DNA from: a virus
Taxonomy: Duplodnaviria; Caudoviricetes
Length of the DNA: 54,917 bases
Virus record (IMG/VR): IMGVR_UViG_3300006752_000033
Location: 1-54,917 of that record
Reading direction: 5' to 3' (one strand)
Positions 1 to 54,917 of this stretch are shown piece by piece. The translations under genes and the position numbers were made by a program. The notes under the pieces are model-generated. The model was not told where the DNA came from and did no database searches. It saw only the letters and a list, made by a program, of their open reading frames with translations. How positions within the stretch are numbered: the first letter of the stretch is position 1; each line of letters opens with the position of its first letter.

Positions 1-378
1 AGTTCCCTGATCTTGGTGTTGTTGTGAACCAAATCCAGTAACCTTGGATAGTTCTAACCAGACAACTGCATCACCGTTTGAAATGGCAATGTCAATGTCT
101 TGATCGTTTTCAGTGTTTTCTACCCATCCGTACCAATCGGTAAAACCAGTACCGTGGACATGCATGATATCAACACTGTTGCGAGTGATAGTTACTGCGG
201 CGTTTTTGTCACAGTTCCAGTGTACTCTTGTTATGTTTACTGTCGGACTAGAGGCAGTCTCTCCCGACTTGACTATATCGGTGTCGATATCGATGGTTCC
301 GCTGTCACCACCAGTGCCCGTACACCTAACAACTGCCTGCACTTGAGTCAGTTTTAAGTTAGATTTTGCGAATGCCAT
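1..378 (-). CDS. Hypothetical head-module protein (partial, runs off the window start)
   Basis: Read manually: ATG at 378 preceded by a GGAG RBS; open frame MAFAKSNLKLTQVQAVVRCTGTGGDSGTIDIDTD... to the window edge; lies downstream of the portal/prohead-core genes. Confidence 0.7.
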   Translation of the reverse strand, partial: MAFAKSNLKLTQVQAVVRCTGTGGDSGTIDIDTDIVKSGETASSPTVNITRVHWNCDKNAAVTITRNSVDIMHVHGTGFTDWYGWVENTENDQDIDIAISNGDAVVWLELSKVTGFGSQQHQDQGT

Positions 379-391
379 CTACCTATCTCCG

Positions 392-739
392 TTAGTATTT
401 CTTTTTGTGGTTGCCGTGAGACGCCATTTCTTGAATATCCAAGGCGTATGTCTCACACATTTCAATGCCATGTTCAAACATAACTTTATACCACCACACA
501 TCCCCGTTTGCATCAGGTTCTGCGTGTTCTCCCATGATTGGCTTACCTTCACCAAACTTAGGATGCACCACTTTTGTAGCACAAGCGTGAGTGAGTTTGG
601 GTTCTTCAGAACTACCCTGTTTCGGGGGAGTCTTGTCTCCCTCAGTACCAGTTTCAGTAGGATGATTCGCAGTAGGCTCTTCTTTTGAAACCTTCTCTAC
701 TGGTTTGGCCTCTTCACGAAAATCTTTAAACGTCTTCAT
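392..739 (-). CDS. Prohead core/scaffold-region protein (MKTFKDF-type N-terminus)
   Basis: 115-aa ORF; the MKTFKDFREE start is typical of T4-like prohead-core-region proteins; follows the gp67-like gene. Confidence 0.6.
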   Translation of the reverse strand: MKTFKDFREEAKPVEKVSKEEPTANHPTETGTEGDKTPPKQGSSEEPKLTHACATKVVHPKFGEGKPIMGEHAEPDANGDVWWYKVMFEHGIEMCETYALDIQEMASHGNHKKKY

Positions 740-998
740 CTGACTCTTCCTCTGATTCTTCTGGGGTTGCTTCTAAACCCATCTTTTGCATTTCTGGATC
801 GTTGAAGATGCCTGGTACGATCTCGGACTTTCTGACCGCGAGCATATCATCGGCACGTTTGTTCATCATCGAAAAGAATTCGTCGTTTGCACCAGCAAGG
901 TCACCATCGGCCCACTTATCCATCATTTGTCTGATAGCATCTTGGGAACCAACTTCGTCCTGTACTTCCAATTCAACGTTTTCAACTTCTTCACTCAT
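726..998 (-). CDS. Small acidic prohead core protein, gp67-like
   Basis: 90 aa, very Glu/Asp-rich, immediately downstream of the portal gene like T4 gene 67. Confidence 0.6.
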   Translation of the reverse strand: MSEEVENVELEVQDEVGSQDAIRQMMDKWADGDLAGANDEFFSMMNKRADDMLAVRKSEIVPGIFNDPEMQKMGLEATPEESEEESDEDV

Positions 999-2499
999 TA
1001 TTATCTCCTACTACATTATCTTCTGGTTGACCTGACCCTATTTGTTGATCTATTAAGGCAATTTCTTTGTCACTAAATCTTAAAATATTTTTCTGGACAT
1101 ATTCTTTGCTGAATAGTTGTCCAACATAAGGTGCAACCTGATTAAGAATTTCAACTCTACTTCTTAATACTTCTTGTTCTTTCGACTCAGTATAATAAGC
1201 ATCAGATGCAAATCTATACTGAATGTCTTCTTTGATTGCAGGCCACTCTGTCTCGTTAATAACTCCTTTGAGAATTAACTGAGTCTTTAACAAATCATCA
1301 AAGACACCGGAGAACCTTCTCCTCAGTTTAGAAATGAACTTAGTAAACTTTAATTCATCTCTTGTAATCTCGGCCGACCTACCAAAATTAAGTCCAGCCT
1401 GTTGTTCTAATCTAGAGACAGGAACATTGAGTGATTGATATAGTTTCTTTTGAAAGTAAACTACGTCTTCAATCTCACCCAAGTTCTGACCACCAGGCAA
1501 TGTTTGAATCTCTGTTCCTCTGCCACCCTCTTTTCGTGGTAACCAGAAGTCTTCAAGCATTGACATAAACTTTTTGTCATCTCGGATTTCTCCGGTCTCA
1601 GAATCGTACACCAACTTGTTACGATATCTGTTCATGACATCTTTAAGATATTGTTCTGCCTTTGCAGTCGGCAAGTTACCAACATCTATGTAAAATATTC
1701 TTCTTTCTGGGGAACGTGTGATACGATAAATCACCACTGAGTTCTCCATCATTCTCAGTTGGTTAGCAGGTCGAATAGCCTTGTGAAGGAAGGACAGTGG
1801 TATATTTTTATCTTGGTCAACTAGACCAGATGTACAATACGCAACCGCATCCTTACTAACCTTAATTGCTTTGTCATTAGCAACATCTGTCTTGTACAAT
1901 TGATTGCTAGTGAGAGCAATACCCTTTTCATCAAAAACAAAATACTCATTTACTTCTTTGACCAGAGAAACTTGCGACTTTGCATCTTTCTCTTTTTTGA
2001 TCTCTCTGACCTTGCGAATCTTTCTTGGATCAACGTAACGAATATCTTTCAAACCCTCTTTGGGTTTTTCTGTATCAATCACCTTGTGGAAGTAAATTCT
2101 TCCGTCAATATACCATCTTCTAAAATAATCTTGCGCCTTCGTATTGAAGTCCAAGATAGTCATGATGTTGTTAAACTCTTCTGCAATAGTTTTCTTTACA
2201 CTTGCAGAAGCGTTTATATTATCAAGATCAAGTACTACTGGTTTTTCATCGTCAAGATTTGATATAGAGTCGTTGACCACATCTTCAATAGCTGCGTCAA
2301 CATCTCCCATCATAGAGATGTCCCTGTATCTTTTAATTAGCTGGCTTTCATTATTAGCAGTACCTTCGATATCAAAGTATGTACCGTAGTATCCACCAGC
2401 TCTAATAGCTTCGAGCGACCCATCATCAGAAGGAGGTACAAAAGATTTCTCCCCCTTAGATGGTTTGGATCGCTCTATGCTATACCCAAATAATTCCAT
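991..2499 (-). CDS. gp20: Portal vertex protein gp20
   Basis: Motifs FRRWYIDGRIYFHK, YRITRSPERRIFYIDVGNLP, MLEDFWLPRKEGGRGTEI, ITRDELKF. Confidence 0.98.
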   Translation of the reverse strand: MELFGYSIERSKPSKGEKSFVPPSDDGSLEAIRAGGYYGTYFDIEGTANNESQLIKRYRDISMMGDVDAAIEDVVNDSISNLDDEKPVVLDLDNINASASVKKTIAEEFNNIMTILDFNTKAQDYFRRWYIDGRIYFHKVIDTEKPKEGLKDIRYVDPRKIRKVREIKKEKDAKSQVSLVKEVNEYFVFDEKGIALTSNQLYKTDVANDKAIKVSKDAVAYCTSGLVDQDKNIPLSFLHKAIRPANQLRMMENSVVIYRITRSPERRIFYIDVGNLPTAKAEQYLKDVMNRYRNKLVYDSETGEIRDDKKFMSMLEDFWLPRKEGGRGTEIQTLPGGQNLGEIEDVVYFQKKLYQSLNVPVSRLEQQAGLNFGRSAEITRDELKFTKFISKLRRRFSGVFDDLLKTQLILKGVINETEWPAIKEDIQYRFASDAYYTESKEQEVLRSRVEILNQVAPYVGQLFSKEYVQKNILRFSDKEIALIDQQIGSGQPEDNVVGDNNE

Positions 2500-2526
2500 A
2501 ATTTATCCTAGATTAACGGTTAAAAC

Positions 2527-3042
2527 TTAATCAATATCGTAGTGTGAATACTGCCAAGTCACCGTAAATTCTTCAAAAATATCATTCTGTGCATAGTTCA
2601 ATGCGATTTCTGACATCTGGATAGGGAAGGCATTGCGTAGTGTATAAGCACCACCAGGCAATACTGCATCGTTTCTATCCAAATGTTCAACAACGATGTC
2701 GGTCTGATAATCACGCGGTGTAAGAACACCAGTGTTTTCAGCACGATCATTCAGACCATTCATCCACTGTTCAAAGGGACTTCTGAGACTGAATTCAGAA
2801 TCATTTACAACCGTAATTGTCCACGGATCAAAGATTCTTTCTCCCGCCAACTTCACCTCGCGACCCCTATACTGGATGATCGCGGGGTTTACGTTAGAAG
2901 CAGGAAGTGCGGCACCAGTTACGAGCAGACTATAAGAAGTGTCAACACCAACCACATAAGATGGAAACGCGAGTTTCACCCTAAACTGATTGGGGCGAGC
3001 ACCCCCGGCGCCAAGTCTTGCCTTAAACTCTTCAATATTCAT
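2527..3042 (-). CDS. gp19: Tail tube protein gp19
   Basis: GGARPNQF, RGREVKLAGERIFDPWTITV, EEFTVTW; located between sheath and portal. Confidence 0.96.
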   Translation of the reverse strand: MNIEEFKARLGAGGARPNQFRVKLAFPSYVVGVDTSYSLLVTGAALPASNVNPAIIQYRGREVKLAGERIFDPWTITVVNDSEFSLRSPFEQWMNGLNDRAENTGVLTPRDYQTDIVVEHLDRNDAVLPGGAYTLRNAFPIQMSEIALNYAQNDIFEEFTVTWQYSHYDID

Positions 3043-3068
3043 CTAACTTTTCTCCTAAGTTTGTCTGT

Positions 3069-3076
3069 TATTTATT
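3069..3076 (-). promoter_or_regulatory. Late-promoter variant AATAAATA upstream of gp19
   Basis: One mismatch to TATAAATA, in the gp18-gp19 gap. Confidence 0.5.
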
Positions 3077-3083
3077 CGTACTA

Positions 3084-5033
3084 TTAAGCGCCAAGTTCTT
3101 CAAACGAGATGCCAGTTCTAGTAGCAATAAACGTCAGAGTGATGAAGTTGATTGACTTAGCAGGTTTAATGTAAATATCTGCCCTAAACTCATTAGAGTC
3201 GATAACCTGTGGCGTGTTGTTTGTTTCATTACAAACCACACGGAAGTCGTAAATACCTCTGCGTCCCTGTACGTCACGCAAGAATGGTTCTACTAGTGCA
3301 ACAAACTGTGCTCTTGTAAACGCATCGTTGAATTCAAACAACTGGAATTTTGCAGCAGTTGCGATTGCCTTCTCAAGAACGATAAACAATCTGCGAACGT
3401 TAATTCTATTGAAAGCAGAAGGTTTGGCAAGCATTGTCTTATCACCAAACAGAACGATACCCGTTCCAGGCGTGTTGATAACAGGGTTTACACTCTTCTG
3501 ATACAGAGTATCCCTGTCAGCCTTTCTGGGAGACCAAGCAAGTTTGATAGCATTCTTAATGATGCCGCGGTTCAAACCAGCAGGAGAGAACCAAGGATCA
3601 TCACCGAGGTCAGTAATTACACAACACCCAGCAACGTCACCGTTTAGGGGTACATATGTGTATCTATCGTTGTACTTATCGTACATGTACTTCCAACCAC
3701 TGTCCATGACAGCGTAAGAAGAACGAGTGTAAGAACCGTGATCTGGTTGAGAAAGAATGTCAGCAACCTCATCACCTTCGTTGTTTACAACGTTTCCTCT
3801 CTGCGGAGAAATGAATGCGAGACAGTCTTTGCGAACCTCTGCAACGTTATCAATAACGTAATCACCAACTGAAACTGGGTGTGCAGACAGTAGAATCAAA
3901 GAAACGTCAACTAATTCGTCGTTTGCAAAGAGATCGTAACCCTGTTGAAGTTGGCCAATTGATGGTGCATCATCAATACCACCCGTGAGAGAGATATTTT
4001 GATCCGCATCATCCACACCCATGCAGGCAAATGATGTTCCACCTTCTGAAGATGCGCCCCAGTTTGTTCCACTGGCTGGATTGTCCATCCACCAAACCCA
4101 CTTAGAACGATCATTGATTACGTTCTTATAGTAGTTGGTAGAGTTGACATCATCTTTTGCGTCTTTTGCCTTTGATAGACCGGCAAACTTCTCAAGTATA
4201 GTACCAGCAACACCACTAATGGCACCATCTTCGTCAATAACGAGAATGTTTAATTCGTCGTTTTCTGCACCGTTGTTTAAAGCCCAAGTAGTAGTATTGG
4301 GGATACTGTCAAACTCGTCCTTGTATTCCCACTCAACTGCCATAACAGCAGTAGCAGCAACAGCACCAGTACCATCAGCGGTCACCGTGACCGTGGGGGG
4401 AGTTGAGTTAGAGTAACCAAAGCCTGGGTTTGTAACAGTGATTGAAGTAACGTTACCACCAGAGACAGTTGCGGTTGCAGTAGCTTGAATACCACCACTA
4501 CCAACTGCAAACAAATCAGGTGCGGCAATTGCCACTGTTGCAGTAGTTCTGTCACCAGCAGTGTCAGAAGCATCTAGTGTAATAGTTGCGACACTTAAAT
4601 TAGAAGTTGAAGTGGCATCAGCCATAACAACTTTGAGACTGTTACCAAGACCACCGGCATACTTTGATGCCCAAGGACCAACACTGTTGGTGCCCTGTGA
4701 AAATTGGTCTTGATAGTGATCTTCATTCTTAATAAGAACAGCGGTTCCTTCTGAAACGCTGTTCACGGATAGAGCACCGACTTCTCTTACTGTTAAACAA
4801 TTAGACCCATATGCCAAAAATGATGCGGTGGTCATGAAATCGTAGAAAGTCGTAGTACTTGGTCTCCCAAATCTTTCTACCAAATTGTTCTCCGAATCTA
4901 CGGACGTAATTTCGTGAACGGGCCCCCAAATGTAATTTCCAACAATCCCGCCGATTGTAGTAGCTACTGCTGGGACAACGTTGGTGAGGTCTCTCTCTTT
5001 GATTAGGACGCCAGGTGATAACTGGAAAGCCAT
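3084..5033 (-). CDS. gp18: Tail sheath protein gp18
   Basis: MAFQLSPGV start; PWFSPAGLNRG, FGDKT, RINVRRLF, FEFNDAFTR motifs. Confidence 0.98.
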   Translation of the reverse strand: MAFQLSPGVLIKERDLTNVVPAVATTIGGIVGNYIWGPVHEITSVDSENNLVERFGRPSTTTFYDFMTTASFLAYGSNCLTVREVGALSVNSVSEGTAVLIKNEDHYQDQFSQGTNSVGPWASKYAGGLGNSLKVVMADATSTSNLSVATITLDASDTAGDRTTATVAIAAPDLFAVGSGGIQATATATVSGGNVTSITVTNPGFGYSNSTPPTVTVTADGTGAVAATAVMAVEWEYKDEFDSIPNTTTWALNNGAENDELNILVIDEDGAISGVAGTILEKFAGLSKAKDAKDDVNSTNYYKNVINDRSKWVWWMDNPASGTNWGASSEGGTSFACMGVDDADQNISLTGGIDDAPSIGQLQQGYDLFANDELVDVSLILLSAHPVSVGDYVIDNVAEVRKDCLAFISPQRGNVVNNEGDEVADILSQPDHGSYTRSSYAVMDSGWKYMYDKYNDRYTYVPLNGDVAGCCVITDLGDDPWFSPAGLNRGIIKNAIKLAWSPRKADRDTLYQKSVNPVINTPGTGIVLFGDKTMLAKPSAFNRINVRRLFIVLEKAIATAAKFQLFEFNDAFTRAQFVALVEPFLRDVQGRRGIYDFRVVCNETNNTPQVIDSNEFRADIYIKPAKSINFITLTFIATRTGISFEELGA

Positions 5034-5085
5034 GTTGTTCTCCTTCGTGTTTTTATTTTACTAAATAAATAGTGTTCCTGAGAAT

Positions 5086-5093
5086 TATTTATA
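5086..5093 (-). promoter_or_regulatory. T4-type late promoter TATAAATA (gp18)
   Basis: Exact consensus about 50 nt upstream of the gp18 ATG. Confidence 0.8.
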
Positions 5094-6717
5094 ATAAATC
5101 TGTTTTCTCATTTGACCACATCCAATAGTCGCCATCAATTACTTCTGCCTCTACTCCATGCCCTGTTTCTACAAACCCGAACGGAGTCAAGTCTCTTTCG
5201 ATGTACCTTATCTGTGAGTCATACAACCCTTCGCGAATATCCACATCAGTCAAGTCTTTAAAAAATTGTTGTGTAGACAACCAAGCAAACAAGACCATAC
5301 ACATGGCCAGATCATCATGATATCCTTCATCAGCGGAAAAAGAACCAGCCTTTTCCACAAAGGTTGACAACTCATTGATACAGTCGGCATCCCAAACTAA
5401 AAACTTAGTTTCTTCTACCAAACTTTTTAGTGCCAAACACCCCTGTCTTTTGACAGCCTTTGATGTTCTAACACCCAGAGTAGTTTGTTTTCCAAAACCA
5501 GGCGATACATATTGTTTGTTTTTTTCTTGCACTGTACTAAAGATATTCTCGTACTCTAGTTCTTGGTGCAGTATGTCAACTACCTGTTGACCAATATCAT
5601 TATTTTCTATTAATACATACGCATTGTTAAAATCTTTTGCCACTCTTGCAATAAAGTCTGGATACAAGAGCGGCGAAACCTTGTTGTCTCTAAACTTTCC
5701 GACAACCTTGAAAGGCATCTCTGTAATATCAATGATAACAAAAGCAGAATAATCTCCACCGATTCCTCTCGCTGTGTCAGTTGTTATTACATAGTATTTA
5801 TTTTCTTGAGGTTCTTCATAAATGTCTAACCCATCTTTCTTGTAAAGAATTTCTTTTGATGACATTACTGCCAGTGCTTTTCCACTAATAAGAGTGTTTG
5901 TTGATCCCAAGAATTCACATAAAACTTCCTGATTATACTTTACTTCACCGAGAAGTTTAAATTGTTCTTCTGCCCACTTCTCATCACGGCCAGGAATCTC
6001 CGTGTAGTGGATGAACATATTCTCAAACCCATTAGTACCCTTCTCCGATTCATTCCAGAATTTCCAGAAGTGGTTGTATCCCAATGGTGTTGATGTCAAA
6101 AGAATCTTTGTTGTCTCACCAGCAGAAATGGTTGGATATACAGAAGCAAAGAACTCATCCGCAATGTTGTTTGGGATGATCGCAGCCTCATCAATGTACA
6201 ACCAGTTTACCGACTTACCACGAATACCAGATGTTGTGGTTGCAGATGTGAAAACTCTTGATCCATTTTCTAAATCAACGTCACCCTTGTTCCAAGTCTT
6301 TACACCCTGTTGCATCCAAATAGGCAGGTTCTCATACATGATTTGATAACGAGACAACACCTCTCTGGCAGCTGCGGTCTTGTTCGCCATGATCGCAACG
6401 TTCTTATTATCTTGAAAAATAGTATAGTGCAGAATACATGCGGCCGAGGTGATTGTTTTTCCTTGTTGTCTGCCCTCCATCAAGATTGTTTTACGATTGT
6501 TCATAATAAAATCTACTTTCACTTTCTGACAATCATATAGTTTAAATGGTTGCAAACCTTTATCAAGAGTTACAATCTTACAATAATTTTCAATGAAGTA
6601 AATGGGGTCTTCAGAACACCGGACAAATTCTTCCAGTTGTTCTTTGGTGAAATCGTGTTGGTATCCAACTGCTTTTAGATTTGGATTGCCGTGGTATGAG
6701 GTTTCAATCTGGTTCAT
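5089..6717 (-). CDS. gp17: Terminase large subunit gp17
   Basis: Walker A RQQGKT, Walker B YIDEAA, STPLGYNHF, nuclease DTARG...DYSA and HDDLAM motifs. Confidence 0.98.
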   Translation of the reverse strand: MNQIETSYHGNPNLKAVGYQHDFTKEQLEEFVRCSEDPIYFIENYCKIVTLDKGLQPFKLYDCQKVKVDFIMNNRKTILMEGRQQGKTITSAACILHYTIFQDNKNVAIMANKTAAAREVLSRYQIMYENLPIWMQQGVKTWNKGDVDLENGSRVFTSATTTSGIRGKSVNWLYIDEAAIIPNNIADEFFASVYPTISAGETTKILLTSTPLGYNHFWKFWNESEKGTNGFENMFIHYTEIPGRDEKWAEEQFKLLGEVKYNQEVLCEFLGSTNTLISGKALAVMSSKEILYKKDGLDIYEEPQENKYYVITTDTARGIGGDYSAFVIIDITEMPFKVVGKFRDNKVSPLLYPDFIARVAKDFNNAYVLIENNDIGQQVVDILHQELEYENIFSTVQEKNKQYVSPGFGKQTTLGVRTSKAVKRQGCLALKSLVEETKFLVWDADCINELSTFVEKAGSFSADEGYHDDLAMCMVLFAWLSTQQFFKDLTDVDIREGLYDSQIRYIERDLTPFGFVETGHGVEAEVIDGDYWMWSNEKTDLL

Positions 6718-7141
6718 GGTCTATGACGGTCCCATCTTTTTCATCACGAATAGCTTTAAGAATATCACTTGTAGTACCGGCAAAAACGATATTGTTCTGT
6801 GTTTCAATTTTTGGTTTATTATCGACACCAGACTTAACATCAATCCTATGTTTCTTTTCTTGGACATCCATCATGTCTTTTGCCTGTTCGCCCATCGTCT
6901 TGATTATCTGACCGGCGACCTCGTAGGCTCGGGGGTTGTCGCTATTCATTGCAACATTCAAAATACCTTCTGCGGCTTGTTCACTGTAAGACATGGCCTT
7001 TTCCATAGCCTGTCTCGCCTTTTGAAAGTCTGCATCAACATCGTTATTATCTGTCACGGCTGGGGGGTTCACCTTAGTCGTTTCAGTTGATACGGTTTGA
7101 AATGTTTTATCAAGAGCATCGAATACTTTGTTTCTGCTCAT
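6704..7141 (-). CDS. gp16: Terminase small subunit gp16
   Basis: PRAYEVAGQIIK and NNIVFAGTTSDI motifs; overlaps the gp17 start. Confidence 0.93.
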   Translation of the reverse strand: MSRNKVFDALDKTFQTVSTETTKVNPPAVTDNNDVDADFQKARQAMEKAMSYSEQAAEGILNVAMNSDNPRAYEVAGQIIKTMGEQAKDMMDVQEKKHRIDVKSGVDNKPKIETQNNIVFAGTTSDILKAIRDEKDGTVIDHEPD

Positions 7142-7149
7142 CACATCAC

Positions 7150-8151
7150 CTATTCATATACTTGTTCAAATTCATCAATAAACCTATAAGGTTCATGCTT
7201 GTAAGGGTTGTCATTGTACTCCGGTGGTTCTTCAAAGGTGACTGTTGGAGCAGTCACATAACCAGAACCTACATCATCGATTACGATTTTTGTAACAACG
7301 CCATTGGTAATTTCTGCATGAGCCCTAGCGTTGCCATCTACAGTTATATTGGGTGGGTTACTAGAATATCCCTCTCCACCATATGTGAGAGTAATAGAAT
7401 CGACAGAACCTCCGCTTATCGTTGCAGTTGCGGTTGGAATAGTGGTTGCAATCTCAAGTTGTCTCTTAATATGGGGTCCATCCATTGACTCATTCTCAAA
7501 AACTTTTGCAATAGCTTTCTTAATAAATCCTTGATTATCGACAACGCCATAGTAATTTAACTTCATTGTGAAATTCAATGACCAAATGATACTTTGTCTC
7601 GCGGCAAAATCACCCTCATACTCATCTTCAAATCCGATGCTGTCCAATGTTATTTTGATGTCGCGTTTGATACCCATAGATGGAAGATCATTTACCGTGA
7701 CATTAAAATCGGGATTGAAGTATGGTAAAATCTGTTCTACGATCTGCAAACCGTCTTCTTGATTCTTTGCAAAGATATAAAGACCAACTTGCATATCGTA
7801 TGGAGTTGATACAAAAGTTTTTCTGAATGTATTGGCGTCATCTCCAGTACCGACAGAAATGTTTTTCTGAATCGGTGATAATTTTCTGAGAGGGTCAAAG
7901 TTAAAACCAAGAATCTCAAACCCCATTCTAGGCAATGTAATTGCAACCTCGCCTCTAGTAGTGGTGTCTGGGACTTGCGCTATACGAGATAAAAACTTTT
8001 GTTTTGGGGAGTATGCTAGTGGTACACGAACACTCTGGGCTACTTCTCCGGCAGAATTCACTCTATTGATCTGAATGTTATTGAAGATTGTACCAAAAGC
8101 TACGATTGCTTTTTTTGTATGTTGATTATAAAATTGTTGATTCTTAAACAT
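7150..8151 (-). CDS. gp15: Tail sheath stabiliser/terminator gp15 with an extra C-terminal beta-rich domain
   Basis: AFGTIFNNI, VPLAYSPKQKFL, LPRMGFEI, QIVEQILPYF. Confidence 0.93.
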   Translation of the reverse strand: MFKNQQFYNQHTKKAIVAFGTIFNNIQINRVNSAGEVAQSVRVPLAYSPKQKFLSRIAQVPDTTTRGEVAITLPRMGFEILGFNFDPLRKLSPIQKNISVGTGDDANTFRKTFVSTPYDMQVGLYIFAKNQEDGLQIVEQILPYFNPDFNVTVNDLPSMGIKRDIKITLDSIGFEDEYEGDFAARQSIIWSLNFTMKLNYYGVVDNQGFIKKAIAKVFENESMDGPHIKRQLEIATTIPTATATISGGSVDSITLTYGGEGYSSNPPNITVDGNARAHAEITNGVVTKIVIDDVGSGYVTAPTVTFEEPPEYNDNPYKHEPYRFIDEFEQVYE

Positions 8152-8894
8152 CAGATTTCCCCAAAGGGATTGACTTCACTAAAGTCAAGTATTCCCTCTT
8201 GTTCTTGGAACACATCCAGATCGTCATTGTCACTGTTGATGAGACCTCTTTGTGCAGTGAAGTCCTCCAAGATAAGACATCCATCGTCCTCTTGCAACAA
8301 TAGATCGCCACTCTCTGTCTGAAATTGGAATCTCAATGCATCAAGACTGAAGTCAGAAACAACACCGTCAAGATCATCAAGACCAGTATCGAAACTTTCT
8401 GAAGAGTACTCAAAGAGTTCGCATTGCAATTTAAAGACGTAAATCTTTCCTAGTTGATAGAAGGGGTTTTGAAACTCTACAAACTTTATTTCAAAGATAG
8501 AACCCGTCTTTTCAAAATACAACAGATCACCTTCGGCCGGTCGAGCATCCAACTGAAACTGGCCACCAGTACTATCAACCATCTGTTCCCATCTTCTCTT
8601 TGATAGGATGAAGTTTGCCGAGTCTCTTATCTCAATACCAAATTTGGAAAAAAGATCACCCTCTCCCTCAAAACCATCAACGTTTTCCAAATACATTTCT
8701 AGGGGATACGCTTGAGTAAACTGAGACAAAGAATCTTCGTCAAATATCGTGTCTCTGTTCACTACTGTTCTTGGGAGATAGTAAACATCATGTCCATATA
8801 TTCTCAGGCTCTCAATAACCAAGTCCTCGACCAACCTTTGTTCGTTGGTCGTACCCATTGTGTTACCGGACTGAAAATAAAAGTTAGTGGGCAT
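8151..8894 (-). CDS. gp14: Neck protein gp14
   Basis: YGHDVYYLPR, SKFGIEIRD, RPAEGDLLY, PFYQLGK, C-terminal FSEVNPFGE. Confidence 0.95.
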   Translation of the reverse strand: MPTNFYFQSGNTMGTTNEQRLVEDLVIESLRIYGHDVYYLPRTVVNRDTIFDEDSLSQFTQAYPLEMYLENVDGFEGEGDLFSKFGIEIRDSANFILSKRRWEQMVDSTGGQFQLDARPAEGDLLYFEKTGSIFEIKFVEFQNPFYQLGKIYVFKLQCELFEYSSESFDTGLDDLDGVVSDFSLDALRFQFQTESGDLLLQEDDGCLILEDFTAQRGLINSDNDDLDVFQEQEGILDFSEVNPFGEI

Positions 8895-8897
8895 TAG

Positions 8898-9860
8898 TTA
8901 CCCCACCATAAGTGTCGGGGGAAGTTCGTACTTGAGTTGCATTTCTTCTTCTATCTGTGCAATCTCCTGTATGGCTTCTTGGTATATCGTTTCTCCGTTG
9001 AGAGTTACGCCACCAGGCATTTGAATGCCTTGAAACTTTTTCATGTTCTCCCCCCACTGTCTTTTGATAAGAGCAGTGGAGTACCTCTTGAGAAACATAT
9101 CATCATAAACTTCCGTAAATTGCGCTGGGTCTAGCACAGCGTATCCTTCTGCAACAATAAAGTCGCCGATATCATATGTCTCTGACAAATCAGCGTCAAT
9201 GTGCAATCTATTTGTTTTTCTGTTCCATCTTATTTGTCTTTCGTTTCGGAACAGTTGTTCAAGAGTTGACAGATGAGTTTTTGTCATGGCGTAATATGTG
9301 ACATCCGCCGACATCAGGTTGTACATATCGTTTAATGCAAACTGATAGTCTATATCAAATAATCCATCAGACTTAGTGCCTCCCAACAACTTTCCAAACT
9401 TAAACAACTTTGTGATGTTCAAGATGTTATTTCCTACTTCGACATAACCATTTTCAATGTCGCCCTTTGTGTAAGGTGTAGTAGAAAGTGTTGCAGTGTA
9501 ACCAGAATTTCCACCAGTGATACTTTCGCTGGCTTCCCAAGTTCCCTTGGACTTCTCTACGGAGATGTTATTACCGTCCAATTCTTTTACTATAGCTGTT
9601 GTTCCAGAAGTATTCCCAGTGATGGTTTCACCGATATGAAAGTTGCTTGCCAGCGAGGCTTGAAGGTTTACTGTAGAACCTGTTAGCGCCTTCTTAAAGT
9701 AAGTTCTTTCCGAACCATCAAAGTGATAGTCTGTCCAAAATTGAAACGCATCGTCTATTCTATCGGATACTTGGTCTTCATCGACGTTGATTTCAATTAC
9801 AGGAAACCCAAGTCGCCTGAGACAGTAATCAATCAGTTCTTGTCTGCTAGACAATGCCAT
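8898..9860 (-). CDS. gp13: Neck protein gp13 with an internal inserted domain
   Basis: YCLRRLGFPVIEINV, KRQWGENMKKF, PGGVTLNG. Confidence 0.95.
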   Translation of the reverse strand: MALSSRQELIDYCLRRLGFPVIEINVDEDQVSDRIDDAFQFWTDYHFDGSERTYFKKALTGSTVNLQASLASNFHIGETITGNTSGTTAIVKELDGNNISVEKSKGTWEASESITGGNSGYTATLSTTPYTKGDIENGYVEVGNNILNITKLFKFGKLLGGTKSDGLFDIDYQFALNDMYNLMSADVTYYAMTKTHLSTLEQLFRNERQIRWNRKTNRLHIDADLSETYDIGDFIVAEGYAVLDPAQFTEVYDDMFLKRYSTALIKRQWGENMKKFQGIQMPGGVTLNGETIYQEAIQEIAQIEEEMQLKYELPPTLMVG

Positions 9861-9872
9861 TAGTGTCTCCTA

Positions 9873-10304
9873 TTAAGATTGTTCGTATGCGTACAACAGT
9901 GCCTTCAACGCAGTAATTTCTTGTTGAACAAATGCGGTAGTTGCAATCTGTGTTGTATCGGTTCCCGTAGACGCGGTAGGAGCAGTCGGCGTACCAGTTA
10001 AAGCGGCAGAGGCAAAGATGGTTGCAGTATCTACCGCAATATCATCTGCGTTGACTGTGATGCCTGTTCCTGCACCAACAGCAAGAGTAACGGTTGTACT
10101 TCCAGACTCAGTAAGACCAGCACCACCAACAACGTCTTCAAGAGTTACTTCTGAATGTTTTGCTAGACGAATACCACCCGCCGTACTACCATCGTGTACT
10201 CTGATGGTATCAAGGGTGGTATCAAATGTTACTTCCCCAGCAGCTCCAGTAAAACTGTTGTGTTCAGTAGTGGTGCCCCGTCTAAGTTGTAGTTTAGTAG
10301 GCAT
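9873..10304 (-). CDS. Short fibre-like structural protein with an Mtd_N-like N-terminal domain
   Basis: LQLRRGTT..H..FTGA.GEVT.DT...RVHDG.TAGG N-terminus; ALTGTPTAPTA..TQIATTAFV fibre motif. Confidence 0.75.
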   Translation of the reverse strand: MPTKLQLRRGTTTEHNSFTGAAGEVTFDTTLDTIRVHDGSTAGGIRLAKHSEVTLEDVVGGAGLTESGSTTVTLAVGAGTGITVNADDIAVDTATIFASAALTGTPTAPTASTGTDTTQIATTAFVQQEITALKALLYAYEQS

Positions 10305-10338
10305 ATTCTATCTCTTTATAAAGATTCAATTTACTACC

Positions 10339-10346
10339 TATTTATA
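10339..10346 (-). promoter_or_regulatory. T4-type late promoter TATAAATA
   Basis: Exact consensus in the intergenic gap upstream of 10304. Confidence 0.8.
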
Positions 10347-10347
10347 A

Positions 10348-10809
10348 TTATGCGGGTTTGGTGGGCCAAGTGACCGACATTGGAAACCCAGACTGTTCTG
10401 GAATGTCTCGTAATGCTTGGCGGTAATCTAACCAGGCCTGAGAAGGAGAGTCTGTATCAGAAAACATCATCCAATCAGTTTCTCTCAATAGATAGTTTCT
10501 TTCCTGTCTAACCATCTCTTCTTGTGTAGGGTCATCAAACCCAGGCGGAGGAGGGGGAGTCCAAGCGGCCGCACTTGATGTGCCGATATCACCCACAGAC
10601 AGGGGACTAGTTTCAGTAGCAGTTTCTTGATAGTCCCAGTGTGCAACGACAAACTGAGCGTGATCTTCAATTAAACCAGTAATCGCTTCTGCTTCCCAAT
10701 TTTCTGGATTGAAGTTTTTGAAAAAATCATCCTTTCCTTCAGCGAAATATCTAACACTGAGGAACTTGTGTTTGGGTTCTGCTTTTAAGATTTCGTAAGA
10801 ATAATTCAT
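10348..10809 (-). CDS. Tail fibre assembly chaperone
   Basis: C-terminus VRQERNYLLRETDW...WLDYRQALRDIPEQSGFP..V.WPTKP is typical of tail assembly chaperones; start taken at ATG 10809. Confidence 0.85.
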   Translation of the reverse strand: MNYSYEILKAEPKHKFLSVRYFAEGKDDFFKNFNPENWEAEAITGLIEDHAQFVVAHWDYQETATETSPLSVGDIGTSSAAAWTPPPPPGFDDPTQEEMVRQERNYLLRETDWMMFSDTDSPSQAWLDYRQALRDIPEQSGFPMSVTWPTKPA

Positions 10810-10817
10810 TTTTTTAC

Positions 10818-11342
10818 CTATGACCAATATACTGTATGTGTCAAATCGTCTCCATAACTAGAAACACTGTAGTCTTTAGTATATCTTAAACGTAAGTACG
10901 ACCCTGCTCCAATCGATAAACTGCTGTTGTTGTAACTATAACCACTACCAGACTGACGCCACAACTGTGATCCTCCGTTATAAACATATCCAAAGTCATA
11001 GTTTCGTTCACTACTTATTACAGCGTTCACATTAAACGTAGCAGTGCCTCCAGAAACATTAAAATAAATATTTGCCTGAGAATTGTGTGATTTGTTCTGT
11101 GAGTATCCTGTCCACTTACTACTGCTTGTTCCTGATCCAGTGTTATACCAACTTGATCTAGACACACTTACAGAAACAGCAGATGCACCATAGAAGTTGC
11201 TAAACGAGGATGCCGCACCCGACGATTTTCCTATAAGTCCACGAATATCTGAGTCGTTGATGCTACAAAGTGTACCTGATGATCCCCCAGCTTCAATGTG
11301 TATATCGTTGAGACTGATTGTTCCACTACTCTGAAGAGCCAC
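10818..11342 (-). CDS. Putative fibre-tip adhesin with a CUB-like C-terminal domain
   Basis: MALQSSGTISLNDI...SFSNFYG N-terminus; SSERNYDF...LRYTKDYSVS.GDD C-terminus; lies between an S74 fibre and a chaperone. Confidence 0.6.
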   Translation of the reverse strand: MALQSSGTISLNDIHIEAGGSSGTLCSINDSDIRGLIGKSSGAASSFSNFYGASAVSVSVSRSSWYNTGSGTSSSKWTGYSQNKSHNSQANIYFNVSGGTATFNVNAVISSERNYDFGYVYNGGSQLWRQSGSGYSYNNSSLSIGAGSYLRLRYTKDYSVSSYGDDLTHTVYWS

Positions 11343-12897
11343 CGATCATCTCCTTCAATTCTTCAATTTGTTCTTGTTGCTCTTTGATTGCTTCAATTAA
11401 TAGTCCTACCATGTTTCCATACCTCACGACTTTAAATGCTTCGTCGGTATCTAGGTCTTTACTCTCATAAACAAGCTCCGGCAGCACCGCTTCAACTTCT
11501 TGTGCAATAACACCACTAGACTTACCCCCATCCTTCTTGTATGTAAATTGCACTCCGTTTAGAGACTTTACTTTATCAAGAGAGTTGGGGATATTAGTTA
11601 TATTTTCTTTTAGTTTAATATCTGATGGGTCAGAGTAGGCTGTAATATTTCCTTGACATCTTAGGCTGCCGTCATTGGCGAACGCGGCAACATCATCACC
11701 GCTCCGTCTTAATCTCAAAACTTCAGTGGAATTAGACCCAGATGCAATATAAAAACGATTTGAATGATACTCAATTTTTCCTTGATTTGATCCAGGATTC
11801 CCACTCCAACTCTCATTGCTTTCCTCAAGAAAATATAAACTAGGTGAATATCCATCGTCTGCTCGTATTCTTAATTGCCACTGTCCTGCGTGATTTAAAA
11901 ATCCTTGGTAATCATTATCAGCATAAAACCAACCCTGCACTGAACCCTCGTATTCAGCACACAGTTTTAACCAGTTAGCGCCCGTACCACCAGCAATCGT
12001 CCATCCATCGTCGTTATCAGAATAAAAATGCTGAGTAGTTGCCTGATTGTATAGACCTTTTCCACTATTATAATTGCGGAACCAGCCGTCAGAATAAGAT
12101 TCGGATGCCCTTACATTTTTACCAGAAGTGTCCCATGTATATCCGTCTAAGTTGTCAGCATTACCTCCATCAGCAGAAGTAATGTATCCAGCACCATTCG
12201 TCAATTGATTATTGTTCGTTGGGATAGTAGGTTTGCCAGTTAGATCAGCATAAGCACCAGAGAATAATGTAGGTTTACCTGTTAGGTCGGCATACGCGCC
12301 ACTGAATGTAGAATACGATCCCAAGTCACTGATCTGTGACTCAGTAATTGAGAGCGCGGCTTGATGACCAGTGACATCAGATTCGGTTACAGTGTACCCT
12401 GTGATGTATGATGCACCGTTAGTCAATTCGTTGTTGTTCGTTGGGATAGTAGGTGTACCAGTGAGGTCACTGTATGCACCACTTGATGCAACAGTAGCAA
12501 GACCCAGATTGGTCACTGCATTTGTCTTTTGCGCTGAGGTTAAGGACTGATCGTCTACATCAATGCGTAATCGATTACCAAGAGATGTTGCAGTTGTCGT
12601 AGAAAAACTAGCATCGTCTCCGAGCGCCGCGGCAAGTTCATTGAGCGTGTTTAAAGTTGAAGGCGCAGAGTCTACTAGATCGCTTGTCCGTGTGCCGATT
12701 CTATCATCAATCGCCGCCGCAGTCATAAACTTCGTGTTTACGTCTGAAAAAGAATCTGTACTATGAATAACTGCGGTGTTGGCAAATCCACTTACTTTGA
12801 GTCCTTCATCGGCAGAATCTTTGACACCTTTGTTTGTATTTTTTAAGAGTTTTCCTCTGACGTTATCAAAGAAAAACTTTCTGTTTCTACGAGCCAT
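11326..12897 (-). CDS. Tail fibre with C-terminal peptidase S74 intramolecular chaperone
   Basis: APSTLNTLNELAAALGDD fibre motif, SGAYADLTGKPT repeats, SDIKLKENI...GVIAQEVE..LPELV...LLIEAIKE. The start at 12897 gives a TAATG overlap with the upstream gene. Confidence 0.88.
   Translation of the reverse strand: MARRNRKFFFDNVRGKLLKNTNKGVKDSADEGLKVSGFANTAVIHSTDSFSDVNTKFMTAAAIDDRIGTRTSDLVDSAPSTLNTLNELAAALGDDASFSTTTATSLGNRLRIDVDDQSLTSAQKTNAVTNLGLATVASSGAYSDLTGTPTIPTNNNELTNGASYITGYTVTESDVTGHQAALSITESQISDLGSYSTFSGAYADLTGKPTLFSGAYADLTGKPTIPTNNNQLTNGAGYITSADGGNADNLDGYTWDTSGKNVRASESYSDGWFRNYNSGKGLYNQATTQHFYSDNDDGWTIAGGTGANWLKLCAEYEGSVQGWFYADNDYQGFLNHAGQWQLRIRADDGYSPSLYFLEESNESWSGNPGSNQGKIEYHSNRFYIASGSNSTEVLRLRRSGDDVAAFANDGSLRCQGNITAYSDPSDIKLKENITNIPNSLDKVKSLNGVQFTYKKDGGKSSGVIAQEVEAVLPELVYESKDLDTDEAFKVVRYGNMVGLLIEAIKEQQEQIEELKEMIGGSSE
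12180..12490 (-). repeat. Internal fibre repeats (SGAYxDLTGxPT x3; IPTNNNxLTNGAxYIT x2)
   Basis: Visible in the translation and as near-identical DNA, e.g. ttgttcgttgggatagtaggt near 12213 and 12434. Confidence 0.85.
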
Positions 12898-13850
12898 TAT
12901 TGTGCAACCTCTATCGTCTTGACAATTGCAGTCCATCGAATCGTCTTACTAGCGACACCAGTTACAAACACATTGATTGCATCGTTTGTGTCATCTGCCC
13001 TAACATCGACGGACATGTTTACATCATCCTGAGCGACAGCAATTTCGTAAACATCACCTACGTCAGCGACAGTACCAGAGAAGTTGTCTGCACAACCCTT
13101 CAAGTGCCACGCACCAGACTCTCCTGTTGCGTCTGTCCTTCTAGAAACAATATTTACTTCATAAAACATTGTTGTGTTTGAGGGTACAGAAATTCTAGTT
13201 GAACCTCCTATCAATACTTCTGTCTCAGTGGCATCTGTTGTTGTGCCGTACAGAACATATTGTTTGGTGTAGAAGTCAGTCGCGCCCTGTGTTGTAGTGC
13301 CAGTGAGACCAGTGTTTCCCGTAATGTCAATATTACCCGTTCCAGTAATATCGTTTGAGTTTAAATCTAGATCGCCCCCAAGTTGCGGAGTAGTATCACT
13401 CACCAAATCTGTTGAGACAGTGGCAAAAGAAAGCGTACCACTGCCATCCGTCTTTAAAAACTGGCCAGCAGAACCGTCTGAAGTGGGATACGTCAATCCC
13501 ATTGCAGTAAGGGAAATATTGACTGTGAGACTTCTAAAGATTTCGTCGTAATGCAACAGACCCAAATCTGTTGGGGTGAGTCCATTGTTTTCTGTTTCTG
13601 CAATGGACCCCAGATCGCCAGTATGACTAAAAGTAGTTAAATCACCAAAATCCTGAGTATCGTTTGCAGAAGCAAATGTAATACTCCCAGCTGAGGAAGA
13701 AGATGAACCAAGAGAGACAACCGTACCATCAACCTTTTTAGAATGGATAGTACCATCCGCTAGGTTTATGGCAAGTTCCCCAACAGCTAAATCACTGGCA
13801 GTAGGAGCTCCACTTGATTCACTTCTTTTTGGCTTGATGATATTCGTCAT
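12897..13850 (-). CDS. Fibre-like virion protein
   Basis: IKPKRS...PTASDL.VGELAINLADG N-terminus; DGSAGQFLKTDGSGTLSF and DTTPQLGGDLD fibre motifs. Confidence 0.75.
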   Translation of the reverse strand: MTNIIKPKRSESSGAPTASDLAVGELAINLADGTIHSKKVDGTVVSLGSSSSSAGSITFASANDTQDFGDLTTFSHTGDLGSIAETENNGLTPTDLGLLHYDEIFRSLTVNISLTAMGLTYPTSDGSAGQFLKTDGSGTLSFATVSTDLVSDTTPQLGGDLDLNSNDITGTGNIDITGNTGLTGTTTQGATDFYTKQYVLYGTTTDATETEVLIGGSTRISVPSNTTMFYEVNIVSRRTDATGESGAWHLKGCADNFSGTVADVGDVYEIAVAQDDVNMSVDVRADDTNDAINVFVTGVASKTIRWTAIVKTIEVAQ

Positions 13851-14027
13851 TTACTTCTTTTCTTTTTTCTCTTCCGGCTCGGACAACCCAGGCATTTCTG
13901 TAGCTGAATCTTGTAGTTTTGCGTTTGCATTCTCCAAGTGAGCTTTGAGAAGTAAATTCTCTTGGGTCAATTCGTTAATTTTGCTGGTCAACTTATTCAC
14001 ATAAAGTTGCAAAAATTCTTCGTCCAT
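13851..14027 (-). CDS. Small coiled-coil hypothetical protein
   Basis: GGAG RBS before ATG 14027; heptad-like LTSKINELTQENLLLKAHL. Confidence 0.65.
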   Translation of the reverse strand: MDEEFLQLYVNKLTSKINELTQENLLLKAHLENANAKLQDSATEMPGLSEPEEKKEKK

Positions 14028-14042
14028 AATATTCTCCATATT

Positions 14043-14065
14043 AAAACGGGGGGACGTATCCCCCC
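14043..14065 (-). terminator. Rho-independent terminator candidate
   Basis: Minus strand GGGGGGA-TACG-TCCCCCC followed by GTTTT, just after the 515-aa fibre gene. Confidence 0.7.
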
Positions 14066-14077
14066 TCAGTAAACTAT

Positions 14078-15625
14078 TTAGTAAGTACCACCATCGATGG
14101 TAGCATTAGCAATAGTTTTTGAAGTACCACCAGCCAAGAAAGTACCGACTCTTGTATCTGTGTAGTACAGGTTAGTTGATCCTTCACTGAGATCATCCGT
14201 GTCAAAGTTAGAAATACTAGAAACAGTACCAGTTACGTTACCTGTTACATTACCTTCAAGGTTTGCAACAAGAGTACCCACTGTGTATCCAGTTCCACCC
14301 GTATTGACGGTAGTGGTCGGAGCTGATTGTAGGTCTTTAAACAACTTCCACTTACCACTGTCAGATGCATCACGGAATAGACCAGAGTACAGGTCTAGCG
14401 AACCAGATGTGTCATACAGACCATAGAAACCAAGGTCAACAGAGTCAGAAGCACCGTTACCAGAACCAATTGAGAACAATGGGTCGGTCACTTCCAAGTT
14501 TGTTGTGGCAACAGTAGTTGTTGTTCCGTTTACAGTAAGGTTACCAGCGATTGTTACATCATCTGGCAGACCGATAGTGATCTGGTTATTAGAAACCGCA
14601 GTTTCGATCTCATTTGTTGTACCAGCGAATGTAAGTGTTTCACCACCAGCAACCGTGTCAGTACTTCCACTGTCAGCGGCAACATCAAAAGAAGTTGCAA
14701 TAGACTGTGTTGAAACAGCAGTTACAAGACCCTTAGCGTTGACTGTAATAACGGGAACAGCCGTTGTAGAACCGAAAGAACCTACGTTACTGTTTACTGT
14801 TGCGAGAGTAGAGGTTCCACTTACTGCTGCTGAACCATCAAAGGCAGCAGAAGTCCATGAGACATCTCCTGTCATACCAACTGTGCGAGCAGTTGCGAGA
14901 GCAGTAGCAGTATCAGCATTACCTGTTACGTCACCAGTAATATCACCAGTAACGTCACCTGTTACGTTGCCCGTAAGTGGACCAGTAATACCCGCAAAGG
15001 TGACACTAGCGTTCGTAGCAACGTCCTGACCAATACTAATCGCATCAGCGGCAACTGTAACACCAGTACCAGCACCAACATTCAGAGTGACATCACCAGA
15101 TGTTCCACCACCAGTTAGACCGGAACCAGCGACAACAGACTCAATGTCACCGGCATCGTTTGTAAATGAAATTACACCAGTAGTAGAGTTGTATGAAATA
15201 TCACCACTAGCAGATATAGCAGCTCTTGCTCTAGCAGTAGTGTGGTAAAGGTTGGTTGAACCTTCAGAGATGTCATCTGTATCGTGGTTACTAACATCAC
15301 TAACTGTACCAGTGACATTACCAGTTACGTTGCCTGTGAGTGCAGCAGTAATTGTACCAGCAGAGAAGTTACCAGAACCATCTCTCTTTACAATTTTAGA
15401 TGCGGTGTTAGCATTAGTGGCGCCATCTACCTCATCGGTGTAGTACTTACCACCGATGGTGTGAATAACTGCGTTAGAACCACTATCAACCGACTCCATA
15501 TATAATTTTGCAGAAGCACCATCATTAGAGGTATCTTGTGCATAAGCCATTTCACCGTTGAGCAAGTCGCTGGTAGCTGGAGCGGCGCTGCCCGTTGACC
15601 TTTTAATCTGAATTGTTGTTGACAT
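14078..15625 (-). CDS. Thr/Gly/Ser-rich fibre-like virion protein
   Basis: TIQIKRSTG N-terminus, GNVTG/GDVTG repeats, two copies of DTDD(I/L)SEGSTNLY, C-terminal IDGGTY. Confidence 0.8.
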   Translation of the reverse strand: MSTTIQIKRSTGSAAPATSDLLNGEMAYAQDTSNDGASAKLYMESVDSGSNAVIHTIGGKYYTDEVDGATNANTASKIVKRDGSGNFSAGTITAALTGNVTGNVTGTVSDVSNHDTDDISEGSTNLYHTTARARAAISASGDISYNSTTGVISFTNDAGDIESVVAGSGLTGGGTSGDVTLNVGAGTGVTVAADAISIGQDVATNASVTFAGITGPLTGNVTGDVTGDITGDVTGNADTATALATARTVGMTGDVSWTSAAFDGSAAVSGTSTLATVNSNVGSFGSTTAVPVITVNAKGLVTAVSTQSIATSFDVAADSGSTDTVAGGETLTFAGTTNEIETAVSNNQITIGLPDDVTIAGNLTVNGTTTTVATTNLEVTDPLFSIGSGNGASDSVDLGFYGLYDTSGSLDLYSGLFRDASDSGKWKLFKDLQSAPTTTVNTGGTGYTVGTLVANLEGNVTGNVTGTVSSISNFDTDDLSEGSTNLYYTDTRVGTFLAGGTSKTIANATIDGGTY

Positions 15626-15663
15626 TTAACTTTCTCCCTAGAGTTTTTATGTTTTTATTTTTT

Positions 15664-15927
15664 TTAAAATGTTCCACCATCTATAGAATTGACACTTACA
15701 TTAGCTGAAGACAGGGGAGCGGATTCCCAATTGCCCGAGTCTGAGTCATATACTAACGTATCGCCGTCTGCCAAGTTTTGTAAGTCTACCCCCTGTAGAC
15801 CATCGATACTTGTAGAGGTCTGTGTCTTTGATGTGTTGGTTACTGCTGTTTTTAATCTAGCAGTAGTACTTGGAGACTGCGTTACTATTCTAGTCCCAGA
15901 CGAACCCAGTGTTACGTTGACAGCCAT
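15664..15927 (-). CDS. Small structural protein
   Basis: LADGDTLVYDSDSGNW fibre-type motif; ends IDGGTF. Confidence 0.7.
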   Translation of the reverse strand: MAVNVTLGSSGTRIVTQSPSTTARLKTAVTNTSKTQTSTSIDGLQGVDLQNLADGDTLVYDSDSGNWESAPLSSANVSVNSIDGGTF

Positions 15928-16253
15928 TACTTAGTCACCTCCGGTGTTACGGTTACTATACCCTCCAAGATTCTCAGAGTTTCGACCGAACTAGCAATCT
16001 CAATGTCATAGACATATCTTCCAGATTTTATATCACTGGTCTGAGCGGCAGTCAATGAAATTGTTATCTCTCCTGTGCCGTCTACTTTTGCTGTTGTAAA
16101 ATCTGTATAAGTATTAGTATAATAACTTTTTCGCAGTTGTGCGGACACGGTATAATCTGTCAAGACTTTTGCCGTCCCGTCATCGTTGGTCAGAGTTATT
16201 GTCAAGGAAAACGTTGTACCCTGATCTATTGTGATATTCTGTACAGTGGCCAT
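15927..16253 (-). CDS. Small virion structural protein (Ig/BppU-like beta sandwich)
   Basis: NITIDQGTTF, ISLTAAQT, GRYVYDIEI, RILEGIVTVTPEVT. Confidence 0.75.
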   Translation of the reverse strand: MATVQNITIDQGTTFSLTITLTNDDGTAKVLTDYTVSAQLRKSYYTNTYTDFTTAKVDGTGEITISLTAAQTSDIKSGRYVYDIEIASSVETLRILEGIVTVTPEVTK

Positions 16254-16275
16254 TTTCTATCCTTTTTGTTCTTAT

Positions 16276-16283
16276 TATTTATA
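16276..16283 (-). promoter_or_regulatory. T4-type late promoter TATAAATA overlapping a 7-bp inverted repeat
   Basis: Exact consensus; TTCTTAT-tattt-ATAAGAA at 16269-16287. Confidence 0.8.
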
Positions 16284-16297
16284 AGAAAGAGAATATT

Positions 16298-17032
16298 ATG
16301 AAAACAGTTGTGACGGTTCTTTATGGTGAAAAGTATAGTGCGGATGACGTACACTATATTTATGATAAAACCAAACAGTACAATCATATATGCATCGTAG
16401 ATGACGAGAACAGCAAACACCTTAACAAAAATATAAAACAAATCCGAATAGAAGAACCAGAGGGACACTGGGAGAAGATAAAAATATTCAAAAATAATTG
16501 GCAAGGGGATTGCCTTTACCTAGACTTAGATGTTATAATACAGGGTAGTCTAGACAAATTGTTCGACCACTGTTCAAAACCAACAATTTGTTATTGTTAC
16601 TGGAAGGCTCCGTGGGATACCAGTGAGAATAAAATCTACAACAAACCAAAAAAGTATCATTTTGACGATGGTTCTGATGATCTACCTTGGACATATAAGT
16701 GGTTGGGATTGTGGAATTCCAGCGTGATGGCATGGAACGGGAATGACGCGAGATATATCTACGACTACTTTGAAGATAACGATCAATATTTTATGACTAA
16801 ATACTGTGGAGACGATAGATTTTTATACCACGAAAAACTCTTCGACAACACATTTCCCAAGGGATTGATGTACTCGTTTCAAGCCGGAGTAGATTACGAC
16901 ACAGACGTATCCCCAAGAGGATATAAAATAAAACCAGAATATCCAATCGTGATTATGAATGGTCTAACTGCAAAAGATGAGTTGAGAAAAAAATATTATG
17001 ATGCACTTTCTCTGCATGAAATGGGGAAATAA
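16298..17032 (+). CDS. GT-A fold glycosyltransferase-like protein (paralog 1)
   Basis: YGEKYS, W.KIKIF, LYLDLDVII (DxD), WNSSVM.W, GDDRFL. Confidence 0.75.
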   Translation: MKTVVTVLYGEKYSADDVHYIYDKTKQYNHICIVDDENSKHLNKNIKQIRIEEPEGHWEKIKIFKNNWQGDCLYLDLDVIIQGSLDKLFDHCSKPTICYCYWKAPWDTSENKIYNKPKKYHFDDGSDDLPWTYKWLGLWNSSVMAWNGNDARYIYDYFEDNDQYFMTKYCGDDRFLYHEKLFDNTFPKGLMYSFQAGVDYDTDVSPRGYKIKPEYPIVIMNGLTAKDELRKKYYDALSLHEMGK

Positions 17033-19505
17033 GTACTCGGCAGAATATGTAAACAATTTACGCAACATGGTTCAACAGAACTATACCAAGCGGCACAAGT
17101 TTATATGTTACACCGATGATCCAGATGGTATTGACAAAGGCATAACCATTCGATCAATACCCAGAGTTGACCCACTGCATCCCGACTACTGGTTCGGCAA
17201 AGAGAACTACTGTTGGGACAGATCAAAATTTCTAGTACTAAATTCTCACCATTGGTTGCGTACCAAGGGCCCGTTCTGTTATATTGATTTAGATGTTGTC
17301 ATTCAAAACAACATCGATGACATATTTGAACTCTCTGCAACACCACACATGTTGTATTCAAACTGGGAAAATCCCTCAGTGTTGCATGATAGACGTTTCA
17401 AAGACATAAGAGGCACTCTGCATAACTCCAGCGTAATGTTGTGGTGTAACGATGCAGGGGAAAAAATTTACAATGATGTCCTAAAACACAAGGACACGAT
17501 ATTCAAAACCTTCTGGAAGGGAACCGACAATTACTATCCTTGGAGAGAACACCAAGTGGTAGGGGATGGGTACTGGTCTTTCCTTCCCTCGGAGTGGGCG
17601 TATTCTTATAATCGCGGCCAACAATACCCAGATGATGTTACTCCGCATCTATACAGGGAAGAACCAAAGTTTTGTATCTTTGAAGCACCAGTTGTACCCA
17701 AGAGAACAAAGTTTTTTAAACCGCATGATGTGAAGGACTATAACCTTCTGATACACTGGCACGGCAAGACAGAGTTTGAAAGACTTTGGTTGCCCAAATT
17801 TCCTAGTACATTTTTTACCAAAAACAAACACACCGATAAAATATCAGAACTTTTGAAGAACAAAGACTACGATACATTGCAGTCAAAGTTTGAGAAAGAC
17901 CTGCCCCAATTGAAAGATGATTGGGAAAAGTATTCGAGTAAGTTTGAAACTCTGCGTGAGTGGTTGGGATTTGATTCCGTATCAGATGACTCACTAGAAA
18001 AAAACTACATGAATCAAGATGTGGTATCGTCAATCAAAAGTCTGGTTGACCAAAATGATTTACAATCTTTGTCTGAGAAACTAATCAAAGACTTTCCAGA
18101 ACTAAAAGAATACTTTGCCAAACCCGTGGAAGAAGTCAAAAAACTTGTTCCAGAACTAGAACGTGAAGTCTCAGACATGAAGTTTATCAGGATGATCGAA
18201 CCTCACCACAAAGGAGTCATCAAGGATTTATTTGAATCTGGTGACATGATATCAATGCACTTGAAATTTTGTGCAGACTTCCCAGAAGACAGACTACTCC
18301 AAGAAGGTGACCAATCTCTATATTGGAATAAAGATGCAGATGATATCTATGATTTTTACAAACAAAGATATATCAACAAGATGCAACGAGTAGTATATAA
18401 AGAGGCAAAAGATTGTGGGCCAGTGAGATACTTTTGGAACGTCAGCAATCTACAATGTTTTGCTCTTTACAAAAGACTTTGGAAGAATAATACACTTCCT
18501 AAAATCAAACACGATGTTATGGAAAACATCAAACAACATGGGTTACAAAGAATATTTTGGGATTCATCGGAGTCGGACATACAGGCATTGTATAAAAAAT
18601 ATTATGTTAATACTCTAAAGGAACTATTCTATAAACAAGACTATGAAAAAGTATTTGAACGTCTGTATAATATCATGCCGAAACAAGAGTTGTTGTCGAT
18701 TCTAAATCAAGACAATGTATCGGACAACGACACTCTGATAAAATACTTTCAAATGCATGGGGAACAATTCAGTGACCTATATCACGGACTGTATGATGAC
18801 GGTGCTCCAGATGGAGCTCTGATTCAATTGAGTACAACGCAGAACGACACCGGAGATGAATTCAATGACCTATTTGTAAACGGCAAAGAACACAGTCCGG
18901 CATCGATCAAGAATATATTTGACAAATTCAAAGTCAACTGGGTCACGTTTATGTGCGAAACTTCTGACCCCACAAAGTCGCAACACCTAGAGGACATCTG
19001 TAAGTACTTCAAAGAAAAAAATGTTACCATCACCGTACAGACATATAACAAAAATTTTATCAAACCAATCTACATTGACAACTTACAATATGTGCCGCAG
19101 CCACAGAAAGCAGAATCAGAAAACGGGGTAACAGAGATAATAGCAAGTGACATCCCCGTGAACCTAGAGACTTTGAAAATGTTCAAGAAGTCAGATGAGA
19201 TAAGACCGATCAAAAGAAAAATGAAAGAGAGAGACCCCGTGTGGTGTGACTCAAGAAAGTCTGGCTACTTCTATGTCAACTCAGCTGGAAATGCGTTTCC
19301 CTGCGCCTTTATTTCTAGAGACGTAGAAGAAAATAAACTATTGCCGCACCATCCCCTTGACTATACCTACAATAGACGGTATAATGATCTAAGTAAGTTC
19401 TCTGTTGGTGAAGTAATATTCAATCACGACTTTGAAAATATAAGTCAACACCTAAAACGAAAACCGTTAAACATATGCACCAAAAGATGTGGGGGGTGTA
19501 AGTGA
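16998..19505 (+). CDS. Fusion protein: glycosyltransferase-like domain (paralog 2), helical repeats and a degenerate radical SAM/SPASM-like C-terminus
   Basis: N-terminal CMKWGNKY, CYTDD, YIDLDVVI, NSSVMLW; C-terminal C..RKSGYFYVNSAGNAFPC...CTKRCGGC; no CxxxCxxC near the expected radical SAM core. Confidence 0.7.
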   Translation: MMHFLCMKWGNKYSAEYVNNLRNMVQQNYTKRHKFICYTDDPDGIDKGITIRSIPRVDPLHPDYWFGKENYCWDRSKFLVLNSHHWLRTKGPFCYIDLDVVIQNNIDDIFELSATPHMLYSNWENPSVLHDRRFKDIRGTLHNSSVMLWCNDAGEKIYNDVLKHKDTIFKTFWKGTDNYYPWREHQVVGDGYWSFLPSEWAYSYNRGQQYPDDVTPHLYREEPKFCIFEAPVVPKRTKFFKPHDVKDYNLLIHWHGKTEFERLWLPKFPSTFFTKNKHTDKISELLKNKDYDTLQSKFEKDLPQLKDDWEKYSSKFETLREWLGFDSVSDDSLEKNYMNQDVVSSIKSLVDQNDLQSLSEKLIKDFPELKEYFAKPVEEVKKLVPELEREVSDMKFIRMIEPHHKGVIKDLFESGDMISMHLKFCADFPEDRLLQEGDQSLYWNKDADDIYDFYKQRYINKMQRVVYKEAKDCGPVRYFWNVSNLQCFALYKRLWKNNTLPKIKHDVMENIKQHGLQRIFWDSSESDIQALYKKYYVNTLKELFYKQDYEKVFERLYNIMPKQELLSILNQDNVSDNDTLIKYFQMHGEQFSDLYHGLYDDGAPDGALIQLSTTQNDTGDEFNDLFVNGKEHSPASIKNIFDKFKVNWVTFMCETSDPTKSQHLEDICKYFKEKNVTITVQTYNKNFIKPIYIDNLQYVPQPQKAESENGVTEIIASDIPVNLETLKMFKKSDEIRPIKRKMKERDPVWCDSRKSGYFYVNSAGNAFPCAFISRDVEENKLLPHHPLDYTYNRRYNDLSKFSVGEVIFNHDFENISQHLKRKPLNICTKRCGGCK

Positions 19506-20314
19506 GAGTAAATTATGTATGTTGTAAGTGGGGAACCAAATACGGTCCACACTTCGTCAACAGATTGAAAGAGATGGCAAAAAGAAATACTCCAGACAAG
19601 TTTGAGTTTCACTTTTATTGCTACACCGATAACTCTGAAGGATTTGATGATGATGTTAATGTTATCCCTTTTCCTGACATTCCTGATATTCATCCTAAGT
19701 ATTGGTTTGGCAGTGAAAATTTTAAGTATGGTATGGCCCGCTGTTGGGATCGTCCTAAAACTTTTGTTTTTAATACCCATAATTTTGCTCCTGATAAGCC
19801 TACTGGACGTTTTGTTTTTTTTGACTTGGATGTTATCATTCAACGCGATCTTACACCTGTTATAACATATAACATGGAAAGACCCACCAAGATGAAGTCT
19901 TGGTGGCAAGACCCCAGACCAATGGAGACTAGACAATTTAAGTTGGCTCATGGTGCATATACAAACGGATCGTGTCAAGTGTGGTCAGACGATCAGTGTG
20001 AGTGTATCTGGGAAGATGTGCTAAAAAATCAAAAGAAGATTTGGTTCACATACACTGACGGAACCGATAACTATCATTCATGGAAGTGGGGTAGATACGG
20101 TGAAGACTTGTGGGATCACTTTCCTTCTTGGATGGCATACTCATACAACCGTGGTCGGTCATGGGATGAAGACGATTTGAACGTTGGTATCTACAGACCA
20201 AACTGCATCATCTGCGTGTTCAACGTTGATCTGTTGCCCTTTGAGGATAAGAGTAGAGGTCACACGAAACAAGATGAACTTGCTGATCCTAAATTACTGG
20301 AGCATTGGCGATGA
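19502..20314 (+). CDS. GT-A fold glycosyltransferase-like protein (paralog 3)
   Basis: CCKWGTKYG, CYTDN, FFDLDVII, GTDNY; the GTG start overlaps the upstream TGA. Confidence 0.78.
   Translation: MRVNYVCCKWGTKYGPHFVNRLKEMAKRNTPDKFEFHFYCYTDNSEGFDDDVNVIPFPDIPDIHPKYWFGSENFKYGMARCWDRPKTFVFNTHNFAPDKPTGRFVFFDLDVIIQRDLTPVITYNMERPTKMKSWWQDPRPMETRQFKLAHGAYTNGSCQVWSDDQCECIWEDVLKNQKKIWFTYTDGTDNYHSWKWGRYGEDLWDHFPSWMAYSYNRGRSWDEDDLNVGIYRPNCIICVFNVDLLPFEDKSRGHTKQDELADPKLLEHWR
19647..19865 (+). CDS. Putative overprinted hydrophobic membrane peptide (about 70 aa) in the +1 frame of GT paralog 3
   Basis: AAGGA at 19638-19642 before ATG ATG ATG; almost wholly hydrophobic product; host-frame codons are mostly T-ending only across this interval. 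Confidence 0.5.
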   Translation: MMMLMLSLFLTFLIFILSIGLAVKILSMVWPAVGIVLKLLFLIPIILLLISLLDVLFFLTWMLSFNAILHLL

Positions 20315-20985
20315 ACATCTATACCGTAAAGTGGGGTGACAAATATAATCACCAACATGTCAACAGTATCTATGAACAGTGTTTGAAATATCTAACATGT
20401 GACTTTGATTTTTTCTGTCTAACAGAAGACCCCAAAGGATTGGACCCATCGATTAAGCCTTTGACTCTGCCGGGCGGCAACAAACTACAAAAGTGGTGGA
20501 ACAAGATGTACCTGTTCGACGACAGCATCGTGACCCAAAAAGGCGAGAAGATGTTTTTTGACATTGACACCATCATCCAAAAAAATGTTGATGTGATAGC
20601 TGAGTATGACCCAGAAGATTGTTTGTGTATGGTAAAGACTTGGTGGCACGATCTTGAAACACAATACAAAGACACTAGACACATTCCTCACAAGTTTACG
20701 GATTTAAACTCATCCGTGTTGCGTTGGAATGACAGTCTAAATACTAGAGAACTAACCGAATACTTCAACAAGTATAAAGAACAAATACTGTGGTATTATC
20801 GTGGTCTTGATAACTTCTTCTACAACAGAAGAGTAATCAAAACAAAACTGTTCCCCCTTGGATGGGTGTATAGTTTCAACCAAGGATTTGTTTTTCCCCA
20901 CGACATAGAAAAACATACCTACCGAGAACTACCATACATTTGTATATTTGACTCAATGGGAAAAAGTGAAGATGTTAAATTTTAA
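20311..20985 (+). CDS. GT-A fold glycosyltransferase-like protein (paralog 4)
   Basis: VKWGDKY, CLTED, WWNKMYLF, FFDIDTII, NSSVLRW, GLDNFF; ATGA overlap with the upstream gene. Confidence 0.78.
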   Translation: MNIYTVKWGDKYNHQHVNSIYEQCLKYLTCDFDFFCLTEDPKGLDPSIKPLTLPGGNKLQKWWNKMYLFDDSIVTQKGEKMFFDIDTIIQKNVDVIAEYDPEDCLCMVKTWWHDLETQYKDTRHIPHKFTDLNSSVLRWNDSLNTRELTEYFNKYKEQILWYYRGLDNFFYNRRVIKTKLFPLGWVYSFNQGFVFPHDIEKHTYRELPYICIFDSMGKSEDVKF

Positions 20986-21655
20986 TTTCTTAAATAATTT
21001 CAAACACTGGGGCGAGGCCCTAAGTATCATAGAACATAAGATGCCACACAAACTGGCAGACTTCAGACAGTCTTTGTCAGAGAACAACGTGGAATCAAGT
21101 GTTTGGTTGGTCGAGGAACTACAAAAGTATCTTGATGAATACTATGCAAAGCCTGGGAGTCTCAGAGTACTGATCCTAAATTCTTGGTTAGGAATGCCTA
21201 TGGTCCCGTTGATCTGTGAGAACCTAGACGTAGCACAGATTCACATGGTTGACTTGGATGAAGAGTCGATTGAGTTGTCAAAGATTTTTCACAAACACTA
21301 CGCTCAAGAAAAGTTTGTCAACATTCGACACTGGAATTTGGATATCCCATTTGAGTTTGAAAACCTCAACAAGATTGAAGTAGATGTTGTGATCTGTATT
21401 CACACAGAACAAATGTATCCCCTAGAAGAACTAGTTACAAAGAATCCCAATGCAGTATTCGCCATGCAAAACTCTAACGTGGTTGAAGAGATGTATGGTA
21501 TAAACTGTGTGGGTTCTATTGAAGAGTTAAAAGATCAGATCGGATTGCCTGATGCAGAATTTGAGGGCACCATCAAACAAACTTATCACTCTTGGGACGG
21601 AAAAAAAGAATACGATAGGTTTATGATTATCGGCCAGAAGGAAGGATTCTTTTGA
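20972..21655 (+). CDS. Class I SAM-methyltransferase-like protein (divergent motif I)
   Basis: VLILNSWLG (motif I-like), MVDLDEE (acidic motif II), DVVIC..TE, C-terminal RFMIIG. Confidence 0.55.
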   Translation: MLNFNFLNNFKHWGEALSIIEHKMPHKLADFRQSLSENNVESSVWLVEELQKYLDEYYAKPGSLRVLILNSWLGMPMVPLICENLDVAQIHMVDLDEESIELSKIFHKHYAQEKFVNIRHWNLDIPFEFENLNKIEVDVVICIHTEQMYPLEELVTKNPNAVFAMQNSNVVEEMYGINCVGSIEELKDQIGLPDAEFEGTIKQTYHSWDGKKEYDRFMIIGQKEGFF

Positions 21656-22385
21656 TTAAACTGTCTGCAATTGATTGGTGAGTATCAATTCCGTAGTGGA
21701 ATCCTTCTCTGCCAACGTCAACGGAATTTACTTCAAAGTCCTTGTTGAAATCAAATTGATAGACTTGATGCATATTAGAAATATTTTTTAATGCCATCTC
21801 ATGCAGCAATCTGCGAGATTTATTATATCCAATGTCATTGCAAGACAGAAAAAATTCCGACAGTCCACGCAGATCAAACACCTCTTCATATTTTTGTACA
21901 TGGGTTGAAATAAGAGGGAGAACCATATCATCCATATGCGGAAGAATTATATAATTTCTTGAATCGAATAACCACTCCCACAATATAAATCTGGGAGAGT
22001 ATGTGGATAGATACCATAATAGATTTGAAATGTTTATGTCATGCGGCACACCAGGCAAAGACATGTTGTAATAGTCCATACCCAAACCTTTTGCAATAAT
22101 TGATGGGTAGCACTTATCTTCTGGAACTCCAATACCAAAGGTCTGAGAACCACCTACAACTAAGAAGTGATTTGTTTTATCAAAAGTTTTTGGTGTTCTG
22201 TGTCCAGCAAAATTGAAGTCATATGATATTCGGTGACCATAGTGTTCATTGTAGCTAGAAAAATTTGGATTGTCGGATAACAAATATTCGGTGATGCTGT
22301 TAGATTCATAACCAACAACCCGTCCATCGTCAACGGTTTTAACTTTTGGCCAGAGTTGATCGCCTTCTTTGTGCATCAAACTCAT
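21627..22385 (-). CDS. SGNH/GDSL-like protein
   Basis: VVGGSQTFGIGV block I, YNMSLPG block II, terminal GFHYG..TH..IA. Confidence 0.6.
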   Translation of the reverse strand: MSLMHKEGDQLWPKVKTVDDGRVVGYESNSITEYLLSDNPNFSSYNEHYGHRISYDFNFAGHRTPKTFDKTNHFLVVGGSQTFGIGVPEDKCYPSIIAKGLGMDYYNMSLPGVPHDINISNLLWYLSTYSPRFILWEWLFDSRNYIILPHMDDMVLPLISTHVQKYEEVFDLRGLSEFFLSCNDIGYNKSRRLLHEMALKNISNMHQVYQFDFNKDFEVNSVDVGREGFHYGIDTHQSIADSLIKRILPSGR

Positions 22386-22990
22386 TCTGCACTAATATCC
22401 TCTACCATCATCTCCCACATATTTTTATCTGGAACAACAAATCCAATAGTTTGTCTAGGACTAGTTGACCCCGCGCAGTGCCAATATGGTGTCTCATCTT
22501 TACTACCATAATATCCCACCTTAACAGACCATCCAGCTGGGTCTTGGGTGTTTTTGATCTCACCATCTTCTAGGTATCTGAAGAATCCACCACCGTCACT
22601 ATGAGATAATAGAATATTGTAGCCGGGACAATCCCAATTACAGTGCCACGACATGAATCCGTTTGGTGGATAGTATACATGTACCGCAGTATACTTTGCT
22701 CCCAGATAAGAAGATAGGGAAGAACAAAACTCCAGTGACTTTAATCTAGCATCTTCTGGTACATTTGTATTTCTTTGCAAACTGCATGTAATACCAAACT
22801 CTGGCGGACCTCTGTGATCTTTGCCTTTTTCTATTACGGTGTCTAGATATTCCTTGGAACAATAGTAATCCATCCCCAAACCGTCCTTGTGGTTTTCTTC
22901 GGTTGGGAGTTTAAAATCTTTCTTATTGAACCAAGAAATATAATCGTCAAGAAACTTGTGCAGCTCTTGATTTATTGGTATGCTTCTCAT
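22382..22990 (-). CDS. 2OG-Fe(II) oxygenase/cupin-like protein
   Basis: YYPPNGFMSWHCN ... YWHCAG ... RQTIGF, matching the HxX...H...R layout of a double-stranded beta-helix fold. Confidence 0.55.
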   Translation of the reverse strand: MRSIPINQELHKFLDDYISWFNKKDFKLPTEENHKDGLGMDYYCSKEYLDTVIEKGKDHRGPPEFGITCSLQRNTNVPEDARLKSLEFCSSLSSYLGAKYTAVHVYYPPNGFMSWHCNWDCPGYNILLSHSDGGGFFRYLEDGEIKNTQDPAGWSVKVGYYGSKDETPYWHCAGSTSPRQTIGFVVPDKNMWEMMVEDISAE

Positions 22991-23675
22991 TTAGTGTGAC
23001 ATTTCCTAAGCTGTAGTGAGTGATGATTACATCTTGACCTTCTAACTCTTCTGGCCTTTGCCCCATACAAAAATTCCACCTCGCATCTGGTGATGGAAAA
23101 TCTCCTATCTTTATGGTATCTTTATGTTTAGTTTTATTTAGTAAGTACCACATGGTAAACGTATCCCAAGGTCTGGCCTTTTCTGGGTACGGACTCATAT
23201 CGTGATCTCTGTTGATCTGTTTGCAATAGTATTCATACCAATCGTCCATCAACTCAACTATCTGCATATTCTTCCTGTACAGAAAAATGCCACAATGGTA
23301 GATCATCTCTTCTTCTTCATTTAGTTGAGTGATCTTTGAATTGTAGGGTCGATTGCGAGTGAAGATTATATCATTGTCTTCAATATAATTAAATATAGTT
23401 TGGATGTCTTCACTCTGAACCCATGTGTCGCAGTCTACATAGAGTGTCAGATCATATGGTGTTCTTGATAGAGCCCATAGTTTTGTTCTAGTGTGATTGG
23501 GTATGTCCGTGACAATGCGATCAAATATTTCATGATCTTCTTCTTCTACCCATTCTGGTAGAGTAAATAAACAAATATTAGCTTCTGGGTGAAAATCTAG
23601 AAGGGACAGGGCAGACTCTTTCGCAGCCAGATAATATTCATATCTGACTGTCGCTACATATAGATATCCGTTCAT
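22947..23675 (-). CDS. Nucleotide-diphospho-sugar transferase (GT-A; distinct from the plus-strand paralogs)
   Basis: TKLWALSRTPYDLTLYVDCDT (DxD), HCGIFLY, WDTF, ARWNF, IITHY. Confidence 0.75.
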   Translation of the reverse strand: MNGYLYVATVRYEYYLAAKESALSLLDFHPEANICLFTLPEWVEEEDHEIFDRIVTDIPNHTRTKLWALSRTPYDLTLYVDCDTWVQSEDIQTIFNYIEDNDIIFTRNRPYNSKITQLNEEEEMIYHCGIFLYRKNMQIVELMDDWYEYYCKQINRDHDMSPYPEKARPWDTFTMWYLLNKTKHKDTIKIGDFPSPDARWNFCMGQRPEELEGQDVIITHYSLGNVTLNEKHTNKSRAAQVS

Positions 23676-24109
23676 TCTGACTTATTGAGTTCTTCTTGAA
23701 TAAGAATAGTCGCGATTGCTTGTACTTCGATGAGTGACTTTGATTTTCTAAGAAGTTTTTTGAATTCTTTGTTGTCAGAGTTTTTGATGTACTCGGACTC
23801 AAATGCTTGCAGTTTCATTTCAAACAGAGTTTCTTGTTTCACCCTGTTTACATGAACCTCCTGCATCTCTTCTCTTTTCTTATGTTCTTCGTCAACACCT
23901 TCTTTGTGAAGTTTGGTGTTCTCATTCAACACCTCTTCTCCAAACTCTTCCATGATCGCATCAAAGTCTTTGTTGACTAGTCCTTCTTCTGGATTTCCAA
24001 CGTTGATGTTACAGGGGCGGTAAACGTCACCAATAAGAATCTCACAGAAAACTCTGCGGTTCTCTTTGTTGATCCAGCGGGGGTTGCGATATTTTGGTTG
24101 GGGTTCCAT
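23672..24109 (-). CDS. Hypothetical protein, possibly a fibre-assembly chaperone
   Basis: GAGG RBS before ATG 24109; the NPRWIN...FCEI start resembles fibre-chaperone N-termini; helical charged C-terminus. Confidence 0.55.
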   Translation of the reverse strand: MEPQPKYRNPRWINKENRRVFCEILIGDVYRPCNINVGNPEEGLVNKDFDAIMEEFGEEVLNENTKLHKEGVDEEHKKREEMQEVHVNRVKQETLFEMKLQAFESEYIKNSDNKEFKKLLRKSKSLIEVQAIATILIQEELNKSE

Positions 24110-24126
24110 GATATTCCTCATACTAT

Positions 24127-24163
24127 AAAAAATACTATGAGTGCATTATAACACTCATCTAGT
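24127..24163 (-). terminator. Hairpin / weak terminator candidate
   Basis: ATGAGTG-8 nt-CACTCAT (24137-24158), extendable with a bulge, followed on the minus strand by a T run. Confidence 0.4.
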
Positions 24164-24178
24164 ATATATGTCAAATGG

Positions 24179-25153
24179 TTAAGCAGTTCTTATAAAGAGT
24201 TGTTTCGTTTCCTGAGTAGAACTAGAAGTTTGAATAGTGTTACCGGCATACTCACCGTAGTAAGTTCCTGAGTATGTACCAGCATAGGCACCTTCCAAGA
24301 ATCCGTTGAATATTCTGTCATAGTATCCAACATAGGAACCAGCATATTCACCAGAATAATTTTCTGAAACAATGTCTTTAACTTGGTCGGTCATGGTTCC
24401 ACCCATCTGAGCCCAAGTCCCAGTAGCAGTCGGAGAACCAGTTTGTAGTAAATATGTACCAACACCAGAAGCAATGATTCTGTTTCTGAAAGCAGGAACT
24501 AGAGTTTCTACATCAGCGTCTGCCATCTCATCAATGTTACCATCTACATCAGTTTGGAGAAGCATATTGGTATCAGAGCCTGCATCCGTTGTCGGCGCAG
24601 TTTTTTGCCAAAGATAATAGTCTACGGTAGTGCCATCGGTTTGCGTATCTGGGATAGTATACCGAGCGGTCCACGTTCCACCAGAAGGGGTAGAAGTATC
24701 GATTTTATACTGTCCTACTGTGTTAGCAGATTCCGTTGCCATTGCCTGGATAACTTCGTCTAAAATATCGGAATCAATTTCTCCGTCCGTCATTTCATCT
24801 ACGGATGTGTTTGTCCATCGCAATGGTCTGATTTGACCGGACTCACTCACACTCGCAACGGGTTGATTGAAACGAAATGTAGTTGTAGTGAGAGTGCCAG
24901 CTGCGGGGTGAGTTCCCACGGATTCCGTTCTTGCTCTGTCTGAGAAAGTACCAATCTCATCAGAACCAGCAGAACCTCCAGTGACAACATTCAGTTCAGC
25001 AGTACCAGACCCATCCGTATCAGTAGCAAACTTTTGGGTAATAACACCAGCGATCTGTTCCCTAATTTGAGTTGCTGTCAGTTCACGAAATCCCTGTAAC
25101 CCATCAGCGGCTACTGGATAGCTTCCAGCTTCAAGTGTTATTGGACCAGCCAT
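24179..25153 (-). CDS. Virion structural protein with a Tyr-x-Gly repeat segment
   Basis: Acidic and Thr-rich; YSGEYAGSYVGYY...AYAGTYSGTYYGEYAG near the C-terminus; last gene of a late structural run. Confidence 0.65.
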   Translation of the reverse strand: MAGPITLEAGSYPVAADGLQGFRELTATQIREQIAGVITQKFATDTDGSGTAELNVVTGGSAGSDEIGTFSDRARTESVGTHPAAGTLTTTTFRFNQPVASVSESGQIRPLRWTNTSVDEMTDGEIDSDILDEVIQAMATESANTVGQYKIDTSTPSGGTWTARYTIPDTQTDGTTVDYYLWQKTAPTTDAGSDTNMLLQTDVDGNIDEMADADVETLVPAFRNRIIASGVGTYLLQTGSPTATGTWAQMGGTMTDQVKDIVSENYSGEYAGSYVGYYDRIFNGFLEGAYAGTYSGTYYGEYAGNTIQTSSSTQETKQLFIRTA

Positions 25154-25163
25154 TTCTAACTCC

Positions 25164-26003
25164 TTAGTTAATCAAAGTGCCACTAGAATTATATACAGCA
25201 ATACTTCTGTGTTTAATCCAATCAGTAGCATCTTTACATGTCAAAGTAAATGTAGTTTTTGCGGGAAGAGTAACAGCAATGTTTGCAGTACCACCCTCAA
25301 TAGAATCTGAAGTATTCGGATACAATTCGCAATCGGTCGTTGTGGTATTCGTCACAATGATTGACAACCCCGCCGCGGCGGTAGGCAATTTAACACCCTG
25401 CGTAGAACCACCAACAGTAGTAATTATGTTGAAAGTTTCTGTGAGTTCAGTTGCATCAGATTGATTCGTTCCAGCAGAAGATACGTTAGCAGTTACGCCA
25501 ATTTTCAAGTCGCCCAGAAGTTCAGCAGTACCGTTGATTGTGAAATCTTCTACGTTACTACCACCGGAACCAACCTGACTCCAAGTACCAGTACCCGTAG
25601 CAATTAATTCGTAACCATTAGCAGTTACCAGATCGACGGCCGTTGATCCGTCAATAGTCTCTGTTCCTGCGTTACCGTAAACCTTAACAGTGTTACCACT
25701 AGTGTTAAAGACGTTTACAAGCAATCCAGCAGTAGCAGCAGGAAGTACAACACCCTGACCAGAAGAAGCAGTCGAGATGATGTTGTAAGTTTTTGTGAGT
25801 GCAGTAGCGGTAGCTGCATCAGCACCAGCGGCAGAAACTGCCGCGGCAACACCAAGGGTTAAATTACCCGATGCCGTCAGTGTTCCGAAAGATGCATTAT
25901 CACCACTCTCATATTTTGCATTATTGAGGTTCGTAAAGTTGGTGTCCACCTCGGTGTTAGTGAGCGGAGACCCCTTCGATGCCCTTAAAGTTATCGTAGC
26001 CAT
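25164..26003 (-). CDS. Virion structural protein with a tandemly duplicated beta domain
   Basis: ITLRASKGSPLTNTEVDTNFTNLN N-terminus; two copies of VS.AG....AT.LT.T.NII...QGV.LP.A.AGL. Confidence 0.75.
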   Translation of the reverse strand: MATITLRASKGSPLTNTEVDTNFTNLNNAKYESGDNASFGTLTASGNLTLGVAAAVSAAGADAATATALTKTYNIISTASSGQGVVLPAATAGLLVNVFNTSGNTVKVYGNAGTETIDGSTAVDLVTANGYELIATGTGTWSQVGSGGSNVEDFTINGTAELLGDLKIGVTANVSSAGTNQSDATELTETFNIITTVGGSTQGVKLPTAAAGLSIIVTNTTTTDCELYPNTSDSIEGGTANIAVTLPAKTTFTLTCKDATDWIKHRSIAVYNSSGTLIN

Positions 26004-26011
26004 TTTAGTCC

Positions 26012-26251
26012 CTATCTATCATTTTGTTTTAAAGAATTAGTAACTTGTATCAAGAGGTCTTTCATTTCTTGAAATTCTTCTTTCAGACTATTTATATCAT
26101 CTGACATTTTGGAAATATTTCTTTTCGATATCTGTTGTTTTGCAATACGTTGTTTGTATGCAGCAAGGGCATCATTGTCAACAGACAACAATGCGCCAGA
26201 ACCTTCATCTCTAGAAAAGTGTTTCCTTGATACTTTATTGTCCATGTCCAT
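26012..26251 (-). CDS. Small hypothetical protein with a coiled-coil C-terminus
   Basis: RDEGSGALLSVD...DINSLKEEFQEMKDLL; tightly packed in the operon. Confidence 0.7.
   Translation of the reverse strand: MDMDNKVSRKHFSRDEGSGALLSVDNDALAAYKQRIAKQQISKRNISKMSDDINSLKEEFQEMKDLLIQVTNSLKQNDR
26089..26096 (-). promoter_or_regulatory. T4-type late promoter TATAAATA (intragenic, upstream of 26003)
   Basis: Exact consensus about 85 nt upstream of the next ATG. Confidence 0.55.
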
Positions 26252-26256
26252 TTTAT

Positions 26257-29200
26257 TTATGCACTATCCTGTACACCAGCTTGCAAGGCAATCATTCTCA
26301 GTTGTTTTAGTCTTGGTATCACAGAAGTGTTCGATGCAAGTAATACAATCTTACACTGGAAATATTTAAATCCGGTGTGTGTTACAGTTTCTAGTTGAAT
26401 ACTACTGGGGGTGAATGTTGCCCTATCACCAATATACTGCCAAACGCAAGTCCCGTCTGATGCGGTGTCATTGAGAGCAGAACCATCAAGTGCGTGGCCG
26501 GGGTTTGTGTTCTCAGACAATGCATTGGTTGTACCAGGCGTTATACATCTGTAGATTCTTTCTACCCCAGCAGTAGTATCGGTATCAGCAACAACAGTAT
26601 TTACTGGATATGTTTCACTACCCTGATGATCCAATCCAATCTTGATAGTCGGCGCGACCCCATTAAAGTTGGCGCCTGGGTTCAATACATCAAAATCTCC
26701 CTGTAGGACTCCACTATTTATGGTTCTGAACACAATATCAGTACTTGTGCCTCCATCAACAAAGACGGTAGCCTCGTCCAAAGAACTATACCCGCTACCC
26801 CCATTCAAAACTAGAGCGGTTGGGTTGAGTCTACTGGTGTCATAAAAATACTTACCACCGGACAGTGAAGTCTGAGGTAGTTTATATTCCATATCTACGA
26901 ATGAGTTGTTGTTTAGAGAACCATTTCGGTTATTTGAACCAAAGACCATCTCAACCCAATTCTTCTCTCTCCTAATATCAATATCGTCGTGAGCGGTTAC
27001 TCCCCTAAAATATACCTTAACTTCTGATCCAGGCGGAGTAAATTGTCCAACAGACAAATGAATATCTTCTGCTTCTTGTCCGTCTGCCAGTCTAACAATC
27101 TTACTAATAAATCTAGCCCTAGCATTACCACCAGCAGCATTCTCTTCATTTGCATAATCGTTGTTCACCAAGTACTCTCTAACTTCAGCAGAAGTTCTAG
27201 ATGGATTTAATATTGGTGATACTGTCGATACAGCATTACTGAGTTGAACCCTGTGTCGGTAACTCTTTTTCTCCATGATGTTTCCACCTACGGCGAATCC
27301 CAATTCTCCACTGAGAGAATATACAGCACATTCTTGATTAGTGGGCATCAACATTGTCGGAATCATCGGCGTGAATGTACTACCTGCTTGGTTGACACCG
27401 GACGAATTTGTAACCGCTCGGAAAACTTGAGTATCAGTAGAGTCATAATCCCTGAGCGTCATATTTGTTCTAGTGACATTAATAATCTTTTTGAGACCAG
27501 CCTCTTTGATATAGAATGATTTTATCCCAATCTTTCTTTGGAACCACAAATCATCAACTTGAGGTAACAGTGAAGTATCTCCGTTTAGGATTGCAGTGAC
27601 ATCAACCTCTCTTTCAAAGGGTGCGTCTGGGAGAATGAAGTCGTATCTATCCAACACGTTATCCACTTTTTTCATTAACATCTTCTTGGGACGCATATTG
27701 ACAGTAAATCCAACACCACTACCAGTGGTAGATCCTTGTGCAAAAACAACGTCTGATTGACAAGGCACAGGAAGCAGGGTGCTGAGATCGCCGTTGATAA
27801 ACTCGAAATTGCCTTGGCCAATACTGTCTACACCGCAAGTGTAAGGCCAATTTCTGTAACTGGCGTTAGAACCATCAGAATATTGGAGTGCTTTAATCGT
27901 CAGAACTTCGCCACCGCCACCTACAGTTAGTACCTCAAACTTAATTCCACTCGGTACATTAGTTTTCGTGGAAGAGTCTATATTGATTACATCACCGACA
28001 CTGTATCCAGTTCCTGCGTTGCCAATCGAGTTCTTGAAACTATACCAAGTTCCTGGCTCGTTCTTGTCAGGTTTGCCACCAATAAAGTCTTTTGCACTTA
28101 CAAATTCTGCGTGTTCGTTGACGAATTCAACCTCACCAGTTCCAGTGGGGAATGTCCATGCATACATAACAAACTTCAAATCTTCCTGTTGATGTGGAGT
28201 CCACGTTCTGTTATTAGCAGATGTGAATAGAATTCCAGAGAAAGCTTCTTCTGCGGTAACTCTATCTGCTGCAGTACCAATTTTAGTCTCACCCAACTTA
28301 GAACACCAGATGTCATAATTCGGATCATTATTCTCTGGAATTATAATAAAAGCATATTCTTTGGTTGGATCAAGAACAACTGGTTTTTGGAGACTTTCTT
28401 GTGAAAGACCAATTCTAAAGTCAGCAACATTCCCAGTTCTGAACGAGCTTAAATCTGGACCCTTACCAAAGTCAAAGTTCGTAGAAAACTCATCTCTGAA
28501 GTCAAAGTTTGTAGCGTTTCCACCAGACAGGTCGGGTGTAGTTTTGATCGCGTTGTAAGGCAGTGTTGATCTGCCAATCACAACATTTGTTGGATAACCA
28601 GCTGAATTACACTGTCTGATTTCCATCGTTAGTTTTCTACCAGTACCAGTGTTGATTGGGCTGGTATCAAGATTGGAAATTCCGTCCTTTTCGCCTGGTC
28701 TTGATCTGAACCAAACCTTAACTCTAGATAAGAATACTTCTGTCGGTGACTGATCTACCGCGAACGACTGTGCAATAGGATCGCCAAACCTAATTGGCGG
28801 GTGGAATACATATACTGGGTTGGTTACATCAATCGTGGTCTCTACGTCTGTGATATCGACACTTATTGTAGCTGCACTATTTTCAACACCAGTTACTGTA
28901 GTACCAACAACAGCACTACTCGTACCACCCGTAGTACTACCATACTCTAGTTGATATAACTCGGCAGTCAAACTTACTTCCTGCGTTGTTTGGTGCATAC
29001 CAAATGCGGAATATTGGTTCTCTGCCATCGTAGTAATAAAGTTGTTTCTATTCGTAGGGTCATCTACAACAAAGATTCTTCTAGTACCAACAGGGAATCT
29101 ATCGCCTGGCAGATTAAGAGTAAATGCACAATCACCCGCGTCATCGGTCTTAATTACATCGGGGAAATTGACAACACCATCAATCGTTTCTCCCGAATTG

Positions 29201-32200
29201 AAAGTGCATCCGCTAGAAAGAACTTCTCTAATACTTGTCTGTCTACTAGTGGGCCAAGCCAGACCAATAGAATCATCAAATCCAGGCCCGGCAGAGGTTG
29301 ATCTGACACGCATTGACTCACAGAATTCTGTTACGTTTACGTCATCAAAGAAACAATACAGTTTAGTTTTGGGTTTCAATCCAGAACATCTGACTCCAAT
29401 TGCTTTGGCTCGCATGAACGGCAAGAGAGAAACATCTCTTACTACATCACCTATATTAAACTCCAATGAACCAGCTGATTTAGCAGAAGCAGTTAATAGG
29501 TATTCTGTTGTTGACTGCACGATACTTGAAGTTGTGGTTGTAGTATCAAAGGAACCACTAACATCGATGTTACCAGTTGTTGTTGTTGTTTTTTTGCCGT
29601 CTTCAATTTTCTCGAACCATCCATTTGGGTTGTTTGGGGTGGTTGATCCTGCTGGCAGAGGAGGGTTAAATACTTCCTCACTCTCCATTTTAAAGGCACC
29701 ATCACCGCCTGGTTCAAAGTTGGTTGTTGTCGTAGTTTGTTTGCCAGAAAAAGAACCAGGCACTCCAGCAACTGCGCCGGTAGTGATAGCACTAGAAGTA
29801 CCAATAACATTCTTGGAGGCATTCACAGAAGCAGCTGCAGCTTGTACAGCTGCTTGGTTGTTGGAAGTGAGGTTCATCGGTTCCATTGTACTAGTAGAAG
29901 CAAAGTTGTCCGATCTTGGGAACAACTCCATCTTACCAGTATAGTTGAACAACAATTCTCCAACACAATTTCTAGTCTTAGTAGCAAAACGATTTTCAAA
30001 CAATCCCTCTTTAACGTAAGGTCTTGTTATGTGTTGCCCCATAAATTTCCAAGTAGAACTCTGGTGATTTGGGTTAATAACTAGATCAACATCACTTTCT
30101 TCGTAGTTTGGTTCTGCTAGTTTTGCTATAGAGTCGTAAGCGCAGTTATAGCTGGGGTCAGCAAGATCACTAAGAAGGTCACTATCAAATGCGTTGACAT
30201 AGATACCGTTCTTAAATCTGTCGTTCCCGTTAGCGTCTAGTAATTGTGTATCCTTTGCACTCATTTCCATCAGAGATAATGCAAGATAATACTCCAACCT
30301 ATCAATTCTTTTTGCGATATTACCAATGTCAGCCATGGTATATCGTTTAGTTTGTCCTTGTAGTTCAAAGGTTGCAGACTGTTCCAGTTTGCCATATTTT
30401 ATCGCAACTTTTCTGGAAATAGACGGGAACGGAGGAATGTAAATTTGTGCTATTTGCATACCCTGTTTCAATACAGGGGGTTTAGCCTTAGCTTCTGATA
30501 GACCCTCTTTGATCGTCATTCTACCAAACTTGTCAATGAAAACTTTGTCGATTCTAGGTAGGTAATATGTTACGTCAGTGGTGAAAGCAGTAGCTGGAAT
30601 CGGATATTGAATACCATTATTAGGCAAATCCAAGTCTTCGGTCCTATAGGGGTTCTGTGTAGCACCAGCCAATGTTAGAGAACTAGCGGCAGTATTTTTA
30701 ACATATGGTCTGAAGTCAATACAGTCTCTCAAATCCATTGTGCCGAAAAGTTCTGATCTGTAGTACGGTACTTCGTGTGAGTATATACCAGTAGCACCAG
30801 TATCGTCAACTGGATAAGAATCAAAAGCAAAGTATGTTCCGTTGGAACTATCGTAGTCTGGGTCAAAGTGACTAAATTTGACCGTAATCAACTTATTTGA
30901 TAAGTCAATTGCTTCTGTACCCTTCTTAGAAATACTGGCGTGAGTATAAAGATTGTCACGTTGACCATTGTCCAAGTTAAAACTATCTTTTAAGTTTACT
31001 GGATTGTCAGCGTCATCAAAGTGTCCGCCTTGTCTTTCACCGTCTGCAACATAGATAGCTTCAATTTCATTGACATCACAAACACCAAGACTCCAAGGAC
31101 CAGATGCACCACCAGCATTATCTACTGTGCGGATTTTAACATACCGTGAAGTGTTTAAGTTCTTTGTGACCGGAACGGCATCAGTTACTTTCAGTTTGAC
31201 TTGTAAATATAAGTCAGCAGCACCGCTCATAGCTCCTACACCACCACCTGATGTGAGGTCAAAATCCATTTGGTCAAAAGCAAAAGCAGTAACCATAGAG
31301 GGGGTCATGGGAATAATTGCGCCAGGCGGATATACTACACCGCTTATAGTAACCGAATTCCCTCTGTTTACAAGATAGAACGAATCGGTCATCTGAGCAG
31401 CAGTGGGAGTGGCAGAATATGGGAAACTAAATTCAGAACCTAGACCAGCAATGGACACTTGAAACGTGCCAGCATTGTCGGTACTGAGTCCCGAAAACTC
31501 CTCCGTGTAGTAATACTGGGTGTCTAATGTATTTCCTGATTCAGCATAAAGAGTCTTCGTTGATCTCCAAGGACATCGGAATACCATCTTGTTGTGTGAT
31601 CGGCCCTTTAAATCAGCAAAGACAATGGGATCACCGTCAATGTCTATTCCGGCTTCTAAAATGATGTTTGCAAAAGAACCACCAGAAAGTCCATTGTAAT
31701 ATAAGGTTCTTGCATTTGTTATATTACCTCTAGTAATTTTTACATCATAGACAAATACTCTGTATCTAGAAGCGGCATCGCCTGGTGTTCCATTTAACAG
31801 TTTGATACTTCTGACTCGGCACTGGCCAATTTTGTCAGATGTAGCTGGTGCAGCAGTTGAAGAGAATGTACCGTCAGTGACTGCACCAGAAAGCAGAGCA
31901 GCAGTACCCGATCCAGTACCAGCGCCCGAAGCGGTGAATATAGTTCCTACAGCAGAGTCAGCGGCACCGATCAGCGTAAAGTCGGTAGTACCCGCTGTAA
32001 CGATTTGGTACTGGGAACCGACGGCAAATGAACCACCGGAAACTGTCTGGTTGGTATAGATGCCAATCGTATCGCCCGCTTCCATACTCCAATCGCCACA
32101 AACTTCTCTACACTCAAAATAGTTTCCATATCCGAGGTTAGTATCTAGTCCTTCTTTTGTTTCTGTGGCGACACCTTTTCTAACTTTTAAATATGTATTT

Positions 32201-33690
32201 GCTTCACCAGCACCAAAGTCTCTTCGGTATCCATCTACATATGCAACGCCTGGCGAGACCTTAGCAACCAAAGCATTTGGATCGCCTGGGTTGATAGGAT
32301 CATTTGAGAGATATACACCACTATTATCAAATCTGTACGAGTCTCCCGCATAGGTAAATTTTACTTCACCAGAAGTTACAGTGCCACTAGTGTGAACCGG
32401 AGGCGCTCCAGCAGCTGCTTCGGCCGGCCCGGTGTTAGAAGAATAATACAGATTGCCGTTATGGTTTACAAACTGATTTGACGCATAAGTGGTATTAACT
32501 GAAGTATTGAATGTAGACCCCTTGACTGTTTTAAGGTGTTCTAACAACTCCAGAGTGAACGGTTCAACTACATAGTTGCCCGACTCTTCGTATGTTCTTT
32601 CAGCAAGAGTTACACCAAGTCTAGAATACTCCTTCAACTCTGGATTGAGTTTCCTGACAATGGCACCGTCTTGCACCTTGTACACAGCGGTAAAGTCTTC
32701 TGGGAATGGGAAGAAAGTAAAAGTCGCACTGCCGAAAGTTTGTGAACCGGATGTGTGTACTGGGCCTGGGTTTGACTCATCAAGAGCTCCAGTAGTACCA
32801 GCTGTTGTAACTTCATACAGTTTATCATCAAAGGAAACATGTTGGCCTAAGTCATAATAGGTATTGTTTGCAAACTCTGCACCAAAAGGAACCTTCTCAA
32901 TGACGGTTGTAATCTTTGTTCGATCCGCGCCTGGGGCATTGTAGTTAAAAGCTCCTGTCGCTGGGTCTAGCAAAGTCCCATCTGAATCTGAGGTGACAAT
33001 TTCTTCTTTGAGAATTACACCAATAAAATAATTTACTCGAGCACTGTAATCATCAAGTCTAATAATTTGTCGTTCATGTTTTACAAACTTACCTTGAATA
33101 AACAAAACGCCTTCTGGAATAACAAAATCCATTGCCAGTCCATAAAAATTTTCTGTAAAACTATCAAAGTTTGTATTAGTGTCTACAACAAACGTATCGC
33201 CGTTTCTATCGGAATCGTCGGATACTACAGTAAGAGTCTCACCAGCATCAAATCTTTTGTTGGTGTTGTCGCCGGCGCCATCGGTATTACCTACTTTATA
33301 ATCTAAGTAAAGAATCTTCTTTGCTGTGACATTGGTGGACAACCCAGACTTGACCGCCGTAATATTTGCCCTAATTCCAGTTACGCTGCCAATTACCGCG
33401 TCTCCAGTATATGATTCTAGAGAGTCGTTTGAAACAGTAACTCCCGCATTATCAACGTCAGATATTTTTATGTATTCCAGAAGATTGATACTTCCTTCAC
33501 ATCCACTGACCGCGGCTCCATCAACAAACAAATGTTCTGCAAAGTCTTTTATGGTTTCATAAAAGTAATCCTGCATTTGAGTAAGTTCGCGAGCCTGCAC
33601 GGCAACGCCGGGTTTGAAGACCACACGATTAAACTTTTTATTTGCATCAAAGTCATCATAGTATGGAGATACATTTAAATTGATTGCCAT
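26257..33690 (-). CDS. Giant virion/baseplate-associated protein (DUF4815/VrlC-like)
   Basis: NLNVSPYYDDF..KF.RV.FKPG.AVQARELTQ.Q, NYNAPGADR, LAERTYEESGNY, DPIAQSF, WTPHQQEDLKF. Confidence 0.88.
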   Translation of the reverse strand: MAINLNVSPYYDDFDANKKFNRVVFKPGVAVQARELTQMQDYFYETIKDFAEHLFVDGAAVSGCEGSINLLEYIKISDVDNAGVTVSNDSLESYTGDAVIGSVTGIRANITAVKSGLSTNVTAKKILYLDYKVGNTDGAGDNTNKRFDAGETLTVVSDDSDRNGDTFVVDTNTNFDSFTENFYGLAMDFVIPEGVLFIQGKFVKHERQIIRLDDYSARVNYFIGVILKEEIVTSDSDGTLLDPATGAFNYNAPGADRTKITTVIEKVPFGAEFANNTYYDLGQHVSFDDKLYEVTTAGTTGALDESNPGPVHTSGSQTFGSATFTFFPFPEDFTAVYKVQDGAIVRKLNPELKEYSRLGVTLAERTYEESGNYVVEPFTLELLEHLKTVKGSTFNTSVNTTYASNQFVNHNGNLYYSSNTGPAEAAAGAPPVHTSGTVTSGEVKFTYAGDSYRFDNSGVYLSNDPINPGDPNALVAKVSPGVAYVDGYRRDFGAGEANTYLKVRKGVATETKEGLDTNLGYGNYFECREVCGDWSMEAGDTIGIYTNQTVSGGSFAVGSQYQIVTAGTTDFTLIGAADSAVGTIFTASGAGTGSGTAALLSGAVTDGTFSSTAAPATSDKIGQCRVRSIKLLNGTPGDAASRYRVFVYDVKITRGNITNARTLYYNGLSGGSFANIILEAGIDIDGDPIVFADLKGRSHNKMVFRCPWRSTKTLYAESGNTLDTQYYYTEEFSGLSTDNAGTFQVSIAGLGSEFSFPYSATPTAAQMTDSFYLVNRGNSVTISGVVYPPGAIIPMTPSMVTAFAFDQMDFDLTSGGGVGAMSGAADLYLQVKLKVTDAVPVTKNLNTSRYVKIRTVDNAGGASGPWSLGVCDVNEIEAIYVADGERQGGHFDDADNPVNLKDSFNLDNGQRDNLYTHASISKKGTEAIDLSNKLITVKFSHFDPDYDSSNGTYFAFDSYPVDDTGATGIYSHEVPYYRSELFGTMDLRDCIDFRPYVKNTAASSLTLAGATQNPYRTEDLDLPNNGIQYPIPATAFTTDVTYYLPRIDKVFIDKFGRMTIKEGLSEAKAKPPVLKQGMQIAQIYIPPFPSISRKVAIKYGKLEQSATFELQGQTKRYTMADIGNIAKRIDRLEYYLALSLMEMSAKDTQLLDANGNDRFKNGIYVNAFDSDLLSDLADPSYNCAYDSIAKLAEPNYEESDVDLVINPNHQSSTWKFMGQHITRPYVKEGLFENRFATKTRNCVGELLFNYTGKMELFPRSDNFASTSTMEPMNLTSNNQAAVQAAAASVNASKNVIGTSSAITTGAVAGVPGSFSGKQTTTTTNFEPGGDGAFKMESEEVFNPPLPAGSTTPNNPNGWFEKIEDGKKTTTTTGNIDVSGSFDTTTTTSSIVQSTTEYLLTASAKSAGSLEFNIGDVVRDVSLLPFMRAKAIGVRCSGLKPKTKLYCFFDDVNVTEFCESMRVRSTSAGPGFDDSIGLAWPTSRQTSIREVLSSGCTFNSGETIDGVVNFPDVIKTDDAGDCAFTLNLPGDRFPVGTRRIFVVDDPTNRNNFITTMAENQYSAFGMHQTTQEVSLTAELYQLEYGSTTGGTSSAVVGTTVTGVENSAATISVDITDVETTIDVTNPVYVFHPPIRFGDPIAQSFAVDQSPTEVFLSRVKVWFRSRPGEKDGISNLDTSPINTGTGRKLTMEIRQCNSAGYPTNVVIGRSTLPYNAIKTTPDLSGGNATNFDFRDEFSTNFDFGKGPDLSSFRTGNVADFRIGLSQESLQKPVVLDPTKEYAFIIIPENNDPNYDIWCSKLGETKIGTAADRVTAEEAFSGILFTSANNRTWTPHQQEDLKFVMYAWTFPTGTGEVEFVNEHAEFVSAKDFIGGKPDKNEPGTWYSFKNSIGNAGTGYSVGDVINIDSSTKTNVPSGIKFEVLTVGGGGEVLTIKALQYSDGSNASYRNWPYTCGVDSIGQGNFEFINGDLSTLLPVPCQSDVVFAQGSTTGSGVGFTVNMRPKKMLMKKVDNVLDRYDFILPDAPFEREVDVTAILNGDTSLLPQVDDLWFQRKIGIKSFYIKEAGLKKIINVTRTNMTLRDYDSTDTQVFRAVTNSSGVNQAGSTFTPMIPTMLMPTNQECAVYSLSGELGFAVGGNIMEKKSYRHRVQLSNAVSTVSPILNPSRTSAEVREYLVNNDYANEENAAGGNARARFISKIVRLADGQEAEDIHLSVGQFTPPGSEVKVYFRGVTAHDDIDIRREKNWVEMVFGSNNRNGSLNNNSFVDMEYKLPQTSLSGGKYFYDTSRLNPTALVLNGGSGYSSLDEATVFVDGGTSTDIVFRTINSGVLQGDFDVLNPGANFNGVAPTIKIGLDHQGSETYPVNTVVADTDTTAGVERIYRCITPGTTNALSENTNPGHALDGSALNDTASDGTCVWQYIGDRATFTPSSIQLETVTHTGFKYFQCKIVLLASNTSVIPRLKQLRMIALQAGVQDSA

Positions 33691-33699
33691 CTTTTTTCC

Positions 33700-35307
33700 C
33701 TAGAACGTAAAGATTAACTTCACCGTCTCAACTTGATCTTCGTCTCTGGTGATAGGTTTTCTGTTGTCGTAATATAAAAGTTCTCCCGATCTAACATCTA
33801 TTTCGGGATTCGCAAGAGTACTACTATTTATAGTCAGTCCAGTGATGTCTTGTGTGTTATTTGTCAAAGTATCTGACTCTGCAATACCAGCAGTTATCTC
33901 TTGCAAGTAAACGGTATCGTCTGTCTGATCTTCGTTTGCATCTCTGATCTGAGTAACTAAGAATTCTCCTTGACTATCGGTTGTAATGTTATCATCTGGA
34001 GCAAAACTGGTTGGGGTTGAAGTGCCAACTGTAAAACAGGCCGTACCCGTTGCGTCATTGAAAAGTGTTGTGTTTCCATACGGATGTATGTTCTTCAACA
34101 ATCCAACTTGTCTATAATCATTGGATGTAATCAAATCTTGTGAGTCGTTATCAAAGGATATGGTAATACCAACCCTTCTGGTAAATAATTCCTGTTGTGG
34201 GTTTGAACCATGTCCACCCCAAGGAGCAATGATTGCCCTAAAGGAAGCATTAGTACCAGAACCCAAAGTTTGGGTAAGTGTTACCGTAGCCTTCGTGTAT
34301 CCAACGCCAGGGTCAGTAATCGATATCGACTCGACGTTTCCGTTTGTATTGATTACCAATGCTGCTTGGGCGCCTTGACCATCACCTTCGATCTTAACTA
34401 GTGCGTCACCGTTTACATAGTCTTGTCCGATATTATCAATAATGATATTATCAATCGTTCCTCTCACCGCAGTGGATTCTACTGGACCTTGAAGTGTGTT
34501 GGATTCGGTAGACCCCAACAAAGCATCAGCTGTCGCCAGTGTGGTAAAACCACCACCCGTCAAAACAACGTCTGCAAAACTGTATCCATAACCACCATTT
34601 GTGATGGTAATCGCAGTCACCACTCCACCGGAAACGGTAGCAGTGGCAACAGCACCAATGCCGTCTCCCTGTATAGTAACAATCGGAGAACTTGTATATC
34701 CAGCGCCACTATTAGAGATGGAAATATTATCAATCTCGCCGTTTACATCAAAGTCCGGTTCTCCTCCACCAGAAACTTTTCTCACTGGCATATAAGCGCT
34801 GGACAGAAACTTTGTTCTATCAGAAGCACCTATTTGAAATAGAAACTTCCACTGGTATCCATCAGCAGTTTCAAAAACTTCTGTTCCTGTACTAGACGGT
34901 TTCGTTGTACTCGGTGCATTAAAATTATTATTCATGCACTTGTAGACATTGAAATCTTCTGTAAGAACATAAAAGTTTGCTTCATCAAGTGATGTTGCAC
35001 CAGAGTTGGAAGTATTGGTTGGAGTCAGTGCATCGTCATACTGGTCATACACTGTATCACTTACCCAATCGATCCTTCTAGCAAGCATGGCTACATCGGA
35101 GTTTTGGACCTTCTTTACAAAAAGAATGTCTCTCCGAAATTGTGACATGTCGATCCTGTTATCAAAAGAGGTGTCAGGATCGGTGTCTACTGTCCAAGTG
35201 GAGGTACGCGAGGCAGCTAAGAAATATCTATCATTGTCATTGTAGATATCTCTATAAAATGATCTTGCCTGTTGTACCCTTGCTTGGTCTCGTATTAATA
35301 TAGCCAT
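33700..35307 (-). CDS. gp8: Baseplate wedge subunit gp8
   Basis: FYVLTEDFNVYKC, DGYQWKFLF, GGHGSNP..EL, YRQVGL, SGELLYYDNRKPITR..Q.E..K. Confidence 0.88.
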   Translation of the reverse strand: MAILIRDQARVQQARSFYRDIYNDNDRYFLAASRTSTWTVDTDPDTSFDNRIDMSQFRRDILFVKKVQNSDVAMLARRIDWVSDTVYDQYDDALTPTNTSNSGATSLDEANFYVLTEDFNVYKCMNNNFNAPSTTKPSSTGTEVFETADGYQWKFLFQIGASDRTKFLSSAYMPVRKVSGGGEPDFDVNGEIDNISISNSGAGYTSSPIVTIQGDGIGAVATATVSGGVVTAITITNGGYGYSFADVVLTGGGFTTLATADALLGSTESNTLQGPVESTAVRGTIDNIIIDNIGQDYVNGDALVKIEGDGQGAQAALVINTNGNVESISITDPGVGYTKATVTLTQTLGSGTNASFRAIIAPWGGHGSNPQQELFTRRVGITISFDNDSQDLITSNDYRQVGLLKNIHPYGNTTLFNDATGTACFTVGTSTPTSFAPDDNITTDSQGEFLVTQIRDANEDQTDDTVYLQEITAGIAESDTLTNNTQDITGLTINSSTLANPEIDVRSGELLYYDNRKPITRDEDQVETVKLIFTF

Positions 35308-35331
35308 TCGGCAAACTCCTAAAAATTAAGA

Positions 35332-35781
35332 TTAGGAGTCGCTTACAGTCAGCGTCCAAGTAATTTTTAACGTATCCGCGGCAGCCTTATTCACTACTGA
35401 GAATACTGTTCTGCAAAGCAGATCACCACCAGTAACGTTATTCAAGACACCGGCTTCAACGACAGCACCAGTACCAGTACCAGCAGGAAAATCTCCGACA
35501 TAGGTAATAGTATTACTGGAAACGGTTGTTGATGTAAGAGCGACTCGACCAAGTTCCACTCCAAGGGTACTATCACCAGCTGCAGCAGCAGTGTTGTCAG
35601 AACCAACAGCCATGTGAGACATGACAGTTGTAGTAGCGTCTTTCATACGCTCGGTGATATAATCAAGACCGTCACTAACAACAACGTTAGTCGTATCTTC
35701 TGTGTGAATAAGGTTGCCTTCCTTATCAAACTGTTGAATGGTCAAACGACCTTTGGCATTTAAGGCAGTAGAATGTTGCAT
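35332..35781 (-). CDS. Virion structural protein
   Basis: AGGAG RBS; MSHMAVG, GTGAVVEAG, LLCRTVFSVVNK...LKITWT. Confidence 0.75.
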   Translation of the reverse strand: MQHSTALNAKGRLTIQQFDKEGNLIHTEDTTNVVVSDGLDYITERMKDATTTVMSHMAVGSDNTAAAAGDSTLGVELGRVALTSTTVSSNTITYVGDFPAGTGTGAVVEAGVLNNVTGGDLLCRTVFSVVNKAAADTLKITWTLTVSDS

Positions 35782-35821
35782 TTGTATCTCCTTTGGGGAT
35801 TTGTTTTGCCTGTGATCTTCT

Positions 35822-35829
35822 TATTTATA
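35822..35829 (-). promoter_or_regulatory. T4-type late promoter TATAAATA
   Basis: Exact consensus in an intergenic gap. Confidence 0.8.
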
Positions 35830-35835
35830 ATGTTT

Positions 35836-38800
35836 CTAGAAGTTAATTACGGAATCTGCAACATAATCTTCAGCAAAATATGTTAAGTCTTCCATATAAG
35901 ATTGAGATATTAAACTACCACTATCAGCGGCACCAAATGTATCCGTAGTTCCGGTAGTAATATCAAATTCTGTTGATTCATTTACATTTGGAGTTTCTGT
36001 CGGTGAAGTCGCTACTTCAAAACTTGTGCCATCTCCGAATGCGATTGTATCACTCGGTCCAACACCAATGTCAAATTTGTCTAGGGAGTCAGCCAGTGCA
36101 AATGTATCTGTGGTAACTGGTTGAGCTTCAACCGATGGGATGTCCTGCATGTTCATCGTATCAACAGCAGTTGTAGTCACATCAAATTCTGTAGAATCAT
36201 CTACATCGTATGTGTCAGTAACAGGTCTGGTGACATCAAACACAGTAGAGTCATCGATGTTAATGGTGTCTGACTGTTCTGTAGTTATCTCAAATCGATC
36301 AAACGCATCAGCAAACAAGATATCTTCTGCAAGAACCCTATTCAATTCTGGCACTGCCGTGTCATCTATAGTTACAGATTCTTCGTCAAAGTCTGTCGGA
36401 GAAGTTCTGAAGAAAATGAAGGCGACTGTAATACTCGAATCGTCTAAAGTTATTTCGTCTCCACTCGGAATTACTCGGCGCACATAATCGTCGGCAGAAT
36501 CTGGATTTTGGAGGAAGTATGGGTCTCCGGTAAGTGTACCATCTGAAGTAGCATATAATCCATCTACAGGAGAAACGCCACCTGCAACTTCGATGTGAAC
36601 ACTTAAACTAGAAACAGCATCATCTATAAAGACAAGTGTTGTTCCTCTCTCTGGGTCTGCATCTAAAACCAATGCATAATCTTCTAAGAAATAGTCGGTA
36701 GCATATCCGCCAGTAGTAGTGGAGTCAAGCACCATCTCAATATCTTTGAATGGGTTTCCTTGTTCTACATAGTCTTCTAAGAAGTAATCACCATTCGCAA
36801 ATCTTTCTATGTAATCATCTTCCCTATCCCCGTGGACAAAGAAGTATGGAGCTCCCAAGATAGTTCCATCCTCGGTAGCGTAGACGTTTTGTACTTCCGT
36901 ACCTTGCAGTGTATAGGGCCCAAACTCATCTGACAATTCAAAGGAATCGGTTTTGCCCTGAGTAACATCAAATTTGTTGACCACCACTCCGATATTTTGT
37001 CTGGTTGACAGACCATCGCCTGGGAATATCGAATCCGAAATCGAGGGTTTGTGCATATCTTTCGCAAAGTCATCATCCGAAATCAATATCTCTTCAATTT
37101 CTGGATATTTGAAGAACATGTAGACATCAGTCTCAACAACAAAGTTTGAGGACAAATCAACATCTTGTTTAATCTGCAAGTTTCCAAAGACACCAAATCC
37201 AATTGGGTGAGCAGCTCTTTTGACATACCCATCCCATTCGGCCTGAGGTCTTTCACTCTCAATTTCATATGAGAAGTGTTGGTAAATTCTGTTATCAAAT
37301 ACTTTGTTTGCATCTGACAAGAAACTTCCGGCGTCTTTAAACACACCAGCGAGAAGCGCATTATATCCAGTGGTTACGTCGATTGTACAAGTTTGATCTG
37401 AGTCAGAAACAATATCAAATTTGAAGTCAGCTCTGTAGTATCCAGCGCCAACAGCAATTACTTCAAATTCACTTGGGTATCCGTTGTCACTTAAAGCAGT
37501 AACTTTGATATATCCATTATTAGTGGCGCCACTAATCGTGTAGTCTTCTAAGAAGTAATCTATAGCATACTGGCCAAGAGTTGATCCTGTTTCCGATACT
37601 TTGAAAGTATCACCAATATTAAAACCACCATTCGTAGTAGAAGATGATGGAGATATTGTATTGAAAGTAGAACCATTTAAAACTCTAGTAGGAAAAGCCT
37701 TTAATTCTTCTTCACCTTCTAATGTGATATAAGAAAACAGATTAGCAACGTTTATTTTGAGTTCTGGTGGGTTGTTATATCCAATCCCTCTAGCGTTTGA
37801 GATGAACGAGGTAGAAGTGACAACACCATCAGTTATTCTTGTTGAAATGGCTGCATCGGATAAGATAGTATCAGCTGGGTTTGGTTTAATCGTCACGCCA
37901 GGATTTGCACTAAATCCAGTACCACCATCAGTAATTAGAACGTGGTCTATCTTACCAGAAGTAATTGTGCCAACTTTAAACTTTACGGGAGGCGTTCCAG
38001 CGCCCCCAAATACCGTTGTTGGTATTTCAAAAATTTCACCAAGAACATAATTACTGCCAACTGAATTAACAGTGACACTATCTATGGAGTTTCCTTGGAT
38101 TACTACTTCAAATTCTGCGCCAGTGCTTGATGTTGTCTTGTGGTCATCAAAAGATAGGAATCGAAACTTTGAGGTTCCGTTCAAGACTTCTCCACTTTCA
38201 TGTGTGGGTCCAGTACCAGACGAATCAGTTGTCCCTTCGTTTACAGTAACGTACAGTTTACCGTTTGCCGTGACATACGTCCCTTTTGGATACTCAACAT
38301 TATTTTGATATTCAACATCTAGATAAGATGTGTAATCGGACTCGGTAATTGTGTATGTTCCATCGACTACGCTGGAACTGGGATTTTCAAAAATTCCACC
38401 AGTACCAGTGCCGGTTATCGTGCCAACGTTACCGCAGACATAAGCAAACAACTGATCGTCATATCCATCTTGTCCAACGCCGGGCCCAACCAGAGTAAAA
38501 CTGGGAGGTAAGTCCAATACCAACTCAAATGTTTGCGGGTTGGTGTATGATATTTTTGTAGCTCGTTTTACTGTAGTAGTTTTAATTAAATTCTGTGTAG
38601 AAGCCCCCTCGGAAACAGAATAGTGGAGGTCGATTCTCCTGCCTTCCAACTCCAAGGGGTTGTTTGGATTCGATTCTGATTCAAAAACTTTAATAACATA
38701 GTCTTGAGTAAATTGGTTTGATGAAGGTCTAAGAATAAATTGACCAGAGTTTACTACACCCACATCTTCGTTGTACAGAGCTTTGAATAGATATTTGATC

Positions 38801-39699
38801 GCTTCTGGACTACCCTTTGCAGTATAGAACGAATTGATATCTTTGATAACTCTTGATAACTTTGCGCTCTGTTTCAGAGGAAAGTCTTTAGCATAGTCTT
38901 TGAAAAATTCTATTAGGAAATTGTCATCGGTGATTGGACTACCATCATCGTTAAAGTCAACATCAAGTTTGCTAAGAAAATCTTGAAGTACCTTCAATGG
39001 TCCGTGATTGGTACTGTCCGATGTATTTGTTTGTTCTAAGAACTGATAGTATTTTTCAAAGAAAGTCTTAAAGAGCGGGAAGTCTACTTGCAAAACTTCT
39101 GGAAGTTGGTTTCCGACAAATGGAGAAATTTTTGGTTGAACGTAAACGTCACCAGCATTTAATTTTGATATTGTAGAACTTAATATTGCTGTCGTTCCAC
39201 CATTGATTTTTGTTATCTGAGCGGTGATCGGGTCTTCATCTATGTTTCCACCAATCAAATTCGGTTGGATTGTTATTGTGTCACCAACCGTATATGAAGA
39301 GTTTCCTCTGGAAGCAGTAACAAGACTTACTGAACCAAAGGAATCGATGGTGACATTGACAGTCATACCTTCGCCATCCGTTGAATCGGATTCTACTGGA
39401 ATACTGTCATGGTATCCAAAACCATATAAAGCAAGACCAGAAGTGATTCCATATTGTGAGGGAAACCCAACAATGTATGGTGTAGGTGGTGTAGTGTATC
39501 CGTCGCCCGATTCTGTTATAGTTACGGAAGATATGCTTCCAAAACTGTCAAGAGAAACCGTTCCCGTTGCTTGAACGAGATTTCCGTGGCCCCTATCTGG
39601 AGGAGGAATTACTAATCCAGGCGACCCAAAATAAAATTCGCCGGCAGAATCTATAGAAATAGATTCAATGAATTCTTTGAATGTAGAAACTTTATTCAT
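35836..39699 (-). CDS. Baseplate wedge initiator, gp7-like
   Basis: F..FFEKYYQFLE, FYTAKGSPEAIKYLFKALY, YQHFSYEI, HPIGF; follows gp6. Confidence 0.75.
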   Translation of the reverse strand: MNKVSTFKEFIESISIDSAGEFYFGSPGLVIPPPDRGHGNLVQATGTVSLDSFGSISSVTITESGDGYTTPPTPYIVGFPSQYGITSGLALYGFGYHDSIPVESDSTDGEGMTVNVTIDSFGSVSLVTASRGNSSYTVGDTITIQPNLIGGNIDEDPITAQITKINGGTTAILSSTISKLNAGDVYVQPKISPFVGNQLPEVLQVDFPLFKTFFEKYYQFLEQTNTSDSTNHGPLKVLQDFLSKLDVDFNDDGSPITDDNFLIEFFKDYAKDFPLKQSAKLSRVIKDINSFYTAKGSPEAIKYLFKALYNEDVGVVNSGQFILRPSSNQFTQDYVIKVFESESNPNNPLELEGRRIDLHYSVSEGASTQNLIKTTTVKRATKISYTNPQTFELVLDLPPSFTLVGPGVGQDGYDDQLFAYVCGNVGTITGTGTGGIFENPSSSVVDGTYTITESDYTSYLDVEYQNNVEYPKGTYVTANGKLYVTVNEGTTDSSGTGPTHESGEVLNGTSKFRFLSFDDHKTTSSTGAEFEVVIQGNSIDSVTVNSVGSNYVLGEIFEIPTTVFGGAGTPPVKFKVGTITSGKIDHVLITDGGTGFSANPGVTIKPNPADTILSDAAISTRITDGVVTSTSFISNARGIGYNNPPELKINVANLFSYITLEGEEELKAFPTRVLNGSTFNTISPSSSTTNGGFNIGDTFKVSETGSTLGQYAIDYFLEDYTISGATNNGYIKVTALSDNGYPSEFEVIAVGAGYYRADFKFDIVSDSDQTCTIDVTTGYNALLAGVFKDAGSFLSDANKVFDNRIYQHFSYEIESERPQAEWDGYVKRAAHPIGFGVFGNLQIKQDVDLSSNFVVETDVYMFFKYPEIEEILISDDDFAKDMHKPSISDSIFPGDGLSTRQNIGVVVNKFDVTQGKTDSFELSDEFGPYTLQGTEVQNVYATEDGTILGAPYFFVHGDREDDYIERFANGDYFLEDYVEQGNPFKDIEMVLDSTTTGGYATDYFLEDYALVLDADPERGTTLVFIDDAVSSLSVHIEVAGGVSPVDGLYATSDGTLTGDPYFLQNPDSADDYVRRVIPSGDEITLDDSSITVAFIFFRTSPTDFDEESVTIDDTAVPELNRVLAEDILFADAFDRFEITTEQSDTINIDDSTVFDVTRPVTDTYDVDDSTEFDVTTTAVDTMNMQDIPSVEAQPVTTDTFALADSLDKFDIGVGPSDTIAFGDGTSFEVATSPTETPNVNESTEFDITTGTTDTFGAADSGSLISQSYMEDLTYFAEDYVADSVINF

Positions 39700-41605
39700 C
39701 GGATACTCTTGGGATCATTGTTACTGATAGTCCCCGCCTAATATTAGCAACAACATCTTCAGAAGAATCATCCAACTGCAAAATAATATTCTTAGCAGGG
39801 AAAGCTTCAACCGCGTAATCTGCTTCTTCTGTTGACCTAACAAGAATATCAACCGATATATTTCTAGCAGATTCATGTGGAGTACAGATAATTCTCAATT
39901 CGTTGTTAGCAAGACCAGTAATGTTTTCAATGATGATACCAGTGATATCAATCTTTCCTGTATCATAATCTACTGTACCAACATCCTGCGCCAAAATCTC
40001 TCCTGTCGCCTTACTTTTGAGAACGAGTGTACCTGTACCACTGTATACTGGAGCAACAACGGTTGGATTGGGTACATCACCCAGAGACACTTCTGTCCTA
40101 GAACCATTTAGATTTACAGTAAAATAATTTGATCTTATTGCTAAAGGCATAATTTTGTTATTGAACGTTGCCTCATATCTAGTACTGGTTGAGTATGTGG
40201 GAGCAATCTTCTTAATAAGTCTCATCTCAACGTTAGTCGCAACAATAGAATCAGAAACCAATCCAATCTCTCTAGTCAGTTTGGAAAGATAGAAGTTCTT
40301 TTTTAACTGATTAACTTGAGCGTCAAAGAAATTTTCTATCCGAGCAACAATCAAAGATTTAAGTGCATCAGAAGACAACGTTGTAAGTTTATCATCGAAT
40401 GTGGCAGTAACTCCCAATCCCAACTGTACATATTCTGGGTCAACAAATTCTGGAAGTAGTCCAACCGGCATTCTTGGTTCTAGTACACCATTAAGAATAG
40501 TTTGTTTGTCTGCGTCACTGATTACATATCCTTGTTGTGGTTGCATTGAAATAAACACTTTGCCGTAAATGGCAGGAATGTTATCTTCCCCACCCCAGAC
40601 TGACACGGACTTGATATTTGGATTAGAGTTTTTAATTGTTGTTTCGTAATCCGTTTTTGTTATTGTCCTTCCCTTTGCAGCATTGAAACGAGGAGCGTTA
40701 AATCTTATACTGTCAGCAGTTTCCGCTTCAAATCCGCCGGCTGATGCATCAACTAAAGTACCATTGATTGTCTCGCCGGTTCCAGTGAGATTGGACGGGT
40801 AGTTAAATACTCTAGCACCGTTAGCAAGAGAACCGTTAGTAACTATATAATCTACGATTGCGATATTACCAGCTTCTAATTTTTTACCAAGAACACCATC
40901 ACCAAATAGAATTTGATAATACCCGTCTGTTCTTTCTTCAATATAAAAAACGCTTGAGGTTGATGTAACTTCTAATACATTAGATGCAACGGTAAATGTT
41001 TCCGTAGATTGATTTGAAATGGAATTCTGGACTCTAACCCTAATTGTAGTAGTGTCTACATTATCGTTTATCAGAACAACTGGTCCAGAAAAATTTAAAC
41101 TGTTAATAATTTCTGAAGTGGTGGTTCTTGTTCCTTCAACCAACCTGACATTTTCAAATCTAAATGCTGGCACATCATCTATCACCGATTTTGTTACGGT
41201 ATAATCTTCTGATGGAATAAAATTATAAGAAATGCCGTTGACGCTACTAGAAAAAAGTTTATCCTTTTGCAGAGTCAACGTAGAACTAGTGTACAAGGAT
41301 GAGGGGAATACGGTGATATTCATAACAGCGGCGGCCGCTCGAGCCGATCTGGGGGTATACCCCATAGTCTTAGCAATGGATACAACCGAGTTTCTTTTTA
41401 CAGCAGAATCAAGAAAGGCTTCGTTTGAAACCATGTGTGCAAGTACCGCATTGTAGTGCGTGTTATATGCAAGTAAGTCCACAAGAGTAGAAAGTCCAGA
41501 CGCTTCAAAATTGTAGTCTGAGAATTCATCCTGATTCTGCAAAAAGGTTCGTAGACTACTCCTAATTCTTTCGTAGTCTAATTCTGTGACATTCTTAACT
41601 GCCAT
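39692..41605 (-). CDS. gp6: Baseplate wedge subunit gp6
   Basis: ELDYERI, DYNFEASGL..L.DLLAYNTHY, FGDGVLG, VWGGEDN.P..YGKVFIS, GTVDYDTG. Confidence 0.95.
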   Translation of the reverse strand: MAVKNVTELDYERIRSSLRTFLQNQDEFSDYNFEASGLSTLVDLLAYNTHYNAVLAHMVSNEAFLDSAVKRNSVVSIAKTMGYTPRSARAAAAVMNITVFPSSLYTSSTLTLQKDKLFSSSVNGISYNFIPSEDYTVTKSVIDDVPAFRFENVRLVEGTRTTTSEIINSLNFSGPVVLINDNVDTTTIRVRVQNSISNQSTETFTVASNVLEVTSTSSVFYIEERTDGYYQILFGDGVLGKKLEAGNIAIVDYIVTNGSLANGARVFNYPSNLTGTGETINGTLVDASAGGFEAETADSIRFNAPRFNAAKGRTITKTDYETTIKNSNPNIKSVSVWGGEDNIPAIYGKVFISMQPQQGYVISDADKQTILNGVLEPRMPVGLLPEFVDPEYVQLGLGVTATFDDKLTTLSSDALKSLIVARIENFFDAQVNQLKKNFYLSKLTREIGLVSDSIVATNVEMRLIKKIAPTYSTSTRYEATFNNKIMPLAIRSNYFTVNLNGSRTEVSLGDVPNPTVVAPVYSGTGTLVLKSKATGEILAQDVGTVDYDTGKIDITGIIIENITGLANNELRIICTPHESARNISVDILVRSTEEADYAVEAFPAKNIILQLDDSSEDVVANIRRGLSVTMIPRVSDE

Positions 41606-41619
41606 CTTATTTTACCTTA

Positions 41620-41913
41620 TTATATTGTTACAGTTGTAGAAAGTGTTTTGGGCGCAGCAGGATCAATACCATCTCCGCATGATGCAGCAGAACTCTGTGT
41701 TGCGATTCTTAAACCGTTGATTAGGACTGTAGACGGACCCAAATTAGTATCTATTGTTATTGGCGCCGTGTGAGTGCCGTGTGGTGCTACAACGCTACCC
41801 TCAAGAATTGGTGTACTACCATTAATAGTAACGTTGCAAGGAATGGGAGTAATTGCACCATTCCCCTCGGTTGCGTTAAAAGTAAAGCCCGGAGAAATCC
41901 AAATAAATGCCAT
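41620..41913 (-). CDS. PAAR-like spike tip protein (gp5.4-like)
   Basis: NVTING, PHG.H, STVLING..IA....SCG; 97 aa. Confidence 0.7.
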   Translation of the reverse strand: MAFIWISPGFTFNATEGNGAITPIPCNVTINGSTPILEGSVVAPHGTHTAPITIDTNLGPSTVLINGLRIATQSSAASCGDGIDPAAPKTLSTTVTI

Positions 41914-42317
41914 TATCTCAACCTCTCCAAGACAGTTTCTAATGTTTGCACACCCTGTATACCAATAATAAAAAATGAAATAACTATATCATATTCCAGC
42001 GTGTCAAGATTCGGGTCACACAATATTGATTCGATACGCACTCTGGGTTCAAAGTTATCGATTGTAGTTTTTATCTCATCCTGCAATCTAGAAGAAGTCT
42101 CATTGCTAAAATTATCAAACAATAATGATCTTATGTTACTTCCGAATTCTGGGTTGAATGGTTTTTCATAATACTGTGTATTGAGTAACAATTTCAAAGC
42201 TTGTTTCACAGCAGAAACATCCACCTTCTTTGAGATGTCCAGTGTATTCGGATTTCTTGTAAAAGATATATCGATATCTTTATAAATCTTCGTCGGATTG
42301 TTTTGTGTTATAGGCAT
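41913..42317 (-). CDS. gp25: Baseplate wedge subunit gp25
   Basis: YKDIDISF, EKPFNPEFGS.I..LLF, NFEPRV, LERLR. Confidence 0.93.
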   Translation of the reverse strand: MPITQNNPTKIYKDIDISFTRNPNTLDISKKVDVSAVKQALKLLLNTQYYEKPFNPEFGSNIRSLLFDNFSNETSSRLQDEIKTTIDNFEPRVRIESILCDPNLDTLEYDIVISFFIIGIQGVQTLETVLERLR

Positions 42318-42322
42318 GATAC

Positions 42323-42330
42323 TATTTATA
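42323..42330 (-). promoter_or_regulatory. T4-type late promoter TATAAATA (gp25)
   Basis: Exact consensus 5 nt before the gp25 ATG, which would imply a near-leaderless mRNA. Confidence 0.7.
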
Positions 42331-42335
42331 CTCTT

Positions 42336-43271
42336 TTAGAGGTCACCGCAGGAACATTTGTCATCAGCTTCATCTTTGATTTTGTCATAATGTTCATGCG
42401 CCTCTAGACCACTGAAATCCAAGTCTTCTAAAGCATCTAATAATTTTGTAATCCAAGGAGAGGCGCCCTCTTCTAATATTTCTTTCAGAGGAATTGGGAA
42501 TCCAAGACCAAATTGTTCGCTGGTTACCTTGACGCCCCCCTTCTTGTCGGCCTCATATTTTGGGATCATATTGCAAAGTCGTTCAAAATCAGAACCGAGA
42601 GCTCTTATAAATCCAGATGGATTCGCAAGAATCTGGTCCAGACTAGGATCAAATCCGCCCCACTTCTTCTGCATTCTTTTAACTTCTTTTTGGAAATTAT
42701 AAGAATCCACTCCCAGTTTATACAGAGCTTTTAACTCATCTGTGAAAGAAGGTCCGCCGCCGACACTTGGCTCTCCTCCAGTGCCCTCACCTTCGCCTAC
42801 CCCCGCCCCCATGGCTTGAATCTCTTTGAACACATCTTCCGATTGAAAGTCTTTCTTGAGACCAGCTCTGAACAGTGCATAGTCAACGACCCACTTAACA
42901 ACAATTGCGGGAATACCCAAGAAGTTGGATATTTTATCGACTAACAAATCTACTAGTTCGTCAAATTGCTCAGAAAGTTCATCGATTTGATCTGATAACT
43001 CTTCAAAGAATTCACCAACCGCATTACATGGATTTTCCATCGCAGCGATTTCATCGATCTGTTTATCAATCGATTCGCTAGAGTATGGGTATGCAAGAGG
43101 ATCGTCTTCTGGCGGCCCGACGAGCTCCTTATCTACATCGGGCACCCCAACTTCAATTGGAACCCTAGGCTTTGCTGGTTTGATGCCAGACACCTTGTCC
43201 TTCGACGCAGAAGAATTTGGTGAGTCTTTCTTGCCAGGAAAAGGTGGAGTTGTTATAAAAATTCCTACCAT
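42336..43271 (-). CDS. Hypothetical protein between gp5 and gp25
   Basis: 311-aa ORF with an RBS, tightly packed in the operon; no family recognised. Confidence 0.7.
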   Translation of the reverse strand: MVGIFITTPPFPGKKDSPNSSASKDKVSGIKPAKPRVPIEVGVPDVDKELVGPPEDDPLAYPYSSESIDKQIDEIAAMENPCNAVGEFFEELSDQIDELSEQFDELVDLLVDKISNFLGIPAIVVKWVVDYALFRAGLKKDFQSEDVFKEIQAMGAGVGEGEGTGGEPSVGGGPSFTDELKALYKLGVDSYNFQKEVKRMQKKWGGFDPSLDQILANPSGFIRALGSDFERLCNMIPKYEADKKGGVKVTSEQFGLGFPIPLKEILEEGASPWITKLLDALEDLDFSGLEAHEHYDKIKDEADDKCSCGDL

Positions 43272-43282
43272 ATGACTATTCC

Positions 43283-45568
43283 TTAACCAATATTAATGAC
43301 ACTACCATTGATATCGGTCGCCCCTAGGCCACCCAATGTAGTTTGTGTGCCACCAGCGAATATTCCAGCACCTGTCGCGGTCACAGTAACCGCACCAACC
43401 GCAGTCATTGTTGCGGCCGCGCCGGCCTGAATAGCAACAGCTCCTGCCGCAGTATTTGTGATCGCCCCACCAGCAGTACTGGCAATCGCAGCAGCAGAGT
43501 TAAGCGCAACACCCGCCCCACCAGTGATAACATTTAATCCGACAACAGCAGTAGAAACAATTGCACCTACTGCGACAAGAGTATGATAACTACCACCAAG
43601 AACATTGTTGAAGATTCCGCCAGCGGCCACGGTACTGTTAATTCCTCCAGCAGTAACATAATTATTAATTCCACCAACAGTAAGTATCGTGTTGAATATT
43701 CCACCAGCAGCCAAAGTATTTGTCATAACACCGCCGAATACGTTGCTGTGAATACCACCCAACAGAACATTATTGGTAATTCCACCAGCAGTAACAAAGT
43801 TCTGAATGCCAGGCAGAATAGTAAAGAGTCCGGTATCAACACCTTGAATATTGTTGATTCCAACACTCACCTGTCTTGTTGCAAATCCTGGCTTTACAAT
43901 GATAGACGCAGCACCAGTAAACATGGAAGTAGGTCCAATCTTTTCATATAGGTCCATTGTTGCAGCCAAGTTATATCTCATAGTAACAATACTAACTGAT
44001 GGTAACGGATTTAGTGGATAGGCGATGTCTGGAACAGGACTTGTAGCAATAGAAACATCCTGTTGTGCAAAAAGTTCCAGTTTAGACTTTCTCTTTAATT
44101 CACGTTCACCCAGCTCTGCCTTTTCATCACTGGGTCCACCTTTTATTGTATCCCCAACAGCACTTGCACTCGTCTTCAGAATTTCTCTTAAATCATTTTC
44201 ATACTTTGGAAATACGTTTATTTTGTGGTTTCCAAATGTGATATCTTTTCTGTCAGATATAGCGATGTTCTTCATCTTACCTCTGACTCTAACATTTCTA
44301 TCACCAGTTATTCTTAAAGAATCATTTGATACCGTTGCTTGTTTTTCGTCCTGAGAACCAATCTGGACATTTCTGTTTCCCCTGATGTGAGTATGAGAAG
44401 TACTTTCAACGTCTAGTTCGTCGTTACCTTGGACCTTAGTGACTCTAGTTCCTCTTACAGTCTGGAAACAGTGACCACTAATATGTTCTACTTTACTACC
44501 CTTGACATTCAAGAAGTAGTCGCCATCAACGGTCATTGTATAATCACCCTTGATGTATATCAATTTGTTTTTTAGATCGATTTCAAAATCATCACCCACA
44601 ACCTTCGTGACTTTATCACCAGTTGGTTGAACCTCATAAAAAGTTCCGGTGCGGTGATACTCATGAATTCTTTCTGCGCCCAACGTATCGTCAACTTCAA
44701 ATACATGACCAGATTCAGTTTCCGTAACATGGTTGAATGGATACTTTGACTTTGATTTTTCTGCTTCGGCGGTAAAATCAGGAGGAGTTTGCTGAGGATG
44801 TGGTTCGTTCCAGAATCGAATTCCAAAATCTACGTCTTTGATTTCAATAGATTCACCGAATTCCGGTCCAGCTGGATGAGTAAACCCCTTCGGTTTTGTG
44901 CCGCCACTAACAAGGTTGGGCATAGCAATTGGTATATCCGTGATTCGACTCTCTCTCTTACCCTTTAGAGAGTAGTGTTCTTCAACGTGAGGTTGTTCGC
45001 CTGGGACACCCCTAGAAAGTCGGGAAGAATCCGCTTCCTGCAAGATGTTCTCACCAACATCATCGCCATCATCACTGTACTCTGGGTTTTCTCTGGGTCT
45101 ACCGCTCGAGTGAGTGACACCATCTGCTGGTTCTGGTTTCTGTTTGTTTGTAACCTTTCTCTTTGGATATCGATAGTGTGGGTGTGTACCTTTTGGATCA
45201 TAGAATCCTACGAGACTTCTGTCGATAGGTAATACCGCACCAGTTTCGTCTTCTCTTGGCAAGTGTGAGGTAACACCAAACGATCCCATGATAACAGGAA
45301 TCTGGCCTTCATGTCCATCTGCAAAAAATCCCATAACAGAAGAACCCTCAACCAATCCTGTCGGTGAAGTTCCAATGCCAGAAATAGCGGCAGAAGAAAT
45401 TGGTTGCATGGGAATAGACCAAGGAAGATGTGCAGTAGGCAACTTCTCTTTGTTCTGAGTGTGGTATCCCAAAATGCGGACACGATATCTTCCCATCAGA
45501 GCAGGGTCATCCCTGTCCTCTACAACACCCTGCCACCACGAAAATTCTGGATATCTACCTTGTTTCAT
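43283..45568 (-). CDS. gp5: Baseplate central spike gp5 (no lysozyme domain evident)
   Basis: OB-fold GVVEDRDDP..GR.RVRILGYH, YPFNHVTETESGH..E.DDT...ERI..YHRTGT, beta-helix repeats. Confidence 0.92.
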   Translation of the reverse strand: MKQGRYPEFSWWQGVVEDRDDPALMGRYRVRILGYHTQNKEKLPTAHLPWSIPMQPISSAAISGIGTSPTGLVEGSSVMGFFADGHEGQIPVIMGSFGVTSHLPREDETGAVLPIDRSLVGFYDPKGTHPHYRYPKRKVTNKQKPEPADGVTHSSGRPRENPEYSDDGDDVGENILQEADSSRLSRGVPGEQPHVEEHYSLKGKRESRITDIPIAMPNLVSGGTKPKGFTHPAGPEFGESIEIKDVDFGIRFWNEPHPQQTPPDFTAEAEKSKSKYPFNHVTETESGHVFEVDDTLGAERIHEYHRTGTFYEVQPTGDKVTKVVGDDFEIDLKNKLIYIKGDYTMTVDGDYFLNVKGSKVEHISGHCFQTVRGTRVTKVQGNDELDVESTSHTHIRGNRNVQIGSQDEKQATVSNDSLRITGDRNVRVRGKMKNIAISDRKDITFGNHKINVFPKYENDLREILKTSASAVGDTIKGGPSDEKAELGERELKRKSKLELFAQQDVSIATSPVPDIAYPLNPLPSVSIVTMRYNLAATMDLYEKIGPTSMFTGAASIIVKPGFATRQVSVGINNIQGVDTGLFTILPGIQNFVTAGGITNNVLLGGIHSNVFGGVMTNTLAAGGIFNTILTVGGINNYVTAGGINSTVAAGGIFNNVLGGSYHTLVAVGAIVSTAVVGLNVITGGAGVALNSAAAIASTAGGAITNTAAGAVAIQAGAAATMTAVGAVTVTATGAGIFAGGTQTTLGGLGATDINGSVINIG

Positions 45569-45570
45569 TA

Positions 45571-46974
45571 TTAAGGTTCCTCATGCGAGTCTCTAATACA
45601 CTCTAGTTTCATACGGTGGTCAAACTCATCACCAAACTTAAATTCGTGTCTGATACCAACGATCTGATATAAACCAGAAGTCTTTTTGTCTTCTACTTGG
45701 GCGCCCTCATTTGCTACCCCCATACCCTTTGGACCTACATCTGGGAATCTCAAATAAACTAACTGTCCCAAATCAACATCTGTCCTGCCGTTCACCGAGA
45801 TGCTTATTTGATTTCTGACAATCTCTTGCATACCAGTATCTCTATAAACGGTATCTTGGAAAAACTTTTTTTCGTATCCAAATTCTTTGTCGTCCCAGAG
45901 ATTATGATTGCCAAGTTTCATTCTGATGTTTGAGTAGGGATGGAATTTTACTTGATCGTGAATCGGGTTGATCCCACCATCGGCGAGGTGGTGGAAACTG
46001 CCAAACTTCTCTTTGATAAGAGCCTTGTTTCCTGCAACCGGAGGCAAGCCAGGAACACCCGCCTGATTCGGCGTGTAATCAAACATCATGTGATAAGGCA
46101 GTCTCTTCATCATGTCGAAACCAATACCAAGCGTTCCCATGAAACCGTTGTTCAAGTCGCCGATTACGTTACTATAAACTGGTGCTGACAGACCCTGCAT
46201 TACATTAAAACTTGGGTGAATAAACGGGTGTATATAACTATACCCAGATGGTCTATTATTACCTGATTCCGAATCTAAGTTTGGAACGTATTCAAAATAA
46301 TCATACAAAAGTCTTGAAGACTTGTAAACATGTCTCATTCGTGACAGACTAGTACAGTAGTTTTTCTTGTCACTTTGAAAGAATAAAACGTTCAACATAT
46401 AGGGAAGATTGGGTGCGTTCTGTTTGCAGGCGTAGTTCATCGCCCTAAACCCAGACCAGTAGTTTGCAGTCATAACAAACTCTGGTTTCTTAAATGTCAC
46501 CCCAAAGAAATCCAACCCCTTGCCAATACTTACAAACTCATCATAAATTTGTTGTAAGACCGCCTGTGGTTCGCCATCAAATCTTTTTGTGGCAACCCTA
46601 CTAGCATCATTATATCCTTCTTCTGATATGCACTTTAGAACGTAGAATTGTTCCCTGTCTTCTTTAGTTGACCTATTTTCAATTCCGGCGACGATGAATT
46701 CAAAAGTTAGAGGATCACCCCTGTTTGGATAATCGGACTGAAAACTTATCTTTACCTTTTCATTTGCACCACCACCTCTAAGTTGCAATTCTTTAATGAG
46801 GTTTTTTGAATCACCGATTGAAACGTCAGCAAAAATACAATTCGACAAAACGTTCTCATAGATGATTACTTCCAGAGCAAAAAACTTTAAGTCCTGCGTC
46901 CCACCAGAAGCAGACAGGGTAATTGTATTGGGTTTAAATCGGCCGGGTGTTTGACGGATTTCTTCTTTAGCCAT
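45571..46974 (-). CDS. Baseplate hub protein, gp27-like
   Basis: Position between gp53 and gp5; IYENV, C-terminal SGLYQIVGIRHEF...LECIRDS. Confidence 0.6.
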   Translation of the reverse strand: MAKEEIRQTPGRFKPNTITLSASGGTQDLKFFALEVIIYENVLSNCIFADVSIGDSKNLIKELQLRGGGANEKVKISFQSDYPNRGDPLTFEFIVAGIENRSTKEDREQFYVLKCISEEGYNDASRVATKRFDGEPQAVLQQIYDEFVSIGKGLDFFGVTFKKPEFVMTANYWSGFRAMNYACKQNAPNLPYMLNVLFFQSDKKNYCTSLSRMRHVYKSSRLLYDYFEYVPNLDSESGNNRPSGYSYIHPFIHPSFNVMQGLSAPVYSNVIGDLNNGFMGTLGIGFDMMKRLPYHMMFDYTPNQAGVPGLPPVAGNKALIKEKFGSFHHLADGGINPIHDQVKFHPYSNIRMKLGNHNLWDDKEFGYEKKFFQDTVYRDTGMQEIVRNQISISVNGRTDVDLGQLVYLRFPDVGPKGMGVANEGAQVEDKKTSGLYQIVGIRHEFKFGDEFDHRMKLECIRDSHEEP

Positions 46975-46977
46975 TAT

Positions 46978-47484
46978 TTAGTTTCTCAAAAGGTTTTCAA
47001 ATTGTCTTGCGAATTTTTCTATTAAGTCTTTTTTTATGAGTTTTACTAATCTCTTTTTTTCGTTTTCGGCAACTTCATACTCATAGTTTGTCACAGGAAT
47101 AATCATGTTGCCTTCGCCGCTATGTTGGTCAAAGTCTACCCGCACATCGGTATCCGCAAAAACGTAGTGATGTGGGACTCTTAGCATTTCCGCACTACCA
47201 TATTTATCTATGGCATAAGAGTACAAATCGTCAGAAGACTTTAGCCATTCATGGTATGGGTTAATAATGTTATTCGCCAACAATATTGTCCAATAGTATC
47301 TTGTGAATCCATAATAGTCATATGAAAGTGACTCAGGAGTTTGTCCATCCCTGAGTGCATAAGTTTCCAGAGATAGGGATTCACTAAGCTTGTCGTTTGG
47401 GGCAACTCTGAGAAAGATATCATCTACACTAAAAGATGAATTATCAATAACATAGTCGGTCAGAGGAAATTTGTCAAAAAACAT
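46978..47484 (-). CDS. gp53: Baseplate wedge subunit gp53
   Basis: MFFDKFP, GQTPESLS..YYG...YYWTILLANNIINPY.EW, TNYEYE..NE.KR. Confidence 0.92.
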   Translation of the reverse strand: MFFDKFPLTDYVIDNSSFSVDDIFLRVAPNDKLSESLSLETYALRDGQTPESLSYDYYGFTRYYWTILLANNIINPYHEWLKSSDDLYSYAIDKYGSAEMLRVPHHYVFADTDVRVDFDQHSGEGNMIIPVTNYEYEVAENEKKRLVKLIKKDLIEKFARQFENLLRN

Positions 47485-47494
47485 TTTTTATTCC

Positions 47495-48646
47495 TTAATC
47501 AATATGACTTCTGTCTCTCGTAAAGACTTCTTTGAACGAGAGAGTTATAGTGATTTCTGTTGGAGTACCTTGTGAATTAGCAAAACTGGTCATGAATCCG
47601 CCGTGACCATATTGCACGTTCATGTCGGTCAAAATACAAGAGTTTACGGTTGGCAAAAACTTATTTTTCCCCCCACCATACATAAATTCTACTTTAAATT
47701 CTGATGGATAGATCAAAAACACAGGAGTTTTTTCTGGGTGCATGTGTCTTTCCAATTCCCTAATAGCGTTTTGTACCTGAGAGGCTTCCGCAGCACTAGA
47801 TGGAGCAATTTTAAACTGCATGGGAAATGTTCTGAAGTTCATGGTTTTAAACAACTGTTCCCTAAAGGGGTTTTCCACTTTTCTAGTAGCAGCGGAAATC
47901 ATATCCGGTGCCGTGCCACCCAGAGCTAATTGTTTAACAGTAGTGGCCAATCCAGCAGCCCTCCTTATCGCGGCTTCTGTCATTTCCCCCAAACCGTCCT
48001 TGGAAATCTGTTCTAGGGTATCCAGCATCGTGTTACCTTTTCTATAACTTTCCAACGCGGCGCCCAAGAGACCAAAGTCGGTTCCATCCCACTGTGCAGA
48101 CATTCTGTTTTCTGGGGAGTTTGTCAAGATAAATTCCATAGTCCCCAGAGTTCTACCTGTACCAGAGGGGATTGCCGAACCAGCTGCAGAAGGACCATTG
48201 CCGGCTCCACCATCAGACAGATTAACTCCATTGCCTGCGCCGCCACCGCCTCCTCCGCCGCCGCCAGATTCAGCTGAAGAAGAAGCATTACTGTTGCCGC
48301 CAAGTTGATTACTGGCACCACTGGCATTACTCTTGGCCGCTTTGCTGGAAGAAGCCGAGTCACCACCACCCCCTCCTCCGCCGCCACCAATGGCAGTTAT
48401 CCTGACGGTATGCATCGTGTCGCTGCCACCAGATCCTGTCCCTGCTCCACCACCGCCGCCAATTGTTGAGTCCCTGCCGGTGAGGGCTCGACTTGCCGCC
48501 CCTTTCTGGGCATCTGTGATATTTTTAGCAGTATCCATCGGAAACTTATAAAAAAAGGGTTTTTTCAATCTAGGCGGAACCGTCACAAAGTCAAGGTCGC
48601 CAGTATTATAATTTCGTTGAGTAACTCCAGGCGTAGTGTCTGGCAT
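47495..48646 (-). CDS. gp48: Baseplate tail-tube cap gp48 with a Gly/Ser-rich insertion
   Basis: NPFREQLFKTMNFRTF, YPSEFKVEF, CILTDMNVQY, ITLSFKE. Confidence 0.82.
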   Translation of the reverse strand: MPDTTPGVTQRNYNTGDLDFVTVPPRLKKPFFYKFPMDTAKNITDAQKGAASRALTGRDSTIGGGGGAGTGSGGSDTMHTVRITAIGGGGGGGGGDSASSSKAAKSNASGASNQLGGNSNASSSAESGGGGGGGGGAGNGVNLSDGGAGNGPSAAGSAIPSGTGRTLGTMEFILTNSPENRMSAQWDGTDFGLLGAALESYRKGNTMLDTLEQISKDGLGEMTEAAIRRAAGLATTVKQLALGGTAPDMISAATRKVENPFREQLFKTMNFRTFPMQFKIAPSSAAEASQVQNAIRELERHMHPEKTPVFLIYPSEFKVEFMYGGGKNKFLPTVNSCILTDMNVQYGHGGFMTSFANSQGTPTEITITLSFKEVFTRDRSHID

Positions 48647-48680
48647 AACATGTACCTAAATAGTTTAGTTATTATTGGAC

Positions 48681-48688
48681 TATTTATA
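48681..48688 (-). promoter_or_regulatory. T4-type late promoter TATAAATA (gp48 operon)
   Basis: Exact consensus in the divergent gp48/gp4 gap. Confidence 0.8.
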
Positions 48689-49129
48689 ATGCCATATAGA
48701 AAAGATTTGCACCAAGGACGATTTATTCCTAAAAACCCCAAAAAATATCGTGGGGATTCGAGCAAAATCATCTATAGGTCTGGATATGAATTAAAATTTA
48801 TGAATTGGTGTGATATGAACAGAGATGTAACCTTCTGGTCCTCCGAATCGGTTGTGATTCCATACAGGTCTCCAATGGACAAAAAAATTCACAGATACTT
48901 TGTTGACTTCTACGCAAACATCAAAGGCAAATCATATCTGATAGAAATAAAACCATCTAGGTTTACAAAACCACCAGAACCAAGAAAGAAGACTAAAAGG
49001 TATTTAGAAGAGGTAGCACAGTGGGGTGTCAACGAGGCCAAATGGAAGTCCGCAAAGGAGTTCTGCGCTGATAGGGGATGGAAGTTTATGATTGTCACAG
49101 AAAAAGAATTGGGTATAAAGTATAATTAG
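48689..49129 (+). CDS. gp4: Head completion nuclease gp4
   Basis: PKNPKKYRGD...IYRS.YE, WSSE..IPY, RYFVDF, IEIKP, VNEAKW. Confidence 0.92.
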   Translation: MPYRKDLHQGRFIPKNPKKYRGDSSKIIYRSGYELKFMNWCDMNRDVTFWSSESVVIPYRSPMDKKIHRYFVDFYANIKGKSYLIEIKPSRFTKPPEPRKKTKRYLEEVAQWGVNEAKWKSAKEFCADRGWKFMIVTEKELGIKYN

Positions 49130-49139
49130 AATTTAGTAT

Positions 49140-49147
49140 TATAAATA
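49140..49147 (+). promoter_or_regulatory. T4-type late promoter TATAAATA (gp2 operon)
   Basis: Exact consensus 5 nt before the gp2 ATG. Confidence 0.78.
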
Positions 49148-49152
49148 GTCCC

Positions 49153-49722
49153 ATGGCAAACCCATTTGAACAGATAAGGGCCAATTCCAACGATCAGTCA
49201 AAATCGTTCAATTGGTATATGAATCAGGTCAGAAAAGTTGCAAGGGGAATCAACAACCCTAGCACTGCGATGTCTTCTAGCATTTCAAAAAGACAGGCCA
49301 TATATGACATTGGTGAAATGTATCTGTTCAGATATGATGCAAAACATAAAAACACATTGCCGTACTTTGATGCATTTCCACTATGTCTACCGTTTGAACC
49401 AACAAAAGATGGATTCTGGGGAATGAATTTACATTATCTACCGTATCTTTTACGAGCGCAGTTGTTGGGTAAACTGTTGGAAACTCTGGATGACAAAGAA
49501 ATAACTTCTCAGTCACAGATGAGATATAGTTGGGAGTTATTGAGTAGTGCTGCCAGATTTCCAGAAGTAAAACCCTGTGTAAAAAGATATTTGACTACAC
49601 AAATGCGTAGTTCTTTTCACAGGATAGACCCTCTTGATTGGAAGGCTGCAATATTCCTTCCCGTAGAAGATTTTAACACAAGTAAGTCCTCGGTATTTTC
49701 AGACTCTAGAGGTATGATGTAA
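49153..49722 (+). CDS. gp2: DNA end protector protein gp2
   Basis: YDAKHK.TLPYFD.FPL, G.NLHYLP, CVKRYL, W..AIFLP. Confidence 0.92.
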   Translation: MANPFEQIRANSNDQSKSFNWYMNQVRKVARGINNPSTAMSSSISKRQAIYDIGEMYLFRYDAKHKNTLPYFDAFPLCLPFEPTKDGFWGMNLHYLPYLLRAQLLGKLLETLDDKEITSQSQMRYSWELLSSAARFPEVKPCVKRYLTTQMRSSFHRIDPLDWKAAIFLPVEDFNTSKSSVFSDSRGMM

Positions 49723-50241
49723 ATGGCAAATTTTGACCTAAACAGTTTTCTCAGTCAAGTCAGAAGTAGTGACATGGCGAGAGCAAATAGATTTGAGATT
49801 GAATTAATGAGTCCGGTTGGAGGAGATAGATTGCCATCTCTTCTCTGTGAGGAAGCTTCTATTCCTGGCTTACAGGCACTATGGGCCCCAACTAAGGTTG
49901 GTATGTGGACAGAAAACAGAGTTCACGGCGTAGAATATTTTGGAGAATCTGCTGCGTTCACATTCTATTGCGATGTGGATTGGACTCCCAGAACATATCT
50001 AGAAAACTGGATGAATCAGGTCATTCCTGCTGGTGGCAAGGAACCAAACTATTACGATACATATGCTCCATCTGGCAGTGTAAAAGTAAAAGTATTGGAC
50101 CGAGAAGATGCGGTAAAATCAAGTTGGATGCTCTATCATGCGTTTCCTAGATTATTGAACATCACTCCTGTTGCACAGGGTGGTGATGGTATTGTTAGAG
50201 TATCAGTAACATTCTGCTACAGGTGGTGGGAAGCAGCATGA
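49723..50241 (+). CDS. Baseplate-tail tube initiator (gp54-like, tube fold)
   Basis: ARANRFEI, LLCEEASIPG, AFP, VSVTFCYR.W. Confidence 0.72.
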   Translation: MANFDLNSFLSQVRSSDMARANRFEIELMSPVGGDRLPSLLCEEASIPGLQALWAPTKVGMWTENRVHGVEYFGESAAFTFYCDVDWTPRTYLENWMNQVIPAGGKEPNYYDTYAPSGSVKVKVLDREDAVKSSWMLYHAFPRLLNITPVAQGGDGIVRVSVTFCYRWWEAA

Positions 50242-50268
50242 AATTTTTAAAATAATTGGAGTTTAATA

Positions 50269-50970
50269 ATGGCGTTACCTATTACAGAATATCCTTTGGT
50301 AGACATTTATGTGTATTCAAAGAAAGAAACTCATCAGTTCAGACCGTTTCTAGTAAAAGAAGAAAAACTTTTAGTTATGGCTTCAGAGACCAACGAAATT
50401 CTAGACATGGTGAAGGCAACACAACAGGTTATCACAAACTGTTCGTTTGGTAAAATCGATGGAGATGAATTACCCATCTTCGACATGCAAAGTATATTCA
50501 TGCAGTTGAGAAAATTATCGATTGGTTCTGAAATTGAGGCACGATTTGCCTGTGGGTTTTGCGAACAAAAACAAGACGTTATTATTGATCTAAACAACTT
50601 TACAATAACTGAAAATGAGAATCATACCAAAACGTTGAAAATATCGGATACTATGACTGTAGAGATGCGATACCCAGTGGCATCGGAGTTGAAAGAGATC
50701 GCTGGTACAGAGGAAAATGCAGAAATTTATTCGGTGGCTGCTGCGTGTTTGGATAAGATTTATATTGAAGATTCTATATACGAGGCGAATGAAGTATCAG
50801 AAGAAGATAAAATGGAATTCATAGAAAACATGACAACAGATCAGTTTGAAAAAATAAGAGATTTCTATGAAACAATGCCTACATTGGAAAACAAAATTGA
50901 ATTTAACTGTAAGGCATGTGGGAAGGAAAATTATATCTTCATGAATGGTTATCTCGATTTTTTCGCATGA
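50269..50970 (+). CDS. gp26: Baseplate hub assembly protein gp26
   Basis: MALP...Y, FRPFLVKEEKLL, FD...F.QLR..SIG, two CxxC pairs, ends LDFFA. Confidence 0.88.
   Translation: MALPITEYPLVDIYVYSKKETHQFRPFLVKEEKLLVMASETNEILDMVKATQQVITNCSFGKIDGDELPIFDMQSIFMQLRKLSIGSEIEARFACGFCEQKQDVIIDLNNFTITENENHTKTLKISDTMTVEMRYPVASELKEIAGTEENAEIYSVAAACLDKIYIEDSIYEANEVSEEDKMEFIENMTTDQFEKIRDFYETMPTLENKIEFNCKACGKENYIFMNGYLDFFA
50958..50964 (+). promoter_or_regulatory. Candidate -1 ribosomal frameshift heptamer T TTT TTC
   Basis: X XXY YYZ pattern in the gp26 frame, one codon before the stop; the -1 frame is open and is the gp51 frame. Confidence 0.55.
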
Positions 50971-51143
50971 ACCTCTTCCATGAATCTCTGCAAAACTATT
51001 TTAAAACAAACTTTTTGTTGATGCAAGAACATAAATATAGTTTAACAGAGGTTGAGAATATGATGCCGTGGGAGAGGTCAGTTTACATCGGAATGTTGGT
51101 TACTCACCTCAAAAAGAAATCAGAAAAAAACAACTACACATAG
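50967..51143 (+). CDS. gp51: Baseplate hub assembly catalyst gp51
   Basis: NYFKTNF.LMQ.HKYSLTE.ENMMPWER.VY; ATGA overlap with gp26. Confidence 0.88.
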   Translation: MNLFHESLQNYFKTNFLLMQEHKYSLTEVENMMPWERSVYIGMLVTHLKKKSEKNNYT

Positions 51144-51150
51144 GCTAAAA

Positions 51151-53046
51151 ATGGGACTCGCAAAAACTGGTAATCAAATATTAAACGCCATCGGCGACGG
51201 CGCACTGAGCGGTGCGAGAGGCCTCTTTGGCAAAGCTAAAGGTGCTGTCGTGAGTGGCGGTAGAAAAGTTAAAGGATTACTAGGCGGCGGCGTGAAATAC
51301 GGCGCGCCAGGACTTGGTGTACTATCGCTCAACAAAAATCTCAACGATATTGAAGATAGCATAGAAGGAATGGGAGCCGGTGGTGGTTCGGGCGTAGGAT
51401 TCTTTAGTGGCGCCGGTGGTGCCGGCATGGTAAATTCGGCCGCTGCAACGAGCGCCCTATCAGATGCAGACAGTTCCGATCCTGTAGTAAGACAACTACA
51501 AGATATTGAAAGAGTTTTAGTATCGATTAAAGGTGATACTGCAACAATTGGTTCTATGATGAACAGACCAGTAGCAAACAACGGCAATGCAGCTAGAGGA
51601 ATGTTTGCTGGGTCTGGAGATAAACCAGTTGGTGATCTAAGATCATTTTTGGGGCTCGGTGCCGGCGTGGGCGCCCTGTTTCTTGGTGGTAAAGGCGATA
51701 CGACCGACAGAAATGCAGACGGGATACCAGACAGTGAACAAGATAAAGCACAAACCTCAATTGATAAAGAAGCGCAAGACCTGCTGATGAAACCAAAGAC
51801 CACCAAGACCGCCGGGGTCTTGGCCGCGAAAGCAGGCGCTAAAATAGCCTCGAGCAAAACGGGTCAAGCAATCGGGAAAGCGGGAGTGAGAGTCGCAACA
51901 TCGGCAGTAGAATCAACTAGAGAAGCTGTCGCCAAAGCTACTGGCAGAGGTGCCACTACCGCAGCAGCAACGATTGACTCTGGACCGAAATCTAACGTTA
52001 CCCCCATCAGTAAAGACATCGATATGAATGGCAAACCTGTCGCGCAACCAGCTGCTGCTGGAGCTGCGGGTGGGCCCAAAACAATCACTCCACCCGTTGA
52101 TCTTGCTACAGCTGCAAACGATGTCCCTGATGCCCCTGGCAGTAATAAAGGTAAAATAGCTAAGGCGATCACAAAACGCCTCAGCACTGTAGCTGCAAAA
52201 GCAGTACCCCTCTTAGGAGCTCTTGTCAGTGGAGGATTCGCAGTAGAGAAACTTTTCGCTCGAGACTTCCGAGGCGCGATGATGGAGGCGGGTTCTATTT
52301 TCTTACCCAGTGTTTCGGGAACAGCGCTTGACATAGCTACTGCAGCTAGAGATGTGTACATGGATGTCCATGACGGTAGAGACCCGACCACCTCAGAAGA
52401 AATGAATAGTGAGGGATATGAACAAAGATGGGATGAAGTTCAGCAGGCCGTAGGTGAGTATGCAGCAAATCTTTTCAAGAGTGCAGATGAAATAAAGACG
52501 GCGGACTCGGTAGAAGCAAGACCCGTCAAACAAATGGGAAGATCGGGTGAATTGAAGAATGCAGATTTGGAAGAAAGACAAGCAAATTGGGATGAGAAGT
52601 TTGGTGCCACGCACAATGCAGATGGAACCCCCACAGCGGAAACCCAAGCCCAATTTGAGTCAACTCAGCCCACACCCATAAATCAAGAACGAGGGTTCTT
52701 CGGTAGACTGTTTGAAGGTCGAGTAGGAAATGAAATTGATGAGGTCAAAGAGATGGGAACTACGGTCATGGATGCAGTAGACCAAACCCTTCCGATGTTG
52801 GGCATGAGTGCAGATAAAGTTGAGATCAATACAGATTCAGCAGTAGCCAAAGATAAAGAGAAAACAGCAAGTCAGCTTGCTGCTGGAGTTGGCCAAAGTG
52901 TCGCAGAAGGACAAAAAATCCAGTCTACCGGAGTAACCCCGATCCAACCAAATATCAACGTTAGTGTCGCGAACGCCAAAACAACTTTCCCGCAAGGCAG
53001 TGCGGAACTTATGATGATTATGAATAATGGTTCTTATTATACCTAA
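51151..53046 (+). CDS. Probable tape measure protein (gp29-like)
   Basis: 631 aa, Ala/Gly-rich and helical with a hydrophobic KAVPLLGALV segment; directly after gp26/gp51. Confidence 0.55.
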   Translation: MGLAKTGNQILNAIGDGALSGARGLFGKAKGAVVSGGRKVKGLLGGGVKYGAPGLGVLSLNKNLNDIEDSIEGMGAGGGSGVGFFSGAGGAGMVNSAAATSALSDADSSDPVVRQLQDIERVLVSIKGDTATIGSMMNRPVANNGNAARGMFAGSGDKPVGDLRSFLGLGAGVGALFLGGKGDTTDRNADGIPDSEQDKAQTSIDKEAQDLLMKPKTTKTAGVLAAKAGAKIASSKTGQAIGKAGVRVATSAVESTREAVAKATGRGATTAAATIDSGPKSNVTPISKDIDMNGKPVAQPAAAGAAGGPKTITPPVDLATAANDVPDAPGSNKGKIAKAITKRLSTVAAKAVPLLGALVSGGFAVEKLFARDFRGAMMEAGSIFLPSVSGTALDIATAARDVYMDVHDGRDPTTSEEMNSEGYEQRWDEVQQAVGEYAANLFKSADEIKTADSVEARPVKQMGRSGELKNADLEERQANWDEKFGATHNADGTPTAETQAQFESTQPTPINQERGFFGRLFEGRVGNEIDEVKEMGTTVMDAVDQTLPMLGMSADKVEINTDSAVAKDKEKTASQLAAGVGQSVAEGQKIQSTGVTPIQPNINVSVANAKTTFPQGSAELMMIMNNGSYYT

Positions 53047-54548
53047 GATAATATTTTTTTAGAGATATATCCATCAACGTGATCCAACACATGTTCGGTT
53101 CTTCTTTCCATGTGAATCTTTGTAGCAAAGTCTGACCACTCTACGCTGGGGTCGATAAAGAATTTATCGTACAGAAATGGATCAATTAAATTCTTCGCCT
53201 GATACTGACTGAATTCCTCTGCACAGAAACGCATAACTTCTTGTAGGTTTGTGTGTTCGTTTCTCCAAAACAAATAGTATCCCGTAGACGCAACCCAATC
53301 ATACAATTCTTTATAAAACGGGTTTCTACTCTTTGACCAATCAATATCGTCAATCGGAATAATCTCTCGTCGATACCCGTAGTCAAACCACTTTTTATCA
53401 AACTCGGAGTTGTGATTCAGTGTTTCTGAATTGTTTTCCAAGTCCTTTATCATCAGAACATTCATGTGATAACTATTCTGATTCCAGTATTCAGACAACC
53501 ATCTGCCAGTGTCTCGCAACGTATCTATCGTCTCATGAGGCAGTCCAGCAATCAGAGATATGTGACCCTTGTAAAATCCTGCACTGCGGAAGTACTCATC
53601 AACCTCTAACAACCCCTCCTTGATTCTGCCACTGTCCATACCTTTACCGATAGACTTGGCAGACTCATGGTTCATACTCTCCACACCATAGAAGTGTGAG
53701 GTGATTCCCATCTTGATTAGATTATCCCAATCCCGTTTTCTGGTGGTCATCAAGTCTGCACGAATGTATGCAGTCATCTTCGGTGTGAATGGCAGTTTCT
53801 CTATGACACTGGCAAACTTCTCAATCTTCTCACTGGAATCGTTGAAGGTTTCATCAAGTACAATGTAGTGTTCTGTACCCCACTTGTCATAGTTCTCTAG
53901 CATCTCATCGTACACACTTTGAGCCGTGCGAGAGTAATCACCCTTGACACCTAGAACGGGGAAACTGCAAAACTTACATTTGAATTTGCACCCACGGGCA
54001 AACTCCAACAACAAAATTTCTCTGGGGTTGATAAAGTCGGTGTCCTTGTATGACACCCTGAGATCGTCCTTGGGAAAAGATTTGTAGTTGACGTAACAGT
54101 TTATTGTCTTGTTTGCATGAATCGGTTCGGGTCCACCCTTGAAGTGATCGATCAGTGCAAGGATGGCATTCTCACCCCACCCGTACACATACCAATCCAT
54201 TTCCAAGTGTTTCATAGAATTGTTTTGACTGCCGGCGACAAGGGGAATGTGGGGATACGTCTCTTTCAACCATTGTATAAAAGAAAGTATCGTAGGCGAG
54301 TCGAGATAGAACGTAGAACCAAAACCAAAGAACAAAAAGTCATCCGTGACTCTGGGTTCAACATATTGCTTGAGTTGATCTAGCGACCACCTGTGGATAT
54401 AGTCAACGACTTCAACATCGTATTCGTGTTGTCTGAGAAACGTGGCAATTTTATGTCCGCCAGAAGATCGTCTGATACTGACCTTCGAGCTATCAAACTC
54501 TATACCCAAATCTTCAAGTTGGCCACCAAAAATAATACTATGCATCAT
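53043..54548 (-). CDS. Radical SAM protein with a putative cobalamin-binding-type N-terminal region
   Basis: EFARGCKFKCKFC (CxxxCxxC), DETFND, YIRADL, GVES, LIAGLPHET. Confidence 0.85.
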   Translation of the reverse strand: MMHSIIFGGQLEDLGIEFDSSKVSIRRSSGGHKIATFLRQHEYDVEVVDYIHRWSLDQLKQYVEPRVTDDFLFFGFGSTFYLDSPTILSFIQWLKETYPHIPLVAGSQNNSMKHLEMDWYVYGWGENAILALIDHFKGGPEPIHANKTINCYVNYKSFPKDDLRVSYKDTDFINPREILLLEFARGCKFKCKFCSFPVLGVKGDYSRTAQSVYDEMLENYDKWGTEHYIVLDETFNDSSEKIEKFASVIEKLPFTPKMTAYIRADLMTTRKRDWDNLIKMGITSHFYGVESMNHESAKSIGKGMDSGRIKEGLLEVDEYFRSAGFYKGHISLIAGLPHETIDTLRDTGRWLSEYWNQNSYHMNVLMIKDLENNSETLNHNSEFDKKWFDYGYRREIIPIDDIDWSKSRNPFYKELYDWVASTGYYLFWRNEHTNLQEVMRFCAEEFSQYQAKNLIDPFLYDKFFIDPSVEWSDFATKIHMERRTEHVLDHVDGYISKKILS

Positions 54549-54557
54549 TCACCAGAT

Positions 54558-54587
54558 AAAAAAAGGGCGCCAGTATTTATGGCGCCC
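54558..54587 (-). terminator. Rho-independent terminator after gp32
   Basis: Minus strand GGGCGCCA-TAAATAC-TGGCGCCC-TTTTTTT. Confidence 0.85.
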
Positions 54588-54607
54588 AAGAGAGACGAGA
54601 CTATGTA

Positions 54608-54917
54608 TCAGTCATCGTCTGCCAGTCGGGAGAAATACGACATGGCATCTTCATCATCAGATGATGAAACTGTAACTGTTTCTGTTGATGCGGTGGTTTC
54701 CGCAACAAAGATATCGTCTTCAATATCATCGGTTTGCGATGATACGGTAGGTGCGGGAGCGACAGCACCACCCAAGACAGCAGTCAACTTTTGTGAGAGT
54801 TCATCGTAAGACTTGAATTGACTAGGATCAACGATCTCGTTAAGAGAATACTGTTGTGCCCAGATTGCATCAATGGCTTCGTCAGATTCGGCAACAGGAC
54901 GAACCTTGGAACCAAAC
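54608..54917 (-). CDS. gp32: Single-stranded DNA-binding protein gp32 (3' part)
   Basis: Read manually: ...IWAQQYSLNEIVDPSQFKSYDELSQKL..VLG...acidic tail DEDAMSYFSRLADDD*. Confidence 0.88.
   Translation of the reverse strand, partial: FGSKVRPVAESDEAIDAIWAQQYSLNEIVDPSQFKSYDELSQKLTAVLGGAVAPAPTVSSQTDDIEDDIFVAETTASTETVTVSSSDDEDAMSYFSRLADDD

What the first reader, a model, noticed from the sequence alone, without database searches (positions are those of the whole stretch)
19638..19865. Probable overprinted membrane protein hidden inside a glycosyltransferase gene
Seen: across 19643-19861 about 52 of 73 codons of the GT gene end in T (hand count). All 8 Pro codons are CCT and Arg is CGT/CGC. In the next 25 codons only about 3 end in T, with Pro as CCC/CCA and Arg as AGA. 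The patch coincides with a +1-frame ORF that has a Shine-Dalgarno-like AAGGA before ATG ATG ATG and encodes MMMLMLSLFLTFLIFILSIGLAVKILSMVWPAVGIVLKLLFLIPIILLLISLLDVLFFLTWMLSFNAILHLL (2-3 possible TM helices). Third-position T becomes second-position T, the signature of selection for a hydrophobic overprinted product (compare phiX174 E inside D). Inference: a membrane anchor or scaffold for the otherwise soluble GT enzymes, or a holin/lysis-type peptide.
Basis: partly seen in the sequence, partly recalled or inferred. Interest (0 to 1): 0.82.

Follow-up and report, generated by a model that had tools for sequence, protein, structure and literature searches.

The report
Candidate hidden membrane-peptide gene in phage
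A 73-codon stretch of a sugar-transferase gene in an uncultured marine T4-like phage is very rich in T-ending codons, and this opens a second reading frame for a very greasy 72-residue peptide that may be a newly born overlapping gene, though nothing yet shows it is translated.

Summary
52 of 73 codons (19643-19861) end in T, against 56 of 198 in the rest of the gene. Given the amino acids and the window's codon usage, 29.4 are expected (z 6.05). This is the most extreme of 14190 windows here. The same place is also the top T3 window in a complete 165.6-kb relative.

The host gene has a GT-A glycosyltransferase fold.

The bias is towards T, then C, with A depleted. It is held as an equilibrium in five diverged clades. 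It is weak in others and reversed in an outgroup, so it was not imported once from a T-rich donor.

In clades A-D the +1 frame keeps GAGG/AAGG, about 5 nt, an ATG and 71-76 open hydrophobic codons. The peptide is more hydrophobic than the T count alone predicts (p 0.0007-0.03).

Several results weaken the gene reading:
- Openness itself follows from the T bias (P 0.33).
- The drop in synonymous rate is modest (0.72) and also appears in the outgroup (0.59).
- One T-rich clade has a conserved stop and no ATG.
- No stand-alone homologue exists.
- Nothing shows translation.

An overprinted small membrane peptide is the best single explanation at about 0.45. A holin or anchor role is unsupported.

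The parts
19502..20314 (+). Host gene: 270-aa GT-A-fold glycosyltransferase-like protein (frame 0). It starts at a GTG that overlaps the stop of the upstream 835-aa gene.
   Evidence: ORF listing. No Pfam hit above cut-off. Paralogues hit phrog_1962 'glycosyltransferase'. AlphaFold model pTM 0.81; Foldseek E 3e-7 to alpha-1,3-galactosyltransferase, LgtC and the UGGT catalytic domain. 32 database homologues, all unnamed or 'hypothetical'.
19643..19861 (+). T3 patch: 73 frame-0 codons, 52 of them T-ending. It covers the conserved core VIPFPDIPDIHPKYWFG...GRFVFFDLDVIIQ, including the DxD motif.
   Evidence: z 6.05 against window codon usage, or 7.4 against neighbouring genes only.
19638..19642 (+). 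Shine-Dalgarno-like AAGGA, formed by frame-0 codons GAA GGA (Glu-Gly).
   Evidence: GAGG or AAGG sits at the same place in clades A-E, but also in the outgroup, because Glu-Gly is conserved.
19647..19865 (+). Candidate overprinted +1-frame ORF. It has three consecutive ATGs (19647, 19650, 19653), encodes 72 aa with mean Kyte-Doolittle 2.23, and ends at TAA 19863-19865. The only polar or charged residues are K24, K38, D54, N66 and H70.
   Evidence: An intact ORF of 71-76 aa is present in the clade A-D relatives, except L025 (62 aa).
19445..19978 (-). Antisense 177-aa shadow ORF whose codons are the reverse complements of the frame-0 codons. I judge it a by-product.
   Evidence: T3 becomes A1 on the antisense strand, so stops are excluded. 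The frame is also open (142 aa) in outgroup loci that lack the T3 patch. The antisense hydropathy model adds nothing in the window (dLL 0.7).
19357..19385 (+). Best sigma-70-like promoter match of the region (TTGACT-17-TATAAT, 11 of 12), about 120 nt upstream of the GT start. It is a possible promoter for the transcript that carries both frames.
   Evidence: The number of promoter-like sites in the region is not above shuffles (19 against 19.2), so this is only a lead.

Best explanation
The patch marks a lineage-restricted, evolutionarily young overprinted gene. Ribosomes would start at the internal GAGG/AAGG-spaced ATG cluster (19647-19655) on the GT mRNA and read the +1 frame to TAA at 19865. 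The product would be a ~72-aa, extremely hydrophobic peptide that inserts into the host inner membrane.

Frame-0 third positions are the second positions of +1 codons. Selection for a membrane-compatible product therefore shows up as T (Phe, Leu, Ile, Met, Val) over C (Ser, Pro, Thr, Ala) over G over A (charged residues or stop) at synonymous sites of the GT gene.

Shown here:
- the compositional signature;
- its maintenance as an equilibrium in five diverged clades;
- the intact ORF and start context in clades A-D;
- hydrophobicity beyond what the T count gives.

Inferred, not shown:
- translation;
- membrane insertion;
- any role. A generic small membrane effector made from the GT-operon transcript is my guess, since nothing points specifically to a holin or a GT anchor.
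For: 1. The T3 excess is extreme: z 6.05, the top of 14190 windows. The same codons are the top of 37029 windows in the complete 165.6-kb relative G001, and this is the only one of the 12 best windows there without a +1 stop.

2. T3 excess judged against each locus's own codon usage:
- clades A/B: z 5.8-7.4
- clade C: 3.3-4.4
- clade D: 2.8-3.3
- part of clade J: up to 4.8
- most of clades E-I: 0.5-2.3
- outgroup K: -1.3 to -3.3

3. Synonymous sites outside the patch are saturated between these clades (NG86 dS not computable). Within the patch, T state is nearly independent between clades (P(T|non-T) 0.67-0.79 in 8 of 10 T3-rich clade pairs). T-richness is therefore actively maintained, not inherited.

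4. A one-parameter model that scores the +1 residue's hydropathy fits codon choice better than a T3-only model by 2.5-5.5 log-likelihood units in win, L004, L007, L015, L031 and L014. It roughly equals a free three-parameter third-base model, whose fitted order in the window is T 2.7 > C 1.5 > G 0.3 > A 0, the order hydropathy predicts.

5. With the T count held fixed, mean hydropathy of the +1 peptide is higher than in simulations: p 0.0045 (win), 0.0007 (L004), 0.009 (L007), 0.003 (L015), <0.001 (L031), 0.03 (L014).

6. Codon switches between the outgroup and the window's clades are not simple C-to-T changes: Pro CCA/CCC to CCT at 8 positions, and Arg AGA to CGY.

7. In clades A-D (except L007 and L025) an ATG lies at alignment columns 49-51, a GAGG or AAGG lies about 5 nt upstream, and the stop is at column 121 or 125.

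8. The RNA has no unusual structure (z +0.58), which removes one rival.

9. All five +1-frame changes caused by the listed population variants inside the patch keep the residue uncharged and at least weakly hydrophobic: V to A, L to F, F to V, N to S and A to V (translated by me).
Against: 1. Openness of the frame is not independent evidence. P(no stop) is 0.031 under window codon usage but 0.33 once the T3 count is matched.

2. Adding hydropathy to a free third-base model gains little: +0.4 log-likelihood in the window, +2.4 to +2.9 in L004, L007 and L014, and 0 to +0.9 in L015, L031 and L094. 'Pyrimidine at position 3' therefore explains the data about as well.

3. Synonymous differences in 28 independent close pairs:
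- T3-rich, 13 pairs: observed/expected 0.72 in the patch (11 of 13 pairs lower than in the rest of the gene)
- intermediate, 12 pairs: 0.98
- T3-poor outgroup, 3 pairs: 0.59
The constraint is modest and not specific to the ORF-bearing clades. The gene is also a recombination mosaic.

4. Clade J is T3-rich (up to 0.68), but 14 of 20 sequences have GTA at column 54, which gives a +1 TAA. In the J sequences I checked (L073) no ATG follows that stop, only a TTG.

5. Other homologues lack an intact ORF:
- stops break the ORF in L027/28, L040/44, L075 and L078;
- it ends at column 111 in much of clade E (and L025) and at column 109 in clade H (L051/52);
- the frame is polar in the outgroup.

6. The Lys AAG pattern that first looked diagnostic proved to be one ancestral change shared by clades without the patch.

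7. Population variants are not depleted in the patch: 5 in 219 nt against 5 in 594 nt, among the 40 of 123 differences that were listed.

8. No relative of the peptide was found among 5.8 billion clustered proteins or 1.84 billion representatives. The single hit there is a 19-fold tandem-repeat artefact. The ESM Atlas gave only scores of 0.85 to unnamed clusters.

9. The peptide has no clean helix-loop-helix layout. Its hydrophobic runs are 23, 13, 15 and 11 residues, split by single charges that frame 0 forces. It is more hydrophobic than any other non-repeat frame of 60 or more codons in G001, of which the next scores 2.01.
Confidence: 0.45

Rival explanations
1. The pyrimidine-rich third positions are kept by some force that acts on the nucleic acid or on frame-0 translation. 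Examples are a U-rich mRNA tract bound by a factor, local translation kinetics of the GT core, or a persistent strand-specific local mutation bias. On this view the open hydrophobic +1 frame is an untranslated by-product.
For: - A free third-base composition model fits about as well as the hydropathy model.
- Openness follows from the T bias.
- T3-rich clade J lacks an ATG and has a conserved stop at column 54.
- The outgroup has the opposite bias at the same codons (z down to -3.3; TTC, TAC, AAC, CAC) and also shows lowered synonymous change there (0.59). Codon choice in this conserved core is therefore under some constraint even without a hydrophobic frame.
- The peptide has no relatives.
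Against: - No mechanism predicts T>C>G>A with strong A depletion over 220 nt.
- An AT-rich unwinding element or a U-tract would not disfavour A relative to C. C is preferred over A/G with LRT p 0.025 in the window, 0.0005 in L015 and 0.001 in L031 (my likelihood-ratio arithmetic).
- Deamination cannot produce CCA to CCT or AGA to CGY.
- There is no RNA structure.
- The equally conserved second block of the protein (columns 125-200) has no T3 excess, and neither do the paralogues.
- Hydropathy exceeds the T-matched expectation.
Confidence: 0.35
2. The patch is a neutral leftover. A segment was imported by recombination from a donor with T-rich codon usage, or drifted, and is now decaying. The ORF is accidental.
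For: The gene family is clearly mosaic. Third-position identity runs at 100% next to 40% within single pairs, and the patch and its flanks have discordant divergence in L038 vs L041, L029 vs L038 and L019 vs L025.
Against: - T state per codon is almost independent between clades, yet each clade keeps 58-71% T3. That is an equilibrium, not an inherited block.
- Patch dS between clades (0.7-1.05) is at the level I estimate for saturation under this composition (the estimate is mine, not from a call).
- No other part of a complete 165.6-kb relative is as T3-rich, so no such donor codon usage is in sight.
- A3 is depleted rather than raised.
Confidence: 0.07
3. The functional overlapping product is the antisense 177-aa ORF (19978-19445), not the +1 sense ORF.
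For: It is long, and T3 in the sense strand makes every antisense codon start with A, which excludes stops.
Against: - The same antisense frame is open (142 aa) in outgroup loci without the T3 patch, because the frame-0 sequence has few Leu or Ser codons of the TTA/CTA/TCA kind.
- No property of the antisense residues explains the codon choice (dLL 0.1-2.4, except 4.8 in L060).
- Its start is a TTG, and I did not see an SD upstream of it.
Confidence: 0.03

Closest known systems
phiX174 lysis gene E nested in the +1 frame of scaffold gene D (Microviridae). This comparison is recalled, not tested here; overprinting in viruses is reviewed in PMC8227390, of which I saw only the search listing and abstract.
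   Same: A short, hydrophobic, membrane-targeted product read from an alternative sense frame entirely inside a longer gene, with its own internal start.
   Different: E is experimentally proven, has one N-terminal transmembrane helix plus a basic tail, and lies in a 5-kb genome under strong size pressure. Here the host is a ~165-kb T4-like genome, the product is unproven and hydrophobic along its whole length, and the ORF is present in only some clades.
Lambda Rz1 nested in the +1 frame of Rz (spanin pair). Recalled, not tested here.
   Same: An embedded gene in a large dsDNA phage, read in the +1 frame of a longer gene, with a product that goes to a membrane.
   Different: Rz1 is a lipoprotein with a signal peptide and lipobox that works together with its host gene's product. 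No lipobox or signal-peptide layout is visible in the 72-aa peptide, and no functional link to the GT is shown.
Hepadnavirus envelope (S) ORF overprinted on the polymerase ORF (PMC10033635; I read passages of the introduction)
   Same: A transmembrane protein thought to have arisen de novo by substitutions in a pre-existing ORF. Relatives without it (nackednaviruses) play the part that outgroup clade K plays here.
   Different: It is an animal virus whose product is proven and essential. That ORF is ancient and conserved, whereas this one is graded and patchy among close relatives.
Retaining GT-A glycosyltransferases (alpha-1,3-galactosyltransferase, LgtC, UGGT catalytic domain). This applies to the host gene only.
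   Same: The predicted fold matches at Foldseek E 3e-7 to 1e-5, TM 0.41-0.58. A D-x-D motif (D108, D110) is invariant in 23 aligned sequences.
   Different: About 8-14% sequence identity, no Pfam family above cut-off, and unknown donor and acceptor.

Membership tests
Overprinted (nested, sense +1) protein-coding gene | Alternative frame open for longer than chance allows | tested here: inconclusive
   P(no stop over 71 codons) is 0.031 under window codon usage but 0.33 when the T3 count is matched. It is the only stop-free window among the 12 most T3-rich windows of genome G001.
Overprinted (nested, sense +1) protein-coding gene | Own start codon with a ribosome-binding site | tested here: inconclusive
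   AAGGA, 4-10 nt, then ATG x3 in the window. GAGG or AAGG plus an ATG is present in clades A-E. Both are forced by frame-0 Glu-Gly-x-Asp-Asp, and the SD-like part is also in the outgroup. Clade J has no ATG after a conserved stop, only a TTG with AGGAG 10 nt upstream.
Overprinted (nested, sense +1) protein-coding gene | ORF conserved in relatives | tested here: inconclusive
   Intact at 71-76 aa in clades A-D except L025 (18 of 19 unique sequences). It is shortened to about 59-67 aa (or ends early, at column 107-117) in most of clades E and G, in clade H and in L025. It is broken by stops in L027/28, L040/44, L075 and L078, and polar in outgroup K.
Overprinted (nested, sense +1) protein-coding gene | Reduced synonymous change in the host frame, specific to the overlap | tested here: inconclusive
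   Observed/expected is 0.72 in 13 T3-rich pairs (lowest, 0.36-0.57, at columns 50-80), 0.98 in 12 intermediate pairs and 0.59 in 3 outgroup pairs. Recombination confounds the measure.
Overprinted (nested, sense +1) protein-coding gene | Codon choice in the host frame explained by the needs of the second product | tested here: met
   The hydropathy model beats the T3-only model by 2.5-5.5 log-likelihood units in six sequences from clades A-D. The fitted third-base order is T>C>G>A. Hydropathy exceeds the T-matched null at p 0.0007-0.03 in 6 of the 7 sequences tested. The sequences are related, so these are not independent tests.
Overprinted (nested, sense +1) protein-coding gene | Product is made (translation shown) | not testable with these tools
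   Only DNA contigs were laid.
Holin / phage lysis peptide | Small protein with one or more transmembrane helices and a charged, usually basic, C-terminal tail | tested here: not met
   Hydrophobic runs are present, but the C-terminus reads NAILHLL with no basic tail. The only charges are K24, K38 and D54.
Holin / phage lysis peptide | Sits next to an endolysin or spanin gene, or matches a known holin family | tested here: inconclusive
   The peptide has no Pfam or PHROG family. Its neighbours are GT paralogues, a methyltransferase-like gene and a gene with a weak DUF6473 match. I did not search the whole window for an endolysin.
GT-A fold glycosyltransferase (host gene) | Rossmann-like GT-A fold with a D-x-D motif | tested here: met
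   Model pTM 0.81, mean pLDDT 74.6. Foldseek E 3e-7, probability 1.00, to GT6/GT8-type enzymes. D108 and D110 are invariant. Enzyme activity was not tested.

The most novel reading that the evidence does not exclude
A transmembrane peptide gene is being born by overprinting inside a glycosyltransferase gene of a large (~165 kb) marine T4-like phage, and the metagenomic relatives catch it at graded stages:
- an outgroup with a polar frame and the opposite codon bias;
- clades with weak T enrichment and broken frames;
- clades with full T enrichment, an SD, an ATG and a 71-76-aa open frame.

That would be a natural time series of de novo gene birth in a virus that is under no obvious genome-size pressure.
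Probability: 0.35. Interest if true: 0.75.

Novelty: new member of a known kind. Interest (0 to 1): 0.55.

Why it matters
Overprinted genes are well documented in tiny viral genomes but rarely in large dsDNA phages, where annotation pipelines never call nested ORFs.

If this peptide is real, it would be a clear case of selection on a second frame rewriting the synonymous sites of a conserved enzyme core. It would also have living relatives that lack it, which would make it a tractable system for studying how a membrane protein arises de novo.

It would further suggest that scanning for local third-position T excess is a cheap way to find hidden small membrane proteins in phage metagenomes. In this case the patch was the single strongest signal both in the window and in a complete related genome.

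If the peptide is not translated, a strong, clade-specific and actively maintained synonymous-site bias inside a gene still lacks any known explanation.

Tried and rejected
- **Pairwise NG86 dS, patch against rest.** It first looked like strong constraint (0.24-0.32 against 0.71-0.83). I rejected it as a clean measure because the gene is a recombination mosaic and the ratios range from 0 to above 2 in both T3-rich and T3-poor clades. I replaced it with 28 independent pairs, which gave only modest, non-specific constraint.

- **Lys AAG against AAA as a diagnostic of +1 Ser against Asn.** Rejected. AAG at column 66 is shared by nearly all non-outgroup clades, including those without the patch, and columns 75 and 99 are mixed.

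- **Displacement test.** I looked for a stand-alone small hydrophobic gene near the GT cluster in outgroup loci that could replace the peptide. None was evident.

- **Peptide homology.** All blanks or chance hits:
  - no hit in the search for homologous proteins;
  - one tandem-repeat artefact in the search of protein representatives;
  - Atlas scores of 0.85 to unnamed clusters;
  - no Pfam or PHROG family.

- **RNA structure in the patch.** None.

- **tblastn of the GT against 50,697 phage records.** No match at 1e-5, so no cultured relative gives context.

- **Earlier scan notes.** They described the GT island but nothing bearing on the +1 ORF, and I did not use them.

- **Late-promoter motif.** None lies on the + strand upstream of the GT cluster. 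A sigma-70-like site at 19357-19385 is only a consensus match.

- **Population variants.** Only 40 of 123 differences were listed, which is too few for a polymorphism test.

- **Supplementary files of papers.** I did not consult them.
Full report
**What is there**

The window is a 54.9-kb fragment of an uncultured marine T4-like myovirus, estimated 33% complete.
- Pfam finds T4-type large terminase, tail sheath, gp5, gp6 and gp8 domains.
- The terminase is only about 50% identical to those of Synechococcus myophages.

Gene 19502-20314 (+) encodes 270 aa.
- It has no Pfam family above cut-off.
- Three paralogues beside it match phrog_1962 'glycosyltransferase'.
- An AlphaFold model built on 23 sequences (pTM 0.81) matches retaining GT-A enzymes at Foldseek E 3e-7.

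So 'glycosyltransferase gene' holds at the level of fold.

**The observation**

- 52 of 73 codons in 19643-19861 end in T, against 56 of 198 elsewhere in the gene.
- All 8 Pro codons are CCT, and the 4 Arg codons are CGY.
- The next 25 codons have 3 T-ending codons, with Pro as CCC/CCA and Arg as AGA.
- Window-wide, CCT is 24.6% of Pro codons and CGY is 13.7% of Arg codons.

Given the amino acids and the codon usage of 42 ORFs, 29.4 T-ending codons are expected. That gives z = 6.05, the largest of 14190 windows, with the next at 4.01.

The third bases are T 52, C 9, G 7, A 5, so A is depleted. This is not plain AT-richness.

The +1 ORF (ATG x3 at 19647-19655, TAA at 19865) encodes the 72-aa peptide as written. 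It is the most hydrophobic of the 242 frames of 60 or more codons in the window.

**Relatives**

IMG/VR gave 80 loci at 77-97% amino-acid identity and 29 more found with a distant query. I aligned 73 distinct coding sequences by codon.

| Clade | Patch T3 | z against own locus |
|---|---|---|
| A (window, L004, L005, L012, L013, L007) | 0.63-0.71 | 5.8-7.4 |
| B (L015/18) | 0.64 | 5.9-6.0 |
| C (L030-37) | 0.58-0.64 | 3.3-4.4 |
| D (L014/19/25) | 0.60-0.63 | 2.8-3.3 |
| J (L060-73, L087-106) | 0.47-0.68 | up to 4.8 |
| E-I | 0.38-0.56 | mostly 0.5-2.3 |
| Outgroup K (9 sequences) | 0.25-0.34 | -1.3 to -3.3 |

Outgroup K uses TTC, TAC, AAC, CAC, CCA and AGA at the same codons.

In the complete 165.6-kb genome G001 (clade A), the same codons are again the top T3 window of 37029 (z 4.59). 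It is the only one of the 12 best windows with no +1 stop.

**Is the T-richness inherited or maintained?**

Outside the patch, synonymous sites are saturated between clades. Inside it, I looked at codons with the same amino acid that could end in T.
- The chance that clade b has T where clade a does not is 0.67-0.79.
- The chance where clade a does have T is 0.72-0.85.
- Fisher's test is not significant in 8 of the 10 comparisons between T3-rich clades.

T-richness is therefore an equilibrium that each clade keeps for itself. This disposes of a single import from a T-rich donor, even though the gene is clearly a recombination mosaic.

**Does the +1 frame explain it better than 'T at position 3'?**

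Partly.
- A one-parameter model that rewards hydropathy of the +1 residue beats a T3-only model by 2.5-5.5 log-likelihood units in six sequences from clades A-D.
- It roughly equals a free three-parameter third-base model (better in four of the seven T3-rich sequences compared, worse by up to 4.5 units in three), whose fitted order, T>C>G>A, is what hydropathy predicts.
- With the T count held fixed, the peptide is more hydrophobic than simulated recodings in 6 of the 7 sequences tested: p 0.0045 in the window and 0.0007-0.03 in five relatives, with L094 at 0.14.
- However, adding hydropathy to the free base model gains little.
- Frame openness is a by-product: P 0.031 under normal usage, 0.33 when T-matched.
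- The sequences are related, so these p-values are not independent.

**Start, stop and conservation of the ORF**

- In clades A-E, GAGG or AAGG lies about 5 nt before an ATG at alignment columns 49-51, often right after a +1 TAG.
- The stop is at column 121 or 125 in clades A-D, giving 71-76 aa. The exception is L025, whose stop is at column 111 (62 aa). In much of clade E the stop is also at column 111 (62 aa).
- The frame is broken by stops in L027/28, L040/44, L075 and L078.
- The SD-like motif and ATGs come from the conserved frame-0 residues Glu-Gly-x-Asp-Asp, and the SD-like part is also present in the outgroup. They are permissive rather than diagnostic.
- In T3-rich clade J, 14 of 20 sequences have GTA at column 54, which makes a +1 TAA. 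In the J sequences checked no ATG follows. Only a TTG follows at once, with AGGAG 10 nt upstream.
- This is the strongest single point against a translated ORF, unless that clade starts at the TTG.

**Synonymous constraint**

In 28 phylogenetically independent close pairs, observed over expected synonymous differences in the patch were:
- 0.72 for 13 T3-rich pairs (11 of 13 lower than their flanks; 0.36-0.57 at columns 50-80);
- 0.98 for 12 intermediate pairs;
- 0.59 for 3 outgroup pairs.

Constraint is therefore modest and not specific to the ORF-bearing clades.

Contigs of four marine runs showed 5 differences in the patch and 5 in the rest of the gene, among the 40 of 123 differences listed. 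All +1 changes they cause keep the residue uncharged and at least weakly hydrophobic.

**Rivals**

- RNA structure is excluded (z +0.58).
- The antisense 177-aa ORF is a shadow frame. It is also open in outgroup loci, and nothing in its residues explains the codon choice.
- A nucleic-acid-level or translation-kinetic cause cannot be excluded, but none that I know of predicts T>C>G>A with A depletion.
- Neither the equally conserved second block of the protein nor the paralogues show the bias.

**Function**

- The peptide has no relatives.
- It has no basic C-terminal tail.
- It has no lysis genes beside it among the neighbours I looked at.
- Its hydrophobic runs (23, 13, 15 and 11 residues) are separated by single charges that frame 0 imposes.

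A holin or a GT anchor is speculation. A generic small inner-membrane peptide is all the sequence supports.

**Comparison with known cases and novelty**

As a mechanism, this would work like phiX174 E-in-D or lambda Rz1-in-Rz (both recalled). As a case of de novo membrane-protein birth, it resembles the hepadnavirus S ORF on P (PMC10033635, passages read; PMC8227390, abstract only).

My two literature searches listed nothing on a nested ORF in a T4-like phage glycosyltransferase. This is a blank from two keyword searches, not proof that nothing is in print.

**Verdict**

- The compositional anomaly is real, extreme and actively maintained.
- An overprinted membrane peptide is the best single explanation (about 0.45) but is unproven.
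- About 0.35 goes to an unknown non-coding cause with the ORF as a by-product.
- The remaining probability goes to a neutral leftover (0.07), the antisense ORF (0.03) and causes not considered.
- Interest is 0.55.

Noticed in passing
L071, L074-L082 (outgroup clade K), alignment columns 48-120 of the GT gene: The same 73 codons carry the opposite bias. T3 is 0.25-0.34 (z -1.3 to -3.3 against each locus's own usage), and C-ending codons are used for Phe, Tyr, Asn, His and Asp. Synonymous change there is also lowered (0.59 in 3 pairs). Codon choice in this conserved core seems constrained even where no hydrophobic +1 frame exists.
   Followed up: partly
window 19502-20314 and homologues L004-L112: The GT gene family is a fine-scale recombination mosaic. 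Within single pairs, third-position identity runs at 100% for about 30 codons next to stretches at 40%. Patch and flanks have discordant divergence in L038 vs L041, L029 vs L038 and L019 vs L025.
   Followed up: partly
window 5086, 10339, 16276, 26089, 33825, 35822, 42323, 48681 (- strand) and 49140 (+ strand): The T4-type late-promoter motif occurs 9 times against 2.4 expected (0 of 100 shuffles reach 9). Eight copies are on the minus strand, and several of them lie just upstream of minus-strand ORF starts. None precedes the plus-strand GT cluster, which may therefore not be a late operon.
   Followed up: no
window 19357-19385 (+): TTGACT-17-TATAAT (11 of 12), inside the end of the 835-aa gene and about 120 nt upstream of the GT start. 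It is the best sigma-70-like match in 15600-21800.
   Followed up: no
window 16226-16504 (-): A 92-aa hydrophobic ORF (best 19-aa Kyte-Doolittle 2.4) lies on the minus strand across the start of the first GT gene (16298). It is the second most hydrophobic frame in the window and could be a real small membrane gene or another shadow frame.
   Followed up: no
window 14897-15115 (-), in gene 14078-15625: This is the second-strongest T3 excess in the window (48 of 73, z 4.0). It lies in a Gly/Thr/Val-rich repeat (GDVTGDITGDVTGN). Its +1 frame has 3 stops, so no nested ORF is suggested.
   Followed up: partly
window 19814-19822 (+): A run of eight T (GTT TTT TTT) lies inside the patch. Population contigs carry a GT-to-TG swap at 19814-19815, which turns frame-0 Val into Cys, as in relatives L004/L005. 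I considered slippage at this run, but it would add only 14 residues of the +1 frame.
   Followed up: partly
G001 (L120) about 152580-152960: A low-complexity tandem-repeat region in the complete related genome gives the two most hydrophobic frames of that genome (Leu/Val repeats). It is unrelated to the finding.
   Followed up: no
L074-L081, about 5150-5785 of each locus: Outgroup loci carry an extra 205-211-aa proline-rich gene after the methyltransferase-like gene. It is absent from the window's cluster.
   Followed up: no
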